A DNA stretch of 52,060 nt, taken from positions 1 to 52,060 of the IMG/VR virus record IMGVR_UViG_3300004199_000001; one strand, 5' to 3'. The notes beneath the pieces are model-generated. The model did no database searches. It saw only the letters and a list, made by a program, of their open reading frames with translations, and was not told the origin of the DNA. Below, piece by piece: positions 1 to 52,060 of the stretch (positions are counted from its first letter, which is position 1; each line of letters begins with the position of its first letter). The stretch comes from a virus. Its lineage: Duplodnaviria; Caudoviricetes. A program made the translations under genes and the position numbers.

Positions 1-18
1 ATCCCTGACGTCCCACCA
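1..18 (+). tRNA. 3' end of tRNA-Lys(CTT), or an att copy of it; left attachment site of element A
   Basis: ATCCCTGACGTCCCACCA is identical to the end of the 46-47 bp repeats at 44935..44981 and 51949..51994, which contain the anticodon loop (CTT), T-arm GGTTCGAATCC and CCA. The 5' part lies outside the window. Confidence 0.85.
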
Positions 19-26
19 ATAATATC

Positions 27-57
27 AAGGCCTTACGAGAAATCGAAGGCCTTTTTT
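27..57 (+). terminator. Rho-independent terminator after the tRNA 3' end, overlapping an IHF-like site (TATCAAGGCCTTA)
   Basis: AAGGCCTT...AAGGCCTT followed by a T run; near-copy at 52003..52038. Confidence 0.7.
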
Positions 58-75
58 ATTGCTTGTATTTCAAAA

Positions 76-95
76 TAGCGCAATTTTGGCGCACT
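76..95 (+). promoter_or_regulatory. Integrase arm-type site pair of element A (TAGCGCAAT-TT-TGGCGCACT)
   Basis: Matches TGGCGCACT-TT-TGGCGCAAT at 44801..44820, next to the other att and the integrase. Confidence 0.65.
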
Positions 96-262
96 TGTGA
101 AGAAGCGGGATATTTGGAGGCGGAGCCGGAATAAGGCGGAATGACGCGGAACCAGACGGAACAAGGGTTCAAAGGTATTTTTGCGTTTTTTTAGTTTTAC
201 GGGATATTTGGCGTCAAATTCAAAATAACAGAAAAATTTGCAAGATATTTGGCGTTAAATTT
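96..262 (+). repeat. Left end (attL) with three transposase-binding sites GATATTTGG at 109, 203 and 244
   Basis: The motif recurs inverted at the right end (CCAAAAATC at ~36210 and ~36232); L1 is separated from L2/L3 as in Mu. Confidence 0.8.
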
Positions 263-281
263 TTGCCGAAATAACACCCAT

Positions 282-1139
282 TCAAATTTCGTGGCCGTAC
301 CATCGGACACGACCAGCGATTTTTATTTCTTTGGCCTGATCAGGGCTGATTGTTTGCTCTTTATATCTCTCGTTGTCGCTAATGATGGTCAATGATCCGT
401 CCAGGGACTGCTGGATGCGTTTGACGATCAGGTGATGATCCGATTGGACTATATATATGGCATCGTCTTTAATAGATTCGATGCTGGTGTCTACTAAAAG
501 TATGTCACCGTGAAAAATAGTCGGCTCCATGCTGTCCCCCCTCGCCTTGATCAGTACGCATTTGCTGATTTGCAGGCCTCTTTGACTCAACCAATCCTTT
601 CTAAACGCCATTTCACTTTTTTGCAGCTCTTGATCGACAAGACTGCCATTCCCCGCCGAAGCTTCCACATCATAAAACGGCACTAGGGCGAAATCGCCCA
701 GGTTAGCCGCACTCATCCCCATCCTATCGTTACAAGCCTGTTGTGAATGCCCTAGGTAGGCAGGTTTTCTCTCTTCAACATCAAATATATCCAGTCCAGA
801 CCGTTGCGGACGCTGTACCTTGTCTCTATTCAGCACCCCGCCACTTTCTTCCTTAAGCCGATTGATCATCTCCAGAGTTTCCTGCCGCGTCATGGTCTTT
901 TCTTCCGTATCCTGCCGACTAAACCCGCCGTGCAGCAGCATGTCCCCTTCGCCCGTCAGCACCCAGTTGATGTTGACTCCAGCCTCCACCATTCCCGTTA
1001 AAGCACCAGATCCCGGTTCGCTAGGGCCTTTTTCATAATTCTTCCAAGATGGTAACGGAATATGAAATTTGGCCGCTGCCTCAGGTTGAGTCAAATCTAA
1101 TTCCATCCTTAATAGATGAAGTCTTTCATTTATTTTCAT
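282..1139 (-). CDS. Prophage repressor, XRE HTH plus S24 (LexA/CI-type) peptidase
   Basis: N-terminal HTH (LTQPEAAAKFHIPLPSWKNYEKG), Ala-Gly cleavage site EASAGNG, catalytic GDSMEP and VKR. Divergent from ner; likely start is ATG 1139. Confidence 0.9.
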   Translation of the reverse strand: MKINERLHLLRMELDLTQPEAAAKFHIPLPSWKNYEKGPSEPGSGALTGMVEAGVNINWVLTGEGDMLLHGGFSRQDTEEKTMTRQETLEMINRLKEESGGVLNRDKVQRPQRSGLDIFDVEERKPAYLGHSQQACNDRMGMSAANLGDFALVPFYDVEASAGNGSLVDQELQKSEMAFRKDWLSQRGLQISKCVLIKARGDSMEPTIFHGDILLVDTSIESIKDDAIYIVQSDHHLIVKRIQQSLDGSLTIISDNERYKEQTISPDQAKEIKIAGRVRWYGHEI

Positions 1140-1269
1140 TGCGCACCGATTGCGCACCGGTGCGCAACTCCTGAAAAATACGATGCGAAACATTGCGCAC
1201 CATTAACTATATGATATTTATAATAATTATTTGCTTTCATAGTAATATCTAATTTCATTCGGTGCGAAA
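1139..1269. repeat. Cluster of TTGCGCACC/GGTGCG(C/A)AA repeats; candidate transposition enhancer or operator
   Basis: Copies at ~1139, 1151, 1160 (inverted), 1193 and 1261 (inverted), around an AT-rich IHF-like stretch. Confidence 0.5.
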
Positions 1270-1321
1270 TGAAATTTAATACTTATCATGTCTTGACAAG
1301 TATCAAATTTCATCCTAATCT
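1269..1321 (+). promoter_or_regulatory. Early promoter (TTGACA-17-TAATCT) overlapped by a 45-bp imperfect palindromic operator
   Basis: -35 at 1293..1298, -10 at 1316..1321; inverted repeat ATGAAATTTAATACTT / AAGTATCAAATTTCAT spans 1269..1313. Confidence 0.65.
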
Positions 1322-1357
1322 ATTCATTCGTTACTAACTAGACAGGATATACAAGAC

Positions 1358-1741
1358 ATGAACGACAAAGACCAAAAAAATGCCAGTGTTGCTGCGGAAG
1401 CACCCGCGCAAGACTGGCACCCTGCCGATATTAAAGCCGCTTTAAACAAAGCCGGTTATACCCTTGCCTCATTAGCCGAAGAGCACGGCTTAAAAGCCGG
1501 TGGCACATTGTCAAAGGCACTGACATCAAGCTTTCCTATTGCCGAGCAGCGTATCGCCGATGCCATTGGCGTACACCCGAAAGTGATCTGGCCAAGCCGC
1601 TATAACGAAGACGGCACCCGCAAGCCGCAAGGCTTTCGAGCGTTAGAGTCTACCCGAAGAACCGCCAACGCTCAAGCCAAGGCCGCCGAAGCCGCAAGAA
1701 CTGGCAGCGAAGACGGTAGCATCGAAGAAAAAAAGAGCTGA
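1358..1741 (+). CDS. ner: Ner/Nlp-family transcriptional regulator
   Basis: DWHPADIKAAL...AEQRIADAIGVHPKVIWPSRY Ner signature; lies between repressor and transposase. Confidence 0.92.
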   Translation: MNDKDQKNASVAAEAPAQDWHPADIKAALNKAGYTLASLAEEHGLKAGGTLSKALTSSFPIAEQRIADAIGVHPKVIWPSRYNEDGTRKPQGFRALESTRRTANAQAKAAEAARTGSEDGSIEEKKS

Positions 1742-1772
1742 AGCATAACCCAATAAGGGCTAGGAGCAGCGT

Positions 1773-4127
1773 ATGAACAATATAAAAAGGCCAACCACGC
1801 TTGAAGAAATAAGGATGGCGCTTGGGAAATCAAAGCGGACTGTCGAAGTATCCGCAAAGAAAGGCGGGTGGGAATACACCGAAGAAAACGGATCAGGGAA
1901 AAACAAAAAACGCTTATACGCCTTGAAAAATTTACCCAAAGACATCCAGCAAGCCATTTTTTCACACCGATTTAACTTAGGAGTTAATCATGGACAACAC
2001 CAAACCAGCGGAGAAAGTTCGCCAGCTTCAACTGCCAGCAATAGCCGAGGAAATGAGCCAGGGGCAGATCAACGAAATCATGGATCTGGAAACGAAATTA
2101 ACGATGTTCCAGGTCGAATTCATGATGGAAGCGGTAACAAAACCGGGATTAAGACTGCCACTATGGGGGCATCAAAAGCGGGAAGACTGGGCAAAAATAC
2201 AGGCAGCGCCACTTTATTATGCCCCGGCACTGCTGGAGGAGGAAGAACTGAGGCAGTTCCTGCAACTCAAGGTGCTGGAGCGAATGAAACTGATCAGACA
2301 CCAGCAACTGACCCTAAAAAACGAGTGCTGGCAGCTGACCGCAAGGGGGCGACTAGTAGTGATCTGGCACATGCGAGTGGCGGCGGACTATCAAGCACAG
2401 ATGAATCACGGATCGACGACCGACAGCGCCTAAAAGACGGCTCCCGGCAAGTCATTTTACAGTTTGTCGAAAGCTATCCCGGATCTGTCGAGGCGGCTTG
2501 CGAGTATTTAACACACGGCTATGCCGCAGGCAGCTTAGCGCCCGACCTGGCGTATGCGATTCAGCACTGCAATGACAAGCTGAACGCAAACAGGATCGGC
2601 AAGGTCTCTGCCAGCACCGTTGGCAAATGGCGGCAACTGAAGAACAAAACCGGCCACTGTTTACCGTCCAAGACCCGGATCAAGATCGACTGGCAAAGCG
2701 TGTGGTGGTTCCATCTGTTCTTGTCCTGCTACCGCAAGCCGCAAAAGCCGAAGCTGACCGAGGCCCATGCGGAGTTCAAAAAGAACTGGCTCGAACAGAG
2801 TCTGTCGCTGGACGAGTTTCCCAGCTATCACACGGTTAACCGACTGCTTTCGACAGTGCCCCCTATCATCAGGGAGACGGGCCGTTGTACGGGTTCGGAA
2901 ATGGCGGCGCTCAAGTCATTTGTGCGCAGGGACTGGTCTGGATCGAGCAACGAGGTATGGGTCGGCGATGGGCATACTTTTAAAGCCAAGGTACGCCACC
3001 CAGAGACAGGACGGGCGTTTGCGCCGGAGGTCACGGTGATTATCGACGCGGCTAGCCGCTTCATTGTGGGCTGGGCGTTCAGCCTGTCGGAAAACCAGAT
3101 CGCCGTATCAGAGGCGCTAGGCCAAGCCATGCTGAAACATGGCAAACCGTTAATTTATTACTCGGATAACGGTTCCGGCCAGACCGCAAAAACCATCGAC
3201 TGCCCAGCGGGCGGAATGTTGGCAAGGCTTGGGGTTCGGCACCAAACCGGCATACCCGGAAATCCGCAAGGGCGCGGCTTGATCGAGGGGCTTTGGGACA
3301 TTACCGCGATTGCGGTAGCCAAGACGTTCCCGACCTTTCAAGGCACGGGCATGGATGACGGCGCATTGCGCAAGGTTACAGCGGCGATTAACAGCGCCAA
3401 GCGCAAGGGAGAAGTGCCGACTTTTGTACCGTCATGGCAAGAATTTATGGCCGCCTGCGAGGAGCGTTTTGATACTTACAACAACGAGCATAAGCATAGC
3501 AGCTTGGGTGGGAAGACCCCCGCCGAGGTGTATTTCGCCAACTTTGACGAGAGTTGGTCCTGCCCGCTAACTGAGGACGAGACACTTAACCTGTACCGAC
3601 CTTTTGTAGAACGGATGCCAAGGCGAGGCGAAGTAACCTGGATCAATAACATCTACTTCAATCAAAAACTGGTTGAACTGCCCGAGAAGACCAAGGTGCT
3701 CGTGGCTTATGACATGCACCATGCTAATCACGTCTGGATCAGCGACCTACAAGGTCGGTTTATTTGCGTGGCGGTATGGGATGGCAACAAGGTCGATGGC
3801 TTTCAAAAATCGTTTGTTGAGAAGCTGAAAGACCAACGCATCGACGGCATTGAAAAGCTCGCGCTTGAAAAGGCCGAGGCGGCCCGCGCTGAACGCTACG
3901 GCATCATTGACGGTGAAGTGCTGGAACGCATCCCAGCCATACCGCAGGAAGTCATCGAGCCATTGGTACGAGTTCAACCGATACCAAGGGAAGCAGATGA
4001 ACCGTTAAAAAGCCCGGTTATAGAGGGTGGATTTAACAGGCAGGAACCAGAAGAAAAGACCATGACCCGGCAGGAAACCGCCGAAATGATCCAGAAGCTT
4101 CTGGAAGCAAAGAATAAGGGCGGCTAG
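1773..4127 (+). CDS. Mu-type DDE transposase (MuA-like)
   Basis: N-terminal Mu HTH, DDE motifs WVGDGH / YSDNGSG / GRGLIEGLW, Mu-transposase C domain; followed by an ATPase gene. Confidence 0.95.
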   Translation: MNNIKRPTTLEEIRMALGKSKRTVEVSAKKGGWEYTEENGSGKNKKRLYALKNLPKDIQQAIFSHRFNLGVNHGQHQTSGESSPASTASNSRGNEPGADQRNHGSGNEINDVPGRIHDGSGNKTGIKTATMGASKAGRLGKNTGSATLLCPGTAGGGRTEAVPATQGAGANETDQTPATDPKKRVLAADRKGATSSDLAHASGGGLSSTDESRIDDRQRLKDGSRQVILQFVESYPGSVEAACEYLTHGYAAGSLAPDLAYAIQHCNDKLNANRIGKVSASTVGKWRQLKNKTGHCLPSKTRIKIDWQSVWWFHLFLSCYRKPQKPKLTEAHAEFKKNWLEQSLSLDEFPSYHTVNRLLSTVPPIIRETGRCTGSEMAALKSFVRRDWSGSSNEVWVGDGHTFKAKVRHPETGRAFAPEVTVIIDAASRFIVGWAFSLSENQIAVSEALGQAMLKHGKPLIYYSDNGSGQTAKTIDCPAGGMLARLGVRHQTGIPGNPQGRGLIEGLWDITAIAVAKTFPTFQGTGMDDGALRKVTAAINSAKRKGEVPTFVPSWQEFMAACEERFDTYNNEHKHSSLGGKTPAEVYFANFDESWSCPLTEDETLNLYRPFVERMPRRGEVTWINNIYFNQKLVELPEKTKVLVAYDMHHANHVWISDLQGRFICVAVWDGNKVDGFQKSFVEKLKDQRIDGIEKLALEKAEAARAERYGIIDGEVLERIPAIPQEVIEPLVRVQPIPREADEPLKSPVIEGGFNRQEPEEKTMTRQETAEMIQKLLEAKNKGG
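1990..2433 (+). CDS. Overprinted (+1 frame) 147-aa protein inside the transposase, possibly winged-helix
   Basis: AGGAG RBS at 1979..1983; folded-protein composition with LERMKLI...WQLTARGR; overlaps the low-complexity linker of the transposase. Confidence 0.7.
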   Translation: MDNTKPAEKVRQLQLPAIAEEMSQGQINEIMDLETKLTMFQVEFMMEAVTKPGLRLPLWGHQKREDWAKIQAAPLYYAPALLEEEELRQFLQLKVLERMKLIRHQQLTLKNECWQLTARGRLVVIWHMRVAADYQAQMNHGSTTDSA

Positions 4128-4195
4128 CCCCGCCCTACCCCCCATCTGACTGGTAACAGTCGGATTTTTACAACCAACCGAAAGGAATAATAACA

Positions 4196-4927
4196 ATGAA
4201 AGCACATTTTGTAAAAACCAGTAATTACAACCAGTTCATGACCATGCTGGCAGCGGTCGAGGGCCAGGCCCCCAAGGAGGGCCGCATCATCAACGTCAAC
4301 GGGGAGCCCGGCAGCGGCAAAAGCCGCGCGATGGATCATGTCGGCGCTGACCGCAACGCCATCTATATAGAGGGCATGCCCGGCATGACCGTAACCTATT
4401 TGCGCGAGCTGCTGGCTCATGAGCTGAATTGCAGCGGCGGAACCATGTTCAGGCAGCAACAGGCCATCAATAAAGCATTTTCCGATCGCAAACCGATGGT
4501 CATCTTGGACGAGGCTCAGCACGGCCTGAACAAAAAAGCCGAGTGCATCGAGTTCTTGCGCCGCACCTGCGAGCAGGTCGGCAGTGTGTTGGTACTGGTT
4601 TGCCATACCAGCGAGAAGCACCGATTCGGCGAGCATAAGCTGGCTCACATCTCAACTCGGATCAGCGCGGTGGTGGAGTTTACCCCGGCAACACTGGCCG
4701 ATTGCATCATGTATCTGGGCGAGTTGTGCGAGGTTGAGATCGATGCCGGAGTGGCACAGCTGGCGCTGACCCAATCCAGAGGCCGCTACAGATTGCTGTC
4801 CAACGCCTGCCGGACGCTGGAGGACTTCGCCACAGCGATGGGCAAGACCGCACTAACGGCGGATGACGTCAAGGGCATGATGCTTTGCGAAGATGCCATG
4901 AAGGCATTGCGTAAAGGCTCTAAATAA
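4196..4927 (+). CDS. MuB-like AAA+ transposition ATPase
   Basis: Walker A GEPGSGKS, Walker B VILDEAQ; directly after the transposase. Confidence 0.92.
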   Translation: MKAHFVKTSNYNQFMTMLAAVEGQAPKEGRIINVNGEPGSGKSRAMDHVGADRNAIYIEGMPGMTVTYLRELLAHELNCSGGTMFRQQQAINKAFSDRKPMVILDEAQHGLNKKAECIEFLRRTCEQVGSVLVLVCHTSEKHRFGEHKLAHISTRISAVVEFTPATLADCIMYLGELCEVEIDAGVAQLALTQSRGRYRLLSNACRTLEDFATAMGKTALTADDVKGMMLCEDAMKALRKGSK

Positions 4928-4952
4928 CTGTCACATTAGTAGGAGAGAACTA

Positions 4953-5306
4953 ATGCGACAAGGGCAAAGAGCACCACGCACCAGAACCGGCGGACTACGC
5001 GCCCGCGCCTGGTGGGTACTGCGCAAAAACAGAAGCATGACCATAGTTGAAATACAGACCACGATCTGCACCGGCGTCGAGAAAAACCCCGTCGCCAATC
5101 TGCGCAAGTGGCTGAACAAACTAGTCGATGCGGGAGTGATGGAGGCTGAGCGGGTCGATGACGGAAAATCGACCAGCAACGGCAGCTATCGCTACACAGT
5201 CAGGGAGAACTTGGGGCCGAAGGCTCCTATCGTCAGGGCGAAAACCGGACAGGTATTCGACCCGAACAGCGGCAAGATCGTCGTTAAGGCAGGGGCTGAT
5301 GGATGA
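4953..5306 (+). CDS. Early winged-helix-like DNA-binding protein
   Basis: AGGAG RBS; NLRKWLNKLVDAGVM...YRY wHTH pattern. Confidence 0.65.
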   Translation: MRQGQRAPRTRTGGLRARAWWVLRKNRSMTIVEIQTTICTGVEKNPVANLRKWLNKLVDAGVMEAERVDDGKSTSNGSYRYTVRENLGPKAPIVRAKTGQVFDPNSGKIVVKAGADG

Positions 5307-5610
5307 GCTATTAACGGCTTTCAAGGCCAAGCGCGACGAGATCGGCACCCAGGTGCTGGCCGATGCGCTGGGCATCAAGGACAGCGCGGTGCGGATGGTT
5401 TGCACCGGGCATTATCCAAACCCGAAAGGGATTCTGGAGAAGTTCGCCAAGCTGTATATCGATGTGGTGTCCTGCCCCTACGCAGGGCGAACCATCGAGC
5501 GCGACGAGTGCAACAACCGATCGACATCTACACGCCCTTTCGGGGGCCAATCCAAGCAAGCCTGGTGGGATGCCTGCCAGACTTGTGAACACCGAGGAGA
5601 GAGAAAATGA
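5299..5610 (+). CDS. Early HTH plus Cys-rich protein
   Basis: QVLADALGIKDSAVRMV HTH, CPY...C...CQTC; start overlaps the upstream stop region. Confidence 0.7.
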   Translation: MDELLTAFKAKRDEIGTQVLADALGIKDSAVRMVCTGHYPNPKGILEKFAKLYIDVVSCPYAGRTIERDECNNRSTSTRPFGGQSKQAWWDACQTCEHRGERK

Positions 5611-5954
5611 TAGAGCAAAATAAGGCTACAGCTCCAGATTCATCAGCCATCGGCACCATGAAAAGCTACGAGCTGATTAACGCGCCCCTAAAGTCCGCGC
5701 CGGTGCAGCTGGTCGCCCAGGTCGCCCAGGTCGCCAACAAGCTCAAGGACATGGGCTTCGAGATCGTCACCGGCCAGTTCGGCGACAATCCGGCGATCAC
5801 CGTCAAGGCGACGATCGCCACCCGGCAGCTGGAATCGGTCTATATCGGCCAGCACAGCGACAAGGACGGCAAGATGTACCGGACTTACGCAGCCGGTGTC
5901 GATGGGGTCAAGGTCATCTGGCACAGGCTAAAACCGATGCTGGCAATGCACTGA
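5607..5954 (+). CDS. Hypothetical early protein
   Basis: ATGA coupling, AGGAG upstream. Confidence 0.65.
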   Translation: MIEQNKATAPDSSAIGTMKSYELINAPLKSAPVQLVAQVAQVANKLKDMGFEIVTGQFGDNPAITVKATIATRQLESVYIGQHSDKDGKMYRTYAAGVDGVKVIWHRLKPMLAMH

Positions 5955-5956
5955 TG

Positions 5957-6008
5957 GTCGCATCGGTTCCCTACCGATTGCGACACTTCCGCCATCCCTG
6001 GCAGTCGC
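5957..6008 (-). repeat. Double-hairpin REP-like repeat, copy 1
   Basis: Reverse complement GCGACTGCCAGGGATGGCGGAAGTG plus a second hairpin; homologous to 12259..12308 and 18619..18668. Confidence 0.75.
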
Positions 6009-6128
6009 ACGGGCTGTTACTGCTGTTCATAGTAGTGGCGGCGCTGCCGTTAGTCATAGGCACTGGTAAATAACAACAAAGGGGTGCGGCATCCGCACCC
6101 TGCAACCTTATTAAAAAACGGATTGAAC

Positions 6129-6752
6129 ATGAGCAACTTAAGAGAGAGCAATATCCCCGACGGCTATTTGCAAAACGGCAGCGGCCACTTGGTGCCTGCG
6201 GAGCTGGTCAGCGACATCGACAAGACCCGCAATAACCTGGTGATGGAGATCGTCAGCAAGGCCAACGACCTGCGCGGCCTGCTGGGCGACTTCAAGGCCG
6301 ACGTGTTCGGCGACATCCAGGCGTTTACCGAACTGTCCGCCGAGAGATACCAGGTCAAGCTGGGCGGCATCAAGGGCAATATCACCCTGAGCAGCTTTGA
6401 CGGGCGCTATCAGGTCAAGCTGTCGCAGGCCGACGTGAAGATTTTCGACGAGCGCCTGCAAGCCGCTAAGGTGCTGGTCGATTCGTGTATTCATCGGTGG
6501 ACGGAAGGCAGCCGCATCGAGATCAAAGCCTTGGTCGAGCACGCTTTCCAGACCGACCGCGAAGGTAAGATCAGCCTGGGCCGGATCTACACATTGATGC
6601 AGCTGGATATCGATGATGAGGAATGGCAACAGGCCATGCAGGCGTTGCGCGATTCGATGCAGGTGGTCAGCACCAAGTCTTACCTGCGGATCTATGTGCG
6701 CAACAAACAAGGCAAGTTAGAACAGATGCCGATTGATCTGGCGGGGGTGTGA
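6129..6752 (+). CDS. DUF3164-like Mu early protein
   Basis: GGIKGNITLSSFDGRY...FDERLQAAK...EWQQAM..STKSYLRIY pattern typical of Mu-like prophages. Confidence 0.8.
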   Translation: MSNLRESNIPDGYLQNGSGHLVPAELVSDIDKTRNNLVMEIVSKANDLRGLLGDFKADVFGDIQAFTELSAERYQVKLGGIKGNITLSSFDGRYQVKLSQADVKIFDERLQAAKVLVDSCIHRWTEGSRIEIKALVEHAFQTDREGKISLGRIYTLMQLDIDDEEWQQAMQALRDSMQVVSTKSYLRIYVRNKQGKLEQMPIDLAGV

Positions 6753-6753
6753 G

Positions 6754-7182
6754 ATGCAGACAGCGCAAAGAGAAACACCTGAGCAGCAGCTTGACCGGGT
6801 GCTTGATTTAAACCCGCCACTGGTCGAGGAAGTCACCCGCAAAGATATTTGCGCCAAGCTGGAAATCAGCCTGGGTAAGATCGTCGATATCGTCGGCAAC
6901 TATCCGCATCTGAAATTCCCTACCCCTATTAAGCGGGGGCATGGCGGCACGCTGATTTACGACTGGCATGCGGTGCAGGCATGGGTGGCGCTTAACCCTA
7001 TCGACAAGATCCTATGGACGCAATCGGAAAAGGTCGAAAAGCCGATCATAGGGCTTGATCCCCTTCTGGCTATGGCGTTCATTACCGGACGCTATGACCC
7101 GGAGGAGCGCCAGCTGGACAACATGCGGCGACGCATTGCGGCGCGTTCCGTTATCCGCAGACGCGGAGGGGCGGCGCTATGA
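6754..7182 (+). CDS. Hypothetical early protein with AlpA/excisionase-like HTH
   Basis: TRKDICAKLEIS...FPTPIKR...YDWHAVQAW. Confidence 0.6.
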   Translation: MQTAQRETPEQQLDRVLDLNPPLVEEVTRKDICAKLEISLGKIVDIVGNYPHLKFPTPIKRGHGGTLIYDWHAVQAWVALNPIDKILWTQSEKVEKPIIGLDPLLAMAFITGRYDPEERQLDNMRRRIAARSVIRRRGGAAL

Positions 7183-7376
7183 CCATCGAAGAGCTACGCA
7201 GCAAAGCCGCAGCCCGCCACCGGAAGGCGGCGGGCACAACCGGCGACACCTACCACCGCTTGATGCAACGGGCGCAGGCGCTGGAAGCCGAAGCCAACGA
7301 GCGGGAATATTACAAAACCCGGATGGCCGAGTTTAGACGGTCAAGCCAACAGCACAAGGGGGCCGCGCATGGCTAA
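7179..7376 (+). CDS. Hypothetical early protein
   Basis: ATGA-coupled, GGAGG RBS. Confidence 0.6.
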   Translation: MTIEELRSKAAARHRKAAGTTGDTYHRLMQRAQALEAEANEREYYKTRMAEFRRSSQQHKGAAHG

Positions 7377-7545
7377 GTCAAAACTGGACGAGCTGAAAGA
7401 ACGGCTGGAATGTCAATTCCTGAAAGTCAGGCCGATACGCGGTTATTTTGTCTCGCATCATGGCTATAGCAATGAGGGCGTGTACTGCCGCGATCTGGAT
7501 GCCGTCGAGCGTCACCTTAAAAAAGTGGAGGAGCAAAATGGATAA
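7369..7545 (+). CDS. Small hypothetical protein (58 aa, MAKSKLDELK...; not in ORF track)
   Basis: Read directly; fills the gap and overlaps the neighbours at both ends. Confidence 0.6.
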   Translation: MAKSKLDELKERLECQFLKVRPIRGYFVSHHGYSNEGVYCRDLDAVERHLKKVEEQNG

Positions 7546-7954
7546 GAACAAAAAAAGCGAACTGGCGAAGATCCACATCGCTAAAAAACAGCTGGGCATG
7601 GATGACGATACCTATCGCGCCATGCTGAAACAGGTAGCCGGTGTTAACAGCGCCAGCGAATTAACGGAAAAAACACGCGCAAAAGTGCTGGATCACCTGA
7701 AAAAAGTCGGCTTCAAACCCGTCAAGCACAAAGGCCGTCCGCATAACATCGACACCAAGGCAGGTAACGCCAAGCAGCTGAGCAAGATCGAGGCGCTGCT
7801 GGCCGATGCAGGCAGGCCTTGGGCGTATGCGGCCAGCATGGCAAAGCGCATGTACAAGAAAGACGCGCTGGAGTTTTGTGATGGTACAGAGCTTGCGGGG
7901 ATTATTGCCGCCTTGGTCAAAGATGCGAAAAAGCTCGAGGAGGCAAGCCAATGA
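7538..7954 (+). CDS. gemA: GemA/gp16 (DUF1018) family protein
   Basis: LAKIHIAKKQLGMDDDTYRAML...GF signature. Confidence 0.88.
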   Translation: MDKNKKSELAKIHIAKKQLGMDDDTYRAMLKQVAGVNSASELTEKTRAKVLDHLKKVGFKPVKHKGRPHNIDTKAGNAKQLSKIEALLADAGRPWAYAASMAKRMYKKDALEFCDGTELAGIIAALVKDAKKLEEASQ

Positions 7955-8253
7955 TGCCAATAGAGACAAAGCCAATGCTTGCCAAGGTGATAAACATCTC
8001 AGATGTTAGAAGCAAGAGACTCGTGAAACCCTGCGCTCATAGGGCAATCTTAGTCGATGTGCAATTAAGCACCGTTGAGTGCGGCGACTGCGGCGAGAAA
8101 CTGAACCCGGTGATGATGCTCAGTCGTATGGGGCGCGAGGAATCCCGCTGGGCGGAAGAGTACAAACGACTCCAGGGCATTAAAAAGACGCTGGAAACAC
8201 GAACCCGCTGCAAGTGCCAGCATTGCGGACAGATGACGAGGATCAAGGTATGA
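7951..8253 (+). CDS. Zinc-ribbon hypothetical phage protein
   Basis: CxH, CxDC and CQHC motifs; coupled start. Confidence 0.7.
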   Translation: MMPIETKPMLAKVINISDVRSKRLVKPCAHRAILVDVQLSTVECGDCGEKLNPVMMLSRMGREESRWAEEYKRLQGIKKTLETRTRCKCQHCGQMTRIKV

Positions 8254-8381
8254 AGGTGTTTTTTATGGTCGGGTTTTTAGCATGGACTACGTACCAAGCA
8301 TATAAAGACGGCGGGGGTATCTGGTATTTTTTTAGCGGTTGGGAAGCTGCTTATATCGCCGTAGAAATGGCGAAGGGGTAA
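8250..8381 (+). CDS. Small hydrophobic protein (43 aa; not in ORF track)
   Basis: ATGA-coupled, MKVFFMVGFLAW...AKG*. Confidence 0.5.
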   Translation: MKVFFMVGFLAWTTYQAYKDGGGIWYFFSGWEAAYIAVEMAKG

Positions 8382-8384
8382 ACG

Positions 8385-8942
8385 ATGAAACAAACCAAAC
8401 AACAATGGGAAGAAGTAAAGAACAGCCTATCAGGCGTGTATGGTAGCGTCTATTTACGCTGCGACGGCTACCTGATCACTGCCGTTATCCAGCGCGATAA
8501 AATGAAGCTGGTGATCACCGTTTATGTCAATGGCTGGATCAAAGGAAAAGACATGTGGCACGGCAAGGAGAGCGACCTGGACAAGATAGGCGACATTGCG
8601 AGGAAGTTTTTTTGCCTGAAAAGCAAGGGGCCGTCTGCCAAGACCATCGCTAGGGAAAAAAAGGTGTTCGGGGCCAGGTTTTGTAAAGAGCGCCGATGGC
8701 ACGAAAGATTTTACTATGCCCATCCGTATTTCAGCACACCGGGAGCCTTTATCGCCCACATCAAAAAGCATAACGAGTCCATCGAAGTACTGGATTATGA
8801 AACCTATAAAGAGGCGCTGAACGCCTTGCCGATAGATAACGTCACCGAAAAGCCCGAGGCATCCGAAAACGATGCCACGGGCGCTTTAAAGTCGCTTGTT
8901 GGCACGACATTAAAGCGAGGCGATGAGGAAGATGACGAATGA
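8385..8942 (+). CDS. Hypothetical early protein
   Basis: 185-aa ORF in the operon. Confidence 0.7.
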   Translation: MKQTKQQWEEVKNSLSGVYGSVYLRCDGYLITAVIQRDKMKLVITVYVNGWIKGKDMWHGKESDLDKIGDIARKFFCLKSKGPSAKTIAREKKVFGARFCKERRWHERFYYAHPYFSTPGAFIAHIKKHNESIEVLDYETYKEALNALPIDNVTEKPEASENDATGALKSLVGTTLKRGDEEDDE

Positions 8943-9505
8943 GCAAAAAGCGCTTTGTCCAAGCCGTTATCGCCCGCAGCCTGCCGACCCATGACAAGCG
9001 GCAGGCGGCTCTGGATTATGCAGAGGGCTTATGGGACTGGCTGACTACCAAGGGCTACGGCAATGCCGAACCCAGCCAGCCACGCCAGGGCATGGATTAT
9101 TACCGCGCCCTGGATTCACGGCAGTCTTATTACTTCGATAAATTCTGGGGCACGTACAACCACAAGCAGGGCCGCAATGAAGCGGCGATGCGCTGGGGCC
9201 AGCTGGTCGATCCGACAGACGAGTTTTATCAGTTCATCATCGACGCGGCCAGAAAGGAAGCCTCAAAGCAGATCCAGCCCGGCCAGGTACGCAAGATGGC
9301 CCAGGGCTGGCTGCATGAGCAACGCTATAACGACTACCAGCCCACGACAGCCAACAAAGACGCCCAAAAAGGCCAGCTGATGCAGAAACTGACCAGCCAG
9401 CTGAATGGCGTTAAGACCCTGTACGAGGCAGGAGGTGATGAGGCCCTGCTGCCGGAGATCCAAAAACTTGAAAACCAACTTAGAGAGGCAAGGAAAACAG
9501 CATGA
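8939..9505 (+). CDS. Hypothetical protein with a phage replication-initiator-like C-terminal motif
   Basis: FDKFWGTYNHKQGRNEA..RW..L...QGWLHEQRYND. Confidence 0.6.
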   Translation: MSKKRFVQAVIARSLPTHDKRQAALDYAEGLWDWLTTKGYGNAEPSQPRQGMDYYRALDSRQSYYFDKFWGTYNHKQGRNEAAMRWGQLVDPTDEFYQFIIDAARKEASKQIQPGQVRKMAQGWLHEQRYNDYQPTTANKDAQKGQLMQKLTSQLNGVKTLYEAGGDEALLPEIQKLENQLREARKTA

Positions 9506-9723
9506 AAGAACATGATATGGGAGGGAAAACAATTGCGATGACATTAGACAAAAAACATAAGGCCGAAAAACGTAAGCTTGAGTCTCTGCTTAAAGGCCTT
9601 GAATCTAGGGCCACAAACTGGGCAGCATTAAATGACGTGGTAGGCGCTTATATTGGGTTTGGTTATGGCGACCCGACCGAGCACTTTAAGGCCGCGCTTA
9701 AGCACTACATTGAAGATGTATAA
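9502..9723 (+). CDS. Hypothetical protein; stop codon lies in an attC core
   Basis: ATGA-coupled; ends ...GTA TAA C. Confidence 0.65.
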   Translation: MKEHDMGGKTIAMTLDKKHKAEKRKLESLLKGLESRATNWAALNDVVGAYIGFGYGDPTEHFKAALKHYIEDV

Positions 9724-9805
9724 CGCCGTGGCAAAGGGCGCGCACGATGGATTATGAACAACGCGCTGCTGCTAAAGCGCGTCCCATTTGACCAGAGAGT
9801 TATAC
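9718..9805 (-). repeat. Integron attC-like site 1 (88 bp)
   Basis: Minus strand: GTATAAC-5-GGTCAAAT GGGACGCGC...GCGCGCCCTTTGCC-5-GTTATAC, with unpaired extra bases on the R''-L'' arm. Confidence 0.75.
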
Positions 9806-9808
9806 ATT

Positions 9809-9967
9809 ATGCCAAAAAATATTGAAGACGCCTTGAATGAGGCAAACGAATTTCGATTAAAAATTGAATCCTCACAGCCGAACGATATTTATTCGGCAAT
9901 TCGCGAGCATGAACAAAAGCACAAGACCGCTTACGAACTGCTAAATAAGTGGGCTCGTGGTGTATAA
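9809..9967 (+). CDS. Cassette-borne 52-aa protein (MPKNIEDALN...; not in ORF track)
   Basis: Sits exactly between two attC cores; stop TAA lies in the core GTATAAT. Confidence 0.65.
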   Translation: MPKNIEDALNEANEFRLKIESSQPNDIYSAIREHEQKHKTAYELLNKWARGV

Positions 9968-10081
9968 TGCCACGGTAAGGCAACCGCCGACAGAGGAAGC
10001 CAAAAAGAATGAATAACTTTGAAAAACACCAACCGCGAACCGCGCTTAGGGCGGCGGTTCGCCTTGACCGACTCGTTATGC
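9962..10081 (-). repeat. Integron attC-like site 2 (120 bp)
   Basis: Minus strand: GCATAAC-5-GGTCAAGG C(G)AACCGCCG...CGGCGGTTG CCTTACC-5-ATTATAC; 8-bp L'' versus 7-bp L', two extrahelical bases. Confidence 0.82.
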
Positions 10082-10099
10082 TTATTACAGAGGCTTTAA

Positions 10100-10315
10100 A
10101 TGAAACAGCTATTTAATAACCCAGTCCTTGGGCAACGCGTAATTTTAAAAAATAGCCTTGGCGAGGAAAGCCAACAAAGAATTGTTGAAGTTACCACAAA
10201 GGCTATTCGAATTTCGTCATGCAATTTGTACAAATTTAATAGAGACGGCAGTCTGAATAAATCGGATAAGCGAGACAGGGTCATCGAACCGTCGATTAGA
10301 CCTGTTGGTGCATAA
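10100..10315 (+). CDS. Cassette-borne 71-aa protein
   Basis: GAGG RBS; flanked by GTTATGC (10075) and GCATAAC (10310). Confidence 0.7.
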   Translation: MKQLFNNPVLGQRVILKNSLGEESQQRIVEVTTKAIRISSCNLYKFNRDGSLNKSDKRDRVIEPSIRPVGA

Positions 10316-10347
10316 CGTAAATAGACACCAAAAACGATTCGCATACT

Positions 10348-10391
10348 CAACCAAACCCGGCTTAGTCCGGGTTTTTTTATGCCTACTCAAT
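10348..10391 (+). terminator. Early operon terminator
   Basis: AAACCCGG-CTTAGT-CCGGGTTTTTTT. Confidence 0.8.
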
Positions 10392-10491
10392 GGTTATCAC
10401 CTTAGACCAAGACAGCGGCAACATAAAAATAAATCGAGCGATAATGCAGTCTTACGGCTAAGATTACCCGTTTTTAACTTAGGAGAAGGCA

Positions 10492-11133
10492 GTGGACTGG
10501 GTATATGGCTCTATAGCGTTATTCGTGGTGTTCTATGCGGTTTGGGTTGTTTTTATGCGCCACATTGGACAATCAAAAATCATTCAATGGGGAGGCGGAT
10601 TTATCGCCTCGATGATCGTATGGTGCGGAATTGCCGCCATCGCCTTGCAACCGTCTAAAGAAAACGTGCCGCAGGAACAGCAAGTGCAGGCCGAATCAAT
10701 TCCGCAGGCGGAAACGGTAAATCAGTCTCCGCTTTTGGATCATAACTATGCCATGAAAGACGGCAATCAATATGGCTATGCTCGGGCCATCAGTGCGGAA
10801 GAAGCCAACAACGGACAAGTGGCCGAGCAGTTGATGATGTTTAAGTTCTCGGGTTCCCGCGACGGAACCTTTCAAGTCTTCACAGAAACGGATGGCCCCA
10901 TATCAACACTTGAATGCGAAAAGCCCTGCGAATTCATGAAAGCGATGGTTTTTTATCAGGGCAAGCATATCAAAACCGAGCGCTTCCGCGCCGCAGAGGG
11001 ATCAATAGGCGCATTGGCTTTATCGGACGCCATTAACGGCAAGCTTGAACAGTACGTTAGCGAAAAAAAAGGCAAATCAGTTAATGTCTGGTTTGACGAA
11101 AAAAAGGGCGTTATTGCCATGCCTGTTCATTAA
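10492..11133 (+). CDS. Moron: membrane-anchored protein (two N-terminal TM helices plus soluble domain)
   Basis: AGGAG RBS with GTG start; isolated between two near-identical terminators. Confidence 0.75.
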   Translation: MDWVYGSIALFVVFYAVWVVFMRHIGQSKIIQWGGGFIASMIVWCGIAAIALQPSKENVPQEQQVQAESIPQAETVNQSPLLDHNYAMKDGNQYGYARAISAEEANNGQVAEQLMMFKFSGSRDGTFQVFTETDGPISTLECEKPCEFMKAMVFYQGKHIKTERFRAAEGSIGALALSDAINGKLEQYVSEKKGKSVNVWFDEKKGVIAMPVH

Positions 11134-11147
11134 CTAAGCATAGATCC

Positions 11148-11186
11148 CAACCAAACCCGCTCCGGCGGGTTTTTTTATGCACTCAA
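11148..11186 (+). terminator. Terminator, duplicate of 10348..10391
   Basis: CAACCAAACCCGC-TCCG-GCGGGTTTTTTTATGC..ACTCAAT. Confidence 0.8.
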
Positions 11187-11226
11187 TAAACTTTGAGTTT
11201 ACAATGAGCCGCATTATAAACTTTCA

Positions 11227-11637
11227 ATGCACCCTGCCATGAATACTCATCTATTCGATTTGCCGCCCGCATTAATCCCCGATCGATTACAGCAGATATC
11301 CAGCCATTGCGGCCAACAGACCGCGCTGGTGCTGCTGCTGAATTTTCCCGGCGTGCATGTGCGCATCCCCAAAAATCCGAACCACGGCCACAAACTCGCT
11401 GAATTGCTGGGCATGATAGCGTTCGGCAAGCTGTGCTCGATCTACGGCGACGAGATCGTTTCAATACCCAGGGCGGCTAAGGCAATCCGCGCTATCCGTA
11501 ACCAGCAGATCCTCCATGATTTTGCCGAGGGACAGACGCAGGCGGCCATCGCGCTGAAATACGGCATGACCCAGCGCCAGGTCAACAAAATCTGCAATGC
11601 GGTCGCGTTTGACCGCCAGCTAGACATCTTCAACTAA
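11227..11637 (+). CDS. mor: Mor/C-family late transcription activator
   Basis: G..V.IP...IRNQQILHDF..G.TQAAIALKYGMTQRQVNKI; precedes the lysis cassette. Confidence 0.85.
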   Translation: MHPAMNTHLFDLPPALIPDRLQQISSHCGQQTALVLLLNFPGVHVRIPKNPNHGHKLAELLGMIAFGKLCSIYGDEIVSIPRAAKAIRAIRNQQILHDFAEGQTQAAIALKYGMTQRQVNKICNAVAFDRQLDIFN

Positions 11638-11661
11638 CTACCACCTTCTTTGTTAAGAGGG

Positions 11662-11715
11662 CGTTACGAACCCCCTCTTATCCGCTGCATCGGGGCCAGT
11701 GCTTACACTAGCCCC
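11662..11715 (+). promoter_or_regulatory. Activator-dependent late promoter 1 (CGTTACGAACC ... TACACT)
   Basis: Same 11-mer and same 42-nt offset to the -10 box as at 20908. Confidence 0.6.
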
Positions 11716-12321
11716 ATGAATAAAAACACCCAACCGACCATCGGCAAAGCAGGCTTAGACCTGATCAAAACCAGCGAAAAGCTGAAATTGCAGGCGTACC
11801 TATGCCCAGCCAACCGCCTGACCATCGGCTGGGGCCATGTGCTACTGCCAAAATTCGACGCCGGGCTGTTCAAGAACATATCGCCCGAGGCGTTAACCCG
11901 CATCATCGCCGAATGCGGGAAGCGCAAGACCCTCACCAATGAAGCCAGGTCGCTGCTGTATATCAACCAAAAACAGGCCGAAACACTACTCACCCAAGAT
12001 GCCAGCCAGACTGCGCTGTTCATCAATTCCGTGACTCCGGTCGAATTTACGCAGAACCAGTTCGATGCGCTGTGCAGCCTGGTATTCAACATCGGCCAGG
12101 CCAATTACGCCGAATCAACCCTTAGACAAAAACTGAAAGCCGGGGATTTTTCCGGTGCCGCCGCCGAGTTTGACCGCTGGATATACGGCACCGTGGACGG
12201 CAAGAAACAGAAACTAAACGGATTGATTACCCGGCGCGCCGCCGAGCGCGACTTATTCGCGACTGCCATGGATGGCGGAAGTGCCGGTACCGCTGGGAGC
12301 GGTACAGGTGAGTCGCCATGA
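11716..12321 (+). CDS. Endolysin, GH24 lysozyme
   Basis: GLDLIKTSE..KLQAYLCPANRLTIGWGH, QNQFDALCSLVFNIG, GLITRRAAE. Confidence 0.92.
   Translation: MNKNTQPTIGKAGLDLIKTSEKLKLQAYLCPANRLTIGWGHVLLPKFDAGLFKNISPEALTRIIAECGKRKTLTNEARSLLYINQKQAETLLTQDASQTALFINSVTPVEFTQNQFDALCSLVFNIGQANYAESTLRQKLKAGDFSGAAAEFDRWIYGTVDGKKQKLNGLITRRAAERDLFATAMDGGSAGTAGSGTGESP
12259..12308 (+). repeat. Double-hairpin REP-like repeat, copy 2 (in frame at the endolysin C-terminus)
   Basis: GCGACTGCCATGGATGGCGGAAGTG-CCG-GTACCGCT-GGG-AGCGGTAC. Confidence 0.75.
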
Positions 12322-12560
12322 ACAGAGTAGAACAATTAAAAACCCGCATTAATGCACTGTATGCGCTGGTGCTGTTTAGCCAAAGCCAACGGGGCTATTA
12401 CGTAGCCGCCGGGCTCGCTAATCCGCTTGTCCTGGACGCCTTTGACGCAGAGCTTAACGCGCTCAAGCGGGATGGCCGCGAGGCGGTGTTCGACCTGCTG
12501 ATTAGCGGCATATCGCACCGGCAGTTTATGAAATTCATCAAGGAGCTAAACCATGGATAA
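12318..12560 (+). CDS. Hypothetical protein in the lysis cassette
   Basis: ATGA-coupled. Confidence 0.6.
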   Translation: MNRVEQLKTRINALYALVLFSQSQRGYYVAAGLANPLVLDAFDAELNALKRDGREAVFDLLISGISHRQFMKFIKELNHG

Positions 12561-12906
12561 ACTTATTTTGTTATGCCGAGCGCTGCGCGCCGGTGAATCG
12601 CTGGCCGACCCGGCAACCTGGAAAAACCGTCAGCTGCTCTCTACTGCGATACTGGCGATCCTGTATCTGCTGGTGACGTTCATGCCGGTTCCGCTGGCTC
12701 CCGATGACATTAACGCGATCGCCAGCGGCCTGTCGTTATTGGGCGGCACTATCAACGGATATTTAACGGTCGCCACCACGGAAAAAGTGGGTTTGCCTGA
12801 TAAGGCCGCGCTGCTGGAAAAGGCGGCTGGATTCATAAAATCGCCGGTCATCATTGGCTCCGTCGTGTTGTCCGGTAGCGCATTGATTTATTGGTGGTAT
12901 GTATGA
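12553..12906 (+). CDS. Putative holin
   Basis: 2-3 hydrophobic segments; between endolysin and spanins; AGGAG RBS. Confidence 0.65.
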   Translation: MDKLILLCRALRAGESLADPATWKNRQLLSTAILAILYLLVTFMPVPLAPDDINAIASGLSLLGGTINGYLTVATTEKVGLPDKAALLEKAAGFIKSPVIIGSVVLSGSALIYWWYV

Positions 12907-13247
12907 CCGCATTGATAGTCATAGCCGCAATCATACTGGCGCTGGGCTTAACGGCATGGTTTTACCGAAGCCAGGCCATAGCGCATAAGGCCGAAGCCAA
13001 ACGGCAGGAGCTGCGCGCCACGCAAGCCGAAGCCAGTGGCAAAATACGGCGAGCGCTGGATACGTCCATTGAACAATTACACCAAAAACACCGCGCGGAG
13101 ACTGTCGATGAAACCCAACCAGAACACCTTGCTGCTCGCTCTGATCTTGATAACGACTGGTCTGACCGGCTGTCCGGCGAGCAATCCTCCGCAAATCATT
13201 CAGATGGCGCTTCCATTACCGGTGCGGCCGATTCTTCCAGCGATTAA
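12903..13247 (+). CDS. Inner-membrane spanin (Rz-like)
   Basis: N-terminal TM helix plus coiled coil; overlapped by a lipoprotein gene. Confidence 0.75.
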   Translation: MTALIVIAAIILALGLTAWFYRSQAIAHKAEAKRQELRATQAEASGKIRRALDTSIEQLHQKHRAETVDETQPEHLAARSDLDNDWSDRLSGEQSSANHSDGASITGAADSSSD

Positions 13248-13374
13248 ATCGGCCGATTTGCAATGTTTGAGCGACGGCACCTATGAGCTTATCGCCACGC
13301 GCAACCGGCTGCAACGGCAGTATGCCGAGGATTTGGAGCTGATTATTAAATCGACCAGGGAGACGGGACAATGA
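13108..13374 (+). CDS. Outer-membrane spanin lipoprotein (Rz1-like)
   Basis: Signal ending LTGC lipobox, Pro-rich; overlaps the i-spanin in another frame. Confidence 0.78.
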   Translation: MKPNQNTLLLALILITTGLTGCPASNPPQIIQMALPLPVRPILPAIKSADLQCLSDGTYELIATRNRLQRQYAEDLELIIKSTRETGQ

Positions 13375-13634
13375 AAGGACTAGCCGTGTTGCATAATTCA
13401 GGCGAGCACATGAACGATGACGAGCTGGTCGATCATGCCGAGCAGTTCCATCAGGATCTGTCTCTGCTGCAACACCAGCAGAAAACGGCCATCGCCCCTG
13501 ACGCCGTATCGGCGGAATGGTGTGAATCCTGCGGCAATGAGATCCCGGAACAGCGCCGAAAGAGCATACCAGGCGTGACGCTGTGTGTGGACTGCAAACG
13601 CGAAAACGAACGTAAAGATAGGTTGTACCGATGA
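13371..13634 (+). CDS. TraR/DksA C4 zinc-finger protein
   Basis: CESCGNEIPEQRRKSIPGVTLCVDC. Confidence 0.9.
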   Translation: MKGLAVLHNSGEHMNDDELVDHAEQFHQDLSLLQHQQKTAIAPDAVSAEWCESCGNEIPEQRRKSIPGVTLCVDCKRENERKDRLYR

Positions 13635-13990
13635 ATATAGGGATGTTTGGAGAATGGCTGGATGTGATTTACAAGATAGCGATGGCGGTGTTCGGAATCT
13701 GGCTGTATCTGGATCGGCGCAATGACCGGACGAATCTGCGCATCAGCCAACTGGAAACGCGGATCGATGAGCGTCTGGACACGCACACCGACCGGCTGAC
13801 ACGCGTGGAAACGGAGATGACCAAGCAGCCGACCCACGACCATCTTGCCAAAGTTTATGATGAAATCCGCAAGGTATCGGATGCAGTATCCGGCATAAAC
13901 AGCACCATATCGGCGCTAGATGCAACGCTTATCCGCGTGGAAAAAATGACAGACAGAATGGACACCTTCTGGCGCAACAATAACCACTAA
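13631..13990 (+). CDS. Membrane-anchored coiled-coil protein (Mu gp25/DUF2730-like)
   Basis: N-terminal TM plus coiled coil; synteny. Confidence 0.65.
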   Translation: MNIGMFGEWLDVIYKIAMAVFGIWLYLDRRNDRTNLRISQLETRIDERLDTHTDRLTRVETEMTKQPTHDHLAKVYDEIRKVSDAVSGINSTISALDATLIRVEKMTDRMDTFWRNNNH

Positions 13991-14001
13991 GAGGAAATGA
14001 G

Positions 14002-14295
14002 ATGGACTACAACGCCTTTATGACCGCCCACCGGCGGCTGACTATTTTGCAGCTGTTGAACGCCGCCAGCGCCTACACGCTGCATGAGCTGGACTTAAAA
14101 AACGTGCTGGCTGCACACGGCCAGGTCGCATCGACCGACCAGCTACGCTCGGATCTGCAATGGTTGCATGAGCAGGGCCTGGTGCTCGCCAAGCAGCCGG
14201 ATGGCGTCTGGTTCGCCACGCTGACCGCAAGAGGCGGCGACGTGCAGCAGGGTTTGTCCACGGTGCCTGGCGTTGCCAGACCGGAGCCAATCTAG
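14002..14295 (+). CDS. Mu gp26-like winged-helix protein
   Basis: RRLTILQLL...DLQWLHEQGLV...ATLTARGGDV.QG...PGVARP. Confidence 0.8.
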   Translation: MDYNAFMTAHRRLTILQLLNAASAYTLHELDLKNVLAAHGQVASTDQLRSDLQWLHEQGLVLAKQPDGVWFATLTARGGDVQQGLSTVPGVARPEPI

Positions 14296-14846
14296 TGGCA
14301 CCGCGTTCCGCCGTCGAGCTGTTACCCGCCGCTGTGCTGGAGGCGTTGAACTCGCGCCTGATCGACCAGGCGTTTAGCGATTATGTCGGCCTGGCCGCCT
14401 GGCTAAAAGATCAGGGCTTCGAGATCAGCAAGACCGCCGTCTGGCGGCACGGCTCGGACCTGCAAGCCAAGATGGAAAAATCGATGGGCAAGGCCCGCGA
14501 GCGCATGGAAATTGCCAAAGCCCTGGGCGGGGCCAGCGATGACGAAAAGTCGGCGCTGATGGAAGCCACCGAAATGGTGGCACTGGATCAGCTGATGGAT
14601 ATGTTCGAGGCGGTATCCGACCTGAATGCAGCCGGACGCATGTCCGCTGTGCCCAAGCTGGTGCGCGCGATCGCGGATCTAAACCGGTCGGCGATCGGCA
14701 GCGCCAAGTGGAAGCGGGAGTTTGAGGCCGAGATACGCAAGCAGGCCCGCGAAGAAGCCGCCGAAGAACTGACCCAAGAACTCAAGAACGACGGTATCAG
14801 CGCCGAGCTGGAAGCCTCCATTAAACGCATCCTGATAGGCAAGTGA
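14295..14846 (+). CDS. Terminase small subunit (Mu gp27/DUF3486-like)
   Basis: RSAVELLP...GFEISKTAVWR; precedes TerL. Confidence 0.82.
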   Translation: MAPRSAVELLPAAVLEALNSRLIDQAFSDYVGLAAWLKDQGFEISKTAVWRHGSDLQAKMEKSMGKARERMEIAKALGGASDDEKSALMEATEMVALDQLMDMFEAVSDLNAAGRMSAVPKLVRAIADLNRSAIGSAKWKREFEAEIRKQAREEAAEELTQELKNDGISAELEASIKRILIGK

Positions 14847-16393
14847 TGGACGCCGACCTACAGGAACTGCAAACCGCCGACTATTTCCCCGAGAACGAGC
14901 CCGTTCTGCTGGGCTACCAGGCGCGCTGGTTTGAAGACGAATCCGAAGTAAAGATCGCCGAAAAGTCGCGCCGTACCGGCCTGACTTGGGCAGAAGCGGC
15001 CTGTAACGTCATTACGGCCTCCAAGCCGAAACGGCGCGGCGGCCGTAATGTCTTTTACGTAGGCAGTCGGCAGGAAATGGCGCTGGAATACATCGCCGCC
15101 TGCGCACTGTTCGCCAAGGCGTTCAACCAGATGGCGGGCACCGTGTCCGAGTCGATGTTCAAGGATGAGGACGGCAGCAAGGAGATCCTGACCTATACCA
15201 TCCGCTTCCCGAACTCCGGCTTCAAGATTGCCGCGCTATCGTCGCGCCCGTCCAACCTGCGCGGCATGCAGGGCGACGTAGTCATTGACGAGGCGGCGTT
15301 CCACGATTCGCTGCACGAGCTGTTAAAGGCCGCGATGGCGTTGACGATGTGGGGCGCACGGGTGCGCATCATCAGCACCCATAACGGCGTCGATAACGAA
15401 TACAACCACTATGTGGAAGACGCGCGCGCAGGCCGCAAGCCCTATAGCATCCACCGCATCACCCTGGATGACGCGCTGAAAGACGGCGTATTTCGGCGCA
15501 TCTGCTACGTCACCGGCCAGAAATGGAGCCCGGAGGCCGAGCTTGCCTGGCGCAACAAGACTATCGCCAACGCCCCCAGCAAAGAAGCGGCGGACGAGGA
15601 ATATTTTTGCATCCCCAGCCAGTCCGGCGGCGCGGCCTTGAGCCGGGTGCTGATCGAGGCGCGGATGGATCAGCGTTACCCCGTTATCAGGCTGAGCAAA
15701 GACAACAGTTTTAACGAATGGCCGGAGCATCTGCGCCAGGCCGAGATCAAGGACTGGTGCGAGGAGTACCTGCTGCCGGAGTTAAGCAAGCTGGATCAGA
15801 ATTTGCAGCATGCCTTCGGTGAGGATTTTGGGCGGTGGGGCGATTTGACGGTAATAGACCCGATGACCATCGAGCAGAACCTGGACCGGACCGTGCCGTT
15901 TTCGGTCGAGCTGCGCAATATCCCCTTCAAGCAGCAGGAACAGGTGCTGTTTTACATCGTCGATCGCCTACCAAAACTGGTCGGCGGGGCGCTGGATGCG
16001 GGCGGCAACGGTATGTATCTGGCCGAGCAGGCGCGGCACCGCTACGGTTCAGGCAGGATCAGGGAGATCAAACTGTCTGAAAGCTGGTATCTGGAAAACA
16101 TGAGCAAGTTTAAGGCGGCTTTTGAAGACGCCAAGTTGACCATCCCGGCGGATAACGACCAGCTGAACGACTTGCGGGCCTTGCAGGTCGTTAACGGCAT
16201 TATCAGGCTGCCTAAGGCCAAGACCGAAACCGGCAGCAACCAACGCCACGGCGACAGCGCGATCTCGAAAGCCCTTGCCTATTTTGCCAGCCTGCAAGAC
16301 GCGCACATCATTGAATATAACCCCGTCCCCAGCAAGCAAGAGCGCTGGGATCGTGACGACGAACTGACACCCGCACACAAAGGAGGCTGGTAA
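14843..16393 (+). CDS. Terminase large subunit (Mu gp28-like)
   Basis: EKSRRTGLTW, VVIDEAAFH, ISTHNG, GEDFGR, HGDSA. Confidence 0.93.
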   Translation: MMDADLQELQTADYFPENEPVLLGYQARWFEDESEVKIAEKSRRTGLTWAEAACNVITASKPKRRGGRNVFYVGSRQEMALEYIAACALFAKAFNQMAGTVSESMFKDEDGSKEILTYTIRFPNSGFKIAALSSRPSNLRGMQGDVVIDEAAFHDSLHELLKAAMALTMWGARVRIISTHNGVDNEYNHYVEDARAGRKPYSIHRITLDDALKDGVFRRICYVTGQKWSPEAELAWRNKTIANAPSKEAADEEYFCIPSQSGGAALSRVLIEARMDQRYPVIRLSKDNSFNEWPEHLRQAEIKDWCEEYLLPELSKLDQNLQHAFGEDFGRWGDLTVIDPMTIEQNLDRTVPFSVELRNIPFKQQEQVLFYIVDRLPKLVGGALDAGGNGMYLAEQARHRYGSGRIREIKLSESWYLENMSKFKAAFEDAKLTIPADNDQLNDLRALQVVNGIIRLPKAKTETGSNQRHGDSAISKALAYFASLQDAHIIEYNPVPSKQERWDRDDELTPAHKGGW

Positions 16394-17970
16394 TGGCATT
16401 GATGGACTGGTTTAAAACCAAATTAACCCCGGCTGACGTTAAGGAAAGACAGACGGATTCGCCCAAGACGGCAATCCTGCACCGCGAGTTCGCCGAACAC
16501 CCGTCTCGCGGCCTGACACCGGCTAGGCTCGCCAGCATCCTGCTGGAAGCCGAACAGGGCAGCATGATAGCCCAGGCCGAGCTGTTCATGGATATGGAAG
16601 AAAAGGACGCGCATATCGCCGCTGAACTCAGCAAGCGCAAGATGGCGGTCAAGAAACTCGACTGGGCACTGGCTCCGCCGCGCGATGCCACCGACGCCGA
16701 GAAAAACAACACCAAGCCTTTAGAGAACCTGATCCGCGACGATCTGGACCTGGGCGCGATCCGCATGGATATGCTCGATGCGATCGGCCACGGCTATGCC
16801 TGCATCGAACTGGGCTGGTCACGCAACAAGCAAGGTCTATGGGTGCCGGGTCAGGTCGAGCATCGTCCGCCGAGCTGGTTCACCTGCCCGCCCGATGACC
16901 GCAACACGCTGCACCTGCGCGATTCCGGCACCGCCTATGGCGTACCGTTGCAGCCGTTCGGCTGGATCGTGCATCAGCATAAGTCCAGATCCGGCTATCT
17001 GGCCCGCTCCGGCCTGCACCGGGTTTTAGCCTGGCCGTACCTGTACAAGAACTATTCGGTGCGCGACCTGGCCGAGTTTTTGGAGATTTACGGTCTGCCG
17101 ATCCGGGTTGGCAAATATGCCCCAGGCGCCAGCGATAAGGAAAAGGCCGACTTGATGCGTACGGTGCTGAGCATCGGCCACAATGCCGCCGGCATCATCC
17201 CCGAATCGATGAAGCTGGAATTGCAGCAGGTTATGGCAACGGGCAGCGCTGAATCGTTCAAGGTCATGATCGACTGGTGCGAAGCCAGCCAGAGCAAGGC
17301 CATTCTGGGCGGCACGCTGACCAGCTCCACCGGGGCCAACGGCAACCGCAGCCTGGGCGATGTGCATAACGAGGTCAGGCTGGACATCCGCGACGACGAC
17401 GCCACCCAGCTGGATCAGACTTTGAGCAGTCATCTGGTCTATCCGATCGCCATGCTGAATGGATTGTTTGCCGATAACCGCTGCCCGTCGTTTGTCAGCG
17501 ACACGCAGGAGCCGGACGATCTGTCGCTGTATGCCGAAGCCCTGCCCAAGCTGGCAGCCGTCGGGGCGAGGATACCGACGCGCTATGTGAACCTGAAGCT
17601 GAAAATCCCGGAGCCGGAAGAAGGCGAGGAAATACTGGGCATACCCGCCACCCAACCGCCCCCGGCATTGCCAAATGCCGCGACAGCGACAGCGGCATTG
17701 TCCGCTCTGTCCGATCAGCCCGATATAGACCCTACGCCGGTTACATCCTTGACCGAGCAGCTGACCGAAGAGGCTGGGGCATCGGTCAAGGCGATGGTGG
17801 ATCAGGTGGCCGCGCTGGCGGCTAAAGCAGAATCTCTGGAAGCCTTACGCGACCAGCTATTGGATAGTTACGGGGATCTGGATAGCGGAAGTTTGACCAG
17901 CGTTATGACGCTGGCGTTTGCGGCCGCCGATTTGTCGGGTCGGTTTGATGTGAAAGAGGAAAGTTTATGA
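16393..17970 (+). CDS. Portal protein (Mu gp29/DUF935)
   Basis: HPSRGLTP, EIYGLPIRVGKY, SKAILGGTLTS, LGDVHNEVR. Confidence 0.93.
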   Translation: MALMDWFKTKLTPADVKERQTDSPKTAILHREFAEHPSRGLTPARLASILLEAEQGSMIAQAELFMDMEEKDAHIAAELSKRKMAVKKLDWALAPPRDATDAEKNNTKPLENLIRDDLDLGAIRMDMLDAIGHGYACIELGWSRNKQGLWVPGQVEHRPPSWFTCPPDDRNTLHLRDSGTAYGVPLQPFGWIVHQHKSRSGYLARSGLHRVLAWPYLYKNYSVRDLAEFLEIYGLPIRVGKYAPGASDKEKADLMRTVLSIGHNAAGIIPESMKLELQQVMATGSAESFKVMIDWCEASQSKAILGGTLTSSTGANGNRSLGDVHNEVRLDIRDDDATQLDQTLSSHLVYPIAMLNGLFADNRCPSFVSDTQEPDDLSLYAEALPKLAAVGARIPTRYVNLKLKIPEPEEGEEILGIPATQPPPALPNAATATAALSALSDQPDIDPTPVTSLTEQLTEEAGASVKAMVDQVAALAAKAESLEALRDQLLDSYGDLDSGSLTSVMTLAFAAADLSGRFDVKEESL

Positions 17971-18530
17971 TCTATATCAAATGGTTTTTATTGCTAATTG
18001 TTAATTTGTTTGCCAATTATTTGATTAATTACCCGTTGGCCCCCTTAGTAGTTTTGTTTGCCGATGACAAGGGTTGGCTGCCGAGCTGGTTGTACTGGTT
18101 CCAAACGCCTGACAATAGTCTTGATGGGGATCATGGCTGGCGGACTGAGAATATGCCGTACTTGAAAGAATCAAACCGATACCAACGCTGGGTTAATCGG
18201 TTTAGCTGGCTGCATCGTAATGCGCTTTACGGTTTTTCCGAGCAAGTACTGGGGGTCAAATACTTGGTTTTATGTCAGAGCTTATTTGTTATTGGTGATC
18301 CTTTAGTTGGTAATGGTCCTCCTGGAAAGTCTGGCTTTGTGCAGCGGTATCTGTACCAAAATGGAAAACTGATTGCTTTTCAGTGGTATTACATCCGCCA
18401 GTTCAAATGCTGGCCAGATAAGTGCCTTCGCATTAATGCGGGCTGGAAACTGTGGAGTTGGACGGGAATCGGAACAGGATCGTCGCAATTCGTCTTTTCA
18501 CCTAGCCCATTTATGCATTTTTCGGAATAA
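17967..18530 (+). CDS. AT-rich, Trp-rich membrane-associated accessory protein
   Basis: LPSWLYWFQTPDNSLDGD; inserted between portal and MuF. Confidence 0.7.
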   Translation: MIYIKWFLLLIVNLFANYLINYPLAPLVVLFADDKGWLPSWLYWFQTPDNSLDGDHGWRTENMPYLKESNRYQRWVNRFSWLHRNALYGFSEQVLGVKYLVLCQSLFVIGDPLVGNGPPGKSGFVQRYLYQNGKLIAFQWYYIRQFKCWPDKCLRINAGWKLWSWTGIGTGSSQFVFSPSPFMHFSE

Positions 18531-18581
18531 GCAGATGAAGATTAGATCTACGTTTAATACGGGCGAAGTTACATCTAAATT

Positions 18582-20150
18582 ATGCCGTTAAAACTGTCCC
18601 CCACCCAAACCGCATTTACGCCCCCCAAGGACGGGGGAAGTGCTGGGGTTGCCGGGAGCAACCCCAGTGCCGCGCGCGGCGATGGCAAGTTCAGCCTTCC
18701 GTTCCAGGAACAGGTCGGTTTTTTTCGGCAAAAGCTGAACCTGCCAACCGAGCATTATGACGACATATTGAATATCGCGCATGATCGCGCCTTCGTGGTG
18801 GCGGGCGCGGCTAAGGCCGCCCTGCTGAACGATCTGCGCGGAGCCGTCGATAAAGCGATCGCTGAGGGTAAGAGCATCCAATGGTTCAGAAAGAATTTTG
18901 ACGGCATCGTGCAGCAGCATGGCTGGGAAGGCTGGACGGGCTCCGACACCAAGGCCGGGCGCGACTGGCGCACGCGGGTGATCTACAGCACCAACCTGTC
19001 CACCAGCTACGCGGCAGGCCGGTACTCGCAATTGACCCATCCCGACTTGCTGCAAAGCCGTCCGTACTGGAAATATATCCACAATGACACGGTATCCCAC
19101 CCGCGCCCGCTGCATCAAAGCTGGTCGGGCACGGTGCTGCGCTATGACGACCCGTTCTGGCAGACGCATTTCCCGCCAAACGGCTGGGGCTGCCGCTGCC
19201 GGATCGCGGCGGTACCGGCCAGCGATTACCATGGACACCCCGCGCCGGATGACGGCACCTATGAAAAGATCGACCGCAATGGCGAGATCCATACCCTGCC
19301 CAAAGGCGTCGATTACGGCTGGGACTATGCGCCGGGCGCATCGGTCGTGCAGCAAAACGGCTTTATCGACGCTAAGGCCAAAAGCCTTCCGCCCAAGCTG
19401 GGCAAAGCGTTCAAAGAGGATGTGGGCAGCATCAAGCCCAAGCCGCTGGAGTTTGTGTCCACGCCGAATTTGGCCGAAGCCGAGGACAGAATCAAGGCGG
19501 CCGGTGTTGGCGAGGTCAGCCTTAAAGGATTGAAACCTGCCGAATTCAATGCGGTAGTGCAGGCGGTCGAAGAGGAAAGCGCTTTCGGCGGCTTTAGCCT
19601 GGACAAACTGACCACCTACAGATCAAGCGGGGCAAGAGCCGGAGCGTTGTATTCGCCGAGCAATAACGCCATATCATTGAATCTGTCGCATGTACGCACC
19701 ATCGAGAACCACAAGCTAATGAGCTATGAGGAACAGCTGGTCGATCTGGAGAACTTTGCCGAAGATTTGCGCGCTAACTACCTGGGGAATGTAAAATACA
19801 AACAGTCCACCATCATGGCCCGGCTTAACTCGGTTAATAACCGCGTTTATGCTATTAAGCAAAAGATAAAAGCCAATGAAACGGCCCGCCCTTGGTCTAC
19901 GTCTTCAATGTATGACACTGTGCCGGAAGTGCTGAAATCCCGGATAACTCATGAACTCGGGCACTTTAGGCATTTTAAAACGGTCGGGGAGCAGGTTCAT
20001 TTTGTTTTCAATAAAGCCAATAGCGTTTCCGAATACGGGCGAACAAACAGGAACGAATATTTTGCCGAGTGGTTCGCCAGCTATAGGTTACGCGGCACAG
20101 ACGGCGTTCCAGCCGATTTGCTGGCACTATTTGAGAGGATAAAACCATGA
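18582..20150 (+). CDS. Long MuF (gp30) minor head protein with C-terminal zinc metallopeptidase domain
   Basis: MuF HPR..H, PPNGWGCRC; C-terminal THELGH...SEYGRTNRNEYFAE. Confidence 0.88.
   Translation: MPLKLSPTQTAFTPPKDGGSAGVAGSNPSAARGDGKFSLPFQEQVGFFRQKLNLPTEHYDDILNIAHDRAFVVAGAAKAALLNDLRGAVDKAIAEGKSIQWFRKNFDGIVQQHGWEGWTGSDTKAGRDWRTRVIYSTNLSTSYAAGRYSQLTHPDLLQSRPYWKYIHNDTVSHPRPLHQSWSGTVLRYDDPFWQTHFPPNGWGCRCRIAAVPASDYHGHPAPDDGTYEKIDRNGEIHTLPKGVDYGWDYAPGASVVQQNGFIDAKAKSLPPKLGKAFKEDVGSIKPKPLEFVSTPNLAEAEDRIKAAGVGEVSLKGLKPAEFNAVVQAVEEESAFGGFSLDKLTTYRSSGARAGALYSPSNNAISLNLSHVRTIENHKLMSYEEQLVDLENFAEDLRANYLGNVKYKQSTIMARLNSVNNRVYAIKQKIKANETARPWSTSSMYDTVPEVLKSRITHELGHFRHFKTVGEQVHFVFNKANSVSEYGRTNRNEYFAEWFASYRLRGTDGVPADLLALFERIKP
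18619..18668 (+). repeat. Double-hairpin REP-like repeat, copy 3 (in frame at the MuF N-terminus)
   Basis: CCCCC-AAGGAC-GGGGG-AAGTG-CTGGGGTTGC-CGGGA-GCAACCCCAG. Confidence 0.65.
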
Positions 20151-20311
20151 TCAGTACGCGCTGCATAGCCTGCAAAAATTACTTTGGCGATTTGTCATGC
20201 CAGGCATTCAAGCAGATTCCCGAGGAAATACTGACTGACAAAAACGACCACAGCGAGCCGCTGGCCGATCAGGACAACGATATCGTATTTGAGCCATTGG
20301 GACGCCCATGA
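20147..20311 (+). CDS. Putative immunity protein for the MuF toxin domain (54 aa; not in ORF track)
   Basis: MISTRCIACKN...CQAFKQIPEEIL..NDH; ATGA-coupled on both sides. Confidence 0.7.
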   Translation: MISTRCIACKNYFGDLSCQAFKQIPEEILTDKNDHSEPLADQDNDIVFEPLGRP

Positions 20312-20748
20312 TTAACGTCGAAATAGATACTAGCCAGATCAGCGCCGAATTAAATCGGCTGCTGCAAAGATCAGGCAACCTGTCCCCTGCCCTGCGTGAG
20401 ATTGGCGATATCCTGACCGAATCCACCAAACAGCGTTTTGCCTCCACCACCGGCCCCGACGGTCAGCAATGGGCTCCAAACCCGCCGAGCACGCTGGATC
20501 GAAAACGGGGAAGCCGCCCGTTGACTGATGAAGGCCCGCTGGGCGATACCATCGATTATCAACTCCAGGGCGCAGACGCGCTGTTAATCGGCAGCCCGAT
20601 GGAATATGCCGCGATGCAGCAGTTCGGCGGCACCAAGGCTGAATTCCCGTTCTTATGGGGCGACATTCCGGCTCGTCCGTTCCTGGGCATTTCCTCAGAA
20701 GACCGTAGCGACATTCTCGACAGTCTCACCCAATACCTGCAAAACTAA
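20308..20748 (+). CDS. Virion morphogenesis protein (Mu gpG/gp31, Phage_tail_S family)
   Basis: QRF...GPDGQQW, YAAMQQFGG, IPARPFLG. Confidence 0.9.
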   Translation: MINVEIDTSQISAELNRLLQRSGNLSPALREIGDILTESTKQRFASTTGPDGQQWAPNPPSTLDRKRGSRPLTDEGPLGDTIDYQLQGADALLIGSPMEYAAMQQFGGTKAEFPFLWGDIPARPFLGISSEDRSDILDSLTQYLQN

Positions 20749-20907
20749 AATAAAGCGATTTAAAGTGCTTTATACAATTAACCTACGCCAATCTATGTAT
20801 TTTAGATTTTACCCCCGTTAAATACCCGTTAAATTGAGTTTTATGGCTATTATGAATCACTAGCCAGCATGTAAAACACAGAAAACCGACTGCATAACCT
20901 AAAACCC

Positions 20908-20962
20908 CGTTACGAACCGCTTCACGTTCCTGCCCCGCTCCCGGTTGCCTATCATGCAACCC
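20908..20962 (+). promoter_or_regulatory. Activator-dependent late promoter 2 (CGTTACGAACC ... TATCAT)
   Basis: Same motif and spacing as 11662; upstream of the head protease, like Mu PI. Confidence 0.6.
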
Positions 20963-22111
20963 ATGAGCAAAAAAACATCCATTAACTCTAATCATCCACC
21001 TGCCCAAGTCGGTATCGCCGCCTGTACGTTCGCGCTCGGCGGTTCCAGTGACGGCTCAATGCAATTATTTCCTGCCGGTACTTTTGACGCGCCGCGCGGC
21101 GCATTACGCGGCAAAGGCCCTTGGCGGTTGGATGCCGATTCGGCCAGGCGCTTGATCGGCATCGTCTCGCAACGAAAGAACGATATCGTTGTCGATTATG
21201 AGCATCAATCATTATTGACAGCGCAAAACGGTCAGCCAGTTATCGCTGCCGCCTGGATAGGTCCGCAAACGCTGGAGTGGCGTGAGCCTCCGGCCGCACA
21301 TCCCGGTCTATTTGCAGTCAGCCCGAAATATACCGCCGCCGCGTCAGCTCATATTGCCGCTGATGAAATTCGCTACGTCTCTCCGGTGTTTAGCTATGAC
21401 CCTAAAACCGGCGTAGTGCTGGATATTATCAATGTTGCTTTAACCAATAGCCCCGCGATTGACGGCATGCAAGCCGTAACCGTCGCTGCCGCCAGTCTGC
21501 TGGCATCTGCCCCTTTAACCAACTCAACGGAGTCCGCTATGGATGAAGAATTAAGAGAACGGCTGTTATGGCTGTTTAACCTGCCGACCTTGGCGACAGA
21601 TGCCGACATCCTGGCGGAACTGGACAAGGCCAAGGCATTGATCTCAAGCCCGGACGCTGCGGCAACCAGCTTGCTGGATGTACTGTCCGCCAAAAACGCC
21701 GAGATTGCGGCATTGTCCGTGCAAGTCGGTACCGCCTCCGTCGTCGATCCCACTCAATACGCCCCGATTGCTGTCGTTAATGAACTGCGCGGCCAATTGG
21801 CGGCCTTATCCATCGGTGCGATCGATGACCGCGTGGAAAAGCTGATCGAGCAAGGCGTGGCCGACGGTCGCATCATCGGCGAGCCCGCAAAGGCCTGGCT
21901 GACCGACATGGGCAAAAAAGACCTGGGCGCATTGTCCTCTTATCTGGAATCCGCCCAACCTATCGCCGCCTTAACCCGCATGCAATCCGGCGGCAAGAAA
22001 CCTGTAGACGACGGCACCAGTATCGCCGCACTGTCGGCGGAAGAGATAGTGGTCGCCGATCAATTAGGCCTCAGTCACGAACAAATGATCCAACAACGGG
22101 GAGCTAAATAA
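20963..22111 (+). CDS. Head maturation protease/scaffold (Mu gpI)
   Basis: VVDYEHQ, RYVSPVF, VALTNSPAIDGM. Confidence 0.92.
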   Translation: MSKKTSINSNHPPAQVGIAACTFALGGSSDGSMQLFPAGTFDAPRGALRGKGPWRLDADSARRLIGIVSQRKNDIVVDYEHQSLLTAQNGQPVIAAAWIGPQTLEWREPPAAHPGLFAVSPKYTAAASAHIAADEIRYVSPVFSYDPKTGVVLDIINVALTNSPAIDGMQAVTVAAASLLASAPLTNSTESAMDEELRERLLWLFNLPTLATDADILAELDKAKALISSPDAAATSLLDVLSAKNAEIAALSVQVGTASVVDPTQYAPIAVVNELRGQLAALSIGAIDDRVEKLIEQGVADGRIIGEPAKAWLTDMGKKDLGALSSYLESAQPIAALTRMQSGGKKPVDDGTSIAALSAEEIVVADQLGLSHEQMIQQRGAK

Positions 22112-22524
22112 TGCCTTTATCAGCAGCAAGAAATACCAAAGAACGCCTTGGCGATATTGAAGAGTATCCCGTCAAGGCAGCAACAACCTGTTACCAGGGC
22201 GGTATGGCGGTATTAAACGCCGGTTATGCCGCTCCAGGAACAGCCGCAACGGGCCTAGTTGCCATCGGCCGTTTTGAAGAGACGGCCGACAACTCAGCCG
22301 GTGCAGCCGGCGCGATCAAGGCGCGAGTCAAACGCGGCAAGTTCCTGTTCGCCAATTCTGCGGCAGGCGATGCGATCGCCCAGGCCGATGTCGGCGCGGC
22401 TTGCTACATCGTAGACGATCAAACGGTCGCCAAAACCGATGGTGCCGGATCGCGTTCACGCGCTGGCCATATCGTCGCGGTCGAAACGGCAGGCGTCTGG
22501 GTTCAGATCGGACTTGGCTTGTAA
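22111..22524 (+). CDS. Head decoration/cement-like protein
   Basis: Ala/Gly-rich; ADVG..CYIVDDQTV; between protease and capsid. Confidence 0.7.
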   Translation: MPLSAARNTKERLGDIEEYPVKAATTCYQGGMAVLNAGYAAPGTAATGLVAIGRFEETADNSAGAAGAIKARVKRGKFLFANSAAGDAIAQADVGAACYIVDDQTVAKTDGAGSRSRAGHIVAVETAGVWVQIGLGL

Positions 22525-22551
22525 TCACTAATTATTTAACGGGGAATACAC

Positions 22552-23448
22552 ATGCAAATTACACCCAGTGCCTTGAGGGCATTATCACAAGGCTTTCAGG
22601 CCGCATTCTTAGCCGGAATAGGCGCTGTTGCGTCGCAACGGAATCTGGTGGCGATGGAAGTTCAATCCAAGACCAAGATCGAAAACTATGCCTGGATGAA
22701 AGACCTGCCCGGCATGCGCGAGTGGATTGGCGACCGGATCATCAATAATCTGGAAGCGACCAATTACCAGCTGGTCAACAAGCATTTTGAAAACACCATC
22801 GGCGTAGACCGCGATGATATCGAAGATGATGCATTGGGTATCTACCGCAACCGGTTTTCCATGCAGGGCGAAGTCGCCGCGCAGCATAAGGATTCGCTGG
22901 TTTGGCAGGTACTGTTAGCGGCATTCGCAACGCTCGGTCTGGATGGCCAGTATTTTTTCGATACCGACCATGTCGGCTATGACGCGTCGGGTAATGAAAT
23001 CGCCTACAGCAATACCGGTGGCGGCTCCAGTGCGCCGTGGTTCCTGATGGATTTGTCGCGCACTTACATGAAACCGCTGGTGATGCAACAACGTCAGGAA
23101 GTGCGTTTTGCGGCGCTGGATAAGGATACCGATGAGAACGTAGTCATGAAACGCCAGTTTATCTACGGTGCGGATGCTCGCTATAACGTCGGCTTGGGCT
23201 TTCATCAGCTGGCTTATGGCAGCAAAGCAACTCTGGACGCAGCCGCTTTTGTAGCAGCAAAAACGGCGATGGGAACACAGCGCAGACCAGATGGAAGCAG
23301 CATGAACGTGATGCCGACCCATTTGCTGGTTGGCCCCAGCAATGAGGCAGCGGCCCGCGCCGTCATCGGTGTGCAACAGTTGGCTAATGGGGCGACTAAC
23401 CCCTGGTACAACAACGTAGAAATCAAAGTCATTCCGGCACTGGGGTAA
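22552..23448 (+). CDS. Major capsid protein (Mu gpT)
   Basis: PGMREWIGDR, FENTIGVDRDDIEDD, DGQYFFDTDH. Confidence 0.93.
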   Translation: MQITPSALRALSQGFQAAFLAGIGAVASQRNLVAMEVQSKTKIENYAWMKDLPGMREWIGDRIINNLEATNYQLVNKHFENTIGVDRDDIEDDALGIYRNRFSMQGEVAAQHKDSLVWQVLLAAFATLGLDGQYFFDTDHVGYDASGNEIAYSNTGGGSSAPWFLMDLSRTYMKPLVMQQRQEVRFAALDKDTDENVVMKRQFIYGADARYNVGLGFHQLAYGSKATLDAAAFVAAKTAMGTQRRPDGSSMNVMPTHLLVGPSNEAAARAVIGVQQLANGATNPWYNNVEIKVIPALG

Positions 23449-23454
23449 TCAATC

Positions 23455-23655
23455 ATGCTTCGTATTACATCGAAAAGAGAAGGTTTTAGACGCTGCGGCA
23501 TCGCGCATTCATCCACGCCTACCGAGCACCCCGATGACCGCTTTACCGCCGACGAATTAGAGCGTCTGCTGGATGAGCCGATGCTGTTTGTTGAAGTGTT
23601 GGCGGACAAGCCTGGCAAGGCTGCCACTGCTAAAGAAAAGCAGGCGGATAAGTAA
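23455..23655 (+). CDS. HI1506-like Mu prophage protein
   Basis: EGFRRCGIAH...L.DEPML.V. Confidence 0.8.
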   Translation: MLRITSKREGFRRCGIAHSSTPTEHPDDRFTADELERLLDEPMLFVEVLADKPGKAATAKEKQADK

Positions 23656-24017
23656 TGCTGATTACGGCCTTGCTGACTATTGCCGTGTTGTCCGTCCATG
23701 ACGGTGACACGCTGACCATCAACCTGCCCTGCGAGTTGGCGGCAGTGTGTAGCAAGGTTTCGGTCAGGATCAACGGCATTGATACGCCGGAAATTAAAGA
23801 TCCGCGTCCAGACATGAAGCTATTGGCCCAAAAGGCCAGGTCACGGCTGATCGATTTGACCTCACCCGCTCATAAGGTGGAGATGCAGATCATTGGCCGG
23901 GACAAATATTTCAGGCTGGATGCGGAGATTTATTCGGACGGCGTGCCCGTATCGAAAACGCTGCTCGAAGAAGGCTTGGCGCGGCCATACACGGGAGTCG
24001 GCAAAAAGCCGTGGTGA
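23655..24017 (+). CDS. Thermonuclease (SNase family) with hydrophobic N-terminus
   Basis: HDGDTL, VRINGIDTPE, RDKYFR, LLEEGLA. Confidence 0.88.
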   Translation: MLITALLTIAVLSVHDGDTLTINLPCELAAVCSKVSVRINGIDTPEIKDPRPDMKLLAQKARSRLIDLTSPAHKVEMQIIGRDKYFRLDAEIYSDGVPVSKTLLEEGLARPYTGVGKKPW

Positions 24018-24018
24018 G

Positions 24019-24438
24019 ATGAGCTACTGCACCCAACCGAACCTGACCGATCGTTTCAGTGAGCGGGAGATTATCCAGCTCACTGACCGCTCAACCCCGC
24101 CCTCCGGCACGATCAACACCACGGTGATGAATCAGGCCATCGCGGACGCGGAGGCGGAGATTAACAGTTATTTAACGGGCTACACGCTGCCGCTGGCAAC
24201 CGTACCGGCTAACCTGGTGCGCATTGCCTGCGATATCACCCGTTATTACCTGTATGAAGACCGGGTGATCGAGCAGGTGCAGACCCGCTATAACGATGCG
24301 ATCAAGTATCTGATGCAGGTCGCCAAGGGCACGATCAGCCTCGGGCCAGATACGTCAGGAGAGGTAGCAGCGGTTTCAACAGACAGCGCGCAATTTGAAT
24401 CCAGCGCTTCTGTGTTCGGACGCAGTAATGCTTTCTGA
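24019..24438 (+). CDS. Head-tail adaptor (Mu gp36/DUF1320)
   Basis: MSYCT, AIADA.AEIN.YL, ACDITRY.L. Confidence 0.9.
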   Translation: MSYCTQPNLTDRFSEREIIQLTDRSTPPSGTINTTVMNQAIADAEAEINSYLTGYTLPLATVPANLVRIACDITRYYLYEDRVIEQVQTRYNDAIKYLMQVAKGTISLGPDTSGEVAAVSTDSAQFESSASVFGRSNAF

Positions 24439-25018
24439 ACTGGAACTTGAGCTGATAGCGGCGGTCAAGGCGTCGCCGATTTTCGCCAACCTGCGGGAAG
24501 TCGCGGCGATGCCGGACGACAAGCCCGAGACGCTGATAAAAAAGTTCGCGGCGATGGCACCGGCGGTTTATGTCGTCGCCGGTACCGGGATTATTGGCGA
24601 TCAAAAGGAGAAGCTGCGCTTTGACCTGGTGTGCGTGGCCACCAATTCGCGCGGAAACGATGCCGCCCGGCATGGCGACGGCCAGACCATCGGCCTGTAC
24701 CAGATGCGGGACGCCTTGATTGCGTTCCTGGACGGACACAAAACCACCGGCGCGGCCTGGTATGCCAAAAGCTTTGAATTCGCCAAGGCTCCCGCCTGGC
24801 GCGAGCAAGGCTTAACGGTCGGCAGCTTGCAGCTGGAAACCACGGTGATGCAGGCGGGGATCGACTTAACGACCTTGGACGCTTTTGTCACGTTCCACGC
24901 TGACTATGACGCCGATCCGCACCAGGCGCAGGCTGAGCATGTGAAATGGGCGGAAGAGCCGCCGGATTATACGACCAGCAGGCCGGAACTGACCGACACG
25001 ACCACATTACCGCAATAA
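24428..25018 (+). CDS. Mu gp37-like (DUF1834) tail terminator
   Basis: PAVYV, ARHGDG..IGLYQ; synteny. Confidence 0.8.
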   Translation: MLSELELELIAAVKASPIFANLREVAAMPDDKPETLIKKFAAMAPAVYVVAGTGIIGDQKEKLRFDLVCVATNSRGNDAARHGDGQTIGLYQMRDALIAFLDGHKTTGAAWYAKSFEFAKAPAWREQGLTVGSLQLETTVMQAGIDLTTLDAFVTFHADYDADPHQAQAEHVKWAEEPPDYTTSRPELTDTTTLPQ

Positions 25019-25028
25019 GGAGTTACCG

Positions 25029-25238
25029 ATGAAATTAGGTGAAAAAGTAAAAATTAAGCCGAGCAACGGCATCCAGATACGAAAGCCGGACGGCCAGTTT
25101 TTGGCGGCAGAGGGGGAAACCGTTGTCATCACCAGTTATTGGCTGAGACGTTCGAACGACGGCGACATTGAGCGAGCCGCCGTGCAGGAACAAGCCGCCG
25201 ATATCGCCGAGCCATCCATACCAAAAACCAAGGGTTAA
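25029..25238 (+). CDS. Mu gp38-like (DUF2635)
   Basis: IRKPDG..L..EG..V..SYWLRR..DGDI. Confidence 0.85.
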   Translation: MKLGEKVKIKPSNGIQIRKPDGQFLAAEGETVVITSYWLRRSNDGDIERAAVQEQAADIAEPSIPKTKG

Positions 25239-25241
25239 GCC

Positions 25242-26720
25242 ATGCCAGATAACATTCCATTTTTAACGATCCCGCTCGATTGGCGGGTGCCCGGCGCTTA
25301 TATCGAGATCGACCACACCAGGGCCGTGCGCGGTTTGCCGGTGATGAGTCACAAGATGCTGATATTAGGCCAGCGCCTGGCAGCCGGAACCGTGGCGGCG
25401 GGCGTATTGACCCGCGTCAGCCGCAAGGAAGACGGCGTGAACTATTTCGGTCGCGGCTCGATGCTGGCGCAGCAGATTGCCGCTGCGATGAAGGTCAACC
25501 CGTACACCGAGTGTTACGCACTGGCACTGGACGATCTGGTCGCAGGCGTTGCAGCTACCAAAACGATCACTTTTACCGGCGAGCCAACCGAAGCGGGCAC
25601 GATTTACTTATATATCGGCGGACGGCGCTTGACGGTCGGCGTGTTGGCGGCAGCGACTGTCACCGACATTGCGACCGCAGTCGCGGCGGCGATCAATGCC
25701 GATCTGGATGGTGCGGTTACAGCTACCAGCGCATTGGGTGTGGTTACTGCAACGGCGAGACATAAAGGCGTCGAAGGTAACGACATTGATTTTCGCGTCA
25801 ATTATTACAGCGGCGAATTCCTGCCCAAAGGGCTGTCGGTGGCGTTTGCGACCGGCGCGACCGGATCAGGAAACCCGGATGTGACGGCGGCGATTGTCGC
25901 AATGTCTACGATGAACCCCTATACCATTCTGTGCGGCTGGCAAGACACGGCCAATATAACACTGCTGGAAAACGAGCTGCAAAGCCGTTGGGGCGGCATG
26001 GATATGCGTACCGGCCATGTGTTCGCGCACAAAAACGGCACCTATGCATCGCTGGCAGCCTATGGCGCAGCACGCAACAGTGCGCACAGCACCTTCAGCG
26101 GGCTTAACAAGTCTCCTACTTTGCCGTGGGTTATATCCGCGCAATTCGGCGCTGCGGTGGAATTTTCCGGCGCTAATGATCCGGCGGTTCCATTCCGCTC
26201 GATTCGCCTGCCGGACGTCATGGCGCCGGCCGAGGCCGATCGCTTTACCGATCCTGAGCGCAACCTGCTGCTGCATGACGGCATCAGCACCATCATCTTC
26301 GACCAGTCCGGTGCGGCGATGATCGAATACGTCGTTACCAGCTACCAGCAAAACAGCTTTGGCATGGAGGATGTGAGCCTGCTGAAGGTAAACACCAAGT
26401 GGACAGTGGATTACATGCGCTATGCATTCAGGTTTGCGGTGCTACGCGACTATCCACGGCACAAGCTGGCCGGTGACGATGTGCTGGGTAAGATCCAGCC
26501 GGGACAACCGATCGCCACGCCGAAGCTGATCCGGAACACCTTGATCGCTGAGGCGATGGAACTGGAAAAAGTGGGTCTGCTGGAAGACATCGACCAGTTC
26601 ATCAAGGATCTGATTGTGGTGCGCTCAACGTCTGACGTTAACCGCGTCAACGCGATCATCCCACCGAACACCGTCAACCAGTTTGATGTGTTCGCGGCCG
26701 CTGTTCAATTCATTTTATAA
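25242..26720 (+). CDS. Tail sheath protein (Mu gpL)
   Basis: RVPGAYIEID, FGRGSML, RNLLLHDGIST, YPRHKLA. Confidence 0.93.
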   Translation: MPDNIPFLTIPLDWRVPGAYIEIDHTRAVRGLPVMSHKMLILGQRLAAGTVAAGVLTRVSRKEDGVNYFGRGSMLAQQIAAAMKVNPYTECYALALDDLVAGVAATKTITFTGEPTEAGTIYLYIGGRRLTVGVLAAATVTDIATAVAAAINADLDGAVTATSALGVVTATARHKGVEGNDIDFRVNYYSGEFLPKGLSVAFATGATGSGNPDVTAAIVAMSTMNPYTILCGWQDTANITLLENELQSRWGGMDMRTGHVFAHKNGTYASLAAYGAARNSAHSTFSGLNKSPTLPWVISAQFGAAVEFSGANDPAVPFRSIRLPDVMAPAEADRFTDPERNLLLHDGISTIIFDQSGAAMIEYVVTSYQQNSFGMEDVSLLKVNTKWTVDYMRYAFRFAVLRDYPRHKLAGDDVLGKIQPGQPIATPKLIRNTLIAEAMELEKVGLLEDIDQFIKDLIVVRSTSDVNRVNAIIPPNTVNQFDVFAAAVQFIL

Positions 26721-26729
26721 GGGGGACAT

Positions 26730-27080
26730 ATGGCACAAGTTACGGGAAGAGTTTTTATCACGGTTGCGGGTAAACGGCTGACGTCAAAATCCGGCGCAAC
26801 GATTAAGTTCGGGAATGTGAAACGCGAAATGGTACCGGCCGATAATGGCGTGGTTGGTTACAAAGAGGCGACTGAAGCACCAGGCGTGGAATGTACTCTG
26901 ATCCATACGGCGGATACATCGCTGACCGAGATACAGGCTATTGTTGCGGCTAGCGGATCATTCGACACCGATAGCGGAAAAAGTTTTGTGTTGTCCGGCA
27001 TGTGTTGCCTGGATGCGCTAGCCATGGCCGACGGTGAGGTTAAAGCAACGTTCGGCGCTCTGGATTGTAAGGAGGTCTGA
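26730..27080 (+). CDS. Tail tube protein (Mu gpM)
   Basis: Follows the sheath gene; size and GV.GYKE motif. Confidence 0.85.
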   Translation: MAQVTGRVFITVAGKRLTSKSGATIKFGNVKREMVPADNGVVGYKEATEAPGVECTLIHTADTSLTEIQAIVAASGSFDTDSGKSFVLSGMCCLDALAMADGEVKATFGALDCKEV

Positions 27081-27571
27081 TGGATTTATTAGCTAAATTA
27101 AAGGCCGGTAAATCGGCCACTAAAACGGTTTCATTAGGCGGTGTCGAACTGGGATTGCAGCTATTGTCTGAAAACGACTATCAGGAAGCCGGTCTGGCGG
27201 TTATCGATTTTTTTAAGAGCCGGAAAATCGACGATATCAATGTAGCAAATGCCGAACTGTTTGAGGATGAGAAGGCGATACAGCTATTGCTTAGGGCATT
27301 GGTTATCCCCGGCAGCAATGATCCGGTCGCTAATTCTCCGCTGCAATTGCGCAAATCGCTGAATCGTGAAGATAAGGCCTTTTTAATCGATCAGTACCTG
27401 GAATTCGAAAAAGAGTTTTCGCCTATGGCAGGCTACAAGATGCCGGATGCAGAATTTATCACGCTGTTTGAAACGCTAAAAAAAACGCCAGAGACAGTGA
27501 ATTTGAGCGGTTTAAATTCAGAAACGCTGAAAAGGCTTATTACTGCTTTGGTGTACATTCCAGGGATTTAA
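27080..27571 (+). CDS. Tail assembly chaperone; probable -1 frameshift product ends at 27624
   Basis: Between tube and tape measure; A8 slippery run at 27478..27485. Confidence 0.8.
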   Translation: MDLLAKLKAGKSATKTVSLGGVELGLQLLSENDYQEAGLAVIDFFKSRKIDDINVANAELFEDEKAIQLLLRALVIPGSNDPVANSPLQLRKSLNREDKAFLIDQYLEFEKEFSPMAGYKMPDAEFITLFETLKKTPETVNLSGLNSETLKRLITALVYIPGI

Positions 27572-27645
27572 CCACTGGGCAATGGTTATGGCTGCTGGCG
27601 ATGATGTCGGCAGAAGTAAAGTAAAACCTAACGGTAACAGCTACG

Positions 27646-29397
27646 ATGAGCAGAGACCTATTATTAAACATTAGACTGGGTGTAGATAGAGCCGCTGCGG
27701 ATATGCGGCGCTTTACTAATTCGGCGGGAAATAATTTAGGTCAGTTGTCGCGTCGCGCCCGGCAATTGCAAAAGGATTTTTCAGGATTTTCTGCTGCATC
27801 AAAACTGATTGCGGCGGCCGGGGGTACATTAGCAGCTCGGCAATTGCTGACCGGAATGAATGAGCTTGAAAAAGCCATGCTGGCTGTTGAATCTAATCTG
27901 GTTGGCGGGGCTAAATCCGCTGCCGATTTGCAGGCGCAACTGGCTGCCGTCCGCGATACCGCACGGCAAATATCGGGCATGACTATTTTTAGCGATGCCG
28001 AGATGGTAGTGCTGACTAATCAGCTACTAAAATCCGGTGTTAAGGCCGAATTCGTCAATGGCAAAGATGGCGCGGCCCTCAGTACTGCGGCGCTCGCACA
28101 ACTCGGCGGTTTATCGCCCGAGCAGTCAGCGGGATATATGGGCGCTCTGGGTAATGCATTTTCATTTGATAAAAAAGAGCAGTACATGGGGCTCGGTAAT
28201 CATATCGTCAAGGCGGATGATGCCAGCGCCATGAATAGCGGCAATATCATGTACAACATGCAACAGACCGCTGCGAGTGCTGCGGCTCTAAAGATCGACC
28301 CGAAACGCATCGTCTCGCTGATCGCCTACCTCGATGCGTTAGGTAATGAGGCGGGAACCAGTGTTAATCGACTGCTGGGGAATTTATCGCCCGGTACCAA
28401 ACAAAAGCGCAAGGCGATGGCGAAATCGGGTATGGATTTTTGGCAAGAGAACAAGGACGGTACTGTCGTATTAAAGGACATCGGAACGGTGCTGGAGATT
28501 ATCCGCAAAAAGTTTTCGAGCATGAAAAGTACGCCGGAAAAAATGGAATTATCGAAAAAACTGTTTGGCGAGGAGGGCGAGCGGGCTGTGCTGTTGTTAT
28601 CGTCTAAAAAACAGACCTTTGACCAGTTTGAGCAAAGCGTGATTAGTTCCACTGGTGCTATTGATAAACTGAATATACAAAATAAAGGTCTGAGCTCCGC
28701 TTTTGAGCGGTTAAAAAATACGACATTTTCAAAATTGGATACTCAATTCGCTCCAGAGCGGGACGTTATGACAAGAGGGGTTGATTCGGCAACTAAGTTG
28801 GTAGATAACGGTAAGTTGCCGGATATGGCTAAGGGTGTTACAGCGGCGGCGGGTCTCGCGCTGCTGAGCCGTTTTAATTCAAATCGGAAAACCCGTCTGG
28901 CAGGCGAGGCGCAATCACTGGCCGGGGCTGCAAGATCGGCGGCAGTGCAAAGCGTATTAGTCACCAACTGGCCCGCGGGTATGCTTTCAGTCGGCGAAAG
29001 GATGGGCGGCGGTCCGAGTAATAGAGCCGGGGCGGGAGGCGCTCCGGTCGGTAATACAGGTAATGAACCGCCAGCCCGGAGCAGCGGAATGGGTAAAGCG
29101 GCTACGGCGCTGGGGGCTGCCGGAGCAGCTTTTTCCGGTTGGGAAATAGGCCAAGCAATAGGCGGTGTCGCCAAGGAATTGATCGACTCTACGATCCAGG
29201 CGGTCACGGGTCAGGAAAGCGCCACATTAGGAACGGCTATTTACGATATGTTACATAAATCGAAAATCGATACCGGCGGCGAGTTGCATATCAAGATCGA
29301 CTCACCCACGCCGGTTAAAGTCGCGTCAATGAAATCCAACGATCCGCGCCAAACGATTAATGTCGATGCGGGCCCCACTATGGCAGGAACTCGATAA
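27646..29397 (+). CDS. Tail tape measure protein
   Basis: Ala-rich helical, GNEAGTSV, LFGEE motifs. Confidence 0.88.
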   Translation: MSRDLLLNIRLGVDRAAADMRRFTNSAGNNLGQLSRRARQLQKDFSGFSAASKLIAAAGGTLAARQLLTGMNELEKAMLAVESNLVGGAKSAADLQAQLAAVRDTARQISGMTIFSDAEMVVLTNQLLKSGVKAEFVNGKDGAALSTAALAQLGGLSPEQSAGYMGALGNAFSFDKKEQYMGLGNHIVKADDASAMNSGNIMYNMQQTAASAAALKIDPKRIVSLIAYLDALGNEAGTSVNRLLGNLSPGTKQKRKAMAKSGMDFWQENKDGTVVLKDIGTVLEIIRKKFSSMKSTPEKMELSKKLFGEEGERAVLLLSSKKQTFDQFEQSVISSTGAIDKLNIQNKGLSSAFERLKNTTFSKLDTQFAPERDVMTRGVDSATKLVDNGKLPDMAKGVTAAAGLALLSRFNSNRKTRLAGEAQSLAGAARSAAVQSVLVTNWPAGMLSVGERMGGGPSNRAGAGGAPVGNTGNEPPARSSGMGKAATALGAAGAAFSGWEIGQAIGGVAKELIDSTIQAVTGQESATLGTAIYDMLHKSKIDTGGELHIKIDSPTPVKVASMKSNDPRQTINVDAGPTMAGTR

Positions 29398-30692
29398 TGG
29401 CCGAAGCCGCTCCCCAAACATGGCGCGATAAGCTGTTACCGGCGTCGTTTCGTGGCGTGCCGTTCAGCTATATTTCTACCGACGGTCAGGTCGGCCGCCG
29501 CAACGTGGTGCATGAGTTCCCGCAACGGGATTTGCCGCTGGCTGAGGATTTGGGCCGCAAGGCGCGCGAATTTACGTTTGAGGCCTGCATCGTCGGTGAC
29601 AATTATATGGACGGCCGCGACCGTCTAATTGCCGCGTTGGAAGCGTACGGTTCCGGCGAGCTGGTGCATCCGTATCGCGGCCGCATGCAGGTTGTGGTTA
29701 GTTCGCCCGCCCGCGTTTCCGAGTCTACTGCCGAGGGCGGCATGGCTCGTTTTGCGCTGACATTTACCGAGTCGGGCGAGGCTGTTAACCCAGCTCCGCG
29801 CACCGATACTGCCGCCGCGGTCGAGACTGCTGCCGATGAGGCGCAAGTCGAAGCGGAAAAGGGATTTTTTGACGATTTCAATGTGGACGGACTTCAAGAC
29901 TTTGTGCCTACTGAGGCGCTGACTACGATCAATGATTCATTGAACGGTGTTATGCAGGCCGCTAATGGGCTAATGTCTGGCGGCCTGTTACCTGAGTTTA
30001 CCCAGCAGCTGTTTAGCATGTCCAGCACCGTTTCGAACTTGATGCGTTTTCCTGCCAATTTGGCGGGCGGACTGATCGGTCAAATCAAATCGTTATCAGG
30101 TATCGCCTCGAACCCGTTTAGCGCGCTGTCATCATTGCGATCGCTATTCAGTTTCGGCAGCAATGCCAAGCCGGTGCCTAATTCTGTAGGCGGTGCGCCT
30201 TATATTAATAAAGCCGGTACGCCTATCTATATCGGTCAGACAGGTGTTCCGTCCGTCATTAATCCGTTGGTTACGCCCAGTAGGCAGCAGCAAGCAGTTA
30301 ATCAGGCCGCTGTTGCTGTCTTAGTGCAGCGGGCGGCGGTGATAGAAGCGGCCAGGGTATCGACCCAAATTACCCCGACCAGTTATGGCGAGGCGATTGT
30401 ATTGCGCGACGAGATAGCCGATAAATTGGAAGCGTTGGCGGAAACTGCGCCTGATGCAGTTTATATGGCATTGACCACGTTGCGTATTGCGGTGATTCAG
30501 GACATTACTGCTCGCGCCGCCGATTTATCCAGGACGGTCAGCTATACGGTTCCGACGACGCTGCCTGTGCTGGTCATAGCGTACGGTCTGTATGGCAATA
30601 TCGACCAGGCCGACAGCATTGTTGCCCGTAACCATATCCGTCACCCTGGTTTTGTACCCGGTGGCCGGCCTATTGAGATATTAACGCCATGA
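29397..30692 (+). CDS. DNA circularization protein (Mu gpN/gp43)
   Basis: LLPASFRGVPF, HEFPQRD..EDLGRK, GELVHPY, RNHIRHPGFVP. Confidence 0.92.
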   Translation: MAEAAPQTWRDKLLPASFRGVPFSYISTDGQVGRRNVVHEFPQRDLPLAEDLGRKAREFTFEACIVGDNYMDGRDRLIAALEAYGSGELVHPYRGRMQVVVSSPARVSESTAEGGMARFALTFTESGEAVNPAPRTDTAAAVETAADEAQVEAEKGFFDDFNVDGLQDFVPTEALTTINDSLNGVMQAANGLMSGGLLPEFTQQLFSMSSTVSNLMRFPANLAGGLIGQIKSLSGIASNPFSALSSLRSLFSFGSNAKPVPNSVGGAPYINKAGTPIYIGQTGVPSVINPLVTPSRQQQAVNQAAVAVLVQRAAVIEAARVSTQITPTSYGEAIVLRDEIADKLEALAETAPDAVYMALTTLRIAVIQDITARAADLSRTVSYTVPTTLPVLVIAYGLYGNIDQADSIVARNHIRHPGFVPGGRPIEILTP

Positions 30693-31792
30693 CGGTTGAA
30701 TTAAGGGTTAACGGTAATTATTTCGGCGGCTGGCAGTCGAGAAAGATCGATCTTGGGATCGAGCAGCTTGCCGGTACGTTTGAGCTGACGGTTACCGATC
30801 GCTGGAATACGAATCAAGGCCAGCAGGCTATGCAGATTAAGCCTGGCCAAGCGTGTGAGTTATTGGTGCACGGTGCAGTAGTGATTACCGGATATGTAGA
30901 CGATACCGGCCCAAGCTACGATAAACAGGCGCATAGCATCAGTGTCACCGGGCGCGATCGCACTGCGGATCTGGTCGATTGCTCGGCTATATATAAGAGT
31001 GGGCAGTGGAGCAATAAAAAGCTGGAGCAGATCGCCGCTGATTTGTGTGCGCCTTTTGGTATCAGGGTGATTACTAATACCGATACCGGAGAGGCGTTCG
31101 GGTCATTCAGTATCCAGGAGGGCGAGAGCGTGTTTGAAACGCTGGAACGCGCGGCTAGGATGCGCGCAGTACTGCTGATGTCGGACGGTCTGGGTAATCT
31201 GCTGATTACTCGCGCCGGTACTGTTCGAGCTCCGGCCGGATTGACGGAAGGTGAGAATATTCTGACTGCTGAGGCCACGTTCAGCTGGAAGGATAGGTTT
31301 AGCGATTACATCGTGAAAGGCCAGGCGCAAGGCGATGACGAGAATTATGGCGAAACTGTGGCGCAGCTAAGCGGCGGCGTTCAGGATAGTTCTATAACCC
31401 GATACCGGCCGCTGATTATCATAGCCGAGGACCAGGGCAGCAATGCCACGCTGAAACAGCGTGCCGAATGGGAGCGGAATGTTCGGGCCGGACGTGGTGC
31501 TCGTGCCACTGTTACCGTGCAGGGTTGGGACGTTGGCGGGAATTTATGGATGCCAAACGCGATCACACATTTGTATTCGCCGTTGCTGTATGCGGATATG
31601 GATATGCTGATTGCATCGGTCAGTTACTCGGAGAATGACTCAGGTACATTGACTACCGTGCAGCTGGCGTTGCCTCATGCGTTCGACACGATCGAGGGCG
31701 TTAAACAGACCCGTCTGGACAAAAAGATGCGCAAAAAACAGGGCAGCAAAGAGAAGAAGATTACGCAGCCTGAGTGGGAGTTTGAACAATGA
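30689..31792 (+). CDS. Baseplate hub (Mu gpP/gp44)
   Basis: VITGYVD, GRDRTADLVDCS, RYRPLII. Confidence 0.92.
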   Translation: MTVELRVNGNYFGGWQSRKIDLGIEQLAGTFELTVTDRWNTNQGQQAMQIKPGQACELLVHGAVVITGYVDDTGPSYDKQAHSISVTGRDRTADLVDCSAIYKSGQWSNKKLEQIAADLCAPFGIRVITNTDTGEAFGSFSIQEGESVFETLERAARMRAVLLMSDGLGNLLITRAGTVRAPAGLTEGENILTAEATFSWKDRFSDYIVKGQAQGDDENYGETVAQLSGGVQDSSITRYRPLIIIAEDQGSNATLKQRAEWERNVRAGRGARATVTVQGWDVGGNLWMPNAITHLYSPLLYADMDMLIASVSYSENDSGTLTTVQLALPHAFDTIEGVKQTRLDKKMRKKQGSKEKKITQPEWEFEQ

Positions 31793-32289
31793 TTAGGACT
31801 ATCAACAAGATGACTGCACCGCTGGCTAGGCGTGTCAATTTGATGGTGTCTCGCGGCGTGTTGGCGCTGGTTAATGATGCCGCCAAGATGCAAGGCGTAC
31901 AAGTCAAGCTGCTGTCCGGCGAGGTCCGCGATATGGAGCGCGTCCAGAATTACGGATTCACCAGTCATCCTCATGCCGGTGCTGAAGTAGCGGTAGTATT
32001 TGTCGGCGGTAATCGGGATCATGGCTTAGTCCTGGCTGTTGACGATCGGCGCTATCGGGTTAAGGGTTTGCAGGGTGGTGAGGTCGGCATTTATGACGAT
32101 CTGGGGCACCGAATTACATTAACCCGGACAGGCATTGTCATCGACGGCGCAACTCACCCTCTCAATATAGTTAACTGCCCTCAGGTTATTGTGACCGACG
32201 GCGACGTGATTGCCGATGGGATTTCGCTAAAAACACATAAGCACGGCGGCGTTCAGTACGGTACGGCCCAAACGGATGTGCCGGTATGA
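31789..32289 (+). CDS. Baseplate spike (Mu gp45)
   Basis: QNYGFTSHP, GEVGIYDD, HKHGGV. Confidence 0.9.
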   Translation: MIRTINKMTAPLARRVNLMVSRGVLALVNDAAKMQGVQVKLLSGEVRDMERVQNYGFTSHPHAGAEVAVVFVGGNRDHGLVLAVDDRRYRVKGLQGGEVGIYDDLGHRITLTRTGIVIDGATHPLNIVNCPQVIVTDGDVIADGISLKTHKHGGVQYGTAQTDVPV

Positions 32290-32735
32290 GCGACATAAAA
32301 ACAGTATTTATCGGTTTCGACCAGGGCGCCGATTATGTGATGAATTCGCTGGGTCTAGTTGAAGACGACGGCCTGGAAACGTCAGTAATTCTGAGTTTAT
32401 TCACCGACCGTCGCGCTAATGCGGATGACGTTATTCCGGATGGCTCGAATGACCGTCGCGGCTGGTGGGCTGATCAGTTCGCCGATATCAACAATGATCA
32501 GTTCGGCTCACGGCTGTGGTTGTTGAGCCGCGAGAAACAATTAACGGCAGTTCTTATCCGCGCTAAACAATATGCCGACGAAGCGCTGATGTGGATGGTC
32601 GACGACGGTGTAGCCGAGTCCGTTGATGTGGTGGCTAGCAATCCGCGCATGGGTATTTTAGGTTTGCTGGTAGCGATTACCCGGCCCGGTCAGCCGGTTA
32701 AGCAATTTAGATTTGAATCGTTTTGGAGCGCATAG
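32286..32735 (+). CDS. Baseplate protein (Mu gp46)
   Basis: SLFTDRRA, RGWWAD, GSRLWLLSREK. Confidence 0.92.
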   Translation: MSDIKTVFIGFDQGADYVMNSLGLVEDDGLETSVILSLFTDRRANADDVIPDGSNDRRGWWADQFADINNDQFGSRLWLLSREKQLTAVLIRAKQYADEALMWMVDDGVAESVDVVASNPRMGILGLLVAITRPGQPVKQFRFESFWSA

Positions 32736-32738
32736 AAA

Positions 32739-33785
32739 ATGGCATTTAGCAGACCGACATTATCCGATTTAATTGTCCGCGCATTCGCGGACATCCAATC
32801 ACGTCTGCCGGGTACGGATGCAACGTTGCGGCGCTCGAATCTTAATGTGTTGTCGCGGGTGCATTCGGCAGCCATTCACGGTTTGTATGGGTTCATTTCC
32901 TGGCTGGCTAGCCAGATTATCTATGATACGGCGGAGGCGGAATATCTGGAGCGTTGGGCGGGGATCTGGAAGGTCTACCGTATCCCGGCCAGTTTTGCTA
33001 CTGGCTCCGTTACGTTGACCGGCACCAATGGTGTAACCATTCCTGCGCTGACCGAGCTGCAACGCGCGGATGGTGTTTTATATACCGTCGATGCCGATGT
33101 GGTTATTGCGGCCGGAACTGCTGTTGTGGCTGTCACTGCGGTTGAGACCGGACAGGTGGGCAATGCCGTCGCCGGGTATGCATTAATGCTGACTACGCCT
33201 ATTGGAGGGGTAACCGCTACGGCTACGGCCGGAGTATTGTCAGGCGGTTCTGATGCCGAACTGGATGACTCATTAAGAGCGCGATTTATTGCCCGTATCC
33301 AGCAACCGCCACATGGCGGAGCGAAACATGATTATGAGGCGTGGGCGCTGGAAGTGGCAGGTGTTACCCGTGCGTGGGTTTATCCGCAGGAGTTAGGTCC
33401 GGGGTCGGTAACTGTCAGGTTTGTACGCGATAACGACGCCAGTCCGATTCCTGATGCTGGTGAGGTGGTTACCGTTCAGTCCTATATTGATAACCTGAGA
33501 CCTGTAACCGCATCGGTAACGGTTGCTGCTCCGATCGCTGCTCCATTAAATTACTCTATTGCTGTAGTCCCTAATACCGCAGCCGTGAAAGCGGCGGTGA
33601 CGGCTGAACTGGCCGATCTGATTAGTCGCGAGTCAATACCCGGCGGAACGCTGCTGTTATCGCACCAACGCGCGGCCATCAGCGCGGCCGCTGGCGAAAC
33701 TAATTACACCATGACTGCACCGGTTGCCGATGTGATGAATGCAACCGGTTATATGACTACGCTGGGGGTAATCACATGGCTATGA
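32739..33785 (+). CDS. Baseplate J-like protein (Mu gp47)
   Basis: GGSDAE.DDSLR.R, PPHGG..DY..WA, RPVTA. Confidence 0.92.
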   Translation: MAFSRPTLSDLIVRAFADIQSRLPGTDATLRRSNLNVLSRVHSAAIHGLYGFISWLASQIIYDTAEAEYLERWAGIWKVYRIPASFATGSVTLTGTNGVTIPALTELQRADGVLYTVDADVVIAAGTAVVAVTAVETGQVGNAVAGYALMLTTPIGGVTATATAGVLSGGSDAELDDSLRARFIARIQQPPHGGAKHDYEAWALEVAGVTRAWVYPQELGPGSVTVRFVRDNDASPIPDAGEVVTVQSYIDNLRPVTASVTVAAPIAAPLNYSIAVVPNTAAVKAAVTAELADLISRESIPGGTLLLSHQRAAISAAAGETNYTMTAPVADVMNATGYMTTLGVITWL

Positions 33786-34366
33786 CAGCTGGTGATTACC
33801 AGAGCCAGTTACAGGCACTATTGCCGCGCGGCTTAGCTTGGGCTAAATCGCAATCCAGTACCCTGGCGTTGTTATTGTTGGCCTGGGCGGATGAATTCGC
33901 GCGCATCGATCTGCGTTGCGAGGATCTGATCAACGAAGCCGATCCGCGTACGACAACTGAAATGCTGCCGGAGTGGGAGCGTGTTGCGGGCCTGCCTGAT
34001 CCCTGCGTCACTATCGATCAGACTATTGAGCAGCGCCGGTCTGCATTGGTGTCTAAGTTGACTATGACCGGCGGACAAAGCCGCGCGTATTTTATCGGTA
34101 TTGCCGAATCAATGGGTTATCCAGGTACGACAATTGACGAATTCGCGCTTATGACCTGCAACAGCGATTGTAATGCGGCGCTGAATAGTGAGGCGGATTT
34201 GTTTGCGTGGCAGTTGAATCTTCCGGCATCAACTGGCGGGGTTTTTTATATGGACTGCAACAGCGATTGCAACAGCGCTCTGCAAAGCTGGGGCGATGAG
34301 GCGCTGGAATGCCGTATCAATAAATTTAAACCCGCTCATACGAGCGTGTTATTCGCGTATTTATAA
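33776..34366 (+). CDS. Baseplate wedge (Mu gp48/YmfQ, DUF2313)
   Basis: LLPRG.AW, EWERVAGLPD, KPAHT. Confidence 0.9.
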   Translation: MAMTAGDYQSQLQALLPRGLAWAKSQSSTLALLLLAWADEFARIDLRCEDLINEADPRTTTEMLPEWERVAGLPDPCVTIDQTIEQRRSALVSKLTMTGGQSRAYFIGIAESMGYPGTTIDEFALMTCNSDCNAALNSEADLFAWQLNLPASTGGVFYMDCNSDCNSALQSWGDEALECRINKFKPAHTSVLFAYL

Positions 34367-34375
34367 GGGGACATC

Positions 34376-35239
34376 GTGCATAGAATAGATACTACCACTA
34401 AGTTTACCGATCTGTTTGGAGCGGGTAAACACGGCTTCCGGGATGGTAATAAAGCGCTAGTGATTGCCGCTACGGCATTTAATGCGGCGTGGGCCAACTC
34501 GGTTCAGGAAGAGTTGGCTAATACAATCGAGGGGTATGGCGGCGTACTGGATGCTGCTAATAATTCGCAATTCTTTGGAGTTATAAAAGCGGCTAAGCAG
34601 CTAAATTTTGTTGCGATTACTTCGAGCGGTAATTTCACAACTCCAGCCAATATCACTACGGCTACGGTATTTGAATTTACACTGGTTGCCGGTGGGGCCG
34701 GAGGCGGCGGCGCAAATGGTACATGCGTTGCTGGAGGCGGCGGGGCAGGTGCTGCGGTACGGTTTTTAATTTCAGGCCTTTTGCCGAATACAGCATATGC
34801 CGTATTAATTGGTGCTTTTGGACTTGGAGGAACTGCCGTGCCTACCAATGGTAGTGACGGTGGCACTACCCAGATTACAATAAATGGTACCGTGTATTCC
34901 TGTACGGGCGGCATTGGTGGTGTCGGTACTACGGTTAATTCACAGGCTGTTTGCTCCGCTCAAGGTACTGTTTCTGCGTCGATCTTGGCATTGCCTCATG
35001 AAATCATATATCAGCAACCTAGTGCTGCTGCGTCGGTTATATCGTCAGTTCCTGTGATTACGGGCTCTAATGGCGCTAGTTTGCCATTTGGTATAGCTGG
35101 GTTGGGAACCAGCCTGATTGCCGCAGAAACGGATGGAGTTGGATTTGGTGTTGGCGGTGGTGGAGCTGGCGTAATTACAACTAGTAAGGCCGGTAAAAAA
35201 GGTGCGGCGGGTAAGTTAGAAGTAAGGTGGGTTGCGTAA
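34376..35239 (+). CDS. Short Gly-rich tail fibre
   Basis: MHRID...NSVQEELAN N-terminal anchor followed by a Gly-rich domain. Confidence 0.82.
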   Translation: MHRIDTTTKFTDLFGAGKHGFRDGNKALVIAATAFNAAWANSVQEELANTIEGYGGVLDAANNSQFFGVIKAAKQLNFVAITSSGNFTTPANITTATVFEFTLVAGGAGGGGANGTCVAGGGGAGAAVRFLISGLLPNTAYAVLIGAFGLGGTAVPTNGSDGGTTQITINGTVYSCTGGIGGVGTTVNSQAVCSAQGTVSASILALPHEIIYQQPSAAASVISSVPVITGSNGASLPFGIAGLGTSLIAAETDGVGFGVGGGGAGVITTSKAGKKGAAGKLEVRWVA

Positions 35240-35766
35240 TGAGAGTTGCTATTATTGAAGACGGCATTGTTGTAAATATCGTTATGGCTGAAGAATTATT
35301 AGCAAATTATGTACAGACTGATCATGCTAATATCGGTGATAACTATGATGGTGTGGTGTTCTCGACTCCAGCTATGTATCCTGTGGTTACTGTTTCTGAA
35401 TTGTTTGCTAAAAATCAACTCGACAAAACGGCAGAAATTAAAGAGGCAGTTGGAATAGCTGTTATATCGGGCATTACGCATGATGCGCTTGGTCAGCCTC
35501 ATTTCTATCCTACTACTCGTGATGACCAGCATAATCTGAATGGACTGGTTACTGAATCGTTATTACCTGATAGCGGTGACGAATATAAATTCTGGTGCGC
35601 GGATGCAGAAGGCGTTTGGGCTAGGCGTATTCATACTAAACTACAGATCTGGTCTGTCGGAAAGGCGGTGTTAGACCATGTTAAAACCCAGCAGGAAAAG
35701 TATGAGCAAAAGCTGACTGAGATTGCGGGTGCTGATTCCAGTTCAATTGGGTTAATTGTTTGGTGA
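35239..35766 (+). CDS. Tail fibre assembly-like protein (DUF4376-like C-terminus)
   Basis: ALGQPHFYPT..DDQ.NL...FWCAD..G.W...H; follows the fibre gene. Confidence 0.7.
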   Translation: MRVAIIEDGIVVNIVMAEELLANYVQTDHANIGDNYDGVVFSTPAMYPVVTVSELFAKNQLDKTAEIKEAVGIAVISGITHDALGQPHFYPTTRDDQHNLNGLVTESLLPDSGDEYKFWCADAEGVWARRIHTKLQIWSVGKAVLDHVKTQQEKYEQKLTEIAGADSSSIGLIVW

Positions 35767-35804
35767 CGGCGACTTATTTCTTTTACTGATAATTACTTAC
35801 ATAA

Positions 35805-35868
35805 TGCGATATTTAGTTTTCCGGCAAATATCGCATTTTTTACTATCTAAATATCGCGCTCGGCGTCA
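35805..35868. repeat. Internal second right-end-like sequence
   Basis: Three GCGATATTT sites (one inverted), ending CA at 35867..35868 with the same 14-nt register as the true ends. Confidence 0.65.
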
Positions 35869-36183
35869 GGACGCACTGAATGTTCTGTGTTTCGATGCAG
35901 TTAGGTTGGGGGCGGTGGTTTGTCGATCACAGCAGTGAACCTTGTGATGTACGCGGTTTAACCTCGGTCGTTCTGCCTGTTATTAAGGACGAGCCGGTCA
36001 GGCGCTTTTGCAGCGAGGCGATCCCTTGACTCAGTGGGTTTCCCTAATGCACACAAATTCGACTTTTTATGTCTTTATGATCTGAGTATTTTCTTGGGTG
36101 GTGTTAAAGTTTCGATCTCAGTTTGGTAGCATTTCTACGCCTTTGATAAGGGCGTTAATTGATAGCTGTTATTAACGGAAACC

Positions 36184-36253
36184 GCCGTATTTTTTGAGAA
36201 ATATTAACGCCAAAAATCGCGCAAAACTTCGCCAAAAATCGCACGGCGTTACA
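36184..36253. repeat. Right end (attR) of the prophage
   Basis: CGCCAAAAATCGC twice at 22-nt spacing, then GTTACA, followed by CACT. Confidence 0.85.
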
Positions 36254-36367
36254 CACTTCTAAAAAAACACCCGCAATAAACCGCAACACTTGCCAACAAT
36301 TCAGGCATAAAAAAGCCGGCGTTACCCAGCTTAATTGACTTCATTTTTAACTTACTGAAAATACCTT

Positions 36368-36760
36368 TTAAGGCTTCTTGTTGATTTTAGCAACACAACT
36401 ATCTCTAATCTGCCCAACCGAGTCATAAGCCTTCTGGTAATCTTTATCCATTTTATTGTATTGGTTTTGTTCTTTTGACTTGGTTGTTATTGCTACGTAG
36501 TCTTCAAAAGTCCATGCAACTGGGAGGGGTTCGAGAATACAGCCGCAAAACGGCTCATATCCTACAGCCTTTTCGCAATCTAAAGCCCGCTGTTTAATAT
36601 GAGCATCTAAACTGGCATCTAGCTTGTTGAGCACCTGTTCAACTTCATTCCATTTCTCAATTTGTTCCAGCTGTTGTAAGGATTTAGTCTCTTTAGCAAA
36701 TCCCATGCAACTTATTAGGGTCAGTATTATGCCAATACAAAGCACCAACATACGTTTCAT
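36368..36760 (-). CDS. Exported hypothetical protein (element A cargo)
   Basis: Signal peptide, Cys pairs. Confidence 0.7.
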   Translation of the reverse strand: MKRMLVLCIGIILTLISCMGFAKETKSLQQLEQIEKWNEVEQVLNKLDASLDAHIKQRALDCEKAVGYEPFCGCILEPLPVAWTFEDYVAITTKSKEQNQYNKMDKDYQKAYDSVGQIRDSCVAKINKKP

Positions 36761-37040
36761 AATCAGCTTCCCAGGTTTTGTGATTTTGTTTTAAAAATAT
36801 GCTGTAATTTATACCATCACACCATCAATGCTGCTCGAATCCGCATTAAAATAGGCAATGAATATCTTCCTTGTTGCCATATTGCATGACACATACACTC
36901 ACAACCCATATAACCGCAATTAATTTTGTAATCCTGCGCGCACCTTCAAACATATTGATTTTCATTTAGTCATACGTTAATGCAAAAGTTGAAATGGAAA
37001 ATTGTATTTTCGCCGCAATATCGCTATAGAATCTTACAAG

Positions 37041-37436
37041 TTATGATTTATGGCTTCTCACTTTGTAGTTGGTTATTTTTTCGGACGGTTCAATACTTAC
37101 GTCACTTGCAAATGGAATAATTCTACAGATTAGTTTCATGTAATAAACCTTTCCAGCTTCAAAGGTTTTTACAGTAATTCGTCTTATCAACATAGAAACT
37201 TCTATGTACATCTCACGGCTTCCCGGCTCTATCTCTACCTTCAGCGGCGTTTCAGGTGAAATATGCCCAACCACTTCCTTATCAACTACAAGCTGAAAGT
37301 CATCTGGAAACCCTTGCTCGTTATATAAAATCAAAGTCGCCTTATCCTTTGAAAGAGGCGTTGAATCAATAGGAACAGTTATAATTGTTCCGCACCCTGA
37401 TAACATCACAACGACCAGCAGTAGTAATTTTTTCAT
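37041..37436 (-). CDS. Lipoprotein (DUF2846-like)
   Basis: MKKLLLLVVVMLSGC lipobox; EAGKVYY. Confidence 0.75.
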   Translation of the reverse strand: MKKLLLLVVVMLSGCGTIITVPIDSTPLSKDKATLILYNEQGFPDDFQLVVDKEVVGHISPETPLKVEIEPGSREMYIEVSMLIRRITVKTFEAGKVYYMKLICRIIPFASDVSIEPSEKITNYKVRSHKS

Positions 37437-37684
37437 TCTCTTACCTTATTATAAAGCCTCTAAGTCTAAGCAGTGGGGGGTTAGCATTTAGCCCGTATAT
37501 AGTGAAACCAAAAAGCTTTGGATTACGTTTCTTTCAGTCCAGGCCGCTTTACTAAACAAATTATCTCCTTCGGATATTTGTAAGCTCAACATTATTCATA
37601 AACAATACCAAGGCGGCTCGATTGTCACTTGTTTTAAATGTTAGTGTCAACTTAAAACCTTTACATAGAGGACTGCCCTAGCAA

Positions 37685-38143
37685 TCAATCAACCACGCTT
37701 AAAAGCATCTCGATATATTCCGCCACCTGTTCGGGTTCAGCCCATTGACTAAATGAAGGTTCACCGTCACATCCGGCCAGCTTCTTGACTGCTGTTATAT
37801 CGACTTTGATTTGCTCACATACGGCAATCAAAGCAACATCCATTGATGATAGATTGTTTAAGAATAGGTGTGCTTCCTGCCGGTAGTCCTGTACAAAAGC
37901 CGCCGCGGTCATTAATGTTCTGGTTTTCCAATACATGCCGCCATAAAACAAACCCAACATATACAAGCCCATTACACGTTTTCTATATCTGTAATCCAAG
38001 CTTTTATAAGTTTGCTGCTCAACACTGGCAACAATACTATCCAGCTCGTTTTTATCTTGCCGTATTGCTGCATCAAAACAAAGCGCGGCTTGCTCTTGGG
38101 GGGTTAGTTTGTTGTAAAGCTTATTAACTTGTTCGGGCTTCAT
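37685..38143 (-). CDS. Hypothetical protein
   Basis: Coupled to the upstream gene. Confidence 0.7.
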   Translation of the reverse strand: MKPEQVNKLYNKLTPQEQAALCFDAAIRQDKNELDSIVASVEQQTYKSLDYRYRKRVMGLYMLGLFYGGMYWKTRTLMTAAAFVQDYRQEAHLFLNNLSSMDVALIAVCEQIKVDITAVKKLAGCDGEPSFSQWAEPEQVAEYIEMLLSVVD

Positions 38144-38547
38144 TCTCTCGACTCCAGTTGTTTTTCAATACGCTGTAGGCGTTCTGTTAATTCTTGCAGC
38201 TCAACCAATTTCCCTTGATTAGATAATGCGGTTATTAACTGGCTGCCTATATCCGGCGGTATCTGCCCCGCCAGCGTTGCCCGGATAACTTCGCCGCCCT
38301 GCTCAACCAATGAACCATTAACGGGTAAGCATATCGGCATCGCTTGGGGTTTGAGCGTTGGGCATACTCTGTCAAGCAAACACTTTGCCGCCGCCACATC
38401 ACCACCTTTAGCCTGTTCAATAAGGTTTAAGATAATATCCGGCATCGCTTCGGCTATGGATTTTCTTAATAAGGTTGCCGGGGTTTTATCCTTGGGCTTG
38501 CCTTTGGGATTACCGGACACGCCCGGTTTAAATAAATGCTCTTTCAT
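38140..38547 (-). CDS. DUF5681-like protein (small terminase-like N-terminus)
   Basis: FKPGVSGNPKGKPK...AKGGDVAAAKCLLDR. Confidence 0.75.
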   Translation of the reverse strand: MKEHLFKPGVSGNPKGKPKDKTPATLLRKSIAEAMPDIILNLIEQAKGGDVAAAKCLLDRVCPTLKPQAMPICLPVNGSLVEQGGEVIRATLAGQIPPDIGSQLITALSNQGKLVELQELTERLQRIEKQLESRE

Positions 38548-38584
38548 ATCTGTTCTCTATCTGCTAGATTCAGTTAAAAACCAC

Positions 38585-38866
38585 TTAATTCATTGTTGCT
38601 TTGGTGAACGCTGTCCTAATCTTGCCATCCATTACATAATCGGTGGTTACAGTTAGCAATCCATAAAAGGCGGCTTTATCTTCCATTTTGTCAAAGTGAA
38701 TACGCCCGTTATCCAATGCGTTAATAACATCAGCGCCGCATGTTGCCAACATTGTTTTTAACTCGTCTGGCTTGTTTACATTAAACGGTATGCCTATCGC
38801 CATTTGGTGCAGGCGCTCAAGTGTTGGACTCATCATTAACTCGTGTGCTTTTTGTTCTAAATTCAT
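38585..38866 (-). CDS. Hypothetical protein
   Basis: AAGGA RBS, 93 aa. Confidence 0.65.
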   Translation of the reverse strand: MNLEQKAHELMMSPTLERLHQMAIGIPFNVNKPDELKTMLATCGADVINALDNGRIHFDKMEDKAAFYGLLTVTTDYVMDGKIRTAFTKATMN

Positions 38867-38920
38867 TTTTTGGAATCCTTAAAATTAGTGTATTTTTCTT
38901 GTAAATGCCCATACCCCACA

Positions 38921-38971
38921 CCCGCTAAACCCGCTAAAGTATCTAAAAGGGGGTTTAGCTGGTTTAGCGGG
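38921..38971. repeat. Iteron-like origin of element A (CCGCTAAA pairs, inverted)
   Basis: CCCGCTAAACCCGCTAAA facing TTTAGCTGGTTTAGCGGG, just downstream of the replication gene; a further pair at 40531..40548. Confidence 0.7.
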
Positions 38972-38989
38972 TTCAAGGTAGGCGTGTTT

Positions 38990-41188
38990 TCATAGAAAAA
39001 CGGGGTTTATGTAATACTCTGGTAAAGGTGGCCGCCCGGTAGGGGGTTTTGGTTTTCGCTGCATCATTAGCCAGTTTTCCTCAATCAGGACACTACAGGC
39101 CGCCTCGACTTCTTCCTTATCCTTTAACCCATGCCAGCCCTTGTCATAAATGGCTTTAGTCGTGAATGGACTGGATACCACTCCGGCTTTTATCTTATCG
39201 GCCAGCCTTACCGCAGCTTCATGCTCTGGACTCTCGGCCATTGCATAAATACGCCTAGCGTGGGATTCCAGATAATCGCACCACTCAACCGCTAACATTG
39301 CCGCCTGTGCCGATACATTGCCCCGCGCCTTACCGTCTGCAATGTCGATACAGTGAAATATCAGCGCAAGGCTTGGCATCAGTGAACGGAATTTCCCGAA
39401 GTGTTCAACCATCAAGGGGTTAGATTCCTGCTGAATCTTGACCGTTTGCAATGCCGTCAGCCATTCATTGAATACCGCCTGTCCTGCATCATCAAAACGA
39501 AAGTAAGGCCTGTCATCATATTCAGATTGAACCGCGCCACATCCGATAAAATCCAGTTCAGCCAATGCCTTCATAATATCGAAAGCCCGGCGTTTTTCGG
39601 CCTTGTTCGGTACGGTGTCGATTAATTGCCAGCGTTCCGGCTCATCAGGCCACACGGCAAGCTGTAGGCGTTGCATCAGGCCATCATTAGCCCCGTTCTG
39701 TGCTTGGTATAGATACCGCCTTAACTTGTCCGGCTGGATGCCCCCCAATAGACTGATACAAATATTAGGTGCTTCGGTTAAGCCTCTGCCTATCTTGAAG
39801 TCAGTATAAGAGCCATTACCGTTCCAGCCTTCCAGAAAATAGGCGCGTTCGTCTGCTCCCTGCTCACTGTCCCACTTCACAAGCAAGGCGGTTAATTCAT
39901 CCCTGAATGTTAAAAGGCCGCGCGGGTTCTGGTTCTGCAAAACCGTCATACTCTGTACGCTGGTTTCATTCGTCTTGAATAGCCGCCGGGTGGCTTCGGG
40001 TTCGGCGTTCTCTGACAGCTCCATGTAATCGGCTTTTAACTTTTGTAAGTCATCACCTTTGACTACGCCATCTTTACCCTTACCCTTTGCCGCCTTCGAT
40101 AGCTGCCCTTTTACATCGTCAATCATGGCTTTGTTTGCCAGACTGTCGAACTCAGCCCCGGCTTTGTCCTGCTCGAACTTTTCACCGTATTCAGCTTGCA
40201 GGCGTTCAAGTAGGTTCATTGGTTCTTTCATGCTTGGACTTTTAAGAACAACCGAAGGCCGCCCGATGGCTGCTCCCCATACATTAGGAATAATCTCCCA
40301 GTCATCCAGCTTTTTAGGCTTGATACTGCACCCCGCCCCAATGATTGAACCAACAATAACAATACTCGATATTGCCGCAAAATCTGGGGGGGTCTGCATC
40401 CGGTGGCTTACATCAGCCAACCAATGCCGGAAAGGTTCGGGCATCAGTTCAGGGGGTAAGGCTTGAACGGGGGGCGTTTTGGTTTCGATTTTGTTAGGTT
40501 TTTCCCATTCAAAAACGCTAGAGCATGAACCAGCTAAACCCGCTAAAGTCCAATCACTCGGTACAGGCTCGGCGTTTTTTAGCTCTGCCCGTAATTCTTC
40601 CCTTAATGCTTCATGCAAGGCTTCATTAATAGGCGCGTAGCCGTCCCAATCATTTATCAGGCTTTGAATCCAGTCCACCACATCACCGGCAACAGGTAAG
40701 CCAGACAATACAACCACCTTGCACAGTGGCGGCGATTCCAAGGCCGATAATGCCCGGTAAACATCCTGCATATAATGTTCGCCCGGTTCATCTGCATCAG
40801 GTAGCAAGTAGGCCAGCTTGTAGCCGCTCAACGGTGTCCAGTCTGCCTGTTTTGCCGCCTGTGAGCCTCCAAGACTGCTAACGGCTGTAATACCTATGCT
40901 TTGCAAGGGTGCCGCCGACTTTTCACCCTCAACGATAAAAACCGCCTTATCCTTTGGGTGCGCTGCCAGCTTATCAAGCCCGAATAATGGCCGTGGGTTT
41001 AATTCGATACCAGCCGCCCAGGTTGTGCCATTGCGCTTGAAGAAAGGCACAATATCCTTTTTGCCGTCCCCGTCCTGATACCTTGCAACAGCCCCGAAGG
41101 GCGCGCCATCCGTAGCGCAATAAGTCCACGCATGAATTAAAGGTTTGCCGTGGTAACTTTGGGGAACGTCTACCATATAAGCCCCCAA
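38990..41188 (-). CDS. Toprim primase plus DUF3987/YfjI-type helicase replication protein
   Basis: VFIVEGEK, PDADEPG Toprim motifs; RDELTALL, YFLEGWNG, LLGGIQP, DGLMQR. Confidence 0.85.
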   Translation of the reverse strand: MGAYMVDVPQSYHGKPLIHAWTYCATDGAPFGAVARYQDGDGKKDIVPFFKRNGTTWAAGIELNPRPLFGLDKLAAHPKDKAVFIVEGEKSAAPLQSIGITAVSSLGGSQAAKQADWTPLSGYKLAYLLPDADEPGEHYMQDVYRALSALESPPLCKVVVLSGLPVAGDVVDWIQSLINDWDGYAPINEALHEALREELRAELKNAEPVPSDWTLAGLAGSCSSVFEWEKPNKIETKTPPVQALPPELMPEPFRHWLADVSHRMQTPPDFAAISSIVIVGSIIGAGCSIKPKKLDDWEIIPNVWGAAIGRPSVVLKSPSMKEPMNLLERLQAEYGEKFEQDKAGAEFDSLANKAMIDDVKGQLSKAAKGKGKDGVVKGDDLQKLKADYMELSENAEPEATRRLFKTNETSVQSMTVLQNQNPRGLLTFRDELTALLVKWDSEQGADERAYFLEGWNGNGSYTDFKIGRGLTEAPNICISLLGGIQPDKLRRYLYQAQNGANDGLMQRLQLAVWPDEPERWQLIDTVPNKAEKRRAFDIMKALAELDFIGCGAVQSEYDDRPYFRFDDAGQAVFNEWLTALQTVKIQQESNPLMVEHFGKFRSLMPSLALIFHCIDIADGKARGNVSAQAAMLAVEWCDYLESHARRIYAMAESPEHEAAVRLADKIKAGVVSSPFTTKAIYDKGWHGLKDKEEVEAACSVLIEENWLMMQRKPKPPTGRPPLPEYYINPVFL

Positions 41189-41520
41189 TCATCAGCCAGT
41201 TTTGCCAATGCTTCGACAAACTCAAGGCCATATAAGGCCATCACAAAGGCGACAATATCACCGCCAGCCATTCCACAACTAAAACACTTATACGCGCCTG
41301 TAGTCAGATTAACGCGGAAAGAGCCGGGCTTATTGTCGCTGTGGAAAGGGCAAAGTCCGCCATCATTCCAGCCGTGCTTTTTAAATGGCGCGTTGGGTAG
41401 TTCATGGTGGTAAAAGTCCATCGGGTTAAGTGATCGTTTGATATAATCCGCCGTCAGTTTCTTCAAATTAGCCGCCTTGGTATGGCTGTACCGGGCGGCT
41501 TTGCTATAGTTTGTCATCAT
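41170..41520 (-). CDS. CHC2 zinc-finger (DnaG N-terminal-like) protein
   Basis: LCPFHSDNKPGSF...YKCFSCG..GDIV.F. Confidence 0.9.
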   Translation of the reverse strand: MMTNYSKAARYSHTKAANLKKLTADYIKRSLNPMDFYHHELPNAPFKKHGWNDGGLCPFHSDNKPGSFRVNLTTGAYKCFSCGMAGGDIVAFVMALYGLEFVEALAKLADDWGLIW

Positions 41521-41849
41521 CCCTCCTTTGACTCGAAGCGCTTGACCGCTTCAATAAATTTCGTCAGCCGCTCGCCCAGTTCAGCCCGTAGCGCCTTTAA
41601 AATTTCCGGTTCGATTAGATACCGCCCGTAGGTTGCCGCTCGTCCCGTAGGGTCATTTGTGGGTGCTGTTTCTTCCTTGGTTTCAATAGGCCAGCCGTGC
41701 CGGTTGCGTAGCGGCTCGATATACCCGGACAAGCGGTAACTTGCAGTCTCGTTCTGGAAGTCGCGGTGGGTGAATTGTTGGCCGGTTAAAAGGCGCATAA
41801 GGGCGCGGGCTGTGAGTGTGTCGGTTCTTGGAAATGTTGGGGTTCTCAT
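41517..41849 (-). CDS. Winged-helix DNA-binding protein
   Basis: YRLSGYIEPLRNRHGWPIET...GRY. Confidence 0.7.
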   Translation of the reverse strand: MRTPTFPRTDTLTARALMRLLTGQQFTHRDFQNETASYRLSGYIEPLRNRHGWPIETKEETAPTNDPTGRAATYGRYLIEPEILKALRAELGERLTKFIEAVKRFESKEG

Positions 41850-42052
41850 TTTGCGCCCCCGTTTTGTGATTCAACCCATCCGAAGAATTTGGTTTCATCA
41901 ATCAAAACTTTTCTGCCAATGCGAACTATTGCCGCACTCTTGGCAAGGCCGTTTGATTTCTCGTTGAATATAAGAGCGCGAAGGCCGCCCGTCGTAAAGG
42001 CGGGGTGCTTTTCTGTGAATTGATTTACTGTTAAATAAATTAGAGCTGTCAT
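41846..42052 (-). CDS. Excisionase/AlpA-like protein
   Basis: YLTVNQF...GLRALIF...IVRIGRKVLID...F..W. Confidence 0.75.
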   Translation of the reverse strand: MTALIYLTVNQFTEKHPAFTTGGLRALIFNEKSNGLAKSAAIVRIGRKVLIDETKFFGWVESQNGGAK

Positions 42053-42172
42053 TTTTAACCTATTTATTGATTTGTGAATAAATGGTGAAACATCACCGTC
42101 ATTCTCAATAGGTCACAAGCCCCAATAGCATTACACAGCCATTAATAATCAATATGTTATAACTATTTTCTT

Positions 42173-42208
42173 GTAACCATAGGTAACCGAATGTAACTTT
42201 ATGTAACC
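42173..42208. promoter_or_regulatory. Four GTAAC direct repeats at 10-bp period upstream of the replication operon
   Basis: GTAAC at 42173, 42183, 42193 and 42203. Confidence 0.6.
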
Positions 42209-42217
42209 AACAGGCAT

Positions 42218-42241
42218 AAAAAAACCCGCTTTAAGCGGGTT
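42218..42241 (-). terminator. Terminator of the integrase operon
   Basis: AACCCGC-TTAAA-GCGGGTTTTTTT on the minus strand. Confidence 0.75.
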
Positions 42242-42274
42242 CTATTGATTAATTTCAAATTATTAATCGGTAGC

Positions 42275-43591
42275 TTATTCGTCATCCCTCCAAAAATCAT
42301 TATTGCCATGCTGATTATCATCAAAACTTTCACTATCAACATAATCCATTGCATCAGAACCTTTTGAAACATTATCGTCTTTTAATATTTCATGAGTCAT
42401 GGTCTTAAAAGTGAATTTGTAACCATTGTCTTTCGTATAATTTATAGGGTTATCCTCTAAGCCCATTGCGCCTACAAGGCTTGTTCTTAGGCGATTAACC
42501 GCCGTTTTAATTTTCCCCTTTTCTGCTTCCAAGTTACTGCTTGAATTTAACCTTTTCAAAGCGCTTGCCAAATCACCCTGATTAACTGCCGCGCCTTCAA
42601 GTAATTTCCAACCCTGCGAGCCAGCTTTTAAGCTTAACTCGTCAGGATTAACCTTAATTGTTTTTCCTCGAATAACTATTTTTGCCGTCTCATTTTCCAT
42701 CATGACTAATTTGATTTCATTAGCTCTCAGGTTTTTGAACTCGGAAAAAACAGGAGCAACCTTTTTGCTTGATGGTTCGTTGGCTGCATGGCTAACGTCA
42801 CTAACTCCTACGACTTCGGTTTGCTGTTCAATTTGAGGCCACCACTTAGCCAGTAAACAATCATCAGCAATCGGCCATTGATTAGATTTTATAAGCCACT
42901 CTCGAAATGTATCGCGGTGAATAGTGAATTGCAAATAGCCACCATTTAAAAAGCCATTATGTGCCTGCCTAAGTGTTGTAGGTGAATAATCAATGACTTC
43001 AAAGCCACCTAACGCCTTTGGGTTACGTATAGACACTTCTGCCAACAAGTCGCCATCCTCAACAGCTTGATTTATCAGTGCCTCATAATGTTTAACGTCA
43101 TTATGCTTTCTTTCTGGGGTTGCCCATAATTCAGCAATTTCAAAATGAGTGAGGTGCTTATCTAAGCCTTTATTTATCCAGTTTTTAAGGTATGCTGGTT
43201 GCTTACTTAAAATATTGTTTCCGACGGCTTCGGCTTCCGGTATTGCCTGATATGGACTCGCAATAACCAGAATCTTGTCTCTTGGCTGCCCTTCATCTAT
43301 CACAAAAAAGCAATTATTCTCCGTATATTTGCCGCCTATATCTCCAAGCCCTCCAATTTTTAATGTCTTTCCAAGATTCTCCAGTCTTGAAAATTCTGAA
43401 TCTGGGTGGTTGGTAGGGTGTAGCGTGCTAACATTTAAAGGCAGGTTGCCTGTGTGGTTGTATGTGATTTCATCGCTTACATTTAGGCTAAAAACGCCAT
43501 TTGCAACATAACTCGGCACAATGACGCTTGCGCCTTCTTCCCCCCATGCGAACCAACTGCCAAGACCTTTAAAAAATACGTCGACCATCAC
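42275..43591 (-). CDS. Multidomain protein with C-terminal OmpR/PhoB-like winged helix
   Basis: KIKTAVNRLRTSL...NPINYTKDNGYKF; translationally coupled to the integrase. Confidence 0.65.
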   Translation of the reverse strand: MMVDVFFKGLGSWFAWGEEGASVIVPSYVANGVFSLNVSDEITYNHTGNLPLNVSTLHPTNHPDSEFSRLENLGKTLKIGGLGDIGGKYTENNCFFVIDEGQPRDKILVIASPYQAIPEAEAVGNNILSKQPAYLKNWINKGLDKHLTHFEIAELWATPERKHNDVKHYEALINQAVEDGDLLAEVSIRNPKALGGFEVIDYSPTTLRQAHNGFLNGGYLQFTIHRDTFREWLIKSNQWPIADDCLLAKWWPQIEQQTEVVGVSDVSHAANEPSSKKVAPVFSEFKNLRANEIKLVMMENETAKIVIRGKTIKVNPDELSLKAGSQGWKLLEGAAVNQGDLASALKRLNSSSNLEAEKGKIKTAVNRLRTSLVGAMGLEDNPINYTKDNGYKFTFKTMTHEILKDDNVSKGSDAMDYVDSESFDDNQHGNNDFWRDDE

Positions 43592-44655
43592 ACGCCCCCG
43601 AAAATCTTTTCATTCATCGAAGCCACCACATTTGAAACATGGCCGTCTGAAAGGTGGGCATATCTTTTCACCATACTTAAGGTCTTGTGCCCCAAAACTT
43701 CGGCAATTTCAGCCAGTGAAGCCCCATTCATGGCTAGATAGGACGCTGTGCAGTGTCTTAGGTCATGCCAATGAAAGTCGGTAATCTGTGCGCGTTCCAT
43801 TGCGTGCATAAATGCTTTGCGTAAATCAATCGGCTTTTGTGGGTTTCTGTCGCTTGGGAATAATAGTTGTGTATCAATCCGCCTTACTTTTGCATGTTCT
43901 CGCAGCAACTCCAGGCTATGCCCTGCCAATGTAACGCGCCGCCGTTCGCCGTTCTTGGTTTCGTGCAGAATTAAAAAACCGTCCCTTAAATTAACATCCG
44001 GCCAGATAAGCTCCATTTGCTCGGCCTGTCTCATGCCGGTGGACAATGCCAGAATCACGCACGGATAAAGCAAAGGGTTTGGTGATTCTTTGCAAGCGGT
44101 TAAGAGTTTGGTGCGCTCCTCATCATCTAACCAACGAACACGGCCTTTAGACTCTTTCGGCTTTTTAACCTTACGCATCGGTGAATCTTCCAGCCATTGC
44201 CATTCATTAACCGCAACAGTGAAAGCATGAGATAAAGCCGCCATGTATCGAACCACTGTGGCGGGGCTTCTTATGTTGCCGCGTGGCGCTGCTTCGGTTA
44301 GTAGCTTATCCCGGCACTCAACAATTAAGGCCGGTGTTATATCCGATAACAGATAGCTTCCAAGTTCAGCTTTCCAACGTTCCAACTGTGGTCGCTGTGC
44401 GGGTGCTTGTTTTGGCTTGGTGGGTAATACGTCTTTAATGTATCGGTCTACCAAATCGCCTAGCGTGTGCTTTTTGGCTTCTGTGGTTTTAAAGTGCCTG
44501 CCTTCCCTGATTGCGCTTTCTGTATTTGAAACCCATTTTTTTGCATCAGTGAGACGTTTAAAGGTTGCGGTTTGTGTTGGTCGGCCTTTTAGACGAACTT
44601 CCACCTTATAGCGTTTAGTTCCGTCTTTAGCTGTGCGTTCTGTGATGGTTGCCAT
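43588..44655 (-). CDS. int: Tyrosine integrase of element A
   Basis: TGMRQAE, TKNG, HDLRH, LGHKTLSMVKRYAH. Confidence 0.95.
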   Translation of the reverse strand: MATITERTAKDGTKRYKVEVRLKGRPTQTATFKRLTDAKKWVSNTESAIREGRHFKTTEAKKHTLGDLVDRYIKDVLPTKPKQAPAQRPQLERWKAELGSYLLSDITPALIVECRDKLLTEAAPRGNIRSPATVVRYMAALSHAFTVAVNEWQWLEDSPMRKVKKPKESKGRVRWLDDEERTKLLTACKESPNPLLYPCVILALSTGMRQAEQMELIWPDVNLRDGFLILHETKNGERRRVTLAGHSLELLREHAKVRRIDTQLLFPSDRNPQKPIDLRKAFMHAMERAQITDFHWHDLRHCTASYLAMNGASLAEIAEVLGHKTLSMVKRYAHLSDGHVSNVVASMNEKIFGGV

Positions 44656-44934
44656 GATTGCCCCTATGGGATTGCAACCGGCATTTTGATATGATGCTCT
44701 CAGCCATTGCTTAACCCTGAATTAAGTTATTGGTAAGGCCTTGTCGGTGCTGGTTACACCCTCAAGGCCGCTTTGTTTCCAGGGTTTTATTATAAACTCA
44801 TGGCGCACTTTTGGCGCAATTAGGTATAAAAAAGGGCAATAAATAGCAGTAAGGGACAACAATAAAAAACATCTAAGTAATTGAATTATTTATTACTGCT
44901 TGTTGTATTGTTTTGTGGTTTTTTATTAAAACTA

Positions 44935-44981
44935 GACTCTTAATCCATGGGTCCAGGGTTCGAATCCCTGACGTCCCACCA
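44935..44981 (+). repeat. att core: duplicated 3' half of tRNA-Lys(CTT), junction of elements A and B
   Basis: GACTCTTAATCCATGGGTCCAGGGTTCGAATCCCTGACGTCCCACCA; no tRNA 5' half upstream. Confidence 0.92.
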
Positions 44982-45149
44982 ATAAATTCAATGATTTATA
45001 ATGAAACCAAGGATTGGTAAAAATATCGGTGCTACGCCGGCGCTACCAATCAAGAAAAAACAAGGCACTTTGTACCTTTTTCTGGTTACCATTTGTATCA
45101 AAGTCGTTTTGGTATCTTTGTCGGTTAACCCGCGGTTAAATACTCCCAT

Positions 45150-46297
45150 TTAAAGCTTGGGTTCCATCGCTGTCTTTTGACGATTAAGTTGCTCAATGTA
45201 AGCAGTTGCTTGAGGAGTTTGAATGTCTATATTCCCATGGACGGTGTTTATATCCATACCAAAGAATGCAACAGACAGATTCGGAAAATTCCATATAGCA
45301 GTGATGTTTTCAAAACTTGCCCCAATGCGGTTTTGTTCCTTTGACGCGCTTATTTCGCTCGGCTTTCCATATTTCGATACCAGCTTACTGAGGACAACCT
45401 CCTGAGCATCGAATCCAAACGTCGAGATTACCAATTTTTCAAGATTACCCTTCAACACTGTAGCTAGAATGGACTCTTTATTTATCCCTAGAGGCACTTC
45501 GCTAACAACTAGCCAGACCGTTTCAGCCTCGGCACTGAGCGGACCAGGTTGCGATGAATATGAATAGTGCTCCCAACATGGGGTCTTATTTTCTTTGATT
45601 AGATCATATCGGGATTTATAATCAGTAGAATTCGGGGAATCGAACGGACATTCAGTCAGGGTGAATGGCGCGCCAAGCGATAAACCAAGGCTCTCCATTG
45701 GTACGTTGCGATTCTTAGCTGAAGAATCAGTTTCAGCATATTTCTGCCTATTTTCATGCCAAGATGCATCTAATCCATTTTTTTTTCCATCTTTATAGTT
45801 TGTTTCAAACTTTTTCTTTCCACTCGAATAATACCCGTCATATTTACCTGTGAACGGCTCAGGTTCATTAGGTAAATGAACAATTTTATTTGTCTCTGCA
45901 ATGACTGTAGCAGTTCTTTCATTCATGTTGTTTATTACTTCATATACTTCTTGTTCGTTTTTAAGCCACTCTGTAGTTGATCCACTTACCTCTTTCCCGT
46001 CTTTGAATTTCATTACAAACTTTTTCTGCCCGTTTTCAAACCACCCTATCATTAATCCATTTTTTTTCCCGTCTTTGTAACTTGATTCAGATTCTTTCTT
46101 TCCACTTGAATAATATTTCATATATTTACCTGTGAAAGGTTCAATTACATTAGGTAAATATGCAAAACCACTTGTCTCATCTAATACTGTTGTGGTTATT
46201 TCAGTAAATTCTGTGTTTTTTTGAACACTCCTATCAGCACTACACGTTAATGAGATAAGAAAAATAAAAACGCATATATATTTTTTTTTATAACCAT
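45150..46297 (-). pseudogene. Exported MORN-repeat (YwqK-like) protein, frameshifted in an A9 run near its start
   Basis: Repeats YYSSGKK..YKDGKKNGL. The frame is open upstream of 46121 through a hydrophobic signal, but ATG 46297 is out of frame by 1 nt. Confidence 0.65.
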
Positions 46298-46662
46298 TTT
46301 CTTAAGTCCTGTTTTTAGTTAATTAGCCGTGCATTCAAATGAAAATACTAGAAGCCGCTTATTGTATGCAAGTAGTTATAAAAGAATCTCTAATTAAATC
46401 CTTCGATAGGATCAGGACGAATGGTGACTTGTTGATAAAAACAAACCGCCAGACTTTTGTTCTGGAGATTTCCAGAACATGGTAGATAGCTTACAGACCC
46501 CGGCCGTACTTATCTAGCCGTCAATGTAAGCGGCGTATATAGACTCATCTAAGAAAATTTTTGGAATTTTGGATCTTAGGGGGACGCCTTCGATGTCAGG
46601 TATCGGAAAGGTGGGGAGGCGACACCCCCGCAATACTGCCGAAGGCATCGCCGACGCTTTAA

Positions 46663-46989
46663 TTAAGCTTTTATAGCCCTGCGGAATGCATCAAAGTGCT
46701 TGTGCCAAAGTAAGTGATGCTCGCCATAACTGCGTATATCATCAAAATCATTAAGATGTTTGTTAATTGAACGAGTCATTCCCCGCAGGCGAGGCGTCGC
46801 GAATGACTTAGCATCCTCAAGATTCCTTCGCATGTAATAAATGTCTTTTTTGTTCAGAAATAGCCAAACACTTTCCAAGGCGTGAAGTACGGTTACCTCA
46901 TTGTTTGATAGTCGATGCTTCTTTGCCCAAGCGTCGATTTCTTCATAGGTTGCGTATTGAAGTACGAAAGTTTTTTCTGTATTTATCAT
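46663..46989 (-). CDS. Hypothetical protein
   Basis: 108-aa ORF co-oriented with the element. Confidence 0.55.
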   Translation of the reverse strand: MINTEKTFVLQYATYEEIDAWAKKHRLSNNEVTVLHALESVWLFLNKKDIYYMRRNLEDAKSFATPRLRGMTRSINKHLNDFDDIRSYGEHHLLWHKHFDAFRRAIKA

Positions 46990-47020
46990 TTTTTACCATC
47001 CGTGGAACGTAAATAAAAAT

Positions 47021-47323
47021 CTATAGTGGTTTCAATTTTGCGAGCGCTGTTGCCGCTTTCATAATGATATTGATTGCTTTGAGCCTCCTGTCGATGTCAG
47101 TGTTGATGATGGTGTTTTCGAGTTGCTTGAACGAAAGTTCAAGCAAGATAGGTAGACGGCTTGCTAATTGTTCGGTAAGAATGTTTGAAACCGTGTTGGG
47201 TTTTGCGTTACGCATCGCCTCCTTAATGTCATCGTGAGAAATACCCAGCTCAAATGAAACCATATCGACACAATGACCTGATTTAACCAAGTCGATAATA
47301 ATATTCTGGGTTATTTTATCCAT
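47021..47323 (-). CDS. Hypothetical HTH-like protein
   Basis: N-terminal HTH-like pattern, GGGG RBS. Confidence 0.55.
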   Translation of the reverse strand: MDKITQNIIIDLVKSGHCVDMVSFELGISHDDIKEAMRNAKPNTVSNILTEQLASRLPILLELSFKQLENTIINTDIDRRLKAINIIMKAATALAKLKPL

Positions 47324-47357
47324 TTTAGAGCCCCCTTGCTTCGAATTTTTTACTACA

Positions 47358-47602
47358 AACTCACACTATAAATATAAATTAAAAACAACAAGTTAAATGT
47401 AAAATGTGAGTTTGTGTGTTTAGTGAGTGGCTCAGCCACCCTTACATTATATGCACTATATATTATTCAAATTTATTTCTAATTAAATTAAACATAACTC
47501 ACATACTCACATTGAAACGCTACAGCCCTTATTATTCGTGCTCTAAAGGCATGTGAGTTTGTCACATAACAAACTCATATCAACTCACATTCAACTCACA
47601 TC
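47358..47602. repeat. Iteron-like origin of element B (ACTCACA/TGTGAGT repeats around an AT-rich core)
   Basis: Multiple direct and inverted copies immediately downstream of the helicase gene. Confidence 0.7.
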
Positions 47603-49462
47603 TTCAAATTTCCAAACAACAGCCCTATGCAAAGTTCCATCGCTGACTATTCGGCAACCATCGATAATCCTGCCGGCATACTTGGCTAATAATCGACCAA
47701 CCTTACGGACGCTCACGCCACCTTTATCATCAAATTCGTTTCTGAACCACTCAGCAACTCCTGCATGGTGCAGAACTTCAGCGGTTGTAAGCCTTTGGTA
47801 ATTTATCTCATGACGCCAGACTGCAAGAAGTTCACCCAATCCCGCAATCCCTTCATCCGCATCAGCCCGAGCTTGTCCTAACGCCGGATCAACCATTCCC
47901 AGCCATACCAACGGGGCGCAAACCTCATCACTCCACTGTTCAAACGTCCCAAGCCTTATGTTATCAACCTTCGGGCATTTCGCTGCGTGGTAAGCACTCA
48001 GGATAGTTAGAACGCTTTTGATAATAGGTTCGCGCTGCTCCCGGCAAAGTTGAACAAAGTTTATTTCAAACTTCCGCAACTCTGGTCTTTCGCATTGGGG
48101 ATCTAGTCGAAGCATCATCACCCGCCTGGTTGCATCCGCAGCGGGTTTAATATTTTGTCCTGTCGCCCCCACTAATGACCTCGTTGGTACTACCCGGTTT
48201 CGTGAGTGACCTAATTCACGGTCAACATAAACCGGCGCAGTCAATATCGCACAAAAGGCATCTCCGCCCAGTGCGACCCCCGGTTTTACATTATCAATAA
48301 GGATACTTGATGCCCCTTGTATCAAAGCCGCGAACAACATTTTAGCGAATTCCTGCTCATTATCCCGAAATCCATGTACTGCTGGCGCAGTCCCAGTCAT
48401 TAAAGATGCAATACCCGTTAACAATTGAGTTTTGCCGCTGGCAGGGGTGTTCGCGCTTACAAAAAAACCTGGCGCAGTTTCTAGCCTGGCGCGTTGAATT
48501 GCGGTAAGCATCATAACCACCGCCACCGCTTCATCTGTAGGGCTTTCAAATGGAAATGTTGATAATAAGCCGCGTAAATGAGTCAGGGCTTCCTCGCCCA
48601 TTTCCGGCGTCGCATTTTTTATTCCACGAAACTCGAAGTCTTTAGTTAGGTATAGACCAGATTTGGGGTTATACCCTTGCGTCTGCACCACACCGTCATC
48701 ATAAAAATATGGGGCATGAACAATGCCTTCCAGTTTCGGTACATTCCAGCTACCTTTTTCAAGAAATGCCCGCCAGAACTTATCTGATAAATCAATCCGA
48801 ACTCTCACCCATTCATCTTTAATAAGTTTCATGCTGTAAAGCCTAACCAGACGACCTATGATTACCGGCGCAGTTGCTGCAGTGAGGCTTCTCACAGCTC
48901 CATCTCGCCCAATATAAGACAACACGCCGCCCCAATTAAAAATGTCCGGTAGGCAGCCTGTACTTAGCGCGGTTTCGATCTGATCCATCACATTAATTGG
49001 GTTATCCTGATCGTGCCTGATTTCAATTTTATCTAAAGTGAAATTACCGCCCTCATGCCGCTTGGTATGTACTAAAATGGTGTGTTCGTTTTTAAAACAC
49101 ATAGCCCGATAGTGTGCGTCTGGGTTCAACGATTCATCAGGATCAAGACACTCCCACTCATGGTAACGTGCAGAATCTCGTAACACATCAGCCACAGTAA
49201 TGACCGGCAACCCTGAAAATTGTAAAGGATGACTACCGGTAAGAATTCCGTTGCTGGATCTCTCGACCTGTTCACGCGCCGCACTTTTACTAACGCCAGT
49301 GCTGACCAGACGCACCAATTCGGCCTTATTTTGAACACCCTTGATAACATCAGCTTCGGGTTGTCTTGCTGTCTTTGCCGCAACCATTAAAGCTTCGACT
49401 TTTGCTTCATCAGCGGCAGTCAATCCTCGAACATCCTCAACCCTTAACATGCTGCACCCCAA
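47591..49462 (-). CDS. Replication ATPase/helicase (P4 alpha/SF3-like)
   Basis: Walker A ANTPASGKT, Walker B ILIDNV, ATGQN, RR motif. Confidence 0.8.
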   Translation of the reverse strand: MGCSMLRVEDVRGLTAADEAKVEALMVAAKTARQPEADVIKGVQNKAELVRLVSTGVSKSAAREQVERSSNGILTGSHPLQFSGLPVITVADVLRDSARYHEWECLDPDESLNPDAHYRAMCFKNEHTILVHTKRHEGGNFTLDKIEIRHDQDNPINVMDQIETALSTGCLPDIFNWGGVLSYIGRDGAVRSLTAATAPVIIGRLVRLYSMKLIKDEWVRVRIDLSDKFWRAFLEKGSWNVPKLEGIVHAPYFYDDGVVQTQGYNPKSGLYLTKDFEFRGIKNATPEMGEEALTHLRGLLSTFPFESPTDEAVAVVMMLTAIQRARLETAPGFFVSANTPASGKTQLLTGIASLMTGTAPAVHGFRDNEQEFAKMLFAALIQGASSILIDNVKPGVALGGDAFCAILTAPVYVDRELGHSRNRVVPTRSLVGATGQNIKPAADATRRVMMLRLDPQCERPELRKFEINFVQLCREQREPIIKSVLTILSAYHAAKCPKVDNIRLGTFEQWSDEVCAPLVWLGMVDPALGQARADADEGIAGLGELLAVWRHEINYQRLTTAEVLHHAGVAEWFRNEFDDKGGVSVRKVGRLLAKYAGRIIDGCRIVSDGTLHRAVVWKFEDVS

Positions 49463-50196
49463 TACCGAACCATACGGGGTAACTGTTTTATGCCAGCCCC
49501 TAAAACTGGCGCGGCCTCGAATATCAACCGCTCAGAACTATAAACAGCTTCATCAAACAGAGTTCTAGGTAATAATTTTCCATCCTTTGAGATGTCATAG
49601 CGACCTAACCCCATAAGCCAGCACCTTTTCAAAATGATCTTGCCCAAATCCAGAATTTTATTTCCATCATCAACGATGATATAGAAGTGAATGCCGCCGG
49701 TTGAAACCTCCGGGGGGGCTTCTCCCTCGCGATACAGGCCTGACGATGTCGAACCTAATGCAAGCACTTCGCATCCAATCAACTCAGGTACAAGCTGGAG
49801 CAGAAGGACGTAAACTTCATCAACTGATAAAGAGGGCTTCCCTTTTTCTGGATCATAGTCCAGCAGCATTATGGTAGGTTGAGTTTTGAATGTGAAGTAA
49901 TCTTTAGTTCTGGCTACTGCATCAGGATCTGGAGCATCTTTAAGAGCCTTTTTAACCTTGATACGTATGGCTATTTCTTTTTCGTTAGCCGTAACGCTCA
50001 ACCCAATAGCTTGATTTTGCTGCAATCCTTTGAGCTGCTCACTGAATTCCAGTAGGTTAATTGCGGATACAATTTTGACTGACCCGCTCGCCATACGGCA
50101 TTGTGATCCATCCTTAACTATCTCGCCATCTTCTAACCGTATTTCCTTGGTTAAGATGCCGTAATCCTTTGTAAATACTGAATATTCCATATACAA
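49444..50196 (-). CDS. Putative primase-polymerase (AEP-like) domain protein
   Basis: LLDYD, STSSG, GIHFYI, FDEAV motifs; upstream of the helicase. Confidence 0.65.
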   Translation of the reverse strand: MYMEYSVFTKDYGILTKEIRLEDGEIVKDGSQCRMASGSVKIVSAINLLEFSEQLKGLQQNQAIGLSVTANEKEIAIRIKVKKALKDAPDPDAVARTKDYFTFKTQPTIMLLDYDPEKGKPSLSVDEVYVLLLQLVPELIGCEVLALGSTSSGLYREGEAPPEVSTGGIHFYIIVDDGNKILDLGKIILKRCWLMGLGRYDISKDGKLLPRTLFDEAVYSSERLIFEAAPVLGAGIKQLPRMVRYWGAAC

Positions 50197-50266
50197 TTTT
50201 CCTTGAAAGCTTCCTAGCCTTCTATGAGATCACTTCAAGCCATGTGGACACATGGCGTTCCTTTTG

Positions 50267-50473
50267 TTAAGCGGTTTGGGTTCTAGTCCTATCCTGCAAA
50301 AACGCATCTAGGATGGATTGACGATATTTAACTAGGCGACCAACTTTAATAAAAGGTAGGCCGTAACGTCCCGTTGATCGCCAAACATTTAAAGTTCCAG
50401 GTTCAATACCTAAATACTTAGCGGCGGATGTTGTATCGTGAAGAATTTCTGTTGATATTGCTTGCTTTGACAT
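50267..50473 (-). CDS. HTH excisionase-like protein
   Basis: TTSAAKYLGIEPGTLNVWRS...PFIKVGRLVKYR. Confidence 0.85.
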   Translation of the reverse strand: MSKQAISTEILHDTTSAAKYLGIEPGTLNVWRSTGRYGLPFIKVGRLVKYRQSILDAFLQDRTRTQTA

Positions 50474-50532
50474 TTTTACATTCCTTGTAAAAAATTAAGA
50501 GCTTGCATTGTAACCAGCATTACCAAGTTAAA

Positions 50533-51783
50533 TCAACTGTTATTTTTCTTCACTAACTCAATCACTTCTGCCGATTCCTTAATGCCGACTTCCTTCAAAA
50601 TAAAGTCAGCGACCTGTTGCATAGGTTTTCTTAGCCTTTCCACATCCATAATGATATATCCGGCAGTCACATCTCCGCTCATCTTGTGATTCAATAGCCG
50701 TTTAATTGCATAAGCTGGGACATCCAATCGCTCAACCAGTGTCGCAAATGTCCGGCGTAGGTCATGAGGGTTAAAGAATACGCCTGTGCTCTCCCTCAGT
50801 TTATAGATAAGCTTTTTCGGGTCTTCAATCCGTCCCGATTTCGTTTTCAGATTGCCGAATACAAATTGATTAACCGCTAGAGGTTCCCGCTGTTTTAACA
50901 AATCAAACAGAAAATCAGATAACGGCAATGTTAACGGGATCTTGTTCTTGGTGTCTCGTACCAGCAAGGTCTTCTCTATAAAATCAATATCGCTCCACTC
51001 TAGTCGTGCGGCCTCTTCCCTTCGTAGTCCGGTAAATAGAAGCAATAGTAAATAATCCTTAACAGTTAATGCTTGTGCCCCGTCTTGTGCAGTCAACGCC
51101 TGTACTGCATGGAACCATGGTGCTAACTCAGAAACTTTGATAACAGACGTTCTCCTGTCCACTGTATACCAGCTTTTAGCATGGCTGATTTTACGCACTG
51201 GGTTATCTGTGAAGATAGCATCCCCTTTGCCATCCTCATACTGCCCGATAGCAAAGTTAGACAAAGCTCTCAACACTCGCATAGCATTGTTAGCGCGCGC
51301 TTCCGACCGCTCTCCTAATTCAGTATGCCGCTTCTGTACTTTATCCCTTGTGAGATTCCTAAACGGCAAATCCAGCCAATCCGCAAAGGCCTCTATCTCT
51401 AGCAAGCGTGTGTAGTCCTTTATCGTGCCAGGTTTTAATGATTTTCGTGCTGCAAGATAATCCGCAAAAATTGCTCTTAGTGTAATGTTGACTTTGGCAT
51501 CATCCTTTTTTTTAGTATTCGGATTTACACCATTGACCATCTCACTAAGCCGATTAAGTGCAGCTTTTCGAGCGGCCTCTACTGACATTTCCGGGAATTT
51601 ACCAAGAGTGACTCTGACAGGTGTATTGTTCACTTTCTTATAAGCTTGAAAGCTCTTGGTGCCTGCTGATGTAACTTGCAGTAAAAGGCCTTGTTGTTTT
51701 GTATCGTGGTAATAGGCCCGACCTGTTGCCGGTGCAGGCAAGTCTCTTAATACGGTTTTCTTAAATTCTATCTTTTGGTTCAT
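50533..51783 (-). CDS. int: Tyrosine integrase of element B (P4-like, arm-binding N-domain)
   Basis: GLLLQV...TLGKFPEMSV, TGLRREE, HDLRRTF, LLNH, VTAGY. Confidence 0.95.
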   Translation of the reverse strand: MNQKIEFKKTVLRDLPAPATGRAYYHDTKQQGLLLQVTSAGTKSFQAYKKVNNTPVRVTLGKFPEMSVEAARKAALNRLSEMVNGVNPNTKKKDDAKVNITLRAIFADYLAARKSLKPGTIKDYTRLLEIEAFADWLDLPFRNLTRDKVQKRHTELGERSEARANNAMRVLRALSNFAIGQYEDGKGDAIFTDNPVRKISHAKSWYTVDRRTSVIKVSELAPWFHAVQALTAQDGAQALTVKDYLLLLLFTGLRREEAARLEWSDIDFIEKTLLVRDTKNKIPLTLPLSDFLFDLLKQREPLAVNQFVFGNLKTKSGRIEDPKKLIYKLRESTGVFFNPHDLRRTFATLVERLDVPAYAIKRLLNHKMSGDVTAGYIIMDVERLRKPMQQVADFILKEVGIKESAEVIELVKKNNS

Positions 51784-51948
51784 GTTATAGCCTCTCAGAA
51801 GGATAAAACGGTGCTACCACGGTGCTACCGAGTAGGTATAAGACAAGGTATTTTCATAACACTTGATATAACTATAACAGGCTGGTTAATATAATAAAAT
51901 AGGGATTTATGTATTTTGGTAAAACTTGGTAAATAGGGTATTAATAGA

Positions 51949-51994
51949 ACTCTTAATCCATGGGTCCAGGGTTCGAATCCCTGACGTCCCACCA
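51949..51994 (+). repeat. att core: duplicated 3' half of tRNA-Lys(CTT), right boundary of element B
   Basis: Identical to 44936..44981. Confidence 0.92.
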
Positions 51995-52002
51995 CTAATA
52001 TC

Positions 52003-52038
52003 AAGGCCTTACAGATTTATATTTGTAAGGCCTTTTTT
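52003..52038 (+). terminator. Rho-independent terminator
   Basis: AAGGCCTTACA...TGTAAGGCCTTTTTT. Confidence 0.8.
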
Positions 52039-52060
52039 GTTTTCTCTGAAATGTAATCCG

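Follow-up and report, generated by a model that had tools for sequence, protein, structure and literature searches.

A CI/LexA-like phage repressor with the C-terminal tail of the transposase copied into its linker

In the window analyzed here (the whole 52,060-nt stretch of the Caudoviricetes record IMGVR_UViG_3300004199_000001), a repressor gene and a Mu-like transposase gene appear to encode nearly the same peptide, which raises the question of whether the likeness is real and what the end of a transposase could do inside a repressor. The repressor linker (855..929, minus strand) is translated as GGFSRQDTEEKTMTRQETLEMINRL, and the transposase C-terminus (4026..4100, plus strand) as GGFNRQEPEEKTMTRQETAEMIQKL. 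The initial annotation counted 19 of 25 residues and 57 of 75 nucleotides identical between them, with different synonymous codons at six of the 19 identical residues; all three counts were exact when repeated. BLASTP of the whole proteins aligned transposase residues 749–778 with repressor residues 69–98 (20/30 identical, E = 2e-9); this was the only significant repressor–transposase HSP, all others having E values of at least 0.24. The best 25-residue windows of shuffled repressors (n = 20) reached 8–10 identities versus the 19 observed. A 29-nt core, GAAGAAAAGACCATGACNCGGCAGGAAAC, was identical at 28 of 29 nucleotides between the two genes, in inverted orientation; a search of the whole window found it only at these two sites, 3.1 kb apart and on opposite strands, and none of 100 shuffles gave any match. 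The copy of the transposase tail inside the repressor is real and far beyond chance, and the linker peptide is, to judge from its sequence, a genuine copy of that tail. Features of the locus are listed in Table 1.

Table 1. Features of the repressor–transposase locus (positions in the window)
Feature	Position	Strand	Details
CI/LexA-like repressor gene	282..1139	-	HTH, disordered linker, S24 autopeptidase; 285 aa + stop
Ala163-Gly164, expected autocleavage site (VEASAGNGS)	651..656	-	homologue alignment and translation
Linker insert GGFSRQDTEEKTMTRQETLEMINRLKEESGGVLNR, transposase-tail copy	825..929	-	34-residue indel relative to P0004
Predicted isolated helix RQETLEMINRLKEE	846..887	-	repressor residues 86-99 within the insert; AlphaFold2
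29-nt core, repressor copy	877..905	-	1 of 2 matches in the window
Ner-like early regulator	1358..1741	+	Pfam HTH_35, E 2.4e-25; PHROG 769
Mu-like DDE transposase	1773..4127	+	784 aa; Pfam rve and Mu-transpos_C; PHROG 310
Transposase C-terminal tail GGFNRQEPEEKTMTRQETAEMIQKLLEAKNKGG, then stop	4026..4124	+	source type of the repressor insert
29-nt core, transposase copy	4050..4078	+	1 of 2 matches in the window
MuB-like AAA+ ATPase, candidate tail partner	4196..4927	+	243 aa; AAA_22, E 2.3e-10; PHROG 296

Residues of the repressor are numbered on the 286-residue translation of 282..1142, in which the likely start Met is residue 2, at 1139. The protein matched the PHROG 4 transcriptional repressor profile (E = 6e-41), and a Peptidase_S24 domain (PF00717, E = 1.6e-23) was found at residues 155–279. 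The N-terminus, covered by the PHROG 4 and PHROG 2328 repressor profiles, gave a weak match to HTH_31 at residues 7–52 (E = 0.0096, under the curated cut-off) and was modelled by AlphaFold2 as five helices with pLDDT of 96–97 (residues 1–63), as for an N-terminal HTH; both domains had pLDDT above 90. Among 40 repressor homologues, Ser204 (GDSME) was invariant and Lys241 (VKRI) nearly so, which gives the S24 Ser/Lys dyad; S162, A163, and G164 were nearly invariant as well. By its domain, dyad, and Ala-Gly site, the repressor is probably of the LexA/CI-like S24 type, and RecA-stimulated self-cleavage is expected. The peptide lies in the linker between the two domains, N-terminal to the Ala-Gly bond, just where the initial annotation had placed it (Pfam domains, AlphaFold2 disorder, and homologue alignment). 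Linker pLDDT was below 50 at residues 73–83 and 102–140. Within the insert, the boundary of which is ambiguous by one Gly, the predicted helix has pLDDT values, by 10-residue block, of 69 and 85, flanked on both sides by values below 50; it is amphipathic, with hydrophobic Leu90, Met92, Ile93, and Leu96.

The transposase has the core of the MuA family: rve (PF00665, E = 2.6e-9) followed by Mu-transpos_C (PF09299, E = 6.2e-11), and the PHROG 310 transposase profile matched residues 212–774 (E = 3.7e-128). Its N-terminus matched PF02316, a Mu-type DNA-binding domain, weakly (E = 0.0051, 17.6 bits versus a cut-off of 23.3). In the transposase, the peptide belongs to the genuine C-terminus of the protein, whose stop codon lies at 4125–4127. 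In the AlphaFold2 model of the last 130 residues, a helix at 27–54 is followed by no secondary structure at 55–111 and by a helix at 112–127; thus, the terminal helix has 16 residues and stands after about 55 residues without secondary structure. The tail combines a run of acidic residues, a short helix of amphipathic character, and a basic terminus (KNKGG). Both the repressor and the transposase copies were modelled as isolated helices amid disorder, which is what a hook on a tether would look like. The core of the tail, [LM]-[ST]-x-x-[ED]-T-x-x-[MWL]-[LI], was kept in 36 distinct Mu-like transposase tails and is therefore probably a functional motif.

The ATPase gene starts 69 nt after the transposase stop, and its PHROG is that of a DNA transposition protein. 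The top PDB match of its profile was MuB (8xvb, E = 8.6e-9, query residues 29–217 versus chain residues 93–286), by which the 243-aa ATPase is a MuB homologue; it is a shorter relative (312 aa in MuB), its match beginning at MuB residue 93 and the MuB-type N-terminal domain of about 65 residues being absent in the PDB profile alignment. Tail similarity follows this adjacent ATPase (B) more than the catalytic core of the transposase: over 465 pairs from 31 loci, r was 0.70 with B identity and 0.47 with core identity, and the partial correlations were 0.61 and 0.21, respectively, values confounded by the non-independence of pairs and by physical linkage, the tail being encoded right beside B. 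At locus L022, for example, identity was 26% for the core, 58% for the tail, and 71% for B.

Among other repressors, the 34-residue segment behaves as a clean indel. It is missing from the nearest homologue, P0004 (251 aa versus 285 aa), and is carried in diverged form by P0005, a repressor with another HTH in which even the tail end, ...EAKNQG, is kept. A repressor of another clade, P0056, has LTAQETWL at the same linker position, 8/8 identical to the tail of phage L026, the subtype of which differs from the window's own; no 8-mer identity occurred in 114,480 decoy pairs, and the P0056 insert was missing in 7/7 near homologues aligned. With its match to another subtype of tail, P0056 suggests either that capture happened a second time or that repressor and tail co-evolved. 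A tail profile built without the window's subgroup gave 14.0 bits for the window repressor, 10.7 for P0056, and 8.6 for P0005, versus a maximum of 7.2 bits over 3180 shuffled decoys. The arrangement is rare (one of 76 distinct contigs holding both genes; three peptide-bearing lineages among 159 repressor sequences), and therefore dispensable for this type of phage. Our literature search found no published description of a transposase-tail copy inside a phage repressor.

The reading that we tentatively put first, a real possibility though somewhat short of probable, is that the repressor helix is a selected mimic of a B-binding transposase tail and serves as a protein-level brake on transposition. 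In excerpts of the literature, MuA domain III-beta is bound by MuB and ClpX (PMC3562280), the MuA C-terminus promotes both the hydrolysis of ATP by MuB and the disassembly of its filaments, and TnsC is decorated by a 15-residue TnsB hook (PMC9371665). The flexible end of our transposase corresponds, by position and architecture, to the MuA III-beta tail and the TnsB hook, which couple transposase to an AAA+ target-DNA ATPase. The CI-like repressor took up a 34-residue copy, in frame, in its disordered linker, where selection would have kept it. Its helix would engage the surface that the transposase tail engages, most likely on the MuB-like ATPase, and the operator-bound dimeric repressor could occupy or discharge B, whether leaky, the phage's own, or from a superinfecting relative; Mu lysogens express MuB at a low level (PMC3820752, in excerpt). 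With B uncoupled from the transposase, a brake at the protein level would come on top of repression of transcription. Once the repressor had cut itself at Ala163-Gly164, the peptide would sit on an N-terminal fragment that is monomeric, and the effect would be weaker at induction. We infer the partner and the consequence of the peptide by analogy only. A wider scheme, which we regard as rather doubtful, is that transposable-phage repressors have captured the transposase hook of their clade at least twice, that the hooks act on the MuB-like ATPase, and that lysogens thereby gain SOS-switched transposition immunity; this would cover self-insertion or insertion by heteroimmune relatives and would be switched off by SOS cleavage of the repressor.

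A serious rival, unlikely on balance in our estimate while fitting the data about as well, is that a host unfoldase or protease such as ClpX recognizes the helix in both proteins, on the pattern of the shared ClpX signal in Mu: it would serve remodelling of the transpososome in the transposase, and clearance of the DNA-binding N-terminal fragment after autocleavage or tuning of stability in the repressor. The Mu transposase and repressor end alike (...RRKKAI and ...EVKKAV, sharing K-K-A-[VI]), and RRKKAI of MuA is a ClpX degron (PMC8138137). Excerpts of PMC10584840 report a latent C-terminal ClpX motif in the Mu repressor, latent ClpX signals on LexA fragments, and, in S. aureus phages, binding of ClpX to the N-terminal part of cleaved CI; a ClpX site in a disordered linker is usable (PMC3983244, in excerpt), and here the peptide would remain with the N-terminal part once the repressor is cleaved at Ala163-Gly164. 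However, known signals of the MuA and ssrA types are at the extreme C-terminus, whereas the repressor copy is internal. The three repressors have the helix in common but not the end of the tail: the window repressor has KEESGGVL in place of EAKNKGG, and P0056 lacks the ...EIDYGS end of L026. Many related transposase tails end in ...EVAAG, an ending that resembles a C-terminal tag in its own right and would leave the helix free for another role. Finally, tail subtype follows B, whereas a host factor predicts host-wide uniformity.

It is distinctly unlikely that the insert is neutral, a passenger piece of the transposase 3' end copied in inverted orientation into an insertion-tolerant linker and lacking function of its own. 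Several observations speak for this reading: among the 40 homologues the linker is hypervariable, both in its length and in its content, and other, unrelated inserts of about 70 residues occur in it; P0004 works without the insert, which is rare; and the two loci are close together on opposite strands of a transposing genome prone to rearrangement. Codon evolution speaks against it. By the Nei–Gojobori method over 25 codons, dS and dN were 1.24 and 0.16 between the repressor and its own tail, 0.69 and 0.15 between the repressor and the tail of another phage, L016, and 0.68 and 0.16 between the window and L016 tails; a dS of about 1 with a dN of 0.15–0.16 points to an old copy whose protein sequence has nevertheless been conserved. 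The repressor branch had an omega of about 0.12 (arithmetic on a three-way star of the pairwise values, 25 codons), and selection, we infer, acts on the repressor copy. Two repressors that differ in their HTH domains have, moreover, both kept the insert, a second tail subtype occupies the same linker position in a different repressor clade, and a search of 7381 six-frame ORF segments (70 loci and the window) with the tail profile matched only transposase ends and the window repressor.

The constraint on the peptide proposed in the initial annotation is borne out, the segment evolving as constrained coding sequence with dN/dS of 0.13–0.24 at a dS of about 1 (25–30 codons, about 16 synonymous sites). 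Its interpretation is supported in part: a genuine, constrained copy of a conserved tail stands, but fine-scale co-variation within the phage is not seen. The window copy is equally near the L016 tail (20/27) and its own (19/25), and being no closer to its own tail it therefore gives no sign of fine-scale co-evolution. Between the two transposase genes there was no synonymous difference within 10 core codons, which could reflect gene conversion or constraint at the nucleotide level rather than selection on the peptide alone.

Self-association of the helix, by which the repressor would pair with the transposase tail and poison the transpososome in the manner of truncated-transposase inhibitors, or would gain a repressor–repressor contact giving cooperative binding, is improbable: like-with-like binding would explain why a repressor needs the transposase subtype of its clade, and the helix is amphipathic, but 14–16 residues are short for a stable coiled coil. 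That DNA or RNA is conserved instead of the peptide, as an inverted repeat flanking c-ner-A and acting as a recombination or binding site, is extremely improbable: the near-identity of the inverted 29 nt and the unchanged core codons would fit it, but similarity outside the 29 nt is carried by the protein with its six synonymous differences, the other two repressors that bear the peptide have diverged as proteins while preserving the motif, and the window has no further copies.

Among the closest parallels are MuA III-beta with MuB and ClpX and the TnsB hook with TnsC, where a tethered short C-terminal element contacts the AAA+ target-DNA ATPase (excerpts of PMC3562280 and PMC9371665, which describe no copy of either element in another protein). 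The window tail has a III-beta-like layout in the model (III-alpha-like helix, tether, and terminal helix) next to a MuB homologue. It has no detectable sequence similarity to the MuA tail and ends in KNKGG, without the RRKKAI degron; MuA's own tail does not match the tail profile (HMM score of about -0.6 bits), so the link to III-beta is architectural and not a demonstrable homology. The window tail may work like III-beta while not being demonstrably homologous to it. In Mu and in Tn7-like elements, a short C-terminal helix of this kind links the transposase both with its AAA+ target selector and with ClpX. If functional, the repressor copy would be a natural peptide mimic regulating transposition after translation, evolution alone would have pinpointed the minimal motif by which the Mu-like transposases of a large, uncultured family bind their partner, and the 34-residue peptide would be a simple reagent for probing the transposase–partner interface; according to excerpts of PMC9371665 and PMC11292022, no structure of the MuA–MuB complex was available as of 2022, and its visualization was still future work in 2024.

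The Tn5 inhibitor (Inh) is a transposon-encoded protein that has sequence in common with transposase and reduces transposition after translation. Inh comes from the transposase gene itself and is a transposase lacking the N-terminus, whereas in our locus the graft is a motif of 34 residues and the recipient an unrelated transcription factor. Latent ClpX signals of LexA and CI are likewise elements of the N-terminal fragment of S24 proteins that become relevant after autocleavage (PMC10584840, in excerpt), but they consist of newly exposed termini or of the fragment as such, and are not copies of the tail of another phage protein. As in our locus, the lysogeny repressor (c, or Rep) and the transposase of the transposable phage Mu have a protein module in common: Mu Rep has sequence homology with MuA and binds the Mu ends (PMC3820752, in excerpt, citing Harshey 1985 and Mizuuchi 1986). 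Rep has no S24 autopeptidase, and what it shares with MuA is the N-terminal DNA-binding domain and a terminal ClpX tag. BLASTP found no homology of this N-terminal type between our repressor and its cognate transposase, and the repressor is not a Rep-type member. The sharing of a module between repressor and transposase is thus already known from Mu, where it is the DNA-binding domain; in the CI/LexA-like repressor described here it is the C-terminal helix of the transposase, placed internally in the linker. If the helix is instead a shared ClpX element, the logic of Mu Rep and MuA would extend to CI-type repressors.

The window is a 52,060-nt virus record of IMG/VR. The genes at its left end are arranged as in transposable, Mu-like phages (table below), and the best solved relative of its ATPase in a profile search was MuB (8xvb, E 8.6e-9). 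Named homologues of the repressor were from Methylobacter, Methylomonas, and related methanotrophs. A close isolated phage was not found: the top repressor match had 29% identity at full length, and the top transposase matches had 32–38%. In the transposase, a low-complexity segment of ~140 residues in which Gly, Ser, Thr, and Asn are abundant (residues about 75–215, window 1990..2420) separates the N-terminal DNA-binding region from the core; the match to the PHROG transposase profile begins at residue 212. Ahead of the C-terminal tail (window 3930..4025), an IP.E..EPL..V element is tandemly duplicated (IPAIPQEVIEPLVRV / QPIPREADEPLKSPV), as it is in L016; relatives have a single copy of this element.

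Genes at the left end of the window
Gene	Position	Direction	Product
CI-like repressor	282..1139	leftward	
Ner-like	1358..1741		
Transposase	1773..4127		784 aa, rve and Mu-transpos_C domains
AAA_22 ATPase	4196..4927		243 aa

The repressor linker and the transposase C-terminus share a peptide. The initial annotation had reported 19/25 identical residues and 57/75 identical nucleotides, with six of the conserved residues differing in codon; these figures and both 25-residue translations proved correct. Whole-protein BLASTP of the repressor with the transposase gave one significant HSP (20/30 identities, E 2e-9), and the shuffled repressor (n = 20) gave at most 10 identities in any 25-residue window. 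A core of 29 nt, 28 of them common to both genes, was absent elsewhere in the window. The repressor copy is located between the HTH (residues 1–63) and the S24 domain (about 151–282) and, as initially described, N-terminal to the conserved Ala163-Gly164; the region around it is disordered in the AlphaFold2 model except for one helix at 86–99 (RQETLEMINRLKEE). The transposase copy is the final 33 residues ahead of the stop codon.

Five other transposases (L016, P0124, P0125, P0127, and P0128) terminate in close copies of this tail, GGF[NS].QE.E..[TM]M[TS]..[EQ]T..M[IL]....AKN[KQ]GG. Seventy IMG/VR loci were gathered with the adjoining MuB-like ATPase (B protein) as bait, and the alignment of 36 distinct tails revealed a conserved core, [LM]-[ST]-x-x-[ED]-T-x-x-[MWL]-[LI], preceded by an acidic stretch and frequently by D-F, and followed by a variable end (...EVAAG in many phages, KNKGG in the window's subgroup). 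The last 130 transposase residues were modeled by AlphaFold2 as a III-alpha-like helix, ~55 residues without secondary structure, and a helix over TRQETAEMIQKLLEAK; this predicted arrangement is that of a tethered hook. Another large class of tails had the pattern DAAKYRWL...W..Y..T.EWEDLFG. Transposases of loci L031–L055 and many of L056–L086 end in ...EVAAG, ...VAAR, or ...SAAA, which we take to be reminiscent of ssrA-type C-terminal ClpX tags.

Word-indexed searches yielded 3 matches from 28 candidates for the tail and, for the linker, 1 match from 2 candidates, the window's own protein. A profile search had three matches among 1.84 billion representatives: two were the transposase ends P0127 and P0128, and the third, P0126, a repeat protein with 14 weak stretches, was judged spurious. 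When metagenomes were scanned with an alignment of the peptide, 176 candidate stretches emerged, of which two were confirmed: those of the window's own phage (L015) and the L016 transposase tail. The tail had no matches in 50,697 isolated phage records, and MuA's own tail did not match the tail profile.

We found 363 repressor homologues, 120 of which were listed and examined. The nearest among the matches listed, P0004 (251 aa; 69% identity by BLASTP, 76% in the alignment), lacks exactly 34 residues of the window repressor: at the junction, ...LLNG is followed directly by DKAQHPQRSGLDVF..., where the window has ...LLHG, the insert GFSRQ...VLNR, and then DKVQRPQRSGLDIF. P0005 (66–67% identical, with a different HTH), the one further carrier among the matches listed, carries a diverged version at this position (GGLSQQEPETKTMSMQQTLEMLQEIQEAKNQG). 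It keeps the ...EAKN-G end of the tail, lost in the window repressor (KEESGGVL); thus, the ancestral insert was the entire 32–33-residue C-terminus of a transposase. In this family, the repressor linker is a hot spot: in the alignment, other members had either an unrelated insert of ~70 residues or none.

The ~70-residue insert is helical (…ADAGD..AAKDYF…ETVLQAIL..G.E.P..LF..FK.L…) and is located at the same place in the linker of many family members (P0009–P0011, P0013, P0016, P0019, P0034, P0066, P0073, and those of loci L024 and L029); in the one case compared with the other ORFs of its own locus (L004), it had no match. The repressor linker seems to act as a docking site for modules. In the repressor ORFs of loci L020, L022, L023, L027, and L028, other helical C-terminal domains take the place of the S24 domain. 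These repressors have the same HTH type, with 42–59% identity over residues 2–70 (L023 only 31% over 2–112), which indicates that the induction module has been swapped among closely related Mu-like phages.

A second instance of the tail core was found by running the tail profile against 159 repressors, the 120 listed homologues and 39 from the loci, with 20 shuffled decoys apiece. The decoy maximum of 6.7 bits was exceeded only by the window's lineage (28 bits), P0005 (18.3), and P0056 (9.9); with a profile made without the window's tail subgroup, they scored 14.0, 8.6, and 10.7, respectively, and the highest decoy 7.2. P0056 falls in a separate repressor clade, its HTH is of another type, and its linker reads ...ENKTKLTAQETWLLLFGEE... 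directly after the HTH. Its 8-mer LTAQETWL is identical to the tail core of another phage, L026 (...EETQQLTAQETWLKYF...). Exact words shared within 5,724 real tail–repressor pairs were 13-mers and 10-mers (window's lineage) and this 8-mer, while the longest in 114,480 decoy pairs was one 7-mer. The insert was missing from 7/7 near homologues of P0056, including P0055, a near-identical match, where compared, to the repressor of the L026 phage. Neither P0005 nor P0056 was found in IMG/VR, and LTAQETWL as a degenerate DNA pattern matched only the L026 phage. Judging from these sequences, either the tail core may have been captured twice, or a single old capture may have tracked the tails, P0056 being matched to another phage's tail; either history would point to function.

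In cis, we looked for tail matches in every other ORF of 65 loci that contain a transposase end (39 also with a recognizable repressor) and, additionally, in the repressors of the 40 of 80 repressor-centered loci that also hold a transposase. A convincing match was confined to the window's lineage, 1 of 76 contigs once three twice-sampled contigs had been removed. When six-frame ORF segments of the window and the 70 loci (7,381 in total) were searched, the tail profile matched only transposase ends and the window repressor. Thus, the feature is real but rare.

Cis matches in L105, L109, and L137 (E 0.004–0.058 over 7–13 residues) were taken as noise. The L028 linker (…IDTSMFLKVL…) resembled its own tail (…YQETQMFLQGG) by eye, unsupported by BLAST or the tail profile, and this case was set aside. 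In L087 (IMGVR_UViG_2508501051_000003), the tail of a more distant Mu-like transposase marginally matched (14/26; within-locus E 1e-4) a non-repressor ORF of 162 aa downstream of B (+ strand, 9931..10416); by its sequence, this may be a further protein containing a peptide like the tail, or noise, and it was treated as noise in the cis test. A contig scan with the window repressor gave only two loci, weak and unrelated.

The initial annotation had read the repressor as a transposase mimic; this interpretation is plausible and partly supported, with B binding putative. Complex prediction of the B ATPase with the repressor linker gave a median of 0.54, but one unrelated-partner control gave 0.44, and these scores are given no weight for or against binding. 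Tail identity correlated more strongly with B identity (r 0.70) than with transposase-core identity (r 0.47) over 31 loci and 465 pairs, with partial correlations of 0.61 and 0.21, respectively; this is not decisive because tail codons physically linked to B can give the same correlation. L022 and the window are only 26% identical in the core, with 58% in the tail and 71% in B. In Mu, the wider MuA III-beta domain binds MuB (PMC3562280), and the MuA C-terminus stimulates MuB ATP hydrolysis and filament disassembly (PMC9371665); the division of residues between MuB and ClpX is taken from reviews. Mu lysogens contain low-level MuB, which contributes with Rep to prophage domain organization (PMC3820752), so a repressor–B contact is not biologically absurd. 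We tentatively regard B-directed mimicry as possible and place it ahead of the other readings.

A ClpX-type unfoldase signal shared by both proteins is a more doubtful explanation. It has a precedent in Mu, whose repressor ends in ...EVKKAV and transposase in ...RRKKAI; a latent C-terminal ClpX motif in the Mu repressor and ClpX action on CI N-terminal fragments after cleavage are described in PMC10584840. The ClpX degron of MuA is its last residues, RRKKAI (PMC8138137), and the three repressors have in common the helix, not the extreme C-terminus of the tail. On indirect evidence, the B ATPase is slightly favored as the candidate partner of the peptide.

That the insert is a neutral passenger is unlikely. 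By the Nei–Gojobori method over 25 codons, the repressor copy and its own tail had dS 1.24, dN 0.16, and omega 0.13; the values were 0.69, 0.15, and 0.21 for the repressor copy and the L016 tail, and 0.68, 0.16, and 0.23 for the two tails. The three sequences form a star, with the repressor branch at dN about 0.075 and dS about 0.63 (distances split by hand). A neutral copy so old would be expected to have lost the motif. Selection on the peptide, proposed in the initial annotation, is favored by the low omega; with a sample of only about 16 synonymous sites, the signal is suggestive, not conclusive. Self-association of the helix is improbable. In the ten codons for EEKTMTRQET (window 877..905 and 4050..4078, L016 640..668), the window and L016 transposase genes had no synonymous differences and the repressor copy had two, with dS of about 0.68 in the rest of the transposase tails; gene conversion, codon preference, or nucleotide-level constraint could account for this identity, and a nucleic-acid element in place of a peptide, given the six codon differences, is scarcely credible.

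A literature search found no account of a repressor with an embedded transposase tail. The nearest known parallel is that of Mu Rep and MuA, which share an N-terminal domain, whereas the window repressor carries the transposase tail.

Follow-up and report, generated by a model that had tools for sequence, protein, structure and literature searches.

Bacteria are known to store swappable genes in integrons and, since recently, also anti-phage defences, and phages carry morons, accessory genes inserted among conserved phage genes. The attC sites of integrons end in inverted cores of the form RYYYAAC ... GTTRRRY with conserved AAC/GTT triplets, and according to Nivina et al. (2016) their folded bottom strand comprises an R box, an unpaired central spacer, an L box and a 6-bp stem that separates the extrahelical bases of positions 16 and 23/24 (with an optional one at 20). 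Clusters of attC sites on phages without the integron integrase IntI have already been published, and temperate phages are described in the same source as carriers of pieces of their hosts' sedentary chromosomal integrons with attC sites of the host type (Qi, Rajabal, Ghaly, Tetu, Gillings, 2023, PMC9892861). Such clusters are termed CALINs where at least two attC sites lie close together and intI is not nearby.

We analysed a stretch of 52,060 nt (the window) that corresponds to the Caudoviricetes record IMGVR_UViG_3300004199_000001 and whose carrier we read as a Mu-like (transposable) phage. With a probability of roughly 0.85, the segment between about 9538 and 10316, which closes the Mu-like early operon, is a CALIN from the attC family of methanotroph chromosomal integrons. 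Like the CALINs of Qi et al. (2023, PMC9892861), it is an attC cluster on a phage with no integron integrase; unlike them, it is carried by a Mu-like transposable phage of methanotrophs and lies within the early operon, and its units recur elsewhere, those of the genes g1 and g3 (listed below) in integrons of the host clade and that of g2 in a phage-like contig. Every gene in it is inverted relative to attC, a relation on which the searched text of PMC9892861 is silent. The locus also resembles the attG/GWT insertions, SALINs and small CALINs of Loot et al. (bioRxiv 10.1101/2022.09.11.507474), with which it shares a precise G/TT junction outside an integron, two attC sites with no integrase and, presumably, expression from a neighbouring promoter, but unlike the attG insertions described there it has no attC-target junction at its far end. 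The locus is also related to the sedentary chromosomal integrons of Methylococcales, such as that of Methylobacter marinus A45 (G005), which have the same attC family (up to 109 bits with R1, a covariance model described below), agree with it in core words and in bulge positions, and contain homologues of g1 and g3 as cassettes.

The cassette array in the phage early operon

The features of the locus are as follows.

8939..9505, plus strand: p4, a conserved Mu-like early gene, after which no further conserved phage gene precedes the array
9538..9723, plus strand: g1 (cassette C, a remnant), 61 aa, with a GGGAGGG ribosome-binding site before ATG 9538
9718..9805, top strand minus: attC1 (element 1), of cassette B (9967 down to 9724); R1 27.0-27.3 bits on plus, 10.9 on minus
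9809..9967, plus strand: g2 (cassette B), 52 aa, inverted relative to attC1
9962..10081, top strand minus: attC2 (element 2), of cassette A (10315 down to 9968); R1 102.3 bits on plus, 20.2 on minus
10100..10315, plus strand: g3 (cassette A), 71 aa, inverted relative to attC2; 14 homologues
10310..10334, minus strand: outer junction, core GCATAAC (on minus, G/TTATGC) and the next 18 nt, read from the sequence
10353..10374, plus strand: intrinsic terminator from a terminator scan, ending the array-bearing transcript

Both elements are bounded by paired core words, GTATAAC (9718-9724) with GTTATAC (9799-9805) in the 88-nt attC1 and GTATAAT (9962-9968) with GTTATGC (10075-10081) in the 120-nt attC2, all given on the plus strand, where the outermost core GCATAAC follows at 10310-10316. 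Words of the type RYATAAY/RTTATRY occur 51 times in the 52,060 bases, six of them inside the 625-base array. Three consecutive plus-strand genes have their stop codons within attC-type cores and, read on the minus strand, the cassettes start with TTATGC and TTATAC, complementary to the first core of their own element. An initial annotation of this DNA, made from the letters alone, had described stop codons in cores and cassette starts complementary to their own core; both are present, and every sequence feature that it named lies where it had been placed. Its cassette array is likewise real, but holds three cassette genes instead of the two proposed, the gene ending at 9723 being a cassette gene as well.

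The two attC sites are 157 nt apart and the record contains no IntI, as in a CALIN. The combination of intI, attI and cassette promoter adjoining the array, which characterizes a complete integron, is absent: unlike the Methylococcales integrons, the phage has no intI, no demonstrable attI and no cassette promoter. Scores for an integron integrase in the 52-kb window reached at most 26.2, 18.6 and 17.2 bits, where the curated cut-off is 265 bits, which bears out the earlier remark that no integrase of the window looks like IntI (26.2 and 17.2 bits for the best tyrosine recombinases).

Homologues of p4 (41-60% identity) were found at 6 viral and 18 genome loci. In five relatives (L005, L008, L025, L026 and L031) p4 is directly followed by mor, and the array locus is an insertion. 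Like phage morons, the array consists of small genes between conserved neighbours that relatives lack and that a terminator follows; unlike morons, these genes are bounded by structured attC sites common to integrons and not by a promoter and terminator of their own. The orientation of the array would let its genes be read with the early transcript, by read-through, up to the terminator, and in being so read g1, g2 and g3 would act as small accessory early genes. Contigs from RNA libraries give a weak hint in this direction: they span 8900-10367 unbroken and stop in the terminator, and in two runs of one study they break off at 10367 and 10369 and start again at 10482-10484, with 10370-10481 free of RNA-contig cover and DNA contigs continuing.

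Structure and affiliation of the attC sites

The covariance model R1 was purpose-built from five elements of other loci and contains no window sequence. Against the whole window it gave only two matches, both full length and both on the plus strand, namely 102.3 bits at 9962-10081, a score that in part reflects plain homology of attC2 with the elements used for building R1, and 27.0 bits at 9718-9805. With filters off, the same two places reached 20.2 and 10.9 bits on the minus strand, and no other place within 8800-11800 scored above 9.9 bits. A covariance-model search of both strands had been proposed as a check of the two sites, and with R1, a model built in the present analysis, both elements are matched.

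In the R1 consensus the R box spans 7 bp, the spacer is unpaired, a 6-bp stem separates a bulged G (position 16) from a bulged T (position 23), and 4 pairs covary. Counted from the 3' end, attC1 has bulges at positions 16, 20 and 24 (G16, or A15 in an alternative register, A20 and T24), and attC2 has a G at 16 and a T at 23, with one A-C mismatch beside T23. The bottom-strand bulge anatomy of Nivina et al. (2016) is present in both window sites, and both (88 and 120 nt) are inside the length range of 57-141 bp for attC sites. The folding z-score of attC1 is -3.6, with an equal fold in 0 of 200 shuffles. Among the cores, attC1 shows GTATAAC/GTTATAC and attC2 GTATAAT/GTTATGC (GTATAAC in a sister phage); GTATAAC and GTTATAC are one position off RYYYAAC/GTTRRRY, and identical cores are found in sites beside intI (L015b). 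T9968 turns the conserved AAC cleavage triplet of attC2 into AAT. This substitution (G-to-A on the minus strand, C-to-T on plus) had been noticed before and could be verified in the conserved AAC; it occurs neither in the sister phage, which has a C at 9968 and both AAC triplets intact, nor in four sequencing runs.

The same family forms arrays adjoining an integron integrase gene in L015, G004, G005, G006 and G134, and in each of these, the integrons showing both, the R1 matches lie upstream of intI on the same strand. Their integrases score 463 bits in L015, 499 in G004, 496 in G005 and 384 in G006; those of G134, G315, G076 and G267 lie between 461 and 496 bits, and all exceed the cut-off of 265 bits (duplicates were merged: L012 and L018 are one sequence from two collections, L015 also stands for L016, and L020 also for L019). 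Copies of attC1 are found in the arrays of G315 (85% identity) and G134 (81%), and attC2 is 84-87% identical at the DNA level to attC sites found in G076 and G006. Host-clade genomes of the Methylobacter type thus possess both integrases and this attC family, in agreement with the suggestion to look for intI in the host. As the family sits on the integrase strand in Methylobacter-type arrays, the plus strand of the window is the recombining bottom strand.

RNA structures are common within operons, and the intergenic hairpins found here might in principle be mere attC look-alikes, such as RNA-processing sites, attenuators or REP/MITE-like repeats, and not recombination sites. An Rfam scan of 8500-11500 with E up to 10 returned only terminator-like chance matches and none on either element (9700-10300 was empty), a result in favour of such look-alikes. 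They would, however, have to account for a family that in at least five integrons forms arrays alongside the integrase gene, always on the integrase strand, for bulge positions that fit the published attC anatomy, and for units of gene and element that move jointly between contexts, and we regard this explanation as barely credible. Sequence comparison confirms the two window elements as integron-type attC sites.

Cassette genes and their orientation

The true start of g1 is probably ATG 9538, not position 9502 of the ORF list. A homologue in G134 has 86% DNA identity to it from ATG 9538 through the GTATAAC core; in that genome an attC lies before the gene, attI and then intI come after it, and it occupies the first cassette position in a chromosomal integron. 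In the window, g1 is missing its own attC. A homologue of g2 (55-56% identity) is located on contig 21 of G267 and, since an attC1-like site precedes it, the unit of attC1 and g2 is conserved; this unit recurs in the phage-like contig L058, and the genome of the g2-bearing phage-like contig carries IntI, on other contigs. The unit of attC and g3 recurs in L015, a metagenomic integron with IntI, and in L021; in L014, R1 matched only a downstream attC and nothing upstream of its g3. On the basis of these recurring units, all three array genes g1, g2 and g3 are classified as cassette genes.

The coding strand of the three genes is securely assigned to plus by the state of their reading frames: antisense to g1 all three frames contain stops, the antisense frames of the g2 homologue are closed, and among the g3 homologues the sense frame is open in 7/7 and the co-phased antisense frame closed in 4/7. 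The predicted structure of g3 is a small all-beta barrel (pLDDT 80) with no match in the PDB below E 0.1. Pfam and PHROGs gave no matches for g1-g3, and in a protein atlas the matches of g3 were all under 0.9 and g1 had none. Since g3 was absent from the 301 genomes of the order that were searched and g2 was found in just 1 of 401 genomes, the donor integron was not found among them.

The inverted orientation proposed earlier holds for g1, g2 and g3, all of which lie on the bottom-strand side of attC, unlike canonical cassettes with the gene on the top strand upstream of attC. The homologues in L015 (g3) and G134 (g1) are likewise inverted, as is that of g2 in L058, and as the g1 and g3 units keep their layout inside real integrons, the inversion is a property of the cassettes themselves. 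In four phage-like elements, 13 of 13 attC hits were on the gene strand. Most cassettes of the Methylococcales chromosomal arrays are canonical, in contrast to the uniformly inverted ones of the phage: by longest ORF, a measure that is crude for cassettes under 100 codons, 21/29 intervals and 6/8 first cassettes were canonical (in the integron L062, 4/9 intervals by the same measure). An accumulation of phage-derived cassettes at the first position was also considered but did not hold up, as the first cassette was canonical in 6/8, inverted in 1 and ambiguous in 1. We did not find uniform gene inversion in phage attC clusters in the literature searched.

Ends, acquisition and mobility of the array

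We consider the array to be a probable piece of a cassette array with the attC family of Methylobacter-type chromosomal integrons, which holds three cassette genes and two complete attC sites, with attC upstream of its own gene on the phage sense strand. Any movement would depend on host IntI acting in trans at attC1 and attC2. The window copy is partly decayed, its outermost attC sites being missing or shortened and the AAC triplet of attC2 having lost its C.

A sister phage shows 20 differences from the window in 2801 bases, none of them structural, and has the same array; in total, two phage copies and four sequencing runs agree in showing this array. The variable cassette content expected earlier among relatives was therefore not seen, and related prophage loci had attC in 0 of 18 cases. 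No excision joints appeared in the four runs, the data being contigs, which drop rare variants. A search of viral contigs for an empty site, with the g1 protein and a 36-nt stretch past the junction, retrieved only the sister phage and no cassette-free relative, and a distant search of INPHARED with 9000-11200 returned nothing but 32 nt shared with two Klebsiella phages and lying outside the array. From these contigs we saw no sign of current mobility. The sister prophage occurs in sequencing runs labelled as single organisms.

On its left side the array does not terminate in an attC: similarity with the g1 cassette begins at the ATG, and 9506-9537 is unrelated. As g1 lacks an attC, a single IntI insertion does not explain the whole structure without later erosion. 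Also absent is the attC expected after g3. At the right end, the first 5 nt beyond the outer core are identical to those of attC L015b, and the 4-5 bases past the crossover match both the L015b attC spacer and the attI of the clade. Such ends would be expected if a fragment of a chromosomal integron (attI or a place beside it and two and a half cassettes) had been captured once by illegitimate recombination and now consisted of inert, domesticated morons; the mutated AAC of attC2 in the window and the invariance of the array across all copies seen are compatible with this, and attC sites are easily lost via replication slippage (Loot et al., bioRxiv 10.1101/2022.09.11.507474). A random pick should, however, have brought mostly canonical cassettes, given the 21/29 intervals and 6/8 first positions of the integrons (by the crude measure above), and the 13/13 attC hits on the gene strand, the intact AAC triplets of the sister phage and an attI resemblance that is not significant also speak against it. 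We hold this capture to be a serious possibility, if short of even odds.

The initial annotation had instead proposed an attI-like docking site of the phage and a borrowed host IntI, often SOS-induced, for swapping small accessory early genes. In this model cassettes would be added serially at 10316/10315, with g3 as the newest and g1 as the oldest and most decayed. The G/TT junction is exact, cassette starts fit their own cores, GTT agrees with the GWT consensus of secondary sites (Loot et al., bioRxiv 10.1101/2022.09.11.507474), and decay seems to rise away from the junction, from attC2 (102 bits) through attC1 (27 bits) to the lost attC of g1. The low score of attC1, however, marks a shorter subfamily with copies of 85% identity in G315, and not decay. 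Only by opening two gaps can the 14 letters beyond the junction be matched to the attI of G076 (14/14), and 292 (best case) to 2074 of 5000 shuffles equalled or beat this alignment, which ranks fifth of 153 in the window, four other core-adjacent stretches scoring higher. A decayed attI after the junction was dropped after these shuffle and in-window controls, and the proposed docking site is left without statistical support. A crude search for LexA boxes (the pattern CTG-N10-CAG, not a LexA model) found none upstream of intI in 4/4 integrons, contrary to SOS induction, and no copy varies at the site. The claim that removal of the cassettes would restore an ancestral phage junction fails as well, because the upstream gene g1 is itself a cassette gene missing its attC and not native phage DNA. 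Serial docking is in our view distinctly unlikely.

Returning to the CALIN reading, a further and rather unlikely extension of it is that methanotroph phages and integrative elements keep a cassette pool of their own, with the gene always on the bottom-strand side, which would be silent in host integrons by facing away from the integron promoter, be expressed in the phage operon and be exchanged by host IntI. If this is true, phage transcription would leave the recombining strand single-stranded at induction, and g1, found at the first and most recently filled position of a chromosomal integron, would represent one phage-to-integron transfer. Phage early genes possibly harmful to the host could in this way travel via host integrons, with the host's own IntI exchanging them between phages.

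As judged from recurring units, a transposable phage has three small early genes that are integron cassettes, two of which, g1 and g3, are also present in chromosomal integrons of the host clade, the g1 homologue adjoining attI at the newest position. Direct sequence evidence is thereby given for a common gene pool of phages and host integrons. The uniform inversion, as opposed to the mostly canonical chromosomal arrays, suggests that a rule may govern which cassettes phages are able to harbour, and it offers the idea that host-harmful genes might be stored silently in integrons.

Anatomy of the array in the early operon

The gene order around the array on this viral contig of 52,060 bases is that of a Mu-like transposable phage, with three small genes (g1, g2 and g3) located between the last of several conserved early genes, p4, and the gene of the late activator Mor:

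7538-7954: GemA, early region
8939-9505: p4, a conserved early gene of 188 aa
ending at 9723, plus strand: g1
9718-9805, bottom strand on plus: attC1, imperfect hairpin of 88 nt, cores GTATAAC/GTTATAC
9809-9967, plus strand: g2
9962-10081, bottom strand on plus: attC2, imperfect hairpin of 120 nt, cores GTATAAT/GTTATGC
10100-10315, plus strand: g3
10310-10316: third core, GCATAAC
10353-10374: predicted terminator following g3
10492-11133: gene of 213 aa, between p4 and mor
11227-11637: Mor, late activator
11650-12321: lysozyme

Relatives of p4 were found at six viral loci and at 18 genome loci, the latter mostly in Methylovulum, Methylobacter, Methylomonas and other Methylococcales. Since mor directly follows p4 in five relatives (L005, L008, L025, L026, L031), the 1.7 kb between them in the window represents an accessory insertion, comprising g1-g3, the terminator, the 213-aa gene and a second, similar terminator. 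The two terminators (10349-10390 and 11148-11186) have the stem base, the T-run and a following TATGC..ACTCAAT in common, and the 213-aa gene resembles an accessory insertion in its own right, with a copy of a duplicated terminator module on either side.

All sequence features listed in the initial annotation were found. The TAA stop codons of g1, g2 and g3 fall within core words, and these words are about tenfold enriched at the array (6 of 51 occurrences in the window lie within 625 bases). The fold of attC1 was equaled by none of 200 shuffled sequences (z -3.6). A covariance model (R1) was built from five 120-nt elements that flank homologues of g3, all from outside the window. In their consensus fold a short unpaired spacer separates the 7-bp terminal box from a 4-bp helix, which is followed in turn by a bulged G, a 6-bp helix, a bulged T and a stem of 7 bp; the alignment contains four covarying pairs. 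The bulges, at positions 16 and 23 (numbered from the 3' end), agree in position and base with the attC anatomy described by Nivina et al. (2016). Searched against the whole window, R1 yielded only two matches, attC2 (102.3 bits) and attC1 (27.0 bits), both full length and on the plus strand. Without filters, the minus strand scored 20.2 and 10.9 bits at these elements, respectively, and no other match between 8800 and 11800 exceeded 9.9 bits. In the R1 alignment attC1 has bulges at positions 16, 20 and 24, corresponding to the three-bulge variant that Nivina et al. also describe. The R1 matches, the published bulge positions and the occurrence of the same family beside integron integrases together identify both elements as attC sites, as had been proposed.

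Counterparts in chromosomal integrons

Fourteen homologues of the g3 protein were found. In the metagenome loci L015 (identical to L016) and L021 the gene is flanked on both sides by 120-nt elements resembling attC2, while L014 has a clear copy on the downstream side only, no R1 match being found upstream. The integron-integrase model (cut-off 265 bits) gives 463 bits for a 342-aa protein encoded in L015, and three R1 matches lie upstream of this intI and on its strand. Integrases above the cut-off are present in three of five Methylovulum/Methylobacter genomes with related Mu-like prophages and in all four further genomes of the family found through DNA similarity, so that intI genes do exist in the host clade. 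R1 matches occurred in all five genomes searched; in Methylobacter marinus A45 they form a row that extends over 25 kb upstream of intI, on the intI strand, an arrangement shared by G004, G006 and G134. Integron cassettes are read in the direction away from intI, and the strand matched by R1 is therefore the bottom strand, in agreement with the bulge positions and with gene orientation in the arrays, where 21 of 29 intervals come out as canonical if each is crudely assigned by its longest ORF. The plus-strand matches in the window thus confirm the inverted orientation of the attC sites with respect to the phage genes.

A second class of integron-integrase matches (G006:C182:6107-7042, G267:C92:661-1596, G076:C18:67878-68813), which also exceed the cut-off with 372-384 bits, is located in exceptionally long ORFs of 469-493 aa; some of the same genomes have the ordinary form of 327-348 aa as well. 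Short R1 matches (62-64 nt) lie far from the integron in M. marinus A45 (G005 C1 1847812-1848255, 3873017-3873079, 4564052-4564115), two of them adjoining a weak IntI-like match (1846238-1846753). These short matches could represent cassettes on their own or a further array in decay.

Each phage gene has a cassette counterpart. The g3 homologue of L015 (84% identity) is located between two integron attC sites on the integrase strand, next to cassette genes of 219, 188 and 110 aa in canonical orientation. Relative to the sense direction of g3, the upstream attC accompanies the gene in the window, L015 and L021 and the downstream one is not conserved, as cassette boundaries predict for an inverted gene. 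On contig 21 of G267, a Methylovulum-type genome, a g2 homologue (55%) follows an attC1-like site (31 bits) and has its stop codon within the core of the next attC. In G134 a g1 homologue (86% DNA identity), likewise preceded by an attC1-like site, is followed by GTATAAC, then directly by the attI sequence common to L015 and G076 and by intI (464 bits), and is hence the first cassette of this integron, facing intI. The sense frame is open in all seven g3 homologues examined and the co-phased antisense frame is closed in four of them; antisense stops are also present in g1 and the g2 homologue. The coding strand of g1-g3 is not in doubt, and all three are cassette genes with unusual polarity. 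The two cassettes of the initial annotation are thus real, but their number rises to three with g1.

A bottom-strand ORF in the attI-proximal cassette points at intI in both L015 (4177-4401) and L068 of G134 (7986-8171), and could feed transcription into intI; the 74-aa ORF of L015 spans the attI junction and is an ambiguous call, given a 76-aa ORF on the opposite strand.

Array ends and present state

The window resembles the G134 cassette only from ATG 9538 onward; GGGAGGG precedes this codon, and the 32 bases that separate it from p4 are unrelated to the cassette. The ORF-list start of g1, ATG 9502, overlaps the p4 stop; the first 12 codons counted from it may be untranslated or a phage-derived extension. 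As the similarity starts only at ATG 9538, g1 lacks an attC of its own, and the junction of g1 stop and terminator leader, which had been taken as the restored ancestral sequence, is not an empty phage site.

Nor did the proposed attI-like docking site find support. At the outer junction, the five bases beyond the core are identical to those of the attC after g3 in L015, and an alignment of the following 14 letters with the attI of G076 is possible using two gaps. Between 292 and 2074 of 5000 shuffled sequences scored equally well, higher scores came from four other stretches of the window adjacent to cores, and this resemblance to attI was accordingly dropped as evidence. The junction may derive from a phage GTT secondary site (the consensus of Loot et al., bioRxiv 10.1101/2022.09.11.507474, being GWT), a cut-down attC or a decayed attI. 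A LexA-box pattern was absent upstream of intI in all four integrons checked, leaving the suggested SOS link without support here.

A sister phage carries the same array (99.3% identity across 2801 bases, 20 differences), with C instead of T at 9968 and thus an intact AAC triplet. Its allele was present in three RNA libraries and one further public run, and none of their contigs contains a joint across any cassette; an R1 match (E up to 1) was found in none of 18 related prophage loci. The variable cassette content expected at this locus was not seen, and these copies and contigs therefore gave no sign of current mobility. Two RNA runs from a single study have contigs that are unbroken from 8900 to 10367 or 10369 and restart at 10482-10484, immediately 5' of the start codon of the 213-aa gene; a DNA contig is continuous across 10367-10484. 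Together with the predicted terminator at 10353-10374, this RNA coverage weakly suggests co-transcription of the cassettes with the early operon and an end of the transcript at this point.

Inverted cassettes in phage-like elements

The array is an authentic cluster of integron cassettes, in part decayed, carried by a Mu-like phage. Of the model proposed initially the anatomy holds; its docking site and SOS link found no support. This kind of element is already known from phage CALINs: Qi et al. (2023; PMC9892861) reported three complete integrons, one In0 and 17 CALINs among 10,705 phage genomes, and temperate Vibrio phages with pieces of the host chromosomal integron. New here are the host group, the phage type, the position within the early operon, the presence of all three cassette units in other places too (g1 and g3 in integrons of the host clade) and the uniform inversion of the genes. 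Gene orientation relative to attC is not mentioned in the searchable text of that paper, and our literature search found no paper on uniform inversion of phage-borne cassettes.

Phage operons without any attC (L019/L020, one sequence, and L032) likewise contain g3 and g1 homologues, for which reason these genes look phage-related in origin. In L019/L020 the g3 homologue (3001-3210, 68%) shares an early operon with genes for a repressor, an HNH-like protein and a primase of 600 aa, the context of a P4-like satellite or a phage, and attC is absent on both sides. In L018 (3217-3260) and L017 (834-880) only the first attC arm (core and ~25 nt) remains after the g3 homologue, and the next gene's ribosome-binding site adjoins it directly; such half-eroded sites seem to be frequent in phage-like contexts.

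R1-type attC sites lie between phage-type genes in three further elements. L018 (identical to L012), which is an integrative element, carries an AlpA-like gene, a non-IntI tyrosine recombinase, a g3 homologue, a transglycosylase/endolysin-like gene, a DHH phosphoesterase (PHROG, 357 bits) and a pyrophosphatase; L021 combines a regulator of KilA-N type with a g3-like gene and a pair of HTH genes; and L058 has a DNA methyltransferase (243 bits), phrog_210 and the g2 homologue. All 13 attC matches in the window and these elements (2 in the window and 4, 3 and 4 in L018, L021 and L058, respectively) are on the gene strand, whereas in chromosomal integrons canonical orientation prevails. If fragments of chromosomal arrays were captured at random, most of the cassettes gained should be canonical; the inversion bias of phage-borne cassettes therefore looks systematic, and it is this possibility that deserves further attention.
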